Below, piece after piece: positions 1 to 64,000 of a stretch of DNA of 64,000 bases (position 1 is the first letter of the stretch; each line of letters starts with the position of its first letter). The DNA lies in contig OX638151.1 in the NCBI GenBank assembly GCA_951804945.1, positions 95,294,001 to 95,358,000 on the forward strand, written 5' to 3'. Position numbers and translations under genes: made by a program. The notes below the pieces were generated by a model. The model saw only the letters and a list, made by a program, of their open reading frames with translations. It searched no databases and was not told the origin of the DNA. Source of the DNA: Podarcis cretensis (taxonomy: Eukaryota).

Positions 1-7
1 CCGTGAA

Positions 8-183
8 TAATAATAATAATAATAATAATTTATTATTTATACCAGCCACTCTGGGTGGCTTCCAACAAAACACTAAAATACAATAACCTATAAAACATTA
101 AAGGCTTCCCTAAACAGGGCTGCCTTTGGATGTCTTCTAAAAGTTTGGTAGTTATTTTTCTCTTTGACATCTGGTGGGAGGGC
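8..183 (-). mobile_element. L2-like LINE 3' fragment with (TAA)n tail
   Basis: GCCACTCTGGGTGGCTTCCAACAAA is shared with 63517-63541; followed by CAGGGCTGCCTT...TGTCTTCTAAA. Confidence 0.6.
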
Positions 184-1821
184 ATGGCAAGCTTTGTTTA
201 CTGAACGCGAGTCAAATAAACATGCAAAATTAGATCAACTCACTAGGGGATCAGAACATTTGTCAATGCAAATCACCCTGTGCAATTTCCCCTAATTCAA
301 AACCTTCCAGAAAACCCACGACAGCTGGTTGCCAGCAAGTCCTGTTGCCTGTTGCAACCACACCCTCTGCATACATCTCTTGCTTCAAAAGATTACCGGT
401 ACCGAGGAAACAGGGCTGGTATTACTCAAGAGCCTCTAGTTCAGGGGAGGGGGCTGGGGAAGCTGTGTGCCCCCGGATGTTGTTGAAATTCAGCTCCCAT
501 CAGTCCCAGACACCAAGGATGATGAGAGGTCTAATCCTTCAATATCTTGAGGGCCGCACATTCCCTCACTCCTGTCCTAGTTGCTAATTCCTAGCATATA
601 TAGAAACATGGGTCCTGCACCCAGTCATATGTCCTGTTCTTCTCCTTTACTTAGAAAGTACTAGAAGATGCTAAATGCTGCTGATTTTCCCTCAGTACAT
701 GAAAGCATGGTAAATATATATATGTAGGCGCTTCCTCCGCTAGCACTGTGAAAGGAAAAACGACCAGCGGGTTGCCATCATCACTGTGTCTTCCACCAAC
801 ATAATTCTCCCCTTGTCTGTTTGTTTTAAACTATGACAACGTTTTGTATCGCAGTGCATCCTTTGGGAATTTTGCTTCAGTCTTCCCCAGCACAAACACG
901 AACCACTTTTAAACATAACTTGCTTTGAAAAGAAAGCACAGTTGTTCTATAACTCAAGAGCCTGTTCTCTCTTTTTTCAGCAAACGATATATTTATTCAC
1001 CGCAGTTTGTCTGTGGGAACAAATATATATTTCAACATATTAACTTTGGACAGGAAGTACGAACGTGGATTTTTTAAACAAACAAGCAAACCATCGGGCT
1101 ATTTTAAAATGCCTAAACTCCCTGCTGTTTAAGAGAGATTTGAAATTAGGTGTCCCTAAAAACGTCTACCTCAGATTCTGGTTTTTGCAACTTTCTTGCC
1201 CTGATCGAGAGGACAACATGCGCTTAGTCGGCAATGGATGGTTATGTGCTCATATCACCTGCATGTTTGGAGCTTTCCCCTCTCACTGAAGCAATGAGGA
1301 AGCTCTTGTGGTCAAGGGAGCTCCAAAGGTGCACCAGAGCCCCTGTGCCTACAAAAGATCATTGGAAATGTACACCTGTGCTATACCATGAGAAAACTAC
1401 CTGTATTCGAGCTGGGTTGACCAAAGGGGACCTAGTGTTGGATAAGACAGTAGCCTAAGGGTTTGGCAGTGAAGAACCCTGAGGAAATGCAGGCAGCTCA
1501 ATAAAAATAAGGGGAAAGGAAGTGGAAGAGGAGGAGAAATGTACAGGAGCTAGAGAAATAACAAAGGACTGAACTGCAGATGATAACCAGCCCAATTTTT
1601 GGCCAGAGGTCTACAGTTTCTGCGTCATTAATACAGTGGCAACATAACATGAAATAAAAACCCTAATTGCTAACCCCAGCTTCCTGCCAAGCAACTGTGT
1701 TAGTAGTAAGGAGTAGTTTGGTAAGTCTGAGGAAGGCTGCAAAACTGTTAAAAAGGGTTAAAAGGGTTAATCAGCATTCCCACAAACCAAAGGAGAACTT
1801 TGCGGAGAGTTGCTGTTCTAC

Positions 1822-1929
1822 CTGTCTGTAGCAGGATAGTGAGAAGACTGTTGAGGGCAAGAACTAGATAATCCTCCATCTGCTGGAACAGTAAGATGAG
1901 AGGACTTCCCTGGGCAAGTTCTGGGCTTA
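1822..1929 (-). CDS. LPIN1: Lipin-1beta-specific alternative exon
   Basis: Not in the ORF track in this frame. 108 nt, phase 2-2: (S)KPRTCPGKSSHLTVPADGGLSSSCPQQSSHYPATD(S), resembling the mammalian beta insert (HLAVAAEGGLSSSCP, from memory). Polypyrimidine tract plus CCAG| acceptor, CAG|GTAGA donor. Confidence 0.88.
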
Positions 1930-3403
1930 CTGGACAGTGTGAGGTGTAGTAAAAGGAAGGGAAAAAACAGGCATCGTTATTCCACAATACGCTGCAATCA
2001 ACACATGCTGCTGGGACACACAGTGACATCCCCACCCGCTTGAAAACAAGGAACTCGGCTTAAAGAGAACTGAGTTTCTAAGCGACAAGATCCGGAATCG
2101 CTATAAGCAAATGTACAGTAAGTCAGTGCACCGTTCAGAGAGACACCAGACTACAGCACACGAAAGGTTGCAATCATTTGCAAATATGACAGCCACCATT
2201 ATAATAACATATGCAAAACAGTGATCCACCCTGGCCTCTTCTGGTGCAACAAGTGCGAATTTGAGGGTGAAGAGTACAAACTGATCTCATCAGAGGAAAC
2301 AGGCAGAAATGTTATCTAAAATATATGTGTTGCACAGACATGCTCCACTGCCGTTTAACCTTTCTCTAGCAACTGGATTAAGCATGAGATCACTAAAACG
2401 TGTTTTTAGTTATAAGAACATTGTTTTGAAATTGACAAAGAAAGTATAATACCTTTTCATGTTGTTTTTTTTTTAAAAAACCCAACCCTACATCTGTATG
2501 ATTTTGCCCCCAAATCAGAGCGGTCTGCAAGAAACACAACCTAACGATCACAGTAAAAGGATCCTATATTATGACTAAGGACCCTTCCACATATAATGCA
2601 ATCACAAATCAGAAGTCTCACATGTACCCGGTGCTTATGGAAGGCAGACCTCTGTAATCATGTGAGGTTCTTTACTCTTCCACTACCAGCAACGGAGATG
2701 TTCCACTTGCATTCATGTAGCTGCCTCATTCAATTGTAAAACCAGCATGTAGGAGTTAAAATAATTCTCTTCCCATCAACATGATCCTATCAAGACTGCT
2801 ACAGCCTACCGAAGGGGTTTTCCTCCAAGTGCCGCAGAATGTTCAGTCGCAACTAATAATGGATAATTAAGATCAACAAGTTTTCCGAAGGTTCAGCCTC
2901 ACACTAAACATCACATACCCTGAAACTCTACTCCAAATCTACTCATCTTCCTGTGCTTTGAAATGAAGAAGTGGTTTACACACACTCACGTGTAACAGGT
3001 AGCTGAGCACTCAATGAGTTGGCTTGCACATAGCACCAAGCTGAACTCTGGCTGAAGGCAGTTCAAGACGACATACCAAGCCAAACCATGGATGAATGAA
3101 GTTACGGCAGCAGGAGAACCAGGAAAGGAGGACAGTGTTCTCTCCAGGAACCCTCACAATCATGCTAAGCCATGGTTTGGCTTAGTGTTATGGGCACAGG
3201 CCAGCTCAACGTCTGGATGAAACTTGGAATGCTTGATTATCCTAATTATGGGTGTGCATATGCCGAGCCCAGAAATATACAATCATTTGATGAATGTTAC
3301 AAGTGTGGGAGGAGCTGCACTGCTACACAGTGTCTGAACTTGCTGGATGAAGGCACTTAGCACAGAAGACTACCTGAGGTACTCCAGTTAACACATACCG
3401 TAC

Positions 3404-3511
3404 CTTGGTGAAGGGGACCATTCTCCATCCGAATGGTGGTGAGGGAGCACACTGATTGAAGATGTATTTATCTCAAGCACTTCATCTCTACAAAGATCAG
3501 AGGCAGATGTT
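3404..3511 (-). CDS. LPIN1: Lipin-1 coding exon (SDGEWSP)
   Basis: 108 nt, phase 2-2, TSASDLCRDEVLEINTSSISVLPHHHSDGEWSPSP; CTCAG| acceptor 12 nt from the N gap, AG|GTACG donor. The 5' boundary is less certain because of the gap. Confidence 0.88.
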
Positions 3512-3523
3512 CTGAGTATAAAC

Positions 3524-3661
3524 NNNNNNNNNNNNNNNNNNNNNNNNNNNNNNNNNNNNNNNNNNNNNNNNNNNNNNNNNNNNNNNNNNNNNNNNNNNNN
3601 NNNNNNNNNNNNNNNNNNNNNNNNNNNNNNNNNNNNNNNNNNNNNNNNNNNNNNNNNNNNN
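3524..3661. other. Assembly gap (138 N)
   Basis: Run of N. Confidence 1.
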
Positions 3662-4125
3662 TCTCGTTCAGAGCTAGAATAGCATTGCAACACTGGTAAG
3701 GAGAAAACTACTTCCCTTCTCTAAGAACTGTTAGGCTCAAACTTCATCTCAAAATGACTGGAAATCCAGATGCTTCTCATAAGAAGCGCAAGTTGGAAAA
3801 CGAAACAAAAAACACAACTCTAGAGGTCAGAAATTAGCGGTTCCTTAAATTTCCTTAACCACCTGGCCTAGGAACTCATGATGAAAACTTGTTCTACTTC
3901 CTAAAGCGAATTAAGTTTTCTTTTGAATCCACTGACTCTTTGGAGCAAGTATGACTATAGGAACTTTGTGCAATATGAGAAAACTTTGTCCAGAATAAAA
4001 TCCATATGTATCCAATCATTCTCATGCTGTAAGAAATCCACACGACGTCTTTTCATAGGTATTTGCTTAAAGAACATTAATGCCTCTGAATAAATCGCTT
4101 CTCCGAGTTTAAGCAGGATCAATAC

Positions 4126-4454
4126 CTTGTATTGTCTAAAAGCTCATTTTCTTCGTCGGAACTGATTTCTATAGGGAACATGTTTTCATCTTCAGTGGTA
4201 TCATCATTTTCATCTCTTTTTGAAGTATCTATTTTGTGGGCAGATCTCCTTCTACGTTTCCTCCTTTTCTTCACAGAACAACCAGAAGAAGTGGGCTCAA
4301 CAGCGGATGAAGAAACAGAGGTTGGTAGCTGTGAACTGCTTCCAGTGTCCATGTTTCTTATCCTGTCCACAGAGTTTCTCTTCAGCTGTAACTCCATGAG
4401 AGCTGTTCCCTCCGTAAGAATGGGAGATGTAGCCAAGTGGTACGGAATTGCTTC
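4126..4454 (-). CDS. LPIN1: Lipin-1 coding exon with polybasic NLS/PA-binding motif
   Basis: 329 nt, phase 0-2, EAIPYHLATSPILTEG...VKKRRKRRRRS...MFPIEISSDEE...NT(R). HLATSPI, the polybasic tract and MFPIExSSDE point to lipin-1 rather than lipin-2/3. TTCTAG| acceptor, AG|GTATT donor. Confidence 0.95.
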
Positions 4455-5669
4455 CTAGAAAAAAGAGGGAGGAGACAAAACAGCGTCTTATTTCCCTTGA
4501 TATTCCTTATTTCATTTCCTTTGACATTTGTGAAGATTAATCTATCCTTCATCACACAGACACATATGCCCCAAAATGTACCTCAAGCTTCACATAAGTT
4601 AAGCTTTTGTAAATACTCCACCTTGCAGCTCTTTCAAATTTTGCAAAGCATAAGGCTCCATTTAGGCTATTTGGGTGGATCTACATGCAGGGGGTGGGAA
4701 ACGCTATAAATAAGTCAGAAATTAAATCGTAACAAAAGGGGGGGAAACCCTATGTAAAAACACTATTGAAAAGTTTTGTGCTCTCTGGTGCCATCTGGTG
4801 TTGCATTTTTATAACACATTCAAATCGCTGGTTTTTTGTTTTTCTAATGTAGCTGAATCCTTTCTCACCATGCTTTTATGGAAGTGCTTCCCTTTGGACT
4901 AAATAAGTATATATAAGATAGCAGCTTAAATCATGGAATCAATGCAAGATACATGCTATGGAACTGTCAAGAGACCTGCTCGTCTCACATGCCATAATGG
5001 GCTCCCCTTCCTGGAACTGGCTCCTTCCTCTGTGCAGAGGGACTAAGCTATATACTCTTGCACTGACTAGTTCTGCAGCAGGAACATGGAAGCCCTGCTT
5101 GATTTTTTTATTATTATTTTTTTTAGATCCTTTTGGGGAAAGCATGCTCAGAGGCACAGATCAGGAAAGTAATGGAAATCCAGTCACCTTGGCTTTAAGC
5201 AAATCAGCCAAGCCAATGAATGCCTTGCTACCAAAAATAGCCAGTTCACACAATCAGGTAACAATCAATTATACAGCCAGCAGTCTTGCAATATGCAAGT
5301 TTTCTTCTGCCAATAAATACTGCCAGCAAGTGAGGAAGAAACAATCAGATGAGAAAACTTTCCATTTAATGACAGCTACATGCAAACAGCAACAAACAAA
5401 ATCATTACAGAAATAATGGGGTCATGTGAACTGGCCTTTAGGTTTTGCCATCCACCCTCTTCCTCCATCTGTCACTGTGTGTAAATCAAGTCTTGAATGG
5501 TGCAAGAAATGGAGAACTGTAAATGAAATCAGATCTAGCAGCCTTCTCCCTATAATGGATCTCTTAAAGGCATAGCAGTCTTCGGGTTTGACGATCCACT
5601 ACAGATGTTGCGCTGTAACCATAATTTATCAGAAATGAAAGATGTTTGGGAAGTGGAGCTTCGTCTTAC

Positions 5670-5765
5670 CTGGTCATCACCGGTTTCCTCTACAAAAAAT
5701 GCTTCTCCGTTGTCCCCTAATTTCATATGCAAATCCACAGATTCTCCATTGATTTCTATGTCAAC
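5670..5765 (-). CDS. LPIN1: Lipin-1 coding exon (rest of N-LIP domain)
   Basis: 96 nt, phase 0-0, [32 protein letters not shown]; CCAG| acceptor and CAG|GTAAG donor. Confidence 0.97.
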
Positions 5766-7263
5766 CTGGGGAGGGCAAAAGACTTTTGAACAAACGTACA
5801 ATTTCACTGCAAAGCACCGGAAGAGTTAGCGTGTGAATGAACATTCTCTGATATCTGTGAAAAGGGCTAATTCACATCATCCTAGTTAACATTTATGTAA
5901 GGTGATGAAAGTACTTCACATTATCTCGCAATCGTTTACAGCAGCCCTGTAAGGGACATCAGTGCTATTATCCCCATATTTCATGGCTTGGGGCGGCAGG
6001 TGCTCAGAGGAAGAATATAGAGGTTTGTCAAAGGACATCTATCTAGCAAGTTCATAGCTAGGGTACAATTTGAAGCAGGGAACTTCTCAGATGATCTTCA
6101 TATGCATATTCACAGTGTCGTGTGCCTGATCTAACAAAAGTTAAGCATCAACCAGCTTCCTGGTCCCAGGTGCCACTGAGCTCCAAATAAGCAATTTTAA
6201 GTGACATTTTCAACAGCGAAAGAGATAAGCTTAAGCCCACCGAATCCCTATTAAATCCATAAAAGTGCTTAAGGTGATATGTTGTCCATTGATAGGATCA
6301 GTATTGTAAACAAACAGTGGCCTTCCCAGTGATAAAAGGCCTTATCCAAAAAAAACCCCAAATCTGTGAGCAAACAACCCATCTGACACACAATAATTAC
6401 CACCTCTCTGGGTTTTGTTGTTTGGTGAAAGTGCTGAGGACACAAAATTCTAGTTCCCATGGTTCTTTTGTGGGGAGTCAGTGCTCCAGCACATGCATCA
6501 CAGATCTGCCCAGAGGGCCAAAGCAGACGATACATTAACTTGCACAATGACATTTGCCTGTGCTTTCCTTTTTACCATGGCAGCTGGGGGCGGAAATTTG
6601 AGACTGGGACTGCGGTGTGAGGAAGATTGGGGAGGAGGATCTAACACTTCCTGATGGAAATGTCCCCCACCCCGGTCAAAGCAACCATTTGCCCAGAAAG
6701 GAAGCTGCTATCCCGGTCTGGAACAGGGACCCCACAGCTACAGATATATGCACTGCACTGTCTCTGCACCTACATCTTAGTGTCTCCATGAGAAGGACTC
6801 AAACTCAGATGACTCACAAGTCACCATACTGAGCACCACCTTCTACATTACCCCAGCCTAAGGGCATGGCTCTTCCATCATGCCTCGACTCTGGTGGCGA
6901 CTCTCCTACAGCTTCTCCTGATCCACAATCCTGCAGGAGTATGTTATATGTGCCCTTGAAGGGCTTCAGCCAACCCTCCTGGTTGAAGAAGACCTTGACT
7001 GGCCTTCTTATGACTCTGGGCCTTTGCTGAGACAACGTCTTCCACTGCTGAGCCAGCAAGGCCCACTGGGAGCTGTCATGGGGCCTGAGCTGAAGTGGTT
7101 CTAGTAACCACTAACACACATCATTGTGCATGCAATGTATCATCAAGTGTGGTCCTGAAAGTGCATAGGATGAAAACATCCCTGCCCCCAGCACAATATA
7201 CTGTGTGAAGAGGGAGCTACTGACAAAACAAAAAGCATGTCAAGACATCTTCTGTCCCCCTAC

Positions 7264-7455
7264 CACTTTTTCCTTCGAACGCAGAACTCCCATCTTTCCG
7301 AAGCGCACGTGGAAAGGTGAACAGTGGAGGTTCCCATCAGGCTGGCGGACAACGATGACATCTATGCACCCAGACAGCGTGGCGGGATTTAATCCTTTAT
7401 AGAGCTCCTTCACAGTCACAAAGACTTGGCCTGCTAACTGCCCAACGTAATTCAT
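7264..7455 (-). CDS. LPIN1: Lipin-1 first canonical coding exon (N-LIP domain start); whole exon is 7264-7464
   Basis: Encodes [64 protein letters not shown] (192 nt), the lipin N-LIP start. Acceptor CCAG|GCACAAACCATG at 7464; donor GTG|GTAGG at 7264. Confidence 0.97.
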
Positions 7456-10321
7456 GGTTTGTGCCTGGAGAGGAAAACACGACAGAGGGAAGCATCAGAA
7501 TCTGGATGGACACATTAAGACCATTTGACAACTGCAGAAAATAAGAGACCAAAAATATTCTATAAAACAACCTAAGGTGACTCTGGAAGGCTCTTGGGCC
7601 AAATTCTACACACCCACCCACCCATGAGGAGTACTGGTTAGCTTACTGGCTTCCCACAGGAGTGTAGAGTTTCCCTGCCCAAAGTTTTCTGGTGAGCCAC
7701 TGGATTTCTCACAAGATCTCTTGGAGAATGGCGTCAGAGATAAAGGCTTACGGTTTCATCTCTCACCCCCAAATCTTCCCCAATGGACAGAGGAAGAAAA
7801 CCCAATTGCCACAGATGACACTTCTTTTGCACTCCTCCTCTCTTGTCTCTGCGCTGGTTGAAAGGGCTGACTTCTGTGGCAATCAGATTTCCTCCTGTTT
7901 TCCTGAGCCACCCTAGGCTCCACACCCTCCTTAAGTGTTTTTGCATGTCTCGAATGTGTCCTGAAACTCCAGTCATGCTTCTTGTTTGCAGGCTAGAGAG
8001 TGTTGGGTGGAACTAGCCTACAAAAAGGTAAGATTCGGTACTTGCCCTGTTCGCTTTCGCCGGTAGCCTTACCTGTTCCTGGTCAGGTGGCCCCTAGAAA
8101 GTTGACCAGAAAATAATGTGGCCCTTGGGTTGTAGTCTACAACGTAACTTACTCCTAGGGAAGTGTGTACAGGATTTCATCTTAAGACGGGCTCACAGAT
8201 GATAGCACTGCTCTTAAGATCAATCCAAGTCTACTGAACGGCCTTGACATTTCAGCATGTTAAGATATTTGGCAACGTAATGAGCAATGGAAAGTTAAAA
8301 AGACAACATCCACATTCCTCAAGAGCTGCCCAGCAATGCCCCAGCATACCAAGAAGCTTCAAGCAGAGGAACGTGAGCCAGTTAGTCCCAGATTCACATC
8401 TCACCACAACCATTAACTCACTTAGGTCTCTGGTTGAAACATTTAGGTAGCTCTAAGTAAATCCATGAGATAAGAGCGCAAGTCTTGAGAGACTTGGATC
8501 CAAATTTCTGCTCAGTTACAAAGTTCGCTGCAAGATCTCTGAGCGGTCTTTACGTCCTAAAATAATCTACCTCACAGTGATGTTGTGAGGGAAACAAATA
8601 TGAATACCGTCCAGTGTACAGGGCTCCTTTTTGGAAGAAAGGACCCCTCAGCCTTTCGCCTCCCCATCTGCAGAGTGAGGGTCACTGTAGTGGCCCACCT
8701 GTTAGGTTGAGATGATTTTGTTATTAACTAAAAATATTTCTAACCCACGCTTCATCACAGTGCGATACCAGGGTAGGATAGAACACAATATAAATTGAAA
8801 CCAACAAACGTCATCATAAAACAGAATAGAAGAGAGCACATGAAAAAACAAAGGAAACAGCAGTCATGATAATTATCAAAATCTGGCTGGGAACCCTACC
8901 CCCACCACACAAACACACAAAAACACAGCTCTGCCAATACACACGACACAGCAGGTTGGGATAGCAGAAATGTTTTGCTTAAAAAAAGACTGACAAGAGT
9001 CATTTACAAAATTAGTTTTCTCCTAATGGTTATAATAGATCCACGAGAATCCCAGCCAAAGCTTAATTCTGTATCTTTGTTTCATATACCAGAGTGGCAT
9101 ACAACAAATATGAATAAAATCAACAAAAGTATCCATGAAAACTTCATGAGAAACATCAATAAAACACCAGTGAAATGCTGATTGGTTAAAGAGAGAATGT
9201 TCATAAAGCAAAGGCCTGTTGAAACAACCTAAGTTTTCAAAAGTTGCCTCAAAGAAGGGAGGAGCAGTTCCTGCCAAACCTCTACCGGCAAGGAGTTCCA
9301 CAGAGCACACAAAAGCTGCCACACTAAAGGCTCAATCCATGGTAAATGCCAATCAAGTGTCAGGGGTGCTGGGAACAGGGAATGTGAGTGCTAAAACTGC
9401 ATTTGCAACTTGCTGAAGTATGCATTAGCTCCCAGTGAAATATTCACGTCCCCAGGAACGTTCCCCAATTCCTAAGGAGACTGTATATGGTCTGCATAAC
9501 ACATTTTGTTCTGATTGATCCTAGAAAGCCTGCCTGCTGGTATCTCAAGAGCAGGAGTGCTAATAATAAACCAAACCAACTCAGTAAAATATAGTGCTAC
9601 TTGCATTCTGTCAGCCTGCAACCTACATTTCTATCTAGGGTTTCCCTTTAAATTTCCAATTGAAAGAAAGTACTTCTTCACACAATGCGTAAGCTACGGA
9701 ATTTGCTCTGTAAAATCAGGGAGGGATGTTTCGGCCATCACCTGTGCATGGAAAAGCTTCTCGCAACTTGAGGGCTTTCCTCACACGTGGTCGTTTGCCA
9801 TGAAAACAGCACTCAACAAGAAGCCACAAGCAGTTCAGGCTCCCAAATGAATGTTTGCAAAAACAAGTTGGTCCCTGTTTCTCATTCACATTTTTTTTTT
9901 CATATTTCATATTTTCAATACTTGGGGAGAGGGGGTGAGAATCAGTCCTTAACAGTAGCATCTTCTCCCTGTATTCCAATGAGCCAGTGACCAGTAATAC
10001 ATTCCTAGGATCCCTTCCACACACCTGTGAACATATATCCTGATGTTTTTGAACAAAGTGCCTGGGGAGATTATACCTCCTTGGTTGTTTATTGAGCATT
10101 CATTCTCTGGTTTGTTTGCAGGGAAGTTGTACAGTATTGTTGCACCAAGCAATTGGTTTCCACCTCATTTTCTGGTCACTTTCCTTACTACAGAAATGGG
10201 GTGGAGGGGAAGCAGGTTTGTTGTGAAAGGATGCCAACTCTGCTTCAGTTGCGCAACCTGAATTTGCTGGTATGTTGCTGAATTCTCACCCACAAAATAG
10301 CAACGGTCTGGAAGTGACATA

Positions 10322-10771
10322 CCGTATTTTCACATGTACAGGATGCCCCCAATTTTTTTTCACCCAAAATTAAGAAATTAAGTTGTTTAGCTTTGGGGGG
10401 GGGAGGTCACTTCCGCCAATCACTCACCCGCCTGCCCGCCACTGCCGATCGCTTGCCACAGCCACTGCCAATCACACACCTTGCCGCAGCCACCAATTGT
10501 CTGCCCACTCGCCACCAACAGCCTGCCTGCCCACTTGACGCAGCCGCCAATCGCCTGCCCAATTGCCGCAGCCACAGCCAATCGCCAACAGGCGTTGTCG
10601 CAGCCACCAATCACCTGCCCAATTGCCGCTGCCAATCTCCTGCTTGCTGCTGCCATTAATTGCACGTCCCCCCTCTGCATTCACTATCCGTGTATAAGAA
10701 GACAACCAAATTTTGCCTAATTATTTTTTTTTTTTAGCAAAAAGCATCGTCTTATACATGGAAAAATACGG
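10322..10771. mobile_element. Tc1/mariner-superfamily (pogo/Tc2-like) MITE with internal GC-rich minisatellite
   Basis: TIRs CCGTATTTT... / ...AAAATACGG with TA on both sides; degenerate GCCAATCGCCTGCCCAATTGCCGCA units inside. Confidence 0.8.
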
Positions 10772-13700
10772 TAGATTAGCCTGTCCTTATCTCTTGCACT
10801 GAAAAGGGGTCATGGCACAATAGAACATCACATGCTTTCTTTCTATGCAGATTGAAGCCCTGGGCTCCATCCCCAGCATGTGAAAATATGGCTCTCGGGG
10901 AACAGGACTAGCAAAACAAAAAAAAAGCTATGGATAGCCAGTGGCAATTAAAATAGTAACAATGAGCAAGAAAGACCACTGGCCTGATTTTGTTATAAAA
11001 ACAGCTTCACACTTTAGCAGATAAAATGTGAAAGTTCTAATGCGTTACAGAAGGCCAACAATAAGTCTGTGCACCTTCAGCATGAAAATGGAAACTGATG
11101 AAATTCTGTAGAATAAGTTTATTTGAGCATGTTTATAGAATCAAATGTGACCCACAAACCACATATTGCAACCAGTGAGCAACTGGAAAACCCTAATTCC
11201 GCAGCCACTGTTTGGTAAAGTATGGAGCTTATAAAAACTTGTGGTGGCCTGCTGTATATTGCTTGGCAGATCACAACAGAGCTTTTGTGGGGAGAGGAAT
11301 ATTATTATTTTGTTAATAAGAACAGCAAGCAAGAGCAGACATGAGGGAGAAGGGCTGTAGGTCAAAATAAGATGTTTAAAAAACAGATACAACATGGGAC
11401 AAAAACTAATCAGGAAGGAAAGAGTTCTCCAGTCATTAATATGTGGATCACAAGTTGTGCAGACCTCCTCTCAAAGGACCTGGCAACCCACTTTTGCTTG
11501 GCACTTTTGACGGCATGCCTACAACCTTGGCTCCCTTAACAGTCTCCCTTTCACTGTGTGGCTGAGGCACACAGAATTCTCCTAAATGTAAGGGCAGTCA
11601 CATCAATGGTTACAGCTGCCCCAACATACATAGCAAAACACAGTCAGAATGAAAGAGCAAGATAATAATACAGTATCCTTAACTCTGTGCTAGTCCATGA
11701 CCACCACTCTCTCCTTCTTGGGTTTTCTTTCCACAAAATCAATGTTGCTTGCATTATTAAACACAAACTCCTCTACAAGTCTTCTGAATTGTGTTTATCC
11801 TATATGCTTTTCTTTGCCAATAAAGCTGATTAAGCATAAATCTATCCACAATTCAGAAAGCCATGCAGAAGGGAAGGAAATGTTTCATTCTGAACATTCC
11901 CTGGGTGAGTATTTTCAAAATGATGATTAAATGCTGCATGCCTTGACAGTATCCACCATAATAGCTGCTTCGTTCAAACTCACAGTGTTCACAAAGTATA
12001 TTTAGAAAAGGTTTAGACCTGAAATACAACAATGTAAATTTGTGAGCATTGTTATCAAAAGTGATGAACAAGATAATGCACGTAGCTTGATACATTTTAC
12101 AGCAGCCCCTTTGAAAGAATCTTACTGTTCTCTTCCTCTTTTTGTAATTTATAAAAGTGACACAATATGGTTTTTGAGATCTTCTCAATGGTTTGTTCTG
12201 CCCTCTTCACTCAAGCTTTAGGATAAAAATAATCAGGTAACAGATAACAAGACCGACCTACAGAAATGAACTGACATTGTTTTATTTACTATTTACCAGA
12301 TCATTTGGGGTCTGCCTTTTAGCCTCCCCAAAACAGCTTAAATCATCAGCCTAAAACATAATAATTAAAGCTACAAGATGAACAATGAACTAAAAAAAAT
12401 ATCCAGAGCCACCTAAAATACAGTTCCACAAAAGGGACCAGAAAAGCTTTAGAGAATCCAAAACAGGAACTTTGCAAAACAGAAAAATATTTACCAGACG
12501 CCGAAAAGCCAAAAAGGAGGGGGCCAACCAGGCTTCCTGGGTAAAGGAGTTCTGTAATCTGGGTGCCACAACCAAAAAGATTCTGTCATGCATTATCATC
12601 CAGTTGAACCTCTGATGGCAGTGGAAAACAGATCAAGGCTTTTGAGGAATAGTGCAGTGGGCGGGCAAGCTCATGTCATGAGAAGGCAATCCTTCAAAGA
12701 CGTCATCCAGTGATCTTCTATACTATGTTGGCTGGTTACGTGGTACATGGGGAACTGCATTACGTCTGGTCAGGCTATTTGTCCATGTTTTCTGACTGGA
12801 ACTGGCTCTCCAGAGCCTCAGGCAGCGGTCTTTCCCACTGTTTACTAACCTGATCCTTTTAACTGGAGATGGCAGGAATAAAACCTGGGACTTTCTGCAT
12901 CCGAAGCATGTGCTCTGTGACTGAGATACATGCCTCCCCCTAAATACACGCACAACATGACAGTGCTGTGTAAAGCATCTTTCCACACCATTACATGGAA
13001 GGAAACCTGATTTTATTACATGGGTTCAGTTCAGGTGGAGAGCTGAACCATGGTTTATCGATAAGCCACAGCCATCTTCTCACACATTCTGATTTAAATT
13101 ATTCCTATTTGGTACAAACCATAGTTTGCCATTACATATGAACCAGGAAACCATGGTTTGCAGCCCTGGCTTGGCTAGTAAACTGACAAGCCAGACTCAG
13201 ATGTCAGAATAAACACAATTTGTGTCAAAGAGGAAGCAGCTAATTGAAGCATAGCATGGAAGTGCTTTTACTATTCCGACATGCAGAAATACTGAGGACA
13301 GGCAGAAAAGCAGAAGATCTGGGAATCGTTTTCCTAAAGCTGCTTTTGTTTCCTAAAGCAAACTGGATGTTCCTCAATTTACAAGAAAGGGCAAGAAATC
13401 TTGAAATTGCCACTGTCTCCTCACTTTGAATGAACAGTTTCAGTTTTCAGAGAGCTGACAGCTCCATGGGGGAACAATAGCAATTCTTAAAAGAAAGAAA
13501 GATATTTTTTTTCACTGAGACAGTATTAGTCTGTTTATTTTCCAGCGGTTAAATAAGGGGTGTGTCTGGAATTTAGAAATACGATCATAGATAATGTGAC
13601 AGATAAAAAGCACTTTGCTTTCAGTCGCTCTTTCCATAGAACAAAACAGAATAGAAAGAGCATACCTAAACAAGTAGAGAACTTGCATAATTCATAGGAC

Positions 13701-16700
13701 CCACCAGTACGCAGGACCCCACCCCTCATAGCCTGGTCCCATTTTCCTGCCCAATTCATCCTCGCAAATGGCATACACTTTCTTAACTGTGGGAGGGAGT
13801 GTTTCATTCTGATGGCTTCAAAAGAGAGAGACAAAAGTCAATGCCAAAGGAAAAAGATGCTTTTCCAGCAAAGGATGTTCCCCAGGAGGAAAGCTCAGCA
13901 CCCGCAATCACAAATTATTCACGCCTGAAATTAATTTCTATCTTATTTCTAAGCATGCCTTTGCCCTGTGTATGATGATGTGCCACAAGCCTCAACACTG
14001 CTGATAAAAGAAGACCAGTTATGCACCTGAAAGAACTTTGTAAAGATCCCAGATGACTTCTGCACAGTTCCATTTATAAAGCCAAAACATGTATCAAACA
14101 AGAATGCTGTTGTTCAAATATTTGCCTTTGTTTACCAGTGTGATAAAACAACCTTTAAAGCATGTATGGGCATGGTTGAAATTACTAACATTTTCAAAAT
14201 CCCCTAACGGTCCCAAGTGCTTCCAAAAGAGCTCTTTGTGCGTTGTTTAGTCATATTTGAGTGCACAAAGAAGGCCACTCCAAACCCACAAAAAAATGGT
14301 TAAATAAATACATTTGGAATGGAAAACAGGAGCACAGTCCATCAAGGACAGTTCCCCAATTCTTTTCTTTAAAGGGCTTTTGTAGTAGTGATTCTTTCCG
14401 AATTCTGCCTTGCTGGATCGCCAATGAGAAATTCTATTTACAGTAAAAATCAAAGCACGAGAGTCAAAAAACAGAGTTCATGGCATTCCAGATTGACCAA
14501 TACCATTCTTCTGATGTCAACAACTCTCTCAGCTGTGTCAGTTTGCAGGACAGGACAGTACTGTAACTAACAATCCAGTAAACTTTGAACCTTATCTCCC
14601 CCAGTCTAACCACAGACTCTCAACAGGATATGACAGTTGCCATTAACTTGCCTCATTGGTTCCAGTGGAACTTGTCTCTAAAATACAGAAAAAGCATCCC
14701 TATTTCGATTTTCATTATGAAAAAGGGGGCCAGTCTAATTATGATAATTTATTATATATGTACTATCCAATTAATTTGGTTTAATTTATTTCAATATAAA
14801 CAGTTGAATTCAAACATAGAATCTGAAAAGGGTATCTTATCCCTCTTTTCCTCAGTGAGAAGCAAATGATTTATTTAGGAAATGGTAATGTTTTTCAAAT
14901 TAAATTATCTCCAAGTTCTACATGAATTTTCCCAAAAGAAAAAAAATGGGATTTCCAATCAAAGGTAAGCACTTAAAAAAAAAAGTCCCACTGATTTCAA
15001 CAGTTAAATTAAGTGTGTTCCAAATGAAGTCAATGGGACAACTTTAGGGGGATCATGCCGAAATATTTTAGTTGACTTTATACTAGAACTGTTGGCAACA
15101 ATCCCTCACCTAAGGACTAAAGAGGCTTTGATTACATCCCTTTCTGTAATACTGATAAACAAGTGTGTGCATGTATGTGTATGTGTGTGAAACATGAAGT
15201 CTCTCTACAGATGTTTGAAGCCAAAGAAAAGGTATTTAAAAGCAGTGCTTTTTTTCTAAAAAAAATGTTTAGGGGTACTCTCATTTTCCTGCTCATATTG
15301 AAATATTGCCCCTCAATGAGGCCAAACTTAGAGTCACAAAATGTTTCTGGGTATGCGTACCCCAGGACAAAAAGCACTGTTTAAAAGTAAATGGGAGTGA
15401 ATATATAGCTCGGAGGTTCAAAACCCACAAATAACATTGGGTTTAGCAACACTGTCTAAGCACATCTGTATCAGACAATTGTGCAATAAAACAGAATATG
15501 CACTAGCAAAGATAAAGAGGAGACCCAAAAGAAAAGAAAAGAAAGTGGCAGTACAACACATTCTTTTAGCCGGGTTTCACAGATCAACAACAACTGCTAC
15601 AAAACCTGATTTTAAACTTCAAAATGGTCACAGAACTCTCCATTCCCGAGGCCAAAAGAGCCTGTCTTTTTACACAAGACAGCAGTTTAGCAAACAGGAA
15701 GACAAGAGACAGAGTGTCTGAATTCACATTTAACCCTTTTCTTCTCGCCAACAAGGCTCCAGAGAGGCCTAAAATCTATGCCAGGCCTGCAATTTTTTTT
15801 GCCACTTGCCACCATAGGCATGCTCAAAAGGGTACTCGCATCTTTCTTCCCACCCCCCACCACCTTGCATCAGAGCCTTTGCCGCCACATACCCCTCGAT
15901 AAGTCATTGTAAGTCATCAACCCAAAGAATCAGGGGAAAGGCCACTTCACCCACTGCGGCTATTTTAGGATGCGAGCTCTTGCTAAAATGCAGATTAATA
16001 TCCAAAACATATGTGGCAGAGAGATTTGGTCCTGGCGGACAAACGTGTACTTTTCCAGAAGGACTCCGTTTAGGCAAAAAACAAGACAGTATGAGACAAA
16101 GGGTCGCTTGTCCCCAAGCTGAAAAATTGCAACTATCTTAAGCAAAACATTGTGCAGGTAAAAATCCAGCGGCCTACAGAATTGCCACAATAGTACTATT
16201 TCCCCCAATACTTAACCCATCTTCTTAACTTCCCCCCGCCTGCCCCCCAAATCCTTCGTCAGCTTTATACCTGTCCTTGCACCGTCTGTCAACCGTGAGA
16301 AACATCAGCAACTTTCCCCAAGGGAGGCAGAGAGACAGCTGCCTTGCCACTGCTCTTCTCCTCCGCAGCAATGAAGGGCTTCGGATGAGGCTAGCTAGGC
16401 AGTGGCAAGTCAGGCACCGGCCAGAGCCTTGCTTTGTATGCAAACAGGCTGCTGCAGCAATGTCAATTCATCCCACATAGGCAGCCTGGTAACCGCCCTG
16501 TAGGAGGGACCTCAAGAAGGGAGGCAGGAAGGGGGATCAAGGAGAAATCCTGACATCCATCGCAACAGCTGTGGTTATGGTTACCCAAGGCTAGATCTAC
16601 CAGAAGCATCTTCCTATATTTGCCCCACTTCTGACCCCACTCCAGCTATATCTTGCAGGTGTAGATAGGAGTTTGCTGCAAGCCATAGACCACAACAGAC

Positions 16701-17939
16701 AGGCCCAAACTAGCATGGTAAATTCATGGGGATTTTTGACAGGCAAGCATTGAAAACAGTGGCAAAACCGTCCGTCGCTTGCGAAATTGCACCAAAATGC
16801 GGGTGGGTGGTTACCCTAATGAAATGGACGCAGAGAGCTTTGCAAGAGTTAAAATCAGAGGTTCTGGGTTGCAAACTGAAACGAACAAGCAGGGTTTTAG
16901 TCATTAAACAAAATTGTGAGTGTCTTGCGTCTGTCACGGCGGTTTTGGATCCTGTAAGAGCGGTCGTTTGCGGGTTTTGTTTTATTTTTTTCAATTCGTA
17001 CAAATTGAAATAGAGCCAAGAGAGAGAGAGATGGGTCTCATCCACATAAGGATCACTATGTCTCAAGTTGCCTTTCTCACAGTTAAATCTTCCGGCTTAA
17101 ATTGCCAGAAGCGCTCTTGTGAATGATTTGACACTTGCAGTTTGCCATGTGTCAGAGATTCACAAAATATAGTTCAGCGTGCACAAGTGTTAAGGGGCAT
17201 GTCATCTTCAACTCTTTAAAATGCTTGAGCACTTTTTAAAAAAGCACATTTGGTCAGCAGAGTGGAGAGAAGGTGAAGAGCAATTCTTATGGGAAATTAC
17301 CAGCAGACGGTCCAATTAGAACTCTTCCATGTTGTCTCTCTAGTCTACAGTCCTAATTAGATGCCACCAGTATAGAAAAGAAAAGAAGGCCATTCTAATT
17401 GAATGCCACCATTCAAAAAAATGGAGGATTCAGGGGTTGGGGGGTGAGAATTCAGGGCCTTGGAAAGATGGGCCAGGGCAGAAAAAGGATGTATGCAGTA
17501 CAAAGTTTTATTGAGATGTGATTTTGAGAAATTGATTGGCTTGCCTTCTGTGAAGTGGGTTAGAACAGAACACTGTGGGTTCAGACAAAGTGGCTTTTTT
17601 ACTGCCTTTTACTAAGGCAGACATTACTGTTTTGACCTCTTGTTGTGGTCGTAAATACTGTGAGTGTTTTGGCAACGGCAGCCATTTTTTTACTAGCTAT
17701 GTTGCCCCCCACCAAAGTGCCAGCCATTTTGTGATGGCACCCACAAATCACTTTCCTAAAGTTCTAAAATTAATATCCGAGCGTGAAATTTAGAGGCATA
17801 AAATTATTTGCATACCGCTTCTGATAACAACTTTTATTTTAAGGATTGTATGGGGGAGGGGGGACAGCTGAATGGGGAATATCTGCTCCACAGGTTTTCA
17901 GATAGGGAGCTAATGACCTAGGAATTTTATTGTTTTACA

Positions 17940-17988
<49 letters not shown>
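17940..17988. repeat. (CT)n(GT)n compound microsatellite
   Basis: Read directly from the sequence. Confidence 0.95.
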
Positions 17989-17991
<3 letters not shown>

Positions 17992-18755
17992 ATTTACACA
18001 AATAGCTATTTGTAGCTATTTGTGGAAAATTTAAGGCAACAAGGGATTCAGTCACTAATTTCCACTATCTTATTTAGTGAGGCCCTTTCATCATGGATGG
18101 GTAGCCTGTGACTACAACTCTCATCATCCTTCACCATTAGCCATGCTGATGGGAGTTGGAGTCTGAGTCCAGCAGAATCATAGAGAACCACATGTTCACC
18201 ACACATATTTTACATTGGTGGCTTGGGCTGGAATCTATTATTATGACTTGGGTATCTGATGACTTGAAACTCCATAATAACCAGGAAACTGTTTCTAAAG
18301 CATCAGAAGTGAGCGAGGGAGGGTATCAGTTTTTGATAGGCCTAGGAGTATGGAGGGCATCCCTACAAACCTGTCTGGCAAACAGCAATTTCTTGGTCAC
18401 ATTTCCTTGACCTGTAAAATGGGAATAACATCAGATGGCTGGTGTGAGAGGATGTACATAAGATGAAGGAATTTAAAAGTCCTTCGTGCCAGAAACTAAT
18501 CTGTTTTTTTTTTTTATAATGATTTTTATTAATTTTCCACACATAAAATGAAGAACAATGTAACACAGTATTACTTCATAATCATCGGTTCATAGCCTTT
18601 TTTCTTTGACTTCCCCATACCTCCCTATCCCTGCATCCTTGTTTAAAATTCTTTAGCAACCCTTAAGTCCATTGTCTTAGTTCTTTTTCATAAATATTTC
18701 TTAAGTTTTTTTTTTGTTTACTGCTGCAATTCTTTACTTCTTACCCCCTGACATC

Positions 18756-21700
18756 TTAACATTCCTCAATTTTACAATTATTTTTAAGATATATCTTGAA
18801 ATTCTTCCAGTCCTCTTCCACTGTCTCTTTCCCCTGGTCCCGGATTCTGCCCGTCATCTCAGCCAGTCCCATAAAGTCAATCACCTTTGTTTGCCATTCT
18901 TCCAGAGTAGGTAGTTCTTGCGTCTTCCAATACTTTGCCAGTAGAATTCTTGCTGCTGTAGTGGCATACATAAAGAATGTCCTATCCTTCCTTAACACCA
19001 CTTGGCCCACCATACCCAAGAGGAAAGCCTCTGGTTTCTTAGGAAAAGTCCACTTAAGGACCTTCTTAATTTCATTATAGATCATTTCCCAGAAAGCTTT
19101 AACCTTTGGGCAGGTCCACCAAAGGTGGTAGAAAGTGCCTTCAGTCTCATTACATTTCCAACACTTATTATTAGGCAAATGATAAATTTTTGCAAGCTTG
19201 ACTGGGGTCATGTACCACCGGTAGATCATTTTCATAATATTTTCTTTTAAAGCATTACATGCAGTAAATTTAATACCGGTGGTCCATAACTGTTCCCAGT
19301 CAGCAAACATAATATCATGACCTATGTCTTGTGCCCATTTAATCATAGCTGATTTCACCGTTTCATCCTGTGTATTCCATTTTAACAGCAAGTTATACAT
19401 TCTTGATAAATTCTTAGTATTGGGTTCCAACAATTCTGTTTCTAATTTTGACTTCTCTTTCTGAAATCCTATTTTCCTGTCCTGTTTAAACGTCTCATTT
19501 ATCTGATGGTAATGCAACCAGTCTCGAACCTTAGGTTTTAGTTTCTCATAACTCTGAAGTTTCACCCTTTCACCATCGTATTCTATAATCTCATGATATT
19601 TTGGCCATTTAGAATCCATATTAAGCTTTTTTACTTCCCTAGCTTCCATTGGTGACACCCACCTAGGGGTTTTGCTTTCCAACAAATCTTTGTATCTAAT
19701 CCAAACGTTATACAATGCTTTCCTTACAATATGGTTTTTAAAACTTTTATACACCTTTACCTTGTCGTACCATAAATATGCATGCCAACCAAAACTATTG
19801 TCATACCCTTCCAGATCCAAAATGTCAGTATTCTCAAGAAGTAGCCAGTGTTTCAACCAGCAGAAAGCTGCTGATTCATAGTAGAGTCTTAAGTCCGGCA
19901 GGGCAAACCCCCCTCTATCCTTTGCATCAGTTAAAATCTTAAATTTAATTCTGGGCTTTTTGCCCTGCCAGACAAATTTTGATATATCTTTCTGCCACTT
20001 CTTGAAACAATCCATCTTGTCCACAATCTGCAGCGTCTGGAATAAAAACAGCATTCTAGGCAATACATTCATCTTAATAGTAGCGATTCGGCCTAACAAG
20101 GAAAGTTTCAGCCTTGACCATATTTCCAGATCCTTTTTAACTTCTGACCAACATTTTTCATAATTATCCTTAAATAAATTCACATTCTTAGATGTTAAGT
20201 TTACCCCTAGGTATTTTACCCTTTTTGTTATTTCCAAGCCTGTTTCATTCTGAAAACTCTCTCTTTCTTCCATTGTTAAATTTTTTTCCAACACTTTCGT
20301 TTTTTGTCTGTTCAATTTAAAACCTGCTACTCGACCAAATATTTCAATTAGTTCTAAAACTCTTTTAGTACTAGTGTCTGGCTGTTGCAAGGTCAATACT
20401 AAATCATCTGCAAATGCTCTTAATTTATAATGTCTAACTCCGACCTGAACTCCTTTAACCAACTGGTCCTTTCTGATCATATTTAACAAAACCTCCAGGA
20501 CTGATATAAAAAGTAAAGGGGATATTGGGCAACCTTGTCGTGTACCTTTTTCTATAGGTATTTCTTCTGTTACCACGTTATTTACAATTAATTTGGCTTT
20601 TTGTTGAGAATATATTGCACCTATACCGTTTTCAAAACCTTGACCTACCCCCATCCCTTGGAGATTCTTTTTCATAAATGTCCAACAAATGTTGTCAAAG
20701 GCTTTCTCCGCATCCACAAAAATCAAAACTGCTTTCCTATTAATGTCAACGTCCAGCAGCTCCAAAATGTCTATAATGTTCCTCACATTGTCTGACATAT
20801 GTCTACCTGGGAGAAAGCCTGTTTGGTCCTTATGAATCTCTTCTGCCAACACTCTTTTCAATCTTTTTGCCAAAATGTCTGCAAAAATTTTGTAATCCAC
20901 ATTAAGTAAAGATATAGGGCGGTAGTTTTTAACTTGGTTCTTCTCAGTCTCTGTTTTCGGTATAAGTGAGATGAAAGCCTCTTTCCACGATTCAGGTGCC
21001 TTTTTCCCCTTCAAAATTTCATTGCAAACTTCCTTCAATGGTTGTATCAGCCATTCTTTCAGCATTTTGTAATATTTGGCCGTCAGGCCATCTGGTCCTG
21101 GTGATTTTCCCAGTTTCATATTTTGAATGGCACCCTCTATTTCTTGTTCTGTTATTTCCTCGTTTAAGATCCTTTTACTTTGTTCTGAGATTTTTGGTAA
21201 ACCGTATTTTCTGATGAATTCTTCTATTTCTTGCTCGTTGGTTGGCCCTTGTGCATACAATTTCTTAAAAAAGCTTTGAAAACAATTGTTGATCTCGTTG
21301 GGTTTGTGGATAATCTTTCCATCCATTTCTAAACTTGTTACCGTATTCATTTTCTGCCTTTTTTTCAATTGCCATGACAGAAGTTTCCCACATTTATCCG
21401 CTGATTCAAAAGTTTTTTGTCTCATTTGCTTTATCTTCCATTCTATTTGTTGGTTCATGAGTTCCATATATTGCATCTGATGAAATTTTATTTCTCTCAA
21501 AATCTCATGAGACTTTGGTTTGGACCTCAACTTCTTCTCTCCTTCTTTTATTTTTTCTAAAATTTTTTCCTTCTTTTCATTTTGTTGCTTCCTCTTAATA
21601 GAGTTTTGTTGAATTAGGAAACCTCGCATCACGGCTTTGCTTGCGTCCCAAATTATTCTTTTTTCCACATCTGTTTTCCTGTTGATCTCAAAATAATCTT

Positions 21701-22493
21701 TTAATGTTTTAAGGGCCTTCTTGTGGATCTCTTCGTCCTTAAATAGGGTGTCATTCATTCTCCATCTAAAGGAACCAGTAGTTGTTAGTTTCATCTCCAT
21801 CTTGACCGCGTTGTGGTCGGAGCACGTTTTTGGGCAGATTTCTACTTTTTTTGTTCTTGACGCCAGACTGCTAGAAATCCAAATTTGGTCTATTCTTGTC
21901 CATGTCATTTTTGCTTCTGAGAAGAAAGTTCCCTCTCTCTCTAAAGGATTCTTTGTTCTCCAAATGTCAATCAAGTCCATTGTTTCAGTCATTTCAAAAA
22001 AGATCCTTGGTAGTCTCCCTTCTTTCGAGATCACTTGTCTCTGTGCTTTATCCATGTTTGTTGAGACAACTCCGTTCATATCTCCCATCATTAGGATTTT
22101 ATAATCTAAAAAGTCAACTAATGTCTCATGCAACTTCCTAAAGAATTCAGCCTTCCCTTCATTTGGGGCATAAACTCCCACAATTAATATCTTTTCTCCT
22201 TGAATTTGTATTTCAATTGCCAGGTATCTTCCTTGTTCATCTTTAAATATCAATTTTGGAGCCAACTTTTCCTTTGCATAGATCACCACACCTCTTTTCT
22301 TTACTTTGTCTGATGAGATGAATTCTTGACCGAGTCTCTTATTTATTAATAATTTCCTATGTATCCTGGCAATATGGGTTTCTTGCAAACATATTATGTC
22401 TAATTGTTCTTTCTTCAAAATGTGAAAAACCTGTCTTCTTTTCCGAGGAAGGTTCAAACCATTACAGTTCCAACTAAGGAGTTGCAGAGACAT
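18756..22493 (-). CDS. L1 ORF2p (APE endonuclease, reverse transcriptase, CCHC), 1245 aa from MSLQLLSWN
   Basis: EN motifs SWNCNG, LQETH, GDMN, RIDQ, SDHN; RT motifs YRPISLLN, DAEKAFD, GTRQGCP, FADD, YLG; C-terminal CWKC...H...C. No stops or frameshifts. Confidence 0.97.
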   Translation of the reverse strand: MSLQLLSWNCNGLNLPRKRRQVFHILKKEQLDIICLQETHIARIHRKLLINKRLGQEFISSDKVKKRGVVIYAKEKLAPKLIFKDEQGRYLAIEIQIQGEKILIVGVYAPNEGKAEFFRKLHETLVDFLDYKILMMGDMNGVVSTNMDKAQRQVISKEGRLPRIFFEMTETMDLIDIWRTKNPLEREGTFFSEAKMTWTRIDQIWISSSLASRTKKVEICPKTCSDHNAVKMEMKLTTTGSFRWRMNDTLFKDEEIHKKALKTLKDYFEINRKTDVEKRIIWDASKAVMRGFLIQQNSIKRKQQNEKKEKILEKIKEGEKKLRSKPKSHEILREIKFHQMQYMELMNQQIEWKIKQMRQKTFESADKCGKLLSWQLKKRQKMNTVTSLEMDGKIIHKPNEINNCFQSFFKKLYAQGPTNEQEIEEFIRKYGLPKISEQSKRILNEEITEQEIEGAIQNMKLGKSPGPDGLTAKYYKMLKEWLIQPLKEVCNEILKGKKAPESWKEAFISLIPKTETEKNQVKNYRPISLLNVDYKIFADILAKRLKRVLAEEIHKDQTGFLPGRHMSDNVRNIIDILELLDVDINRKAVLIFVDAEKAFDNICWTFMKKNLQGMGVGQGFENGIGAIYSQQKAKLIVNNVVTEEIPIEKGTRQGCPISPLLFISVLEVLLNMIRKDQLVKGVQVGVRHYKLRAFADDLVLTLQQPDTSTKRVLELIEIFGRVAGFKLNRQKTKVLEKNLTMEERESFQNETGLEITKRVKYLGVNLTSKNVNLFKDNYEKCWSEVKKDLEIWSRLKLSLLGRIATIKMNVLPRMLFLFQTLQIVDKMDCFKKWQKDISKFVWQGKKPRIKFKILTDAKDRGGFALPDLRLYYESAAFCWLKHWLLLENTDILDLEGYDNSFGWHAYLWYDKVKVYKSFKNHIVRKALYNVWIRYKDLLESKTPRWVSPMEAREVKKLNMDSKWPKYHEIIEYDGERVKLQSYEKLKPKVRDWLHYHQINETFKQDRKIGFQKEKSKLETELLEPNTKNLSRMYNLLLKWNTQDETVKSAMIKWAQDIGHDIMFADWEQLWTTGIKFTACNALKENIMKMIYRWYMTPVKLAKIYHLPNNKCWKCNETEGTFYHLWWTCPKVKAFWEMIYNEIKKVLKWTFPKKPEAFLLGMVGQVVLRKDRTFFMYATTAARILLAKYWKTQELPTLEEWQTKVIDFMGLAEMTGRIRDQGKETVEEDWKNFKIYLKNNCKIEEC

Positions 22494-22500
22494 TTTGTAT

Positions 22501-23493
22501 TTAAGTAGCTGTTCCTCCAACTGCTCCAAGCTTCTGCTCTTCCTCCGATGGTGGTAATGAAAGTCCAAATGACAAATTTGCTATATCGGGTGGTTCCCTC
22601 TCCTCCACGGTTCCTTTCTGCAAATCCTCCAGATACTTCTCTAGAAATAGTTCTTTGTCCTGAATTGTTTTTATTTTAATCTTCCTTCCATTAAAGTTAA
22701 AGGACAATCCTTGTGGAAATTCCCATCTGAATGGTATGGTGTTTTTCTTCAGCAGGTCTACTAAACTCTTGTAATATGTTCTCACCTCTAAAATGTATTT
22801 AGGAATGTCCTTAAAAATCTGTATCTGACAATTTTGGATCACCAGTGCCTTTTGGTAATGCAAATTCAGTATTCTATCTCTTTCTTCTTTTGATCTCAAT
22901 GTAATTAGGCAATCCCTTGGTTTTTTATCCTGCCTTCTACCCAGTCGAAAGGCTGAAATTATCTCAAGTTCCTCATCTTCCTCCCATTCCTCCCGCCAAA
23001 AAGTTATGATGTTCTCTGTGAGAAATTTCACAAGGTTGTCCCCTTCCACTTCAGGCACCAATCTAAATTTTAAATTCTTCTCTTTACGTTGAAGTTCCAG
23101 TAAGGAGAGGGCTGCATCATGCTCATTCACTTTTTTAATAATAGGCCCAAATTTTTCCCTTGTCTCTTCAGCTGTTATTTTTGCACTTTCTGCAATCTTT
23201 CGTGTTTCTGAATTTTCCTGAATTAATCTATTTATAGAATCTGTGTTCGATGCGACACTAGCCGTATTCACATCCAACCTTGTTGTCAACTCTGTTAATT
23301 TTTTAGAATTCTCTGTCGAAAGTTTTGTCAATGCTTCCAGGGATTGATTTATTTTAAGTAGAGCCTGAGTCATAGGATCCATAGAAGCTGGTGTTTTTTC
23401 CTGCACAGCTGCAGTTCCTGATATAGAGGCCCTTTTCTTGTGAGATTGTTTTGCTTTCTGCCTTGTTACTATCTCTTCTGTAGGGGCACTCAT
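22501..23493 (-). CDS. L1 ORF1p (coiled coil + RRM + CTD), 330 aa
   Basis: Heptad-rich N-terminal half, then KNLKFRLVPE (RRM start), AFRLG, KPRDCLI, IQIFKDIP and FRWEFP; lies directly upstream of ORF2. Confidence 0.92.
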   Translation of the reverse strand: MSAPTEEIVTRQKAKQSHKKRASISGTAAVQEKTPASMDPMTQALLKINQSLEALTKLSTENSKKLTELTTRLDVNTASVASNTDSINRLIQENSETRKIAESAKITAEETREKFGPIIKKVNEHDAALSLLELQRKEKNLKFRLVPEVEGDNLVKFLTENIITFWREEWEEDEELEIISAFRLGRRQDKKPRDCLITLRSKEERDRILNLHYQKALVIQNCQIQIFKDIPKYILEVRTYYKSLVDLLKKNTIPFRWEFPQGLSFNFNGRKIKIKTIQDKELFLEKYLEDLQKGTVEEREPPDIANLSFGLSLPPSEEEQKLGAVGGTAT

Positions 23494-24698
23494 ATCCTCA
23501 AGGTCGTTTTCACAGAGTTGATTCCCAAGTGGAAAATCCCACTGTTACTTTTTCAAGTGCAACAGTTTCAGATAGAGCCCTCTAGAGGGAGCATTCAATT
23601 GTATCCAAATGGCAAAGATGGAAAAACAACAAAGAAGCAAGGGAGTATAACAGTAGCCAAAAGTTTCCAATGTCCAAATTGTAAAGTCTCTATTTTTCTA
23701 TGTGGCCAAAATGCAGCAAAGTACATCTAAGGTCCGATAACTTTTTTGCAAACAAGTCCCCACTTCTCAAAGTTTGACAGTCCACGTCCCAGGTGTCTTG
23801 TTTGGGCAGCCCGACCCCAGGGGATTTGGCAATGGAAGGTCTTAATTTTCCATTAATTTTCCAGCAGATTAACAACGTTCCAATCCCTTCCCCCCTTCTC
23901 CTGCCAGTCTGGGGGGAGGTTTTAAGTCCGATGTCAGTTTGACAGCTTAAAAAAATTAGAAAGGTTCCCTTTAAGTGCAGCTTGATTTTCGTTGCTTTAT
24001 TCCTTCTGCAGTTCCGGGGAGGCAGACTTCCTTAATTTTTGCCTTTCCCGTTTTCAGCCAATTTTATTTTTTAAAAGTCCCGTTACTTTTCCAATCTTAC
24101 TCACGGGTGTTGTGGTCAAATTCCAATTGCAGGAAGGAATCGGCGCTCTCCGCTCATGGCGACGCGGCTTCACTCCGCTAGCTGGGTGACGACTCTCAGC
24201 ACCGCGCTTACCCCGATGCCGCTCAGAAGCCTTTAAAAAGGCTCCCTCACAGTACCGGGGGGCGCAAAGGGTGCCCACCGAATCTCCTTTGTTCACAGGC
24301 TCCGCGCCTGTGATTTTAGGGGTCCCCCGCTTGCCGTAGCGGGTGAGACCCGAACTAACGGAGCAGTCCTGCCTCGGAGCTCGAGGCTCGGACCGCCATT
24401 AAGCGCTGGCGCCGACCGGAAGTCGTGCCAGAAACTAATCTGTTGCGGCCAGTAATAACATGTTTGGAATGATCATCAGAGAATATATGGCGGATGACTG
24501 GATTGATCAGGTTCTTGGCATATGAAAACACTGAAACCATGCTCTAATTTGTTTAAGAGCCTGGGCCTACGTGCAAATAGTCCTCATGATGGACACTGCT
24601 GGAAATGTGGGTGTCAAGAACCCAGAGTAGCTTAAAAGTTTGATGTGCAAGTACGTATCTCTTTAAGTAAAGCACTCTAGCTATCACAAGGGGGGGGG

Positions 24699-24765
24699 GT
24701 GTTTTGTTTTGTTTTGTTTTGTTTTGTTTTGTTTTGTTTTGTTTTGTTTTGTTTTGTTTTGTTTT
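24699..24765. repeat. (GTTTT)n microsatellite
   Basis: About 13 perfect units. Confidence 0.95.
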
Positions 24766-25268
24766 AGATCTCCTTTATTTGGTTGATCGTTGAGAATAAT
24801 ATGTCAACACACCTGAACATATTTAATATATACTTGTCGTGTTTTCAGTTCACTTCAGTCACCTCATGATTAAGCAGACTGTTGCTTAATGCAACAATAA
24901 ACCAATGTAGCATTTACAAGTGACACAAATAACAGCATCTTGCATCTTTAGGTAGCTATCGGGGTATCAACTGAAGTGCTAAATTTACCTTCCCAACCAC
25001 CTCTTTTTTTCTCTTATATTGGACTCTGAACAGCATTAGACTGGCTAAATCTAGTCGTTCGTAATTTCCCACAATGCCCCCAAACTTGTGTCACTCAGGG
25101 ACATTGTGCAAAATTTAAATCTTTTCCCAGGCCTTTGGCTAATCTACAGCCTTTTAAAGTTTGGAGGGTGGGTTACTGTTATTGTTTTGTTTAGTATAGC
25201 ATGTATTTTTGTGGTTTTATATTGTAAAGCACCCTGTGATTCTCGGATGAAGGGCAGTATACACATTA

Positions 25269-25303
<35 letters not shown>
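25269..25303. repeat. (AAT)n microsatellite
   Basis: Read directly from the sequence. Confidence 0.95.
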
Positions 25304-25305
<2 letters not shown>

Positions 25306-26549
25306 GTATATAAACTCAGCCGCCCACACTGCCATCACAGCCAAATAATATTGCATGACTCACTACCCAGTAATTTCCCCAGAGCCTTCTCTAGTCTGGT
25401 GCCAGCCCTAAATAACAATATGTTTTAGTCCAGAATAGAGGTAGCCTCCATAGTGCCCTCCAGATGTTGTTGACTACAACTCCCATCACGCATAACCATT
25501 GCTCTTTCTGGCTGGAGATGACGGGAGTTGTCGTCCAAAACACTGGTGGGCTCTATATTAAGTAGCCTTGATATAGAATGTGTGATTAATGACTGTGGTT
25601 GATGAGATGAGATATTTTGAAATCAAATGTACATTATTAGTTATTGCCATTCATATATTCAAATTACAGATGCAAGGACGGCATAGATGCAATTAAAAGT
25701 AAGCACCATTTGCGCATAGATTGCATATCACAAGGGATGCAATCCAGTTTGAATAGTGCTGCTCCTTCACTTTGGTTTATACTTACTTAATTGTATTTCT
25801 CTTCTCGTTTGTTATATGTCAATCTCCCGTGTTTTATATTGTGATGACTACCAGGTTATAAGCAATAAAACTGCATCACTTGTGAAAATGGTTTTATGAC
25901 CAAGGTGACAGCATTTTTTGACTTGTTTAAACAAGATGCTCCGTAATCTAGAATATCAAAGCATTGCCTATATATATATATATATATTCCTGATTTCAGA
26001 ATATCACCCCACTGGGAGTAAAGCTATACATTAATCCTATTTACTGGGTTGTTTTTCTTCTACCTAAAGATAACATATTTTTCCCCACAAGAGCATTTAC
26101 AGTACAGTAAAATATTTTAATTTCAAAATGGAGTCGCTTTCCTGGAATCACCTGCACATCCCAGAAGCCACAGAGAACTGCAAATTTCTGGAGTCGTTTC
26201 ATGTCTAAAACCTTCCTGATAAGCTACACCTGCCAAAATCCTCTCCTATGCACATCAGTCAAAACCCTACCCTCCTTTGCACAGTCTCACACAACCCATA
26301 CTCCAGGTGTGTACAGTCTTCCAACTGCTACTCGAAGTGAAGAAGAGTACTCTGCACATGCTCAGATCGAAGTTCTAGCAGTTTCCAAAACTTGGGTTTC
26401 CAGCTGTTTTTTTAGAACTACAATTCCCATCATCCCTGACCACAGGTCCTGCTAGCTAGGGATGATGGGAGTTATAGTCCCAAACAACTCTTCTAAGGAG
26501 ACACAGCCCTAACAAAAAAGACCAAGTAAAAAAAGGGGTGTTATGGATT

Positions 26550-27750
26550 TGAGCTTGGGCTAGCCGTGGCGAGCTTATCGTTGGACTGCTCACTACCGCG
26601 CTCCTTCAGCCTATCAAGGCGAAATATGACGAATGGTTGCTGGACGTGTCTGACTGCAGTTGGCCGTCGGGATCTCCCCTTAGCAGGGCCCTTCCCGCAG
26701 AACCTTGAGCGCCTTTTTGCTTGGCTGCTGTGCTGTGACTCAGCGCGGGGAGGAGGGGATCTGAGGCGATCCCCGCGGCCAATCGGGGAGCGGCGTGTCC
26801 TCAGCCGAACGCGGATGGGGGGGGCGGGTCCGCGCGCTGCTGGCAGAACGCAAGGGGGCGGGGCCTCGGAATGTTGTTTGCATGAGTTTCCGAGGCACGT
26901 GTCGCGTAAACACCATTGTCCCCAGGCTGGTATTAAATTCGAAAGGGGAATTTTACCAATCTGAAGCATGGGCGTAGCCAGGATTTTTTTTTTTGGGGGG
27001 GAGGTATTTTGTTAGGGGAGCAGAACCTCAGATTGCCATGTATTTTTATGGGTTTATAGTTATTGGGGGGGGGGGGCGCCTCTCCCCTTCGCTACATGAT
27101 CTGGAAACGGAATAGTTCGCAGGGTACATACCCAAAACAGGGATATTTATTTCAAAAGGATGGGTTTTGAATGGGGTTTGGCTTATAAGGAAGATGGTGG
27201 CTTTCTCACGTTCATATCCCTTAACCTCCCCCCCCCCAAAAAAAAAAACCAGTGCGGGGGGGGGGGAGAGACTTCTGAGCACTTTGCGTTTCTGCAACTG
27301 ACATCTCTTCAAAGTGCTCAGAAGTCCGTTGTTCACCTTGACACGTGAAAGCACGGTCGTGGGTATACGATCCTGTTTGCGTTTCTGCAACCGACGCCTC
27401 TTCCAACAGGATCGTAGGTATACCTACGATCGTGCTTTCACGTGTCTGGGTGAAAAGAAAAGGCGGAGAGACGAGGAGTCGCGATCAATGGCAAATTCAT
27501 TATAATAAATGAGAGTTCAGGAAGTTTGACAGCCGACCCTTTAACGCATTTGCCTGCCGCTTCCGTTGCTGTGAGTGTCTCCCTTTCACGTGCTGGCTTC
27601 GCGTTTGAGCAATCGCTTCTCCCTTACCTGGTGTAAAAGGGAAGCAAAAACAAGGCCCGGGCGGTGTGAGAGACGACGCGCGTTCCTAGCTACCGCAGCC
27701 AATCTTGGAACGAAAGGAGAGGAGGGATGTCCTCTGAACCAAGCTCACAG
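26550..27750 (-). promoter_or_regulatory. LPIN1: CpG-rich LPIN1 promoter / first-exon region
   Basis: CpG-dense non-LINE DNA in a CpG-poor window. CCAAT at 26779 and 27699, GC boxes at 26821 and 26855, CACGTG at 26896/27342/27439/27587, TGACTCAGC at 26736, GTAAACA at 26906, and a minus-strand donor CAG|GTAAGG at 27628. Confidence 0.75.
26967..27098. mobile_element. Short hAT-like MITE inside the promoter
   Basis: CATGGGCGTAGC ... GCTACATG termini with G runs; flanks ATCTGAAG / ATCTGGAA resemble a decayed 8-bp TSD. Confidence 0.55.
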
Positions 27751-30700
27751 GAATGTGTGTGGGCAGGGGCGCTTGTTTAAAGCAGAGGAACAAAAGGCAG
27801 GGAGGAGCTGCATGCACGCATCGAAAAAATAAAAATAACAAAACAAGGACGGGACAGCACGGTGTTTTTTAAAACAACAATACCCGTGCAGTAATCAGCA
27901 ATGCAACTTTTCCGTGCCTACTTCTGAGGGCAGAAGTGGAAGACAACTTTTGTCAAGAAGGAGGCAAGCAAGCTTCCATAAATTTTGTCCCTAGGTAAAT
28001 AATCAACTTTAATAAATCACATTTATGGTTCAGGAAAGGGCCACATAGCTCAATGGTACATCATTATGTTTGGCAAGCAGTAGAGTCTACCTAGTATCAA
28101 GGTCTGGCATCAGCGGTCAAAAATAGACCAGACAGGCAAGATTCTCTGCCTGAGACCCTGGATAACTGCTGCCGGCCAGAGTAGTAGACAAAACTGAGCT
28201 AAATACACAGCTTCCTGTACTCCTAATTCTTTTTTGTTTTGTTTTAGTTTGCCTATTTTATAGAGATGTCCTTTGCAATGCGCTCAGGCACATTCAGGTA
28301 AAAGGTCTTGCAACACTTCACAACAGGAAAAGCTTTAATGAACCAGTAGAAACCAGATTATGTACCAAGAACCAGCCTGCTTTTATACCCGCATCTTCCA
28401 GGGTAGGTAATGCCTGTGATATTCATGATAATTGGTTGCAATCCTGCACCACTCAAATGAATGGGAGTTTTGCTATTAACTTTGACAGGAACAAAATTGC
28501 TGGCCTGTTTCTTTAAAAACTAGGGGAGACGCACCTTATACAAAGTGACATCGTGGCATTATTTTTAAATTAGCTTCCATAAAGCAGGTGAATTGCTGAA
28601 TTCGGTTCTGGTAAGATTTGTAAGGGAACAAAATGTGATTCAATAATTCAGCAAGTAATCTTTTTTTAGGACTTCTTTTTTAGGGGGTGGATGTAGAGCT
28701 GCCATTTCAGATGGATGGATGGATGGGAAGAAGAATGCACACAGGAAGGTTTTATGGCCCAGTAAATTGAAAATTAGTGTGCTGTAAGAGCATTTGTTGC
28801 AATAATTTTCACTTCATATCTTACTTTAGCTGACTACTATGGCAATATTATCAACGCAGGGCAGCCTGGATTTGTTCATAACAACTGTGGTGAGCCAAAA
28901 AGGTTAGGAGTATATCTAGCTAGAAACCTTAAGCCCCGTAATAACAATAGCTTTGGAACAATAAAGTGGGAAAATTAGATTGATGAGATGCTGAATGAAG
29001 ATGGAACCTTGGTCTGATCCAGCAAGGCATTTGTTATATTCTTACATTATGGTTTTTATGATCTGAAATTCAGGAAGGGTCACTGCCCCCACTGTCCTGC
29101 TCCCCCCTCCCCAAATATAAAGATACTGATGGAGCAAAATTCCTCTGTTATCAAATAAAATGCTCAGACTGTATGGAATGATGCTTTCTGGGACAGCTAG
29201 AATCCCAGGAATTGTGTCTGTATCCCCACAGAGTAAGGCTTCAAGATTCTTTTTGCTGACTCTTTATCATTTTCCTAGCAATCATTCATACACAAGGATA
29301 TTCATTTACAGAGGGAAGGCAAAGGTTTGTATTCATCAGACATTTCTGGCAATAGGTTTAACCTCACAAGCCAAAAGCCTCTTTTTGACAGACAAGTTTT
29401 CTCTAGCTGAATTTCTGATCAATAACTGCTGGCGTTCTGTGTTCTAAAAACCATGCCATTTCCACAATGACCTAGTATTTTCATATAACACTGCTTTTAC
29501 AAAGTCACACGATTTCCTCTGTCTAGCCCACTGATGTCTGTTTTGACTGGTGGCCAAGTCTCCAAGGCTGTTTCTCAGTTCTGCTGAGATATCTTTTAAC
29601 TGGAGATGTTGGGGAGTGCAACTTTGAACTTCTGCTTCCTGTACATGTACTTTTCCCATACTTTCCCTTTCATTCACTAATCAGCTCCATAACTTAAGAG
29701 CTGCCTCTAAGAGGCCCTGTACACAAAATTCACCAACACTGACATACTCACCATAACGTCTAAATGGTGTGTAAATTTTGCCATGCATCGGAATGCACAC
29801 ATGGTAAGCACAAATTTAGGCATCATTCTGAACATACGGAAGCAGGTGGAGCTGGGAGCTTACAATTAGCTCCATGCCCAACCCACCTAAAATGTGCTAA
29901 GTTTTCCACATACGTGCAGTAGGGCTTCTGAAAAATTGACTGCCATACGTTAGAATTTCGCTCCAACCAAGTGAGATTTACTTCTCAGCTAACATAACCC
30001 AGCAGCGCTGGCCCAGATGCATAGATAAGCATAAGCAGACAGGTCAAATAAATTCTGCATTTGCCCTCAACCACACTTTCTGCATTTCTGCTGTTGTGCT
30101 AGGTCAGCCATGGAGGTTACAATATGATTTCTTGAACTGGTTAGTCTGGTTGCTCAAAGACAACCTCGGTACAGGAAACAGGTGAGAGGCACAGAGACAT
30201 ACTGCCAGAAATCTGGACAGACGGACAGAAGCGGTAAACAAGTGGGAAGAAGGAAGATAATCAGAAACAAATATTAGTGTCACAAGGAGACCTTGAGGTT
30301 CTCAAGCATTTGCTTTTAGGAACCTGTTAGCAATTCCAGTTATCTATGGTATGCAAAAGAACAGATTGCATTTATAGGTTTTTTTCCAACCTTCACATAT
30401 ATAACACATATCTAAGAAAGGTTGTTCTGCTCTGGACATATCTAAATACATGCAGAAAAAGAGGGGAAGAACTCCAGGTACTAGAAATGGGCTTTATTCC
30501 ACACCTAACACATTTTCAGGGAGAAATCCTTCATTGGGGGGGGGCATTTTTCTAGCAGAAATTCTCAAATGCAAGCAACACCAGAGCAGAACTATATTTA
30601 GTTCTGTGCCCTTTCAGAATGTGTCTATCGTCCAAGTTTTTACACTTCACTTTTGTTTCAGATTACCAAGAACGAGGGCTAGTTCCCCCACCCAGCCCAA

Positions 30701-31235
30701 AAGAAACTGGCAAACCTGACTGTCTTAAAAGCAACAAAAGACATATACGTATCTCATTTTATACCATTTCAAACAGCATTCTCACCTTGGTCTAGTTCAT
30801 CAGATCTGCTTGTAATTGATAATGACTGGGAGACTTGACATGCTGGATGGGCTTGTCTGTACCTGGATTCTTGCGGGTGGAGAACTGGGGGTGTCTTAAT
30901 TTCTTTGGGGCTCTCCATTTGAATTAGCCTAGTGTAGGCTTCCCAATTTGTGTGGTGGCCATCTTTTCTTTTTCAGGCTCTTATACTTTCTCCATCCTTC
31001 CACCACGCCCCCTCTCCCCTTAAATCCTTCAAGCCTGGCCTCCACCCTTCCCAGCTGCCCCTGTCTTAGGAAAACCCCTGTTGTTAAAAGCTTTCATTGT
31101 GGCATCATCCACAGGAAGACAATGATGTTTTCAGAAGTACTTTCAATGAGAGTGAGGAGAGGAAGGGAAGATATAGAAGGAAAATGAGAGAATCAATGGG
31201 ATTTTAACTCCTGGTCTAGTTAAGGATTACAAGTA

Positions 31236-31551
31236 AAGGTAAAGGGACCCCTGAACATTAGGTCCCGTCGTGGTCGACTCTGGGGTTGCGGCGCTCATCT
31301 CGCTTTATTGGCCAAGGGAGCCGGCGTACAGCTTCCGGATCGTGTGGCCAGCATGTCTAAGCCACTTCTGGCGAACCAGAGCAGCACACAGAAACACCGT
31401 TTACCTTCCCACTTTGACGTGCTTTCGAACTGCTAGGTGGGCAGGAGCAGGGACCGAGCAACGGGAGCTCACTCTGTCGTGGGGATTCGAACCACCGACC
31501 TTCTGATCGGCAGGCCCTAGGCTCTGTGGTTTAACCCACAGCGCCACCTGT
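31236..31551 (-). mobile_element. Sauria SINE (with internal deletion)
   Basis: tRNA-derived head with GGTTCGAATCC B box, GTTCGAAAGC body and (ACCTTT)n tail; TSD GGATTACAAGTA. Confidence 0.9.
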
Positions 31552-31563
31552 GGATTACAAGTA

Positions 31564-31924
31564 AAGGTAAAGGTAAAGGTACCCCTGCCCGTACGGGCCA
31601 GTCTTGACAGACTCTGGGGTTGTGCGCCCATCTCAAGAGGCCAGGGGCCAGCGCTGTCCGGAGACACTTCCGGGTCACGTGGCCAGCGTGACATCGCTGC
31701 TCTGGCAAGCCAGAGCCGCACACGGAAACGCCGTTTACCTTCCCGCTGGTAAGCGGTCCCTATTTATCTACTTGCACCCGGAGGTGCTTTCGAACTGCTA
31801 GGTTGGCAGGCGCTGGGACTGAGCAGCGGGAGCGCACCCCGCCGCAGGGATTCGAACCGCCGACCTTTCGATCGGCAAGTCCTAGGCGCTGAGGCTTTAA
31901 CCCACAGCGCCACCTGCGTCCCTC
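31564..31924 (-). mobile_element. Sauria SINE, different subfamily, tandem to the previous one
   Basis: GGGACGCAGGTGGCGCTGTGGG head, B box and (ACCTTT)n tail; TSD GTGGATTACAAGTA at 31550-31563 and 31925-31938. Confidence 0.9.
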
Positions 31925-32613
31925 GTGGATTACAAGTACTTCCTTCTAAATTAGCATTAGCTGTGGGAGCAGAGTAAGATTCTGAATTACGTTCTCTTTT
32001 GTATTACGTTACTTTCCTTTTATACAAAGCACTCCCAGTTTATTTTTCCTAACAGACATTTATATACATTATTTCTATACCGACTTCAATGTATTATGTT
32101 AGTTTCCTTTTGAACAAGACCTCACTGAAGACTTAATAGTGACATTTATCATTCTTTTTACCAACAAATATAGAAGCTGGAGACAGAAAACCTGTTTGTC
32201 ACAGCCCAGCACACCTCAGGCAGCTTCTGCATCCTGGTTTTAGCTGGCTCCACCTAAAACTCTTTAGTCTCTCCACCTCTCCCAAATTCAAACTGCAAAA
32301 CTGGTTCCAGGCCACAGTGCTTTTCTGCCTTTCCCTTTAGCCCAAAGGCAGGGGTAAGATTCCAAACCGTCAAGCAACACTCTTGCATTGGCACACTCTT
32401 TAGACCTGTTGGAATATGGTAATTTATACTGCAGCATGTCCACTCAGAAGTAAGTGAGGCTCACTCCCAGGTAAGTGGATATAGGTTTGCAGCCCTTGTC
32501 TGATAAAAGAGGGTGGTGAGCCAGAACTGGAGAACCTGTGGCACTCCAGAAGATGCTGAACTCCCATCAGCTTCAGCCAGCATAGACAGTGATTCGGTAT
32601 GATGCGAGTAGTA

Positions 32614-35600
32614 TCAATCGATTTTCAATCGATTTTATTGCATTAGCCATACGGCCATAGCATAATATACATAGAAATAACAACATAAAATGGGGGTGGG
32701 GAGATAAAAGTGGATGTCGTCCTGGGGGAATACTTTGAGAAAATGAGGATAACAAAAGTTACGGGGGATTTAAAACATCGAGTGACAGAGAATACAAAAA
32801 CACGTTCGATTGTGCGGCATATCGACTACATCTGTGGTGTTAAAGAAGGAGTTGGTGCCGCTTTCCTCTTCATCACACTAAGCAGGAAATTAGCTGTCAT
32901 CTCGGTAATCCAACAGTCAGAATCCTGCAGAAGAAGGGACACTATCCAGGGCTGGATTGGGAGATGAAACTTGTTCACGAGAGGAGTTAGAAACCGAGAT
33001 CTTTCATCTGTCCAGTTGGGACAGAAGAGCATTACATGTTCCATAGTCTCCAGAGCCGTGTCGTTGCAGGAGCATGTTCTATTTGCGATGGGAACTCTGG
33101 AGTAATGACCCGACAGAACTGCTGTAGGAAAGCAGTTGAGACGGGCACAGGTAAAGGCCCTTCGCTTAGCCTCCGAAGGAATTGTGAAGCAGTATAGAGG
33201 GATCCCTTCAGGGGGTGGAATAGCTAGGGCTAAGCCTGAACACGGCCCTCTTGCATGGGAAGCTGTGTTAGAGAAGTCAAGTTGCTGTAGCTTCTTTTTG
33301 ATTAGAGGTAGGGCCGCCGGGCTAATACACTCTAAGTTAAAAACAGTTTTACGGTTCAAATTGAGAAGAGAGCGGAATTTGAGATTAATTGTAGTTTTCC
33401 AAGGAGAATTATGAATATCTCTTAGGATCAAATTGGAGAAACCACCTCTAATTCGAGCATCCGATGCTAGTAGGTGGGAGCTATAGGAAATGGCTCGACT
33501 CCATGCTCGTTTTACAATTGAGGGCTGGGCGAACTCAAGTCGTAGGGCTGCACCTGAGACACATCTCGGGACGCCGGAAAGAGATCTCAGAAACATGTGA
33601 AGTGGGCGATCCAAGTTACCTGATATTGCTGTAGTCCATACTTCGCAGCCATATAATAATTTAGGGACAACTTTGGCATTAAATATTTGAATTGCTGCTG
33701 GAAGGTATTTGCCGCCCTTCTGGTGATAAAATCAGACAATGGCATTAGAGGTCGTGGTTGCAGCAAGAGAGGCAGATTGTAGATGGGTGGTCCAGGAGAG
33801 ATTATAAGTAAATATTAAGCCTAGATATTTAAAGGCTTTTACCTTTTCTAAGTAGCCACCTGTGATCTTAAGCGGCTCCAGCTTGAGTTTGCGGGAACGA
33901 GTGAAGTGGAGAACTTTAGATTTTTTATAATTAATATTAAGAGCTTCCACCTTACAATAGGCGATAAATGCATTAACTGCATTTGCTAGGTCCGCAGCTG
34001 TTCTGGATAAGATGACGGCATCATCCGCATAGAAAAGGGAAGCAACGGGGTGGCCTGCTAAGTGAGGAGGATACTTAGTTGCTAGCTTCAAAGGGGAAAG
34101 GGCATCATGAAGATAAAGATTAAACAGTAAAGGGGCCAAGAGACAACCTTGTCGGACACCCCTGGCCATTGGGAATGGAGTGGTAAGGGAGCCGTTGGGA
34201 CCAATTCGAACGCGAGCTGTGGTGTTTGAATAGAGGGAAATAATTAGGGAGAGGAGGTGCGGATCAATTCCCAGATGGGCAAGTTTGGACCATAATCTCT
34301 GCCTAGGAATGGAATCAAAGGCGGCCTCCAGGTCCATGAAAGCGGCAAACAGGTGGCCTTGCCTTGGTGCAGTGTATTTACTGGCAAGGTGATAAAGAGT
34401 TAGACAGTGGTCCATGGTTGATGCTGACTTCCGGAAGCCAATCTGTTCTGGCGGTAGACTGTTTCTCTCATGGACCCATGAAAGAAGTTCTTCCAGTAAG
34501 ACAGCGGCAAATATTTCCCCCGGAATAGATAGTAAGCTGATGGGGCGATAATTCCTGGGGATGTTTGGCTGGCCGCCTTTGAAAATCGGAACTATTGTAG
34601 CTTCTCTCCAGGAGTCGGGGATGTCTAATGCGGAGGAGATAGCGGTGAATACAGGAGTCAGCTGTTCACTCCACCAAAGAGGATCAGTCAGGAAAAGGTC
34701 CAACGGGACCATGTCTGGGCCGGGGGCCTTATTCCTTCGCATGGACATTATGATGTTGAAGATGCGGGTTGAGGTGAAATTTACTGAGGAGGTGGAACTG
34801 AGAGAACAGGAACAGAGGTCCAACGGGGATTGAAGGTGATCTGTAAGATAATTTGGAGAAGCGAAACTGGCTGAATAATAGGCGATCCATTCGTCAGCGG
34901 AAATCAGGATAGCTGAATTGGGTGGTGCCGAAGGCCTAACTAAGCGCCAAAAGGAGCGGGAGTCATGCCTCTCTACAGCCGAGCGAAGAGTGGACCAAGC
35001 CTCAAGGATGTGTTGCTGTTTCTTGCAATGAATCATGTTTCTGTATGTCCTTTTAGTAACTAGAAGCTCTGCACAGGTTTGAGGGTCGTTGGAAAATTTG
35101 ATGGTTCTGACCATTTTCCTAATTCGCCGCCTTAGGACTTTGCATTCCTTGTCAAACCAAGGTGATTCAGAGAAGAAGTGTTGGTGGGTAGGCGAGGTGA
35201 TGGTTATGTAAGTTGTTGAAAAAGCATCAATTAATTTCCGGTATTGGTCAGCGGGCGGAATTGAGTCAGAAAGAACTGTAGGTATATCAAGTGATTTTTG
35301 TATGTCCAGGGCAAGAAAGGAGCTGAGGCTTGTCCATTTCTTTGTTTTATATACAGGGTAGCTTTGTGCTGTGGAACTATAGTTTGAGGGGACTGAGAAT
35401 GGCTCTATTAGGTTTAACATTAAAGTCAATGGAAGGTGGTCACCACCAAAATATTCAGCCACTTCCATTTTTGTAGAGATTGAGAATAGCTCCGGCGTCA
35501 ATAGAATGTAATCGACAACACTGGTTCCCCGGGAAGAGATGCACGTTAACTGCTGCGAGGACAAGGGAGTAACATTGCCATTTGCGATGCAAAGATCGTT

Positions 35601-35932
35601 TTCGATGGCCAATTGGGCCATCAGCCTCCCCGACGCATTTGTTATGGGATCAAGAGAGCATCTGTTTCCCCAGGGGGGCTGCAGGGAATTGTCCAGGAGT
35701 GCTGTGGAAGATAATATAGCATCGTCGTTGGGACCTATTCTTGCGTTAAAGTCGCCTAAGAGGATTTGAGGAAGTCCTGGGTTAGTTGTTTGAAGATCAT
35801 GAAGCCAAGACGAAAGTTCAGACCACCTTTCATTACGGTCGGAATCATTAATTGCTGGAGGCAGATATACTGTAGTTATCAACCATGGGCTTTTGGTCTT
35901 TGGAAGGTGGATCTTTATAGTGAGAAATATAG
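32614..35932 (-). mobile_element. 5'-truncated non-LTR retrotransposon, RTE-X-like, with 77-bp TSD
   Basis: EN-RT-CCHC coding sequence, short 3' UTR, AATAAA and an 11-nt tandem-repeat tail. Identical 77-bp direct repeats at 32537-32613 and 35933-36009. Clade call rests on the C-terminal AFTCARLN...CSC...ETMEHVMLFCP pattern and needs a phylogeny. Confidence 0.9.
32826..35932 (-). pseudogene. RTE-X-like EN-RT ORF with N-terminal truncation and one nonsense codon
   Basis: GDFNAR, VDYI, GDHLP, PGPD, NYRPISLL, QIGFR, GVRQGC, YADD, YLG. The two tracked ORFs share one frame and are separated by a single TGA at 33732-33734 (NAIV*FYHQKGG...). Confidence 0.88.
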
Positions 35933-36234
35933 TGTGGCACTCCAGAAGATGCTGAACTCCCATCAGCTTCAGCCAGCATAGACAGTGATTCGGTATGATG
36001 CGAGTAGTAGTCAAACCACATCTGGGGTACCATAGGCCCCACATCTCTGGTACAGGCAGTAGTTGCAGTTGACACCCTTCAGATAACTCGCACGTATACA
36101 CCAAGAATATCATTCCCTGCCTCGCAACTCCACTACAGCTTGCCACCACGACTTCATAAGGTTGAGAACGCTTGTGCCTTTCTGTAGCCCGGACTAGAAA
36201 ACTGAAAAAAAGAACCACTGACATCCAGCAGTAA

Positions 36235-36330
36235 GAAAGCACGTCAACACTAGCGCCAGCGTTGCTATGCAACAGCTCAGCACTTCCTTTTCCTGTTGGA
36301 ACTCTGCCCTGATTGGCTGCCATCTTTGGC
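36235..36330 (-). promoter_or_regulatory. Promoter-like motif cluster (YY1, NF-Y, ETS, RFX X-box, CRE-like)
   Basis: On the minus strand within about 90 bp: AAGATGGC (36319-36326), AGCCAATCAG (36309-36318), AGGAAGTG (36281-36288), GTTGCATAGCAAC (36261-36273), TGACGTG (36240-36246). Confidence 0.5.
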
Positions 36331-37437
36331 AGCTGCGATAATGAGGATTACAAGAAATCCCACCTGCACGGAGTGGAGATGGGAGAATAAGTAATGTTTG
36401 CTGGAATAAGACTAAGGGATATCTGTGTGCTTATGACACATGCCATGACCAAAGTGAGGAGCCATTGGAACTTCATATTCCAGGGTCACCCGTTAAAAAA
36501 ACTAGGAGGGTTGGCTAAGAGGACCAGGATATCTAAAACAAAATGGGACCAGGATACCAAAAATATTGCCTCACCAACTGCTCACTGGGATCTGCAAGAG
36601 AGAAACTCCTGCAGATACCATCTCATCAGCAGGTCTGTTCTGCACAGAGCGCAAATTGGGAATTTTAGTGTGGCAGTAGCTATGCTTTGGAGCTCTGTCT
36701 CATTACATATCATGCAGGCGCTATCTCTATTTAAGTGATGATGATGGTTTTTAAAAATCCCTGATCCTCTGGAGAAGCTGGTGCCTCTGTTGATTAGATA
36801 TCCCACTTCCAGTGACCTGACCCTAGTTACACCCACCCAAAAGTGGGGAAAGTAACAATACTCAACATGTATGTGGGAGCTGAAATGCTGACCCGTGTTT
36901 CAGAACCGTGCATAAAACAGAAGTACTGTTGAAAGCTCTAACACTGAGGGATTAAGGGGTTAGGGTGGCTTCCTTCCACTTCAGACAAGTGCCATCAGTC
37001 TATTATTTGCACTGCACTCCCAAGCCTGCACTTTTTGTTTTAAATAAAATACTTTCTGACAACATCAAAGAGGGGGTGAAGAAACTAGGAGACCTTGAGT
37101 GCATGCCAGGCAAAGACTTCTTCGTACATTTTAAAGCAAAGCCTTTGTTTTCCCAGAGAATATTTTCCCATGGCAAGGATAAGAAAATATTTCCTGATGC
37201 TGCTAATCCTGCTTAAGAGCACCAAAGCTATAAAGTACCATAGAACAACCACAAAAGAAATATACAGTGCCTGTTTACTCAGAGGTTTTCCACGGTCTCT
37301 AGCATGGCTGACTCCCAAATAAAGGGTGCCTAGGATTCCAAGCCAAAACTTGCGCTATCCCACAAGCTAAGAATACCACCCTTTTCCTCATGGACTTGGA
37401 CAGAGAGCGGCTGTGTGTGCCAAATATAATATTTTCT

Positions 37438-37535
37438 TGCATCTGATGAAGTAGACTGCAGTCCACAAAAGCTTACACCATAATAAATGTGTGGGTTTTG
37501 AAAGTCCCACAGAACCCTTTGTTGCAACAGACTAA
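37438..37535 (+). mobile_element. Penelope-like pseudo-LTR fragment with decayed hammerhead motif
   Basis: GCATCTGATGAAGTAGACTGCAGTCCACAAAAGCTTA...AATAAA...GCAACAGACTAA(CAC), a layout I recognise from reptile Penelope terminal repeats. Confidence 0.65.
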
Positions 37536-37844
37536 GGGCTTATCCACACTTATATTTTGCTCTGTTCTGTCCAGGCAGAGATCCATGCTTTAACGCTCTG
37601 TGTCAGAGTGTTGCTTTTTCGCCCCAAGCTTTTATTGTGAAAACCCGCTCTTTATAGCTAAATCGGAGCCAAGGTCAATTTGGGTTTCCCCCCACAGATT
37701 GACATTTGCTCTGACTGAGCTTTAAAGAGCAGGTTTTCATGGGGAGAGCTCTGGAACAAAACACACGAAGGGGATCAGACATAGAGCTTTAAATTGTGGA
37801 CTGTGCTCGGAAAGAGTGCAGGAAAGGTAATTGTGGATAAGCCC
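37536..37844. mobile_element. PIF/Harbinger-type MITE
   Basis: Perfect 13-bp TIR GGGCTTATCCACA / TGTGGATAAGCCC with TAA TSD (37533-37535, 37845-37847). A related partial copy follows at about 37860-38075. Confidence 0.85.
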
Positions 37845-38287
37845 TAACACAGGTCTCACCCAGGTTTCCTTTTGTGCCACATTTCCAGGCACAGGTCTGT
37901 GCTTTAAAATGTTGTGTCCAATCACTTTCTTTTTGCTCTGGTGATTTCCCTCCGAAAACCTGTTCTTTACTGCTGAATCAGAGCCAATGGTTATCCACAG
38001 AAAACCCAAATTGCCATTTGTTCTGAGCCAGTGTTAAAGAGCAAGTTTTCCTGGGGAAAGTAGAGGGACAAAAACAGTGGAGTGGGGGGGGGGGAGCCAA
38101 AAGGGTGGTTCTTTATTTCTCTCTTTTTCTACTCCTTTCTCCCATCTTTATTTCTTTATGTTTTTATTTAAATACAGTTTATTAAATTTGTGAGGTCCAT
38201 GCCTTTACACAAAATACCATAAAACATTATTTAAAAAGATAAACAATAAAATAATAAAAATAAGCTAAACTTTATGTTTTTATTATA

Positions 38288-38499
38288 CAGTGGACCCTCC
38301 GGATACGAATTAAATTCATTCCAGGGTCCGTCCGCAACCCTAAAAGTCCATAGGCAGAGGCGCTGCTTCTATGCACATATGCAGAGCACTTCTGCACATG
38401 CGCGCACGGCGAAACGCAGAAGTATACACTTCCGGGTTTGCCACGTTCACAACCCGAAAGTTACGTATCCAGAGCAGTATGTAACTAGAGGGTCCACTG
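38288..38499. mobile_element. Tc1/mariner-type MITE
   Basis: TIRs CAGTGGACCCTC / GAGGGTCCACTG, TA TSD. Confidence 0.85.
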
Positions 38500-39144
38500 T
38501 ATTTAGATCAAAGTCTTGGTTCAAATAAAAAGGGGAAAAGATATTTGATATTAAGCTTCGTATTTTACTCTATAAACCCTAATAAAACTTATTTAAAAGA
38601 AAAAGAGAAACAGGAAACTGAAAGAAACTGAAACTGACTTATAATCAACCTTCGAAGCAGGTCCATATTTGCTGATATGTAGTAGCAGCTTTTCCCCTCC
38701 CAGTGTATGTGGCTTTTTTCCAGCTGTGTTTAGCATGAGCATTATAACCTGAGAACATCTGTTTCTACTGTTTCTCCTCTGATAGGCTTCCCTCCTGGCA
38801 TGTGACACAATCACTGTGGTTGGCTATAACCTAATCAGCCCATACAAAGAACCATATGAGGTGGCACAGATGAGTCATTTTGAAAACAACTTAAGTATGG
38901 AGGGTTGCAAGAAGTTTAGCTCGCGGCTTTCTCATGCCTGTTTTGCAGATTCTAATCTCCCTTGTTTGTGAACGTGAGTTGATTGCCGCTGAGGGGAAAA
39001 CCCCATAATGTTTTATGTGGAGTCTGCTTATTCTTGATCTGCTGAGCATGGTACAACTCACATGCTTAACCACAGAACGCAACGCCTACAAATCTTAGAT
39101 CAGCCAATGAAATCAATGCAAATAGAAGATAAAAAAAAACTTAC

Positions 39145-39201
39145 ATTCAGGTTGCAAGTCCAGACATTTCGGATCCATCCAGGATCTTTCATCAGAGGAA
39201 T
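39145..39201 (-). CDS. LPIN1: Upstream in-frame LPIN1 exon of the N-terminally extended isoform
   Basis: 57 nt, phase 0-0, IPLMKDPGWIRNVWTCNLN, with TTTGTTTCAG| acceptor and AAT|GTAAGT donor. Splices in frame to AQT-MNYVGQ. Closely resembles IPIMRDPGWIRNVWSSNIN of the long mammalian isoform as I recall it. Confidence 0.87.
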
Positions 39202-39904
39202 CTGAAACAAACAAACAAAAAAAGAGTCATTCAGCTAAGTGTAATCTGTTAGTACGCCTATCTGCAAACTCCTTGTGGAGTTTTCTGGCTCTTCTTACAC
39301 ACAAGTATTTTCTCTACACATTTGTTGTAAATCTTTACCTCTGCTGCAAAGTGGTTTCTCAGGTGTTCGCTAAGAAAGCCCTGTTAGCCATATATGTTTG
39401 AAAACACTGGGTTCCTTGTGTGCAGGGGTGGTCTTGGGTTAGCAGAAGGCAGTTCCGCACTGTGGACCCCTCCCCCAAGCTGCCCCCCTCCCAGCTGCAC
39501 CTGAAGATTGAGGAGCCCTCCAGAACGGTACAGAATATGGCACAAAGAGTGGCAGTTGTTGCAGGGAATGGGCAGAAACAGGCATGCAACCTTGCCCCAC
39601 GACAGTGGGTGCCCAGGGCATGCACATGTCACGTCGGCAAGTGCACATGTGCGTCACATTGGCACGCCCTGTGGGGTGCAGGTGTCATTCACACACATCA
39701 GAGGGGCATCTCCTCTACCTCACACCCTATACCATATTGTTCGGGCTGGTCCTTTGATCTCGAGTTAGGCTTTATTGAAGTTGCTTCAGGGGAGTTGGAG
39801 ACAAGGGAACTTTCCTTGCATAAATGTTAAGTCCACTTAGGATCCAAGTCAGTGTCTGCAAAGGGCCTCTCCATTCTCCATAGATGACTGTTGAGAACAT
39901 AATA

Positions 39905-40135
39905 CGGTGGTACCTCGAGTTACAAACGCTTCGGGTTACAAACGCTTCAGGTTACAGACTCCTCTAACCCGGAAGTAGTACCTCAAGTTAAGAACTTTAC
40001 CTCATGATGAGAACAGAAATCGCACAGCGGCAGCAGGAGGCCCCATTAGCTAAAGTGGTACCTCAGGTTAAGAACAGTTTCAGGTTAAGAATGAACCTCC
40101 AGAACGAATTGAGTTCTTAACCAGAGGTACCACTG
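39905..40135. mobile_element. Tc1/mariner-type MITE (CAGTGGTACCTC family)
   Basis: TIRs CGGTGGTACCTC / GAGGTACCACTG, TA TSD; reverse-orientation relative of the 47.3 and 55.1 kb copies. Confidence 0.85.
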
Positions 40136-41212
40136 TAACTTCCCAGGTGAATAGGACTATAAAGGTCTGTCTGTTTCAAACAGCAGCAGCCAATTGCCTC
40201 TCAGAAGTTCACAACCAGGGCTTGTCTGTCTCACATTTGGTTCTCAGCTAATGAACAAAGATGTCTAATCCTGTTTTATTTCAAGAGCACTCGGCAACGT
40301 GCTAAATACTTTTCAGGCACAGCCTTCAATTGCAATATAATTTCAGAGTGCATCAGTAAACAAATACTGGCACAATCTCACTGAAATTAGATTGTGGGTA
40401 ACAAAAAGCAGGGCTTTGTGGAGGCCACGTAGCTAAGGGAGATAAGTAGGGTAATTAGACAGGTTCTGACATTAACTGCGGAGAACGTGGGTTGCTGCAT
40501 CCAGATGCATTCATACCTGGAGCAAATACTTTGATTTAATCTAGAACCAACCTATTAGGTGTTCCGGGGCAAGGATGGAGAACCTGCAGCCTTACAGATG
40601 TTGGGGAACTCCACCTCCCATCATCCTGGCCATTGGCTATGCTTGCTATGGCTGATGGGAGTTGGGAGGAAAATAGAGACTTTTTTTCACTCTCCTCAAC
40701 TGACCCTCTTCAACCCCCCATTTTTTGGTCACAACACTTGGTCAGAGGTGGCCATTGACCTTGTATTGCAGATAAGGAGACTGAGGAAACTATGATATTA
40801 AATATCTTGCTCAATATTGTAAAGAAAATAATTAGGCCCAAGCGCCTTCCAATTAACAGCCCTCTGCTTTCATCATGTGTTTATACAAAGTCATCATACT
40901 GCCCTGAGGTAGCAGTGGAACCACCGGGCGGAAGTACCAATACTGACTCTAATGAAATAATTTCAAGTTATCATTAGGTTGCTTTGCTAACAACTTGCGG
41001 AGGCTGAATTGCCAATGGGTCAATAGATGGTCTGAGTAAAATCCAGGCAAACTGAGAGCTTTCCAGTCCCATTGATTTCAAGAGGAGAGGTTAAATGCTT
41101 GTGCAGAAATCTCTCCTGATTAGTTCAGCTGGGCTTAAAAGTGCTTAATTTTGGGGTGGGATAATGCCCATTATTTAGTTGAAACAAAAGTAAAACGTAA
41201 AGTTGTCAGAGT

Positions 41213-41330
41213 ATGATAATGCCAAGGTTGCAGGTTCGATCCCTGTATGTTATAACTGCGCATTCCTGCATTGCAAGGGGGTTGGACTAGATGACCCTCA
41301 GATTCCCTTCCAACTGTATGACTCTATGAT
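41213..41330 (+). mobile_element. Short SINE with tRNA-like B box and CR1-derived tail
   Basis: GGTTCGATCCC followed by GGGTTGGACTAGATGACCCTC...CTATGAT. Confidence 0.65.
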
Positions 41331-41682
41331 GTGAGATTGACCAGGCTAGGCAGAAGAGTAAATGTGTTGCATTTGTATGCACACCAGCACTGAAATCACT
41401 ATGGCCTTATTTCTGCATGTGATTTATGCTTTATTCAAAATATTTATAGAAAACCTCTATAATGTCTCTTGCACATACACTAATTTTATCTTGTGGGCTT
41501 CCCACATGCATCTGGTTGGCTACTGTAAGGACAGGATGCTTGACAAGATGGCAATTGGCCTAATCCAGTCTTCTTCCTGAATAACTTTCTTAACACTGGT
41601 AGTGGGGTAGGAGAGTTGGAGGGGGGGTCACATCTGGCAACCAACGTGCCCCTTTGGTTTCAGATAGTACATGTTTGAGATA

Positions 41683-42024
41683 GGGACACGGGTGGCACTG
41701 TGGGTTAAACCACAGAGCCTAGGATTTGCCGATCAGAAGGTTGACGGTTCGAATCCCCGTGACGGGGTGAGCTCCCATTGCTCGGTCCCTGCTCCTGCCA
41801 ACCTAGCAGTTCGAAAGCACCTCAAAGTGCAAGTAGATAAATAGGTACCACTCTGGCGGAAAGGTAAACGGCATTTCCGTGCACTGCTCTGGTTCGCCAG
41901 AAGCGGTTTAGTCATGCTGGCCACATGACCTGTATGCCGGCTCCCTCGGCCAATAAAGCGAGATGAGCGTGCAACCCCAGAGTCGGTCATGACTGGACCT
42001 AACAGTCAGTCGTCCCTTTACCTT
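41683..42024 (+). mobile_element. Sauria SINE, full length
   Basis: GGGACACGGGTGGCACTGTGGG head, GGTTCGAATCC and CCTTTACCTTT tail; TAGTACATG at 41665-41673 and 42025-42033. Confidence 0.92.
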
Positions 42025-43011
42025 TAGTACATGGGTAGACGAGTCTAAAAAGCCTGGGACACAAATTTTCACGGCCCTCTAGCGACTATGGTGGCTCATA
42101 TACCAAAAGTAATGTATTTAGTGTTAACTCTGGAAGTGAAAACTCAATTCTGACCACACTAAGTCCCCTAGAGCAAAATATACATCAGGAAAGCAGTATT
42201 CTCATGGCAGTTCGTTCGTTTTCCCTCAACATTTCCATAATGGTTCATTTCTGTTCATTATATTTGAGCTTTCACACAACGTAAAATGGACTCCAAGAAA
42301 TATACTGGGATATAGCACAAGTTTAGTGCTTATTTCCATGTTATTTGATTCCAGGGAGGGAGGGAATTAGTTTGCAATATGCATGGAAATGACTGCTGAA
42401 TATTCAGAGGTAAGCTCCATTCCTGTTGGCGTATTTTTTCAGGAACTGTGAATAAGGTCGGTTTGCATTGAAAGGTAAAGTGAACCACATTGCTCTTCCA
42501 TCAATGTGCTGGGCCTGTGCACAGCCATTCAAATGTACTTCTAAAGCTCAGGCACTGGGCCTAGGAGTCTGTTTGGGTCTGGCAGCCGAGCAGCATGTTA
42601 CAATACGTGACGCAATCGCGCAGCCTTTGGAAGCAGGCTGACGATGGCAATTCTTTGAAAACAACACTGTATGCTCAGTCTCAAAAACAACTTTCTTCAT
42701 GTAGTGATATAACCAGCCCGTGACAAGCTGGGCACCTTGCCAAGGGCACTGTTGAACGCCACTTGACACTCCTCTGCAATGCAGAGTTATAAATAACATC
42801 CAGATAGCATAACACTCAGATACAGACCCACACAGTCGCATTTGAATCCAGAATATTGAAGAGAACACAGGATTTCAGGTTGTGACCAAGTACCAATTCT
42901 CATTTATTAAAAAAAGAGAGTTGTTTTATGTCTCACAAACACCTGTGCAAACACATCCGTGTTCAGTAGATATAATTACAGGATCTAAGAAAATAGATTC
43001 AAAGGCAACAT

Positions 43012-43364
43012 CAGACCCTCCAAGTGTCCCTGTTTTACCAGGGACAGTCCCGGACTTACAGAAGCTGTTCTGGTTTTTTATTTGATCCCGGAATGTCCCG
43101 TTTTTCCTTAGGACATCCCTATTTTCATTGGAGAAATGTTGGAGGGTATGGAGTTATACGACTCTCGAGCCAAGGAGATAAGTAACTATACAACCGTTAG
43201 AAGTCATCCTAAGGCAGCCCTGTATAGTTTTATTATGTTTTTATATATGCTGCAACCCTCCCAGAGTGTCCGGGGCAACCCAGTCAGATGGGTGGGGTAT
43301 AAATAATAAAATGATGATGGAACAGAATGCCCCTATTTTCACCAGAGAAATGTTGGAGGGTATG
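43012..43364. mobile_element. Composite non-autonomous DNA element with duplicated right end and captured L2-like tail
   Basis: Left end CAGACCCTCCAA; right end CCCTATTTTCA...GAGAAATGTTGGAGGGTATG present twice (43117-43150, 43331-43364). Confidence 0.65.
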
Positions 43365-46020
43365 CAACACGGAACACCTGTCTGCAGCAATGGGCAGCAC
43401 AAAGTAACCCAAGCAATCAAAAGTTTGACTAGGAAAGAACTGAAAGAGAATGAGAATCAGAAACTGCAAAGGGAGTCTTGTGTCTCCAAGAGAGACCTGG
43501 GTACAAGGGCAGAGCTCGGCATCTTGTTGCTACACGACAGATCCATAGGCGGATGCTTTGTAAACTGAACAGCAGCTTGTCTCCTGGACAGTAGTCACAT
43601 GTTGATTGTGTGTATTGGCACTCGTGGGATGACGCAGCAACGGGAGTAGGGCTGCACTGCTGGCCCCACTCCTGACATCACATCCCAGGGCTAGCCCCCA
43701 CCCCCCTGACATCCATGACGATAATCACAACACACAGGCATTTATGGCTGGGTTTGGTCCAGGGATGCAACATGGGGGTGGGCTGACACAGACGCACCCC
43801 ACTCTTGCTTCAACACAAATGCCTTCTCCAAGAATAACACATGGATAGCACTAGTAGCAGACCTGAGTAGAGGGACATCTCTGCCCAATTCACACACACA
43901 CACATGCCAGCCCAGCACAAAGAAGGTTTAGATTTCAGCCCAGGAAAGGGGAGAGAGTGAGACGCAGAGGGCCAAAGCACAGAGACTTGATGGCTTAATA
44001 ATTCTTTGAATTATTGATTTCTGATGCAGCCGTTTTATTTGAGCATGAGGTAGGGACCACATGATGTCATATAGCCATTGAGAAATCCATTTGTTTTGTT
44101 ACAGCGGCTGCATTATGAGGAAACTGATCTCTCCCAGTTTATTAAAAACATTCCTTTGCCAAATTCTACTGTCAAACCTTGCCAGCTATAAAGTTAAATA
44201 TTCCTCTGAAGATGTTTCATTGAATATCCTCTCCTTGCGTAGGCCACTAAGTGAATAAATATTGGCATAGTAGTTATCTAACATTTTATTAGTTTATCAG
44301 AAAACAATTAATGAAACTCCAGCTGAATCAGTTTAGGTGCAGAATGATATTAATTATATTAATGATCCCATTCTGAGAAGAATAAAAGTATGACATTCCT
44401 AGAGTTTCAAAAATGTCCCAGAGTGAGTGAGGTAACTGATCTGATTATCAGGCTGACAATAATTTACTTATACAGTATTGTTGTGAATTTTGTTAGCAAT
44501 ATGCAGAAAAAAACAGGGTTGAATGATGTACTGAAGTACAGAGTTGATATCCATAAACCTTTTAGGATGAGCAATAAATTAAACAGAAAATTGCTTCTCT
44601 AATACAATATATAGCTCCGTTAAAGAGAAGTTATGGATCCTTTAGGGTGCTGTTATTGAAATTAAAAGATGATGAAGACTCATTTAATTATAAAGTAGTA
44701 ATATCTATAAGTTCACTAAACAGTGAAAACCTCAGAATGCCAGACTGTTTTGTTTCTCGATGTGGTTAAAATAAACAAACATGGGTTCAGGGTTTCTAGA
44801 ATCACTGAGTCTAGTCTTATCCAGATGTTCAAACAGCATACAGAGAACACACACATGGGAAGGGTGGGGAAGCAGTGACAACATCCTCAAATGACCTGCC
44901 TCACCAGGGAGAGGAGCAGACTGCGACCAGCCAGAGGGAAGGGCAGAACAAGAGAAGATGGCAGCAGAAGATGTCATGAAGAACAAGGCACTGCCTTCAT
45001 AAGTGGTATCAGACACATCAGCCCAAATGGAGCGTGCGTGTGTGCACGCAGCAAACTCTTGGGTCAGCTCACCCTGTCTCATCTTTAACAGCTTGGCAGG
45101 AGGGCAGTGTGAAATGTTGGGACAGCTTTGTACCTTCTGTTACGTTATGAACCTCTTGCTTAGGTCATGTTTTTGGAATCTTCTGGAATTGGGCTCACTG
45201 TGGAGTTTTCACCACTGTCAGCCTGAATGGAAATCTCTTCCTTGCTTTCAAGTAAGAGTCCTTGTTGTGTTTTGGAATGGGAACCTGGCAGCATCCACCC
45301 CAAATCACAAGCCAGTGGTGGTCAGGACCAGTAGCAAAAGGAGTCGTAAATTCCACTTTTGTATAGTAGTATAGTTTTTTCTACATCCTACACATTTCTC
45401 CCATGCTACTCTTTATCTTCCATTCATGCAAGCAAGAAGCATGATCAGTGTTCAAGGACACATTCCAGCCAGGCAAAAACCCTTGGAACGCAAAACAGGA
45501 CCAGAGAGGGGTGTGGCCTGGGTGAGGGGTGTGGCCTAGAGGCCCACATTCAGCTTGTGGGCCTGAGGTTCCCCACCCCTCACCTGTGCTTTTATATAGA
45601 TGGACTGCAGGACCCATCTTCCTGTTTCACATGCTTTTACTCAGGCTAAACCTGTTCCTATCCCTTTTTAAGATTCCACACTAAGAGGAACATGTATCAT
45701 CTGACTTTGGCACATACATTGTGGCCAGACAAGCCTGACAGCTGAGCTCACCTCAGGTCAATGCTCATGTTTACAAGCTGCGAAGAATGGGTTTGAGATG
45801 TGAAAACACAGGCACAGGATCTCCGGGCAACACGCACCAAGGAGAACGCGAAACAAAAAGCATTCATCACTCAAATGTCAATACTCAGCTTGTACTGTTC
45901 TGGGAACAAGCACAGTGAGCCGTTTGTTTCTGCCCATGTGCACTTGATAGTAAATATGGCCATGAGCAGAGCACAAAAGCCTTGCGGAAGCTTATGGCTG
46001 GGAGAGATGTTTGTCTAGAT

Positions 46021-46241
46021 CAGGCATGTCCAAAGTCTGCCTTGGGGGCCTAATCCGGCCCACCGGACAGTTTAATCTGCCCCCTGTGGCAGTATATTTC
46101 CTGGGGTAAAATCCTAAATAAACCTCAACAACTTCAGTCCTAAAAAAAAGCTCAACAACTTAGGTTGGCCCTTTGGTTGGCCCTCACGGCCCTTCACTTC
46201 ATCAAATCTGGCCCTCTTTGAAAAAAGTTTGGACACCACTG
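46021..46241. mobile_element. hAT (Charlie-like) MITE
   Basis: Ends CAGGCATGTCCAAA / TTTGGACACCACTG; perfect 8-bp TSD GTCTAGAT at 46013-46020 and 46242-46249. Confidence 0.88.
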
Positions 46242-47342
46242 GTCTAGATCTTCCCAGTTTTCTTGTAAACATTTCTTTGCGATTGTGTCAGGCAAAGAAT
46301 GTATCATGGGAATAAGCTGGCAAGGAAGAAAAGCAGGGTGGGAGAGGAAGATGGATCTGAGGCTGAAAACCTGAACAAGTCTTCAGCCGTTTGCAAAGCC
46401 CTAACAGTATTTTCATTCAATGCCTCTCAGCCCCTGTTAAAACATTTGTAAACATCACAGAGGTAAGAGCACTGCCCCACCCATTGTTTGAGCTCTGGAC
46501 AGATGGAGATGGCCATCCTCTAGGCAAACTGTCTGAGCACAACGTAGCCTTAAGTTACTTGACAGTGACTTTCAAAGGTCTCCAGTAAAGGACCACAAGA
46601 GCAGTGCTAGAGTCCCCTGTGGATGATGAGTTGGTTACAGCCATCGGATCTACTGCAGCTGAGGGAGGACTGAAGCACCAGACACAAAGGGAACCTAGGC
46701 TCAGTTCCCAGGTGTGGGGAACTATTGGCCCCTCCAGATATGCTCCACACTTACTGGGGCATGAGGAACTATTGGGAGGAGCACAGAGAAGGTTCACCAC
46801 ACTTACCCTGAAGGGGTAAAGCTGCAAATTATAGTTTTAGTATTTTGAACCTGAGATCACATTGTGTGAATTTGGAGTTCCCCTTACCAGCCTAAACCAG
46901 TTTTTTGAGTCTGGTCACCACCTTCAGCAGCTTGCATAACTTGCCACCAAACTTTGACCCTACCACTCCCACCAAAAGAGATTAAATGTCGTTTTCTTAT
47001 AATCTGTGGATGACTCTCTTGACTGGCCCATGATGCCTTTGACATATTTTTTCTCTCTTGCACCCAGCATTTCATCATCATAGATGCAATATTAGTTCAG
47101 CCTATAGTTCCTGTACAGAGTTACTTTTGTGTTGGAGTGCTATCCTCTGAAATTGTTTTGAAGTTTTAGCCGCCTTTTCTGGGTATTTGAGGAAATGAGT
47201 TAAATCTCAGAATAAAGAGCCAGAACCAAAGATGGAAAGTGCTTTTCCACTAAGGCCCATCTCACCTTCTTCTGTGTCTAAACCAGTCTCTCTCTTTTTT
47301 TCAGTCATATTCTTCTAATCATTTTCTCTATTAGCAACAATA

Positions 47343-47565
47343 CAGTGGTACCTCAGGTTAAGTACTTAATTCGTTCCGGAGGTCTGTACTTAACCTGAAA
47401 CTGTTCTTAACCTGAAGCACCACTTTAGCTGCTGCGCCGCCAGAGCATGATTTCTGTTCTCATCCTGAAGCAAAGTTATTAACCTGAAGCACTATTTCTG
47501 GGTTAGCGGAGTCTGTAACCTGAAGCGTATGTAACCTGAAGCGTATGTAACCTGAGCTACCACTG
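47343..47565. mobile_element. Tc1/mariner-type MITE (CAGTGGTACCTC family)
   Basis: TIRs with TA TSD and internal TAACCTGAAGC subrepeats. Confidence 0.85.
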
Positions 47566-50493
47566 TAATTTGGAAGTTAAGTGCTGAGAAATGTGATTTC
47601 CACAAAACTGAAGCTTTATCGCGAGGGAAGACATTGGGGTCCTCTGGATAAAATACTAACGATCACTTCGTGTTCTGTTTATTTCATATTAAGATATTTA
47701 TTATCATTTCAACACCAAATACTAAATCCATAACATTCAATTCACACATTTAAATAAATTAAAACCAAATCTCTCTCGCTCTCTCATACACACACAGTCT
47801 CTCTCTCAATCTATGTAACATGCTAAGATGATCATTTGGAAAGGCAGGTTTCCAGTGAAATCTCCTATTCAGGTACCATGGGGCTTAAACACAACAACTT
47901 TGGATTTCTTCCCCTAGCTAGACCGCAGTGCATTGAATTGCCATATATCTGCCAAATTATGCACAAAAGTCATCCAAGCCTCTTATGCTCCCTTTTGGAC
48001 CACTCAAGCCCATCACTTCTCTCATAGTCCTTTCAAGGAACTCAGACAATCTTGTTCCCACAAGAGCGTCATCAAGCCTCGAACTCGATGACCTAAGTCT
48101 GGCTTTACTTTCATCAGAGTCTCTGACAGAGACAGACTTGCACGCACCTATATTACACATAGGAAATGTAACCTACAGTATTGCCTAGCATATTGCAAAA
48201 TCCTTTATGTTTAAGGAAGCAGTCGGGAGAACGTGAAGGAAGGGACAAATATAGTTACTCAGCTGAGAAGCTGCCCAAGGAGCCAAATGTCACAATTTTT
48301 GATGCATCTCAAGTAATGAAGACCTTGGATTTATGAGTCATTGGAAAGATGGTGTCTGTGGCCTGCAGCAGCGCTACAGAACTGCCAGTGCAATAAAGCC
48401 CAGGTGGAAAAATTGTTGAATGACTCAGCCCTTTTGCCAGCCCTTTCTTAGATGCCTCATATTGATCCTTGATTTGCAGTAGATTCATTGTGACAGAAAT
48501 ATGACTTCAGGGCAAGGAAACCCTGGAGAGCTGCTTCCAGATAACACCGAATACACAATGGTGAGCATGATGGGCTAGTGATATAAGGCAGCTTTCTGAA
48601 ACTGGAAGAACAGGAAGAGGAGTAGGAAGAAAGAGTCAACGGTGTATTGGTAAATATCTGCAGTTGATCGCCCTTGCTGCCCTTTTTGCATCTAAGGGCT
48701 CGTCCACACTTCCCTTTGTCCCATGCCTAAAAAGAACGGGTTCAAGCGGTTTTGCATTTGCTCTGCAGCTGTTCCTGGAAAACATGTTGATTCATTGGTG
48801 CTTTTCACACAACAACTCTCAATTCCATAGAAGGAATCCATAGATGAGGATTGCATTGAACTGACCAAACGAGCCAATCCGTGGCAGCCCTGGTGGGGGC
48901 ATGGCCATTTATTTAGCCCGGCCAACCACTCTGCACAGCATCCAGTCGGCCGAGAGCATCACCCACCCTTCCCCTCCTTTCATTGATTACTGCCCTAACC
49001 GTTTCTTTTCAGCTAGCCGGGCTTTGCTGTGGTCTTCTGATGGTTGCCGTATTCGGAGCTGGGAAGGGATTTCCCCCACTCTGCAGGTTTTGTCTTCCCC
49101 ATAGCACTAGTCACAACTTTGGTGACTTAGGCCTTAGGCAGAATCCTATAGTTTTTCATCCCTGCAGCAGTGTTAACAGGGTACCCTGTCAGAGGAGTCT
49201 GGAGGGAAGTCTCTGTCCAAAGAGCCAAGTGCATAGAGCTTCCCTCAGCATTTGGGGGCCAACCACGTAAACCTGCGTTTTGCGATGGATCCACCACCAA
49301 ATAGACCCTGTCATGCCTCAGTCCTCCTGCAGGGTGCCTGAGAGGAATACCCAACCAGTGCCTATGCCAAAGCTTCCTACATCTGAAAGCTGTGGCTGTT
49401 TAAATCCCAGACAGTTGTTGTGTCCATTCATTTTTACCACTCAGCAGTTAGACACGCCAGGAGCGGGGCAGGACTCTGCGGCTGGGCACGCTATCAGCAT
49501 CACCTGAAATCACCCTTAACCTTACTTCCCCCTCAAACCTCTGTGCAATTAGCTTGCAGCTGTTAATCAACATCCCGGGGGGGGGGGACATTCATTTATT
49601 GCATTCATTTAGCATAGTTATTATCCACACTTCACCAAAGGCCCAGCGCGGTGTGAGTTGCAACGCGTCAAGAAGCAATAAGACAGAATAGACTGTAAAC
49701 GGTTAAAATAGCAACCAACTGATAAATTCGTATGCAGAAAGTAAACAAGCTTTGCACATTCCCCCAAGGCCTGGATTAAAAGAGACACCATGAAAATGAG
49801 CTGCAGTGGTGATGAAAAGAAAAGAAAAGGGTTTATTTAATAGTGTTTGAAACTACAGCGGGTGCAATCCTACTACGGAAGTTGACACAAAACAACTCAT
49901 GGAATTAAAAGAAGCAGTGCTGCAGTCAAAGAAAAGGGCTTTGTAGTTGTATCACACAAGTGTTTGTGTCTGTGTTTGCCAGGTTTTAAGATGTGAAAGG
50001 AATATTAGGCACTTTGTCCTTTAGCTATTGATTCCTCAAGCAGAAAGAGAATTCCAAGTTTACGACCAAGTACATCCTGCATTTCTTTCCACGTATCTAC
50101 AGTCTGTTCCGAACGGCTTCTAAGAAGTGGGAGGTGGCTCCTCCGGGCCAATCAAAGCACACCACAACTTTGCTGGCTTGTTTAAAACAAAATAACACAA
50201 CCCACTGAGTGGCCTCTGCCAACTGCAGTTACATACTTCATTCTTCCATGTCCCCTTACACAGATATGCTGACTGGCTGCCTTGCCTCCCTGGTGTAAAT
50301 AGGTTTTCAAAACCACTTCAGGCCAGGAGAAAGTTAATACATAACAATCCAAGCAGAGAGGCAAACTGTGTTAAGGAAAGCAAACATCAGAAGGCAAGAT
50401 AAAGGAACTTTCAGGCTGCACCACGTTGAACTCAGTTCCATTGAACTTAGTGGGTTCCACTGAACTTGGCAGGCCTTTTTCTCCTGGTCAGCA

Positions 50494-50790
50494 CATAGAA
50501 CAGGAAAATAGAATTATTGAGTTTGAAGGGACCTTGAGGGTCATCAAGTCCAGCCCCCTGCGATGCAGGAATCGCAATTAAAGCATCCATGGCAGAGGGC
50601 TGTCCAACCTCTGCTTTAAAATCTCCAAGGAAGGAGAGTCCACCACCTTACGAGGCAGCCCATTCCACTGTCAAACCTTACCATCAGAAAGTTCTTCCTC
50701 ACGTTAAGTTGAAATCTCCTTTCTTGTAATCAGAAGCCACTGGTTTGGGCTTCAGAGAAGGCGAAAACAAGCTTGCTTCATCTACCATGT
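50494..50790 (-). mobile_element. CR1 LINE 3' fragment
   Basis: GAAGGGACCTTGAGGGTCATCAAGTCCAGCCCCCTG...CCATTCCACTG...AGAAAGTTCTTCCT, a typical reverse-oriented CR1 3' end. Confidence 0.75.
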
Positions 50791-51968
50791 ACAAGGCGGA
50801 CTTCAGTCATCTTTTGTAATATCGTGCCCCCCAAATGAGTCTTCTAAATTATGGGTCTTCTCAATTTTACACCCCCTAGACTCGGTGCCCTATGGAAGGG
50901 AACAACCCACACCACCCTAAATCTGGTGATGCCCTGTGTCAGCCCTTTAGATATTTGAAGATGGCTATCGTATTTCCTCTCAGTCTCCTCTTTTCCATAA
51001 AGATGGCCCAGAATTTCCCCGGCAAACCACTCAGTTATCTATAATTGTTCCATAGCTAATATGTTCACATTTCTTATCGGAAGATGTAGTCCTGATATAA
51101 TGTTGTCATTAACAGGGGCCCCACTCAAGCACCTTCAAATTTACATGACATGAATGGTTCTCTTCCTGCTTTTAATTGTCTGGGTTTGATACTGTTTTTA
51201 TAGTTTGGTTTTGAAACGTGTATCTCGAGGCACATGGACTTTTTGTGTGTGGAGGTGTGTGTGTGTGAGAGAGAGAGAGAGATTGAGAATTTCAGTCAGA
51301 ACTTGAACAGAGCATTACCAAACACTGTTAGGTTCCAGACAAAATACTGAAAGAGCAGCACCTAGTGACAGAATGTGGGGTTTACAAATGGGAGCATTGG
51401 CCTTCTGAAGTGAGAAAGACTGACAACAAATACTGGACCACCACCCCTCCTAAGACTATAGCTGAAATCCTAAGCCAGGAGTGGGGAACCTGTGACCCTC
51501 CAAATGTTGAATTCCAACTCTCATCTGCCCCAGCAAGCATGGTCCATTATCATAGCAGAAAGGAGCTGGGTATGTTTAGCCTGGGAATGAGTCAACACAT
51601 ATTGTCAGTCTCAACCTCCTTCTAAATTGCCAAGTCAACACATATCGTCAACCTCAACTCATTCTAAATTGCCATCAACCCACACCTATTCTTACTCAAT
51701 GAGATCCAGAGGGAGGGGATGGTCATCTGCCATCACGTTACAACTAACAACAAAAGTAGCAAGTGTCAACAAAAGTAGCGAAGGTTTTAGCGAACGGGAT
51801 ATCTCGTCAGGAGTGAGCTTCCTGGCTGCACTCAACTTATCCTTCAGATTAAAGATAACTGCAAGATCTACATCAGAAGGCTTAGTTTGGACAGAAGTGA
51901 ATACACATTTCTTGAGTTAATGCAAAATACATTACTTCTGGTAGATGAGCCTGCCATAGTCTCTACAT

Positions 51969-52220
51969 CAGGGTCAGCCAACTTTTTCAGCAGGGGGCCG
52001 GTCCACTGTCCGTCAGACCTTATGGGGGGCCGGACTATATTTTGAAGGGGGGGGAAATGGACAAATTCCTATGCCCCACAAATAACCCAGAGATGCATTT
52101 AAAATAAAAGGACACATTCTACTCATGTAAAAACACGCTGATTCCTGGACCATCCGCGGACCGGATTTAGAAGGCAGTTGGGCCAGATCCAGCCCCCGGG
52201 CCTTAGTTAGCCTACCAATG
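51969..52220. mobile_element. hAT (Charlie-like) MITE
   Basis: CA...TG termini with degenerate TIRs; 8-bp TSD CTCTACAT / CTCTAGAT. Confidence 0.75.
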
Positions 52221-53849
52221 CTCTAGATGTTCATGATCATTTTTGTACCAGGCTTTTTAGACTCGTCTACCCATGTACTATCTGGAACCAAAGGGGTGTG
52301 TTGGTTGCCGAATGTGAAATATACGTATTTGCATTGTTTTCAACAAGGCCAAGGGGGAATCTGCCCTTAAGAGAGCCGCTTTGAGATTGGGAAATCTTAA
52401 TCAGCAGTTTTGCTAGCCAACTGCAGAGCTCTCTAAGGCACGAATGGTTGGGGAGTCATCCATGCATGTAACATGACACCCGAGAGTCGTAAAGCAATTA
52501 CACTGAGAAGTCCACTTAAGCCTGAGTGATAATGCCTTAAATGTACAGTTAGTCCCCTTGCAATGAGTCAGAGAAGCAGTCAGGTGACATACTGGCATCG
52601 GGTAGGTCTGGTTACAAGGAGAGTGAACTAATCTTTCTTTCTTTCCTAAGGTCAAATCCTTTTTTAAAAAAAGCACTCGGGTGTTATCAAGCATTTACAA
52701 TTGTTTTTGCTCAGTAGCTAGAAATAGACAAAATCTCTTCAGGGAGACAAAATGACCCACTGATGCCTCAACATTTATCAGAAGAAACAGGGCCAGCCCA
52801 GCCTAATAGGGAGCGCTGGTGGTTGTCTGAGGTGTCAGAATGTAAGAGCCACTTATGAACAGAGGGTGTGCCCATGCACTACTCCAGAATCTTGGGACAA
52901 AAAGGGAAATATTGTCTACGTACACACACATACATACACATACACAATTCCCAACTAGAGCCACCTTCCCATGATCTAGACACCTACAAAGCAAAGGCTG
53001 CAGTCAAGAACATCTTTAGTGAGGTGCATATTTAGCATATCTTTGCATATTTGGGTTTGTGAGTATACCATATTCCCTCACTAAAGCTGTTCCTGACAGA
53101 AACACCTTTAGTGAGGGGACACAGTACACTCACAACCCTGTACCAAGTATGAAGAGAGCAGCAAAATACATTTTCACCATATATTTTGAGCCAGGGATTC
53201 CTAACACCATGCCTGTGGACCCACATGAATCCGCAGAGACCTTCCCTAGCAACCAGGGTAGTGCCCTGCTGAAATTAGGCTTTTTGCCAATAAAAGAAAT
53301 TGCAGGGTGTGTGTGGTGCCAACAACAGTTTATTCCATTTTCAAATGTGCCCACAGGCCCAAAGAGGTTCGGAACCCCTGAGGTAACCCTGAACAGAAGT
53401 CCTCTTAAGTCAGGCCTACACAAGTTATGACCCACACTGGCTTGATGCCTGTATTGGGCCAGATGTGATCTTGGCAACCTCTTTGTTTTTTGAAGTCCAA
53501 CTCAGGCAACGAAAACAAGCAAGTTTGTCAATGGTGGATTTCCACAGACAGCTGGAACTGGGTTGCTTTCAGCTGGGTGGAGCATGCATGATGCAGGCCC
53601 CTCTTAAGTGAATTTCAGTGCACCAGCCTTCCGTTAGCAACATATTATCTGAGCCTGGAAGATAAAATTAGACTTCCCAGTGGTAAACACTTGGGACCAG
53701 GCACAAGCCCAATTTTGGCAAGGGCGGGTGGCACTCACTGAGGGGCCTGCAGCGTGCCTAAGCCACGCGTCTCTGGCGCCTGCAGGCTCCATGCTGTTGG
53801 CCCGTTGCCTCCCCCCCCCCCCCGCTGTAGGGCGGCTGAGGCCCCATGG

Positions 53850-54070
53850 TGTGCCCTGTCCCTATGGGTGCGGTGCATCCTGTCCCATCCCTATGGGTGC
53901 CACACACCCTGTCCTGTCCCTCCCTATGGGTGCCATGCACCCCGTCTCATTCCTGATGGACGCCGTGCGTTCCATCCTGTCCCTATGGGCGCCGCACACC
54001 CTGTCACTATGGGTGCCACATGCCCTGCCCCGCCCCTATGGGTAGTTCGCCCTGCCCCTATGGGTGGTTC
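53850..54070. repeat. Degenerate GC-rich minisatellite, core CCCTATGGGTG
   Basis: About 8 imperfect units of roughly 20-30 bp. Confidence 0.8.
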
Positions 54071-54163
54071 ACCCCAGGTGCCCGAGAGGCTTCCTCCACT
54101 GCTGGGCAAGGGGCACATGTGATGCGTTATGGGTGCATTCCCTTCTGGATGGTCCCTGAGAGC

Positions 54164-54253
54164 AAAGCTGTTTGGGGACTACAATTCCCATCATCCCTGA
54201 CCACTGGTCCTGTTAGCTAGGGATGATGGGTGTTGTAGTCCCCAAACAGCTGG
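54164..54253. repeat. Short palindromic interspersed repeat (ACTACAATTCCCATCA...TGATGGG..TTGTAGT family)
   Basis: Near-identical copy at about 26400-26490; decayed copies at about 470, 18110, 25460, 40600 and 62055, and the copy forming the RTE-X target. Confidence 0.7.
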
Positions 54254-55124
54254 AGGGCCAAGTTTGGCCACCACTGCTTTAAAGGAACCATAAGAACAAA
54301 CTACAGAATGAAATTAGTGGTGTTAATGCACATGACCATTAACTCCTGCAGGGACAGCACTGGAGACAACATGTAGACCCATGCATACTTCTTAGGGCTT
54401 TGACTTTGGTGCCACCATTTTGTATATTCTACACAAAACATTAAGAGAATGATCATGTGCACCTTTACTTGGAAATGAGTTCCACTGGACTCCATGGGAC
54501 TTACTTCTGAATAGACATGCATAGGATTACACTTTAATGTTACAGTTTTGTGCACCTTTACCCAGGGGTGCACAATCAAGGGGGATTAAACCTATTACTC
54601 TTACCTATGTGTCTCCACCTTAGATTTTTCCTGATGAGCTCAATCATTTCCACCTGTTACTGATTTCTCGTTGATCTTCCCATTTTCTTGGAATTAAGGC
54701 ACACTGAACGTAGTGAGAATTACTTCTGAGTAAAGATGCATAGAATAGGGCTGCAAGACTATTATTTTGCTTGGAATTGTTGAGTGATGTGAAATATCTA
54801 AGATAAATAGTTCACCCCCCCCCACCCCTTCTGACCTATTACCCATTGAGCATGCATCATTGGAATTGAACGAGAAACTTGATCCGGCATCGCTTCTGCA
54901 GCCTCATGAAATATTGGTACAGCATGTCTGCCAAACATCTATTAATAAACAGCTTTTTTGCCTCTTCCACGGGGCAATGCCACAGCCATTCAAGCCCTCC
55001 TCACGCTTCCTTTGATACTTGGTGGAATTTCAGGGAACTGATCACAGCGATATACCTGGTGATTTATGAAATGTATGCCGTTATGGATGGCCCCTGGTTC
55101 AGGTTCTGGCCTTATTTGCACCTA

Positions 55125-55344
55125 CAGTGGTACCTAAGTACTTAATTCATTCCAGACGTCCGTTCTTAACCTGAAACTGTTCTTAACCTGAAGCACCACT
55201 TTAGCTAATGGGGCCTCCTGCTGCCGCCGCGCTGCTGGAGCACGATTTCTGTTCTCATCCTGAAGCAAAGTTCTTAACCTGAAGCACTATTTCTGGGTTA
55301 GCGGAGTCTGTAACCTGAAGCATATGTAACCTGAGGTACCACTG
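55125..55344. mobile_element. Tc1/mariner-type MITE (CAGTGGTACCTC family)
   Basis: TIRs CAGTGGTACCT / AGGTACCACTG, TA TSD; body very similar to 47343-47565. Confidence 0.85.
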
Positions 55345-56637
55345 TACTTTGAAATGCATACTATGGGGATCAATGGAACTTAGGACAACATGACTCTCAG
55401 TCTGTGGCTTTGCGTATATGCAGAGGGCCCCAGTATTCATGCAGCTGTGAGGTTGCTTTTCAGTGGCGCATTCCCAGCATTAACATCCCTCCAATGTGCA
55501 TGGTGAAAAGTACCATCTATTTTTTTAAAAAATAATAATAATCTTGCAAGCTTTGATGGTGCTTCTCACCATACAGGTTGGAGGGCTGGCTTGGGTGTCC
55601 AAATGACACTCTTCACTGTAAGTATTCTGATACACTCCTTCTCACTGAAGCTGCACAAGTTTGCTTTGATGCATCAGTGTGGTGGCAGTTTTCCACCCTT
55701 TCCTAAAGGATAGGTGCAAGCAGGGCTTCCACACCCCCACCAGCCGGAACTCAGTTCCAGAACCTCTCAGGTGGGCGTCATTGCCATTCTAAGAGAACAA
55801 GGGAGAGGTGTTCATGGTGAGTTCTGGCACCTCTTTGTTTTTTTAGAAAAATAGCAAGTGTTGATCCAACCCAACCATCCTTATTTTCCTGCATCTCTAT
55901 AGAGAGCACAACAATTTGCTGAAGCCTTGGGCCAAGTATCTGCAATCTCAATAAATGGCTTAGCATTCCAGCCACACTCAGCACAGCAATATTCTGAGAG
56001 AGAAATAATTTACGATTTGAATCTAAATCAGGTTACAACAAGCCAGCTTACCGGCATTTTTCTGAGAAACAGAGATCACTGGAGAATGCCTCATGGTGCC
56101 ATCTCAGAGTCTGAAGAGATCAGGCTGTTCTCTTCTAAGATAGTTGGGTGCCTTCTAGGCAGAACAGACCAAACTAAAGCTCCACCTTAAGGTGGCTGAG
56201 ATGTCCCCTTCAAAGCCTTATCCCAGATTATTCCAATGCCCATTGTCTCACTGAAGCTTCCAACCACAGCTTCAAACCCAAAATGAACTCCAGGGCAATT
56301 ACATTTGCAAACAAACAGGACACCACATGGCTCGCATGAAATGTGGACTGCTGCATACATGGCATAAAAAGCATATCTTCAGGCTTTGTAACACCAAAGC
56401 TGGACTTCAGCCACAGCACAAGCTGAGAATCCCTGGAAGCCTTATGAGGGAAAGGATGAGAGCTTTCAAAACTAGTTAACCCTCCTTTCTCTCATCCAGT
56501 GTCCTTTCACTCACTTATTTTCGCTTGTAGTGTTTGTTTTGTTCTGTGGACCAGAGCTTGTGTCTTTATCGGCCTTTGGACCTATACCATTTCTGTTCAT
56601 GTTAGGCACTTTTGGCACAACAAAAGAAAGAGGCAAT

Positions 56638-56852
56638 GAATGGATTCAAATTACAAGAAAGGAGATTCCAACTAAACATTAGGAAGAGCTGATTGACAGT
56701 GGAACGGGCTCCCTCAGGAGATGGTGCACTCTCATTTCCTTGGAGTTTTGAAAGCAGAGGTTGGCTGGCCATCTGTCACGTATAATCTTGTTGAGATTCC
56801 TGCATCGCAGGCGGTTGGACTAGACAACCCTCGGGGTCTTTCCAACCCTACA
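56638..56852 (+). mobile_element. CR1 LINE 3' fragment
   Basis: TTACAAGAAAGGAGATTCCAACTAAACATTAGGAAG...GTTGGACTAGA...TCCAAC; inverted homolog of the 50.5 kb fragment. Confidence 0.75.
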
Positions 56853-59455
56853 TCCAATTCAACATGCATAAACATTACTAGATCATAAAACATTACTTGA
56901 TAGTTTTGACAGCTGTAAACATTCAGACTCCTGTGTGTGTGTTATAATCATCTGCAGTTGTTGTGATACCACATAGCCCGGTCAAGTGTGGCAAAGGCAG
57001 CATGGACCATTCATGGGAGAATGTCATGATCTTCTCAGCCTACTTCAGGATGCATTGTAGTTTGTGACTGAGATTCTAAGGAGCATACACAAACACACCT
57101 TGTTCACTCGACTGCTTACCTCACAGTCCCACCACAAATGCTTTCGCCATGTTTGTCTGCAAGACTTTCAAAGGCTTTAGAGTCTGAGTGCTTGTTAGTG
57201 TGGGACCTCTGCAGGTATATCTTGGGCTGTCTCCTCCAACATTAATCTCCCAGTATGCTGAGATTAACACCCAAGGTTCTTCTCCAGGTGTCCCCAGCAT
57301 TTGGGAAAAAAGAAGAAAAAGGGAGGGTGGCTAAGGCGATGGCCTTTGCAGCTATGGCACCTCAGCTATGGAGTGCTCTCCCTAGGGAGATTTGTCTGTG
57401 CTCACTTTGATGTTATGTTTGTGCCAAATAGGGGTGAGGAAATTCATGCATTTTGGTTTCTCTCAGTTTTGTATTTTCCAAGTGTTAGGTTCATTTCTCT
57501 ACATGTCCACATCAGTTTGTGATTCCTTTCATGCGCGCCCCTTCCCAAAAAAAAAGTCCTCAAGAAAATCCATCAGGACTTCAGTGCAAATTTCTCCTAA
57601 TACACACATTTTTGCATGCAATTTTCCCTAATATACACCATTTTGCAAACCAGGTTTCCCGAATATAAAGTGTTTTTCCATGTCTTTTTCAGCGATCTAT
57701 GCATTTATATGCACAATCGAACCAAGTATATGCATTTTTGTAAAAATTCCCTGACTGGGGAACTGCATTGCAAAAAATCTGGAGAAGTGCAAATTTCGAA
57801 GGATTCAGTTCTCTTATTGTTTTGGAAAGGGTGAATCAGGGAAGTTGATTTATAAATGCTTCACAATACCACTACATACTGCTATGACCTGTGCTCTAGG
57901 GCACTGTGTGAAATTTAAAACAATAGGTGACATCCCAGACCCCACTGCTCCTGCCAGATAAACCCATGGGCAGTGTCAGCACCAGGCCCTGCTTAGGCTT
58001 TGCAGTCCCAGCCGTTGCCTGCAGTTTCTAGATGTTGACAACAGTTCTCCATTGTAGCATATCTGCTAACATTCTGACAAACAAATCAAGGCAGACACAG
58101 ACAAGAGGCTGAGTTCATAAGGAAGATTTATGCTACGTAACACCCTGTGTAAAACTAGTATGTCCACGAAAACAGCGGATTCTGCACAGCCAAATACAGA
58201 ATGAAATGCAACTACAGATTCACTTAAGGCAAATTGGAGACTATGGCAAAGTGAGCTATGTCACCTCCTCTGAAAACAGCCCAAAATACTACCAGCCTCT
58301 TCTCCCCTAACGCTGGCATGCAAAAAGAGATTGTTCACCCTGAGCGAGAACCGTGTCCCTAGGACAAGAAGCCTGCAGCTTTTTGACCATGCCGACAAGT
58401 ACTTGGTAAGAAAAATGCAACACAGAAGACAATGCATCAACAAGCAAGTTATGTGGGAAGTGGCTTCCTAAACCTAACCTCTAGCAATCTCAAAGCCTTT
58501 AGCTCACCTAATGTCAGTCTCTAAAAATACAAGTTCTCTGTAGGTAGTGATAAATCATGATGGGGGAAAATAAATCAGGAAGGACAGCTGTACGCCCTCC
58601 CACTTTTCCTCTTCTTCCATTTGGTATTTATATTCTTAGGATCATATTCAACTTCTCACATTTTTTTCCTACAGTTGCCGTAGGTAGAAAAGCAGATCTG
58701 GGAGTGGAGGGAATTCTATCCAGCATGCTTTAAGGAGAGCCATGTGCAGAGGAGAGCAGTCTGTTTTCAGGCCACTTATAATTATTCCTGAAGAAATCTG
58801 ATAGTCAGGTCTATTCACTGAATGGTTATTGTCAAAACTAATTCAGTAAGCTGACAACGTTGGCACAGTTAGCATTATGGCTATTATTATAGCTCAATCA
58901 CATAAATGCTATTAGATCAATCACTTCCCCTCTCTCCCCCCCTCCCAATTAACTTTAAGATATCCAAGAATGTGCTCTTTAACACTGTTGTAAATCCACA
59001 TGTCCAAAATACCTTCATCTCAGCTTCCCTTTGTGTAAAATTTTGCTCAGTCTAGGATGGCATGGATGGATTTCAGGCACCCACAGGGCCTACTTAGTTT
59101 TGCTTTTCACTTGAACCCTAAGGACTGTCAACCAGAGCCAGATGCAAAATGGAGGATGGAGCAGTGAGGGAATACAACATACTATTACAGTTAAGGAACT
59201 TGGTGCCTCCAAGTTACATGTTCAGCCCAGGAATTTGTTTGCAGTACCAGAACTGAGTTCCAAGTCTCATCACATGCACAAATCCATGCTGGGTTTTCTC
59301 CCCAAGTTTCCTTCATCTCACCAAACTAATTTAAGGTGTGCGGGAGCCTTCTTGTAATTGCAGTTGTTGAACAATTTGGAGAATTCTCATTGATCAAATG
59401 CAAATCATTCAGAGATCTACCAGTGGATTCTCAATCTGCCTTATACCAGATCTAG

Positions 59456-59458
<3 letters not shown>

Positions 59459-59493
<35 letters not shown>
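59459..59493. repeat. (GT)n microsatellite
   Basis: Read directly from the sequence. Confidence 0.95.
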
Positions 59494-59497
<4 letters not shown>

Positions 59498-61211
59498 TGG
59501 TATTTTCAGTTCAGAGAAATGGGTTTTCTCTTCCACTTATATACCATGACTGTTCTGCCTTTAACTATGTCCCCCCCCCCCCGATTTACAATGCTGTTTG
59601 TAAATAAGAGCCTGCTCCCACAAATTCCTAGTAGAGGATTTACTGATCCATCAGAATGGTTACGTTCGTCACAGTCGAAGCAACAGGAACTCAATACCGC
59701 ATCACCTGTTATGGAGTCAACTGATGGGACCTATGCTGAGGACTCTCGAGCAATTGCTTAGTTCCTGGAGGAGCAAGTTGAATTTCCAAAGCATGTCATC
59801 ATGTTAACAGAAGAAGAACATATCTCTTCCAGAAGACAGAACATGCTGGGTTGGTTTACTGTACTCTTCAGTGCCAACTTCCCCAGTCGTGTCTTATAGA
59901 AGCACTTTTTACCCTTATCCGTAAACTGCAAATGTTGTTGTTGTTTTCTTTTATGTAATCATTTTTCAAAAATGTGGGATTAGATCCAAATTTAGCTGTG
60001 AGCAGAAGAGCTCCTTCTGACCACAGAAGGCTTTTGATCCAGTGGAGCGATACCACTGTCAAAAAGGGGAAGAGGTGATTTTCACTGGATCTCCCTAACA
60101 CTGCAGCCCCTGCCCTGCTCTGGAGGTTTCCTCTATTCTCCAGAGCAGATTTTCAGAAGGGGGGAAAGGAATCCATAAAAATCACCTGTCCAGCATCCCC
60201 ACCCGAACTTTTGTTGGAGGAAGCATGGTCTAGAGATCTAAGCCATGGAAAATCAAATCTTACAATGACAATGATTTGAGAATGTGTCAGCCATGCAAAA
60301 ATTCACACTGAAATAAGGCTGAGGCCAACAGGTGTCACAGTGATCACTACTCCTAAGTGTGGGGGCAGTCATTTACAACAAACAGTGAACAGAAGCCCAT
60401 ACTTCCTACTGTGTGGGTTGGATCAGCACAACGGATCTATTATAAATAACCTTTCCGCTCTCAGCTGTCCTGTTCCCAAGAGATGCAAAGTCTATCTTTT
60501 GGAAAGAAGAACTCTTTGCCATAGTTTGGGGTTGCCATATTTCAAAAAGTGAAAATCCAGACAAAAAAATAGTTGGGTGGTTTTTTGTTTTCATTTTTTG
60601 CAAAATCTCAAAAAAAATATGAAGTTTTTGAGCTACTTTGAAGGAATTTTGCCAAAATCTACACTTCCGACATGGGTTGCCATACATCCAGATTTTCCCG
60701 GACATTCAGCGATTTCTGCCTAGCCTCTGTTTCCGACAGCCTAATCCCTGTTATGTCAGGGAAATTCCGGACGCATGTCAACCCTCCTGTAACTCCAATG
60801 TAGGGAAGTCTGTTCCATGGCAGAGGCAGAGTTAGGGGAGCACCAATGGTTCAGCCACACTGGGGGCAAAGCCTTAGGGGCACCTCAGAGGACGCCACAA
60901 CTATTATTTAGAATGGAGTGGGAGAGGCAGCGGGGCGCCAAATTTTGGTGTCGCGCAGGATGCCACTGAAATTTCAGTCCCCAACGTTCGTCACTGGTCA
61001 TGGGTTACAATGAAAGGGCAGCAAGTGCTTGTTTGGTGGAAGCACCAAAGCTCTATCATAGAGCATCTGCTCTGCACTCAGAAAGTCCCAGGTTCATTTC
61101 CATGCATCTCAAGGTAGAGCTGGGAATGACCTCAGCCCCAAACCCTCCAGTCAGTATGGGCAATGCTGAGCTAGATAGACCAGTGGTCTGACTTGGTTCC
61201 CATCTGCTCTG

Positions 61212-61446
61212 TTACATCTAAAGCAGTATCATGTGACTTCCATAACAGCCATAGCTTCCCACAAAGAATCCTGGCAACTGTTAAGGGTGCTGAACATTGT
61301 TAGGAGACCCTTGTTCCCCTCATGAAACCATGCTGGGAACTGTAGCTCTGTGGGGGAACAGAGGTCGCCTAACAATGCTCAGCACCCTTAACAAACTGTG
61401 GCCCCCAGGATACTTTGGGGGGAAGCCATAAATGTTTAAAGTGGTA
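61212..61446. mobile_element. Palindromic non-autonomous element (host of the SINE)
   Basis: Inverted arms GTTAAGGGTGCTGA...TTGTTAGGAGACC versus GGTCGCCTAACAA...TCAGCACCCTTAAC. Confidence 0.65.
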
Positions 61447-61785
61447 AAGGTAAAGGGACCCCTGACCATTAGGTCCAGTCGTGACCGACTCTGGGGTTGC
61501 GGCACTCATCTCGCTTTATTGGCCGAGGGACCCAGTGTATAGCTTCCGGGTCATGTGGCCAGCATGACTAAGCTGCTTCTGGCGAACCAGAGCAGTGCAC
61601 AGAAACGCCGTTTACCTTCCCACCTATTTATCTACTTGCACTTTGACATGCTTTCGAACTGCTAGGTTGGCAGGAGCGGGGACTGAGCAACAGGAGCTCA
61701 CCCCATTGCGGGGATTCAAACCGCCGACCTTCTGATTTGCAAATCCTAGGCTCTGTGGCTTAACCCACAGCACCACCCGGGTCCC
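61447..61785 (-). mobile_element. Sauria SINE nested in a palindromic MITE-like repeat
   Basis: Same body as the other copies; imperfect TSD TGTTTAAAGTGGTA / TGTTTATGTGGTA. Confidence 0.88.
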
Positions 61786-61855
61786 TGTTTATGTGGTACA
61801 ATAGTGCTTAAATGCAAAGTCTAGACGGGGCCTTGGTTTAAAAGCTTGTATTCTC

Positions 61856-61902
<47 letters not shown>
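61856..61902. repeat. (GTT)n microsatellite
   Basis: Read directly from the sequence. Confidence 0.95.
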
Positions 61903-64000
61903 ATATTTTTAGAAATAGTGGAAATGTCAGTTGGATTTTATCTCACACACCCCCTTCACCCCACTGCCACTACATTCACTAAAATGGGTCATCTCTAATC
62001 GGGATTCGGTATTTCTGTGTTATGCAGAGCAGCCTTCCGCAAGCTGGTGCCCTCCAGATGTTGTTCAGACTACAATTCCCATTTGCCCCAGCCAGCACAA
62101 CCAACAGTCGGGGAGGGGGGATAATCCAACAACAGCTGGAGGGTGCAGGGTTGGCAAAGACTGATACAGAGGGACTGAGGAGTGGGTCTCTGTATGTGAA
62201 TTCTGTTAGGGTGGAGGAGAGAGAGAGAGGGAGGGAGAGGGGGAGGGAGAGGGAGAGAGTGCATGTTTTAGGGTCTAAAGACATGTTAAACCTAGAACAT
62301 GAATCAGCCCAAGTCCACGGTGCCCTTTAACTGAACCTTGATATTATATGACCAACCCAAATGCCTTTGCTGTTCTCCTGAGCCAGAATGGAAATGAAGA
62401 AACCAAGTGAGAGGCACAGGTGCTTAAACTGAGCTATGTTATTGTGCATCGGTCATTCCAAAGAAAAGCCCCATAGAAGTGAGATGAGTAAGCCGAACGC
62501 GCAAGCTTCTGACTCCACTGCTATTCATTTCAGTTGCAGAATAAGCATCTGTACAATTGGACGTCACAGCTGTGCTTTAAAAGCTGGGCATGTCACTTTG
62601 TCATATGGGTGAAAATCCACTCCAATTGTTGGTGTGTTGCTAAATATGACAGAACAGTCAAAGAGTGGTCATACGCAACCTGCTATTCAAATTTCTGATG
62701 TGTAGATCGTTCTATTTATGTATCTCTAACAGGGAAAAGATTATTTGTTTACCGGTAAATACTATCACATATCAAGCAGTTCTTCTCCCCCAGGTGCACT
62801 ATAAATCCAAACAATATAAAAAATTGTCATTTTAAAATCTCCTTCCTTTCCCTAAACTTGGACAAGTTTGGACAGGTGGTGTTTTGTTTTGTTTGCAGTG
62901 TAAAACTGCAATACGTAATTCAGTATCAAAGCTGAGCTCAGGAGCTCATTACCAAAGTAGTTAAGTTCCTAAAAAATCAGAACACAGGGAGTCCAACCAC
63001 AGGTGAAAGAGGACTATAGCTCTGGGCAAAGTCAAACTTCTGAGTCTGGTATTTCTGGGGATCTCAAAGGTGAGACAATTCAGCAGATTGAACTTAATTC
63101 ATTCCCAAATCCTAAACACTAATTTTTCTGTTAGCTTGACCCTTATGTAGCCCATTATGTAAGCTAACACACTGTCTGCACAGAGGAGGAATGAGCAGGG
63201 ACATTGCTGCCTTCCCCTCCCCTTCCCCTGGCCTGACCTTTATATCCCCTCCACCTGTGAGTGGCAGGGAGTCTGGTTTGGTGCTATGCGCCTCCCTCTC
63301 CGAAATGAAATGTGGCTCTCCCACCTAGGAAAGAAGGCTGGCTGCAGGACTGTATCCATTCCTTTGACTGTTTTATAAATGGTACATAGAAAGAGAGGAT
63401 CACACTTCTCTGAGATGGAGAACGTCAACACTTATGATTACCTAGGAGCAGTCCTTTCTTCATCATCATTATCATCATCATCATTTATATGCCGCCCATC
63501 CGGTTGGGTTGCCCCAGCCACTCTGGGTGGCTTCCAACAAATTATAAAACCACAGTAAAACATCAAACGTTAAAAAACTTTTAATGTGCAACCAACCGCT
63601 CTCCGAAGAGTTCGCCTTCTGTGTGAAGATGCTACACATCTTCTATGAGCAAAGAGAGCTGCAATGTTAACTTCCCAAATTAAGAGTACAAATATCACGA
63701 GGAAAGGCCTTGCTGACCTTTAAATTTGTGATTCGGTATAAAGCCTAATCAATGCAGCATGTCTCTTACAGCGATATCCTACTACAATCTACCCCACATA
63801 AAGTGTGGGGAAGGGCCATTTCAACAGCTGGGCTTGCCCCAAAGAATGGCATCACAAACAAAACCAAGAGGAAACCTTAAAAAACAAAACAACTACACCC
63901 AACTATATTATCCCATCTTTACTCAGGAAAAAAAAGAAGACAACCAAGTAAGCAATCAGATTTTTTTTTTTAAAAAAAAAAACCTGGCTGAGGGGAATCG

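Follow-up and report, generated by a model that had tools for sequence, protein, structure and literature searches.

Results

A truncated LINE copy upstream of a lipin gene

The 64,000-nucleotide stretch of Podarcis cretensis contig OX638151.1 analysed here (positions 95,294,001 to 95,358,000 of assembly GCA_951804945.1; hereafter the window) carries on its minus strand the beginning of a lipin gene, whose first two coding exons lie in 5643–7455 and encode Lipin_N at 7261–7455 and 5643–5768. A 5′-truncated LINE copy (32614–35927) is found on the same strand, about 25 kb upstream of the lipin coding sequence. A first-pass annotation of this DNA had named the host gene LPIN1. The Lipin_N exons establish the lipin family, and the paralogue is tentatively LPIN1, the only lipin match in the PDB available for a paralogue comparison being that of a ciliate. 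Between gene and element, a CpG island (26400–28000, minus strand) that contains a strong splice donor at 27627 is likely to hold the main lipin promoter and first exon. On the other side of the element, none of the 142 open frames of at least 62 codons in 36400–64000 matched a Pfam family that might mark a neighbouring gene for synteny.

The LINE copy retains only the final 3.3 kb of an element that has two ORFs and measures 6.7 kb, and begins at ORF2 codon 137; it is devoid of the 5′ UTR, ORF1, the N-terminal 136 of the 1169 ORF2 codons and, as had been proposed for the N-terminal endonuclease motifs, the first two of these. It ends in an AATAAA and a short repeated tail (32614–32639, minus strand), the AATAAA being the first poly(A) signal past the motif cluster described below in the carrier allele. 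An exact 77-bp target site duplication flanks the copy (upstream 35933–36009, downstream 32537–32613). Similarity to the LINE family begins at 35927 and host DNA stops at 35933, which bears out the earlier placement of the element boundary at 35932/35933, at the duplication. The five extra letters in between (35928–35932, minus strand) are not found in long copies, resemble nearby downstream element letters and fix the reading frame; they may have arisen by a template slip. The target was an old dispersed repeat (35933–36050), 73–84% identical to dozens of places, beyond which 36050–36500 is single-copy host DNA. The duplication is long compared with the 6–16 bp detected in 25 other copies by a rough finder, whose values of 9 bp or less may be chance, and a surface-level literature search on long duplications in RTE elements found no like case.

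In its own genome the first 633 bases of the element (the endonuclease part) have 41 matches and the reverse transcriptase (RT) part has 73 first-look candidates. Family comparisons were made with 37 of the 40 other endonuclease-part matches, three being left out. These copies are 94.9–99.1% identical to the copy under study, and in six of the 37 ORF2 is open for at least 1144 codons. Long copies measure about 6.7 kb and encode an ORF1 of some 600 codons (open for 529–623) and an ORF2 of 1169 codons; in one of them, L090, Pfam Exo_endo_phos and RVT_1 lie in one ORF, and the family is 97% identical to a UniRef protein of Podarcis muralis. An APE endonuclease followed by RT in a single ORF, together with the 5′ truncation, 3′ tail and target site duplication, identifies an APE-type LINE, and the copy is shown to be a recent 5′-truncated member of a young family. 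With regard to clade, which the first-pass annotation gave as RTE-X (RTEX) and which we treat as tentative, the family has a substantial ORF1, which BovB-type RTE elements do not, a trait that fits RTEX (PMC3905857) and is shared with other clades, hence non-diagnostic. Two ORF1 pieces, one of them open for 605 codons, gave no Pfam family at E 0.1 and no Atlas match, nor was the SGNH esterase found that some RTEX members carry in ORF1 and that is not required of all. The UniRef homologue search returned no clade names, and the literature searched held no usable definition of RTEX beyond ORF1.

A host-derived open frame continues into ORF2

As the first-pass annotation had reported, an ORF scan of the window finds an 863-codon ORF on the minus strand (36323–33732), from ATG 36323 to the TGA at 33734–33732, that comprises 130 host, 2 junction and 731 element codons. 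The context of ATG 36323 is strong and the nearest in-frame stop lies 8 codons upstream of it. Further in-frame ATGs at 36224 (also noticed earlier), 36113, 36044 and 35963 would give products of 830, 793, 770 or 743 aa. The 130 host-derived codons (35933–36323, minus strand), about 40 of which derive from the old dispersed repeat, have no Pfam family at the cut-off and no protein homologue, none of 82 candidates scoring among longer proteins in what was a weak search. In the modelled empty allele the frame stays open for 167 codons from ATG 36323.

How unusual such a join is was estimated from the window and from the family. Of the host positions in the window, 3.4e-4 are preceded by at least 130 open codons that begin at or after an in-frame ATG lying that far upstream, and 9.8e-4 by at least 130 open codons regardless of ATG. 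There are 138 upstream open codons here vs at most 29 in 14 other ORF2-truncated copies (0 of 14 exceed 29; copy L071, whose first match mapped elsewhere, was left out of this count). The chance expectation is 0.015–0.06 such frames within the family, assuming 45 copies, and 0.3–1.4 per thousand young truncated copies, so that a few are to be expected when many windows are scanned. Since the family on its own predicts just 0.015–0.06 cases, a chance reading depends on there being many young LINE copies, here and in other genomes. The in-frame join of host DNA and LINE is likely to be chance, at about 1 in 1000 per copy, and the chance open frame that the first-pass annotation had offered as its own alternative is the reading that fits best.

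A promoter-like motif cluster and RNA-labelled contigs

The host flank contains a putative promoter-like motif cluster of 87 bp (36240–36326, minus strand), in agreement with the five motif classes previously noted within about 90 bp. It consists of words that we take to be of the YY1, CCAAT, ETS, RFX and CRE kinds: a YY1-like word at 36326–36319, which contains ATG 36323, and word matches to CCAAT at 36316–36310, to ETS at 36287–36282, to an RFX-like palindrome at 36273–36261 and to CRE at 36246–36240, all on the minus strand. The cluster reaches five motif classes per 100 bp, whereas none of 100 simulated sequences of 64 kb exceeded three, the motifs having been picked post hoc; nowhere else in the window do even three classes fall within 100 bp. 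With an o/e of 0.49 the cluster does not qualify as a CpG island. Promoter-like motifs are clustered upstream of the lipin gene and on its strand. A genome-wide enrichment of the YY1-plus-CCAAT pair (95 matches vs 7 for a reversed control) was rejected: the control holds CpG, and about 78 matches are expected from length.

Contigs from two runs of a relative, H (X19 and X20), bear on transcription, with the qualification that their RNA label is a guess, that they are unstranded and that they stem from one study of another species. On the empty allele they run unspliced from 36251 (or 36218) to 35933 and then on to 32201 (or 32223), 655 nt in all, the covered host parts being 36010–36251 upstream and 32201–32613 downstream. 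Depth in X19 and X20 is zero over about 36302–36571, 36734–37200 and 31945–32194. The X19 and X20 contigs stop at 36218 or 36251 and at 32223 or 32201, with no loose end; coming from a single study, these stops are not evidence of a transcript start or end. No splice from the covered stretch to a lipin exon was seen among the unstranded H contigs listed, no RNA run listed is on record as covering 35933–36900, and two small runs with the same species label as the assembly, also tentatively labelled RNA, contained next to none of the region's words. The promoter suggested earlier draws some support from the motif density, the single-copy DNA and the H contigs; its role as an alternative lipin promoter is tentative, the H contigs listed being free of splices to a lipin exon. 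We consider the cluster likely to be a weak host promoter or enhancer, and transcription read-through into the LINE copy plausible. A surface-level search of the literature on lipin upstream promoters and on truncated ORF2 driven by host promoters found no like case.

The predicted product lacks most of the RT thumb

Within the chimeric frame, an APE-type endonuclease remnant (35430–35927, minus strand) keeps YLPP, GDFN, VDY and GDH and is missing the N-terminal WN and CLQE. The RT fingers and palm follow (33813–34559, minus strand; Pfam RVT_1, aa 589–837), with YADD encoded at 34031 (aa 765) and YLG at aa 833; the catalytic aspartates (D..YADD), the primer grip and YLG are intact. The single TGA ahead of the CCHC region that the first-pass annotation had described is present as ORF2 codon 868 (33732–33734, minus strand) and removes the C-terminal 302 codons of ORF2, that is, its whole C-terminal quarter. 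The untranslated remainder (32826–33731, minus strand) encodes the helix-clamp P..Y at 33665, thumb helices 2–3, a helical region and the CCHC at 33074–33021.

Where this stop falls was assessed against human L1 ORF2p and a structural model. Element residue 708 of 731 aligns to L1 ORF2p 775, where the alignment ends; residue 775 of L1 is the last of the palm, and the thumb spans 776–862 (PMC11719894). The product would accordingly stop 23 residues past the palm. A profile that covers 37 related proteins places the element's PKLLY opposite L1 P819..Y823, the thumb helix clamp that holds the primer (PMC10830420); this clamp (P891/Y895) lies 22 codons beyond the premature stop and is hence lost. 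The structure modelled for a natural long copy (mean pLDDT 78.5) has its best fold matches in L1 ORF2p and predicted helices at 849–872, 878–894 and 910–920, and because codon 868 falls within the first of these, the product would retain part of one thumb helix in place of a three-helix thumb with its clamp. The product would thus be without the helix clamp, most of the thumb, the wrist-equivalent region and the CCHC. The earlier statement that the whole RT core (YADD, YLG) is kept consequently holds for fingers, palm, YADD and YLG and fails for the thumb, cut in helix 1, and for ORF2 position 607, which has undergone a private K>E substitution.

This last change (34515–34517, minus strand) follows RPISL and aligns to L1 ORF2p 541. 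Lysine occupies the position in all but one of 37 diverse reverse transcriptases and in all 36 readable family copies, a conservation that suggests a functional role for K607. The main L1 texts searched make no mention of a function of K541, and their supplements may list a contact. As to what a working fragment comprises, L1 has an active core of 238–1061 (PMC10830420) and a working endonuclease-less fragment that runs to the C-terminus, 348–1275 (PMC4889948); L1 fragments without the endonuclease can drive Alu copying in trans (PMC4889948). Judged by sequence and model, a working enzyme from the present copy is unlikely.

Origin of the stop, selection and age

Across 32 covering copies the premature-stop codon reads CGA in 26, TGA in 4 and otherwise in 2, the pattern of recurrent CpG decay (CGA to TGA). 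The copy carries 20 private changes, 8 of them CpG-type. Upstream of the stop they are 7 silent and 9 missense; the 37 other copies have a ratio of 204:311 (Fisher p 0.80) and the ten closest one of 31:56 (p 0.58), and raw dN/dS is 0.40 as against 0.48 for other copies. An expressed RT under selection, for which dN/dS of this copy had been put forward as a check, finds no backing in these values (0.40 vs 0.48, p 0.80), and purifying selection on the frame, as expected of a domesticated transposon gene, was not detected in a test of 16 changes that has little power. By its substitutions, the copy is decaying neutrally. Its 20 private changes in 3.3 kb amount to 0.6%. The flanks of samples with the species label of the assembly differ to a similar extent (6 in 860), and the differences to species B (13 in 669) or to H (12 in 391) are greater.

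Element-free contigs over the site in other samples

In both runs of the relative H (X19, X20) the contig passes at 32613 from the downstream duplication directly into the upstream flank, and the site is empty there. Element letters are likewise missing where contigs of X4 and X1, which bear the species label of the assembly, and of X5, of species B, cross the duplication; since assembly of DNA reads from 31-letter words may lose the junctions with a high-copy repeat, these three are suggestive only of an empty allele. The X2 contig ends exactly at the end of the duplication, a break that would fit a carrier with a second path into the element tail. None of the contigs listed spans either element junction. 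Rather than fixed and shared with relatives, as a domesticated transposon would be, the site is empty in H and lies in element-free contigs in S1, S3 and species B, those from DNA with the assembly caveat just given. The LINE insertion is probably unfixed; for comparison, most LINE insertions of lizards are rare alleles, according to a study of Anolis (PMC5389967).

The host frame itself varies among samples. In both runs of H a TAT>TAA change at 36156 places a stop at codon 56, and sample S3, of the same species label, has four missense differences; the ten differences listed comprise 5 missense, 1 nonsense and 4 silent. Breakage of the flank frame in other individuals had been named in advance as speaking against an expressed fusion, and it is seen in the relative H, S3 having missense changes only.

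Discussion

We interpret the locus as the recent insertion of a 5′-truncated LINE some 300 bp downstream of what is likely a weak host promoter, in a frame that is likely open by chance and with a product predicted to be an inactive RT (probability about 0.76). A target-primed insertion, truncated at ORF2 codon 137, would have entered the old repeat, the flank by luck holding a long open frame and the junction letters putting ORF2 in frame with it. The motif cluster may well fire at a low level toward the lipin gene, a step to which we give slightly better than even odds. RNA of the carrier allele would then run unspliced through the copy and, because no strong donor precedes the element and its AATAAA at 32639 is the first after the cluster, would end there after about 3.6 kb, an outcome that we hold somewhat doubtful. 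That ribosomes would start at one of the five in-frame ATGs and yield a chain of 743–863 aa is unlikely, and such a chain, if made, would very probably be inactive and unstable for want of the primer-gripping thumb.

The proposal that motivated this analysis, namely that an alternative lipin promoter expresses an endonuclease-dead yet working RT, can point to a real frame with real ATGs and motifs, to intact catalytic aspartates and YLG, to RNA-labelled contigs of a relative over the site and to endonuclease-less L1 fragments that drive Alu copying in trans (PMC4889948). It nonetheless has to contend with a thumb cut in helix 1, the loss of the clamp and 302 C-terminal codons, K>E at a near-invariant site and no selection signal, and the working L1 pieces of PMC4889948 (348–1275) and PMC10830420 (238–1061) extend past the thumb; we regard it as highly improbable. 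Continued RNA copying by the thumbless protein, or poisoning of the active family by it, is scarcely to be expected. There is a low probability that the insertion is a segregating gene trap, in which the 36.3-kb promoter makes an unspliced 3.6-kb RNA, the host–LINE fusion of 743–863 aa is translated and an upstream lipin transcript is cut off. In a regulatory reading, the poly(A) signal of the element would prematurely end a lipin transcript, or an enhancer RNA, that starts upstream, or element donors would splice into lipin, with altered expression in carriers. Consistent with this are the orientation of the element on the lipin strand, its AATAAA as the first after the cluster, the strong donor-like sites at 33859, 33842 and 33619 and the unspliced H contigs over the site; it is nevertheless quite unlikely, given that none of the H contigs listed showed splicing to a lipin exon and that the likely main promoter at 26.4–28 kb is downstream of the element, so that the main message bypasses it.

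Two further explanations concern the frame and the junction themselves. Were the host frame a pre-existing small coding gene of 167 codons, using the same ATG on the empty allele, to which the LINE was fused, the open empty-allele frame and the RNA-labelled contigs covering most of it in the relative would be accounted for; set against this, H has the stop at codon 56, the listed differences are 5 missense and 1 nonsense beside 4 silent, the old repeat contributes about 40 codons, no Pfam family was found and 0 of 82 candidates scored among longer proteins (a weak search), which makes such a gene very unlikely. An assembly artefact, in which a family copy was placed at a collapsed 77-bp repeat, would agree with the finding that no contig among those listed spans either junction and with a duplication far above the 6–16 bp of 25 other copies. 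The canonical anatomy (tail, exact duplication, junction letters), the 20 private changes, as a set shared by no other copy, and the break of the X2 contig exactly at the duplication end, as expected if another path led on into the element tail, render an artefact hard to credit.

As things stand, a recent truncated insertion with a chance frame means one young, damaged LINE copy of little import. If the gene trap were true, a transposon-derived gene would have been caught at birth. Should fusion RNA and protein be made, the locus would offer a natural test of a one-step expression gain by a promoterless retrotransposon copy, in which carriers and non-carriers serve as controls, and could show whether a fat-metabolism gene changes its isoforms when an insertion lies upstream. 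A working endonuclease-free RT under a host promoter would be a surprise, and the sequence speaks against it.

Several known systems resemble parts of this picture. Low-frequency polymorphic LINE insertions of Anolis (PMC5389967) share with it a young copy, a small active family and element-free contigs in other samples; the host here, however, is a lacertid. The family resembles RTEX non-LTR retrotransposons in being an APE–RT element with a real ORF1, unlike BovB-type RTE (PMC3905857 and PMC5753468), yet differs in that its ORF1 has no esterase or other Pfam match. Intact members share with human L1 ORF2p the APE endonuclease, fingers–palm RT, three-helix thumb and C-terminal CCHC, at an identity of only 16–19%, and whereas active endonuclease-less L1 RT fragments keep thumb and wrist (PMC10830420, PMC4889948), the product of this copy would not. 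The closest likeness in transcription is to 5′-truncated, passively transcribed human L1 copies (PMC13221650), which likewise have no promoter of their own, lie sense to the host unit and take their RNA from upstream host DNA; what sets the present copy apart from them is an upstream host frame that stays open into ORF2, a rare event per copy.

Target-site duplication and empty allele

The 5'-truncated LINE copy (32614..35927, minus strand) is flanked by a 77-bp target-site duplication (35933-36009 and 32537-32613) roughly five times as long as those seen in 25 further family members. Such a length may be the trace of a staggered break that already existed when the element inserted. The empty allele, which carries a single copy of the 77-bp target sequence, is spanned over 655 nt (36010-36251 joined to 32201-32613) by unstranded contigs of another species, relative H, whose RNA label is a guess. 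We regard this stretch, which lies upstream of the lipin gene, as a candidate for a short non-coding RNA that has not been annotated; at 32044 in the window there is an AATAAA on the minus strand.

Coding capacity and grouping of the LINE family

As represented by L088 and L090, two long copies elsewhere in the genome, the family has an ORF1 of about 600 codons (L088 4410-6227, minus strand) without a match in Pfam or Atlas, separated by a single stop codon from ORF2, whose first ATG lies 64 codons in. Four family copies fall within 143 kb of a single contig (G000:C7:54965409-55108122), perhaps as a tandem gene cluster or a segmental duplication.

Neighboring repeats

A run of 138 Ns in the window (3524-3661) is distant from both the truncated LINE and the motif cluster. 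Directly downstream of the truncated insertion, two CpG-rich SINE-like copies, presumably Sauria SINEs, lie in tandem (31230-31920). A second, apparently intact two-ORF LINE, which we take to be L1/Tx1-like, occupies 18756-23493, in the region of the lipin gene's first intron and on the same (minus) strand as that gene, with an ORF1 of 330 aa and an open ORF2 of 1245 aa containing both endonuclease and RT.
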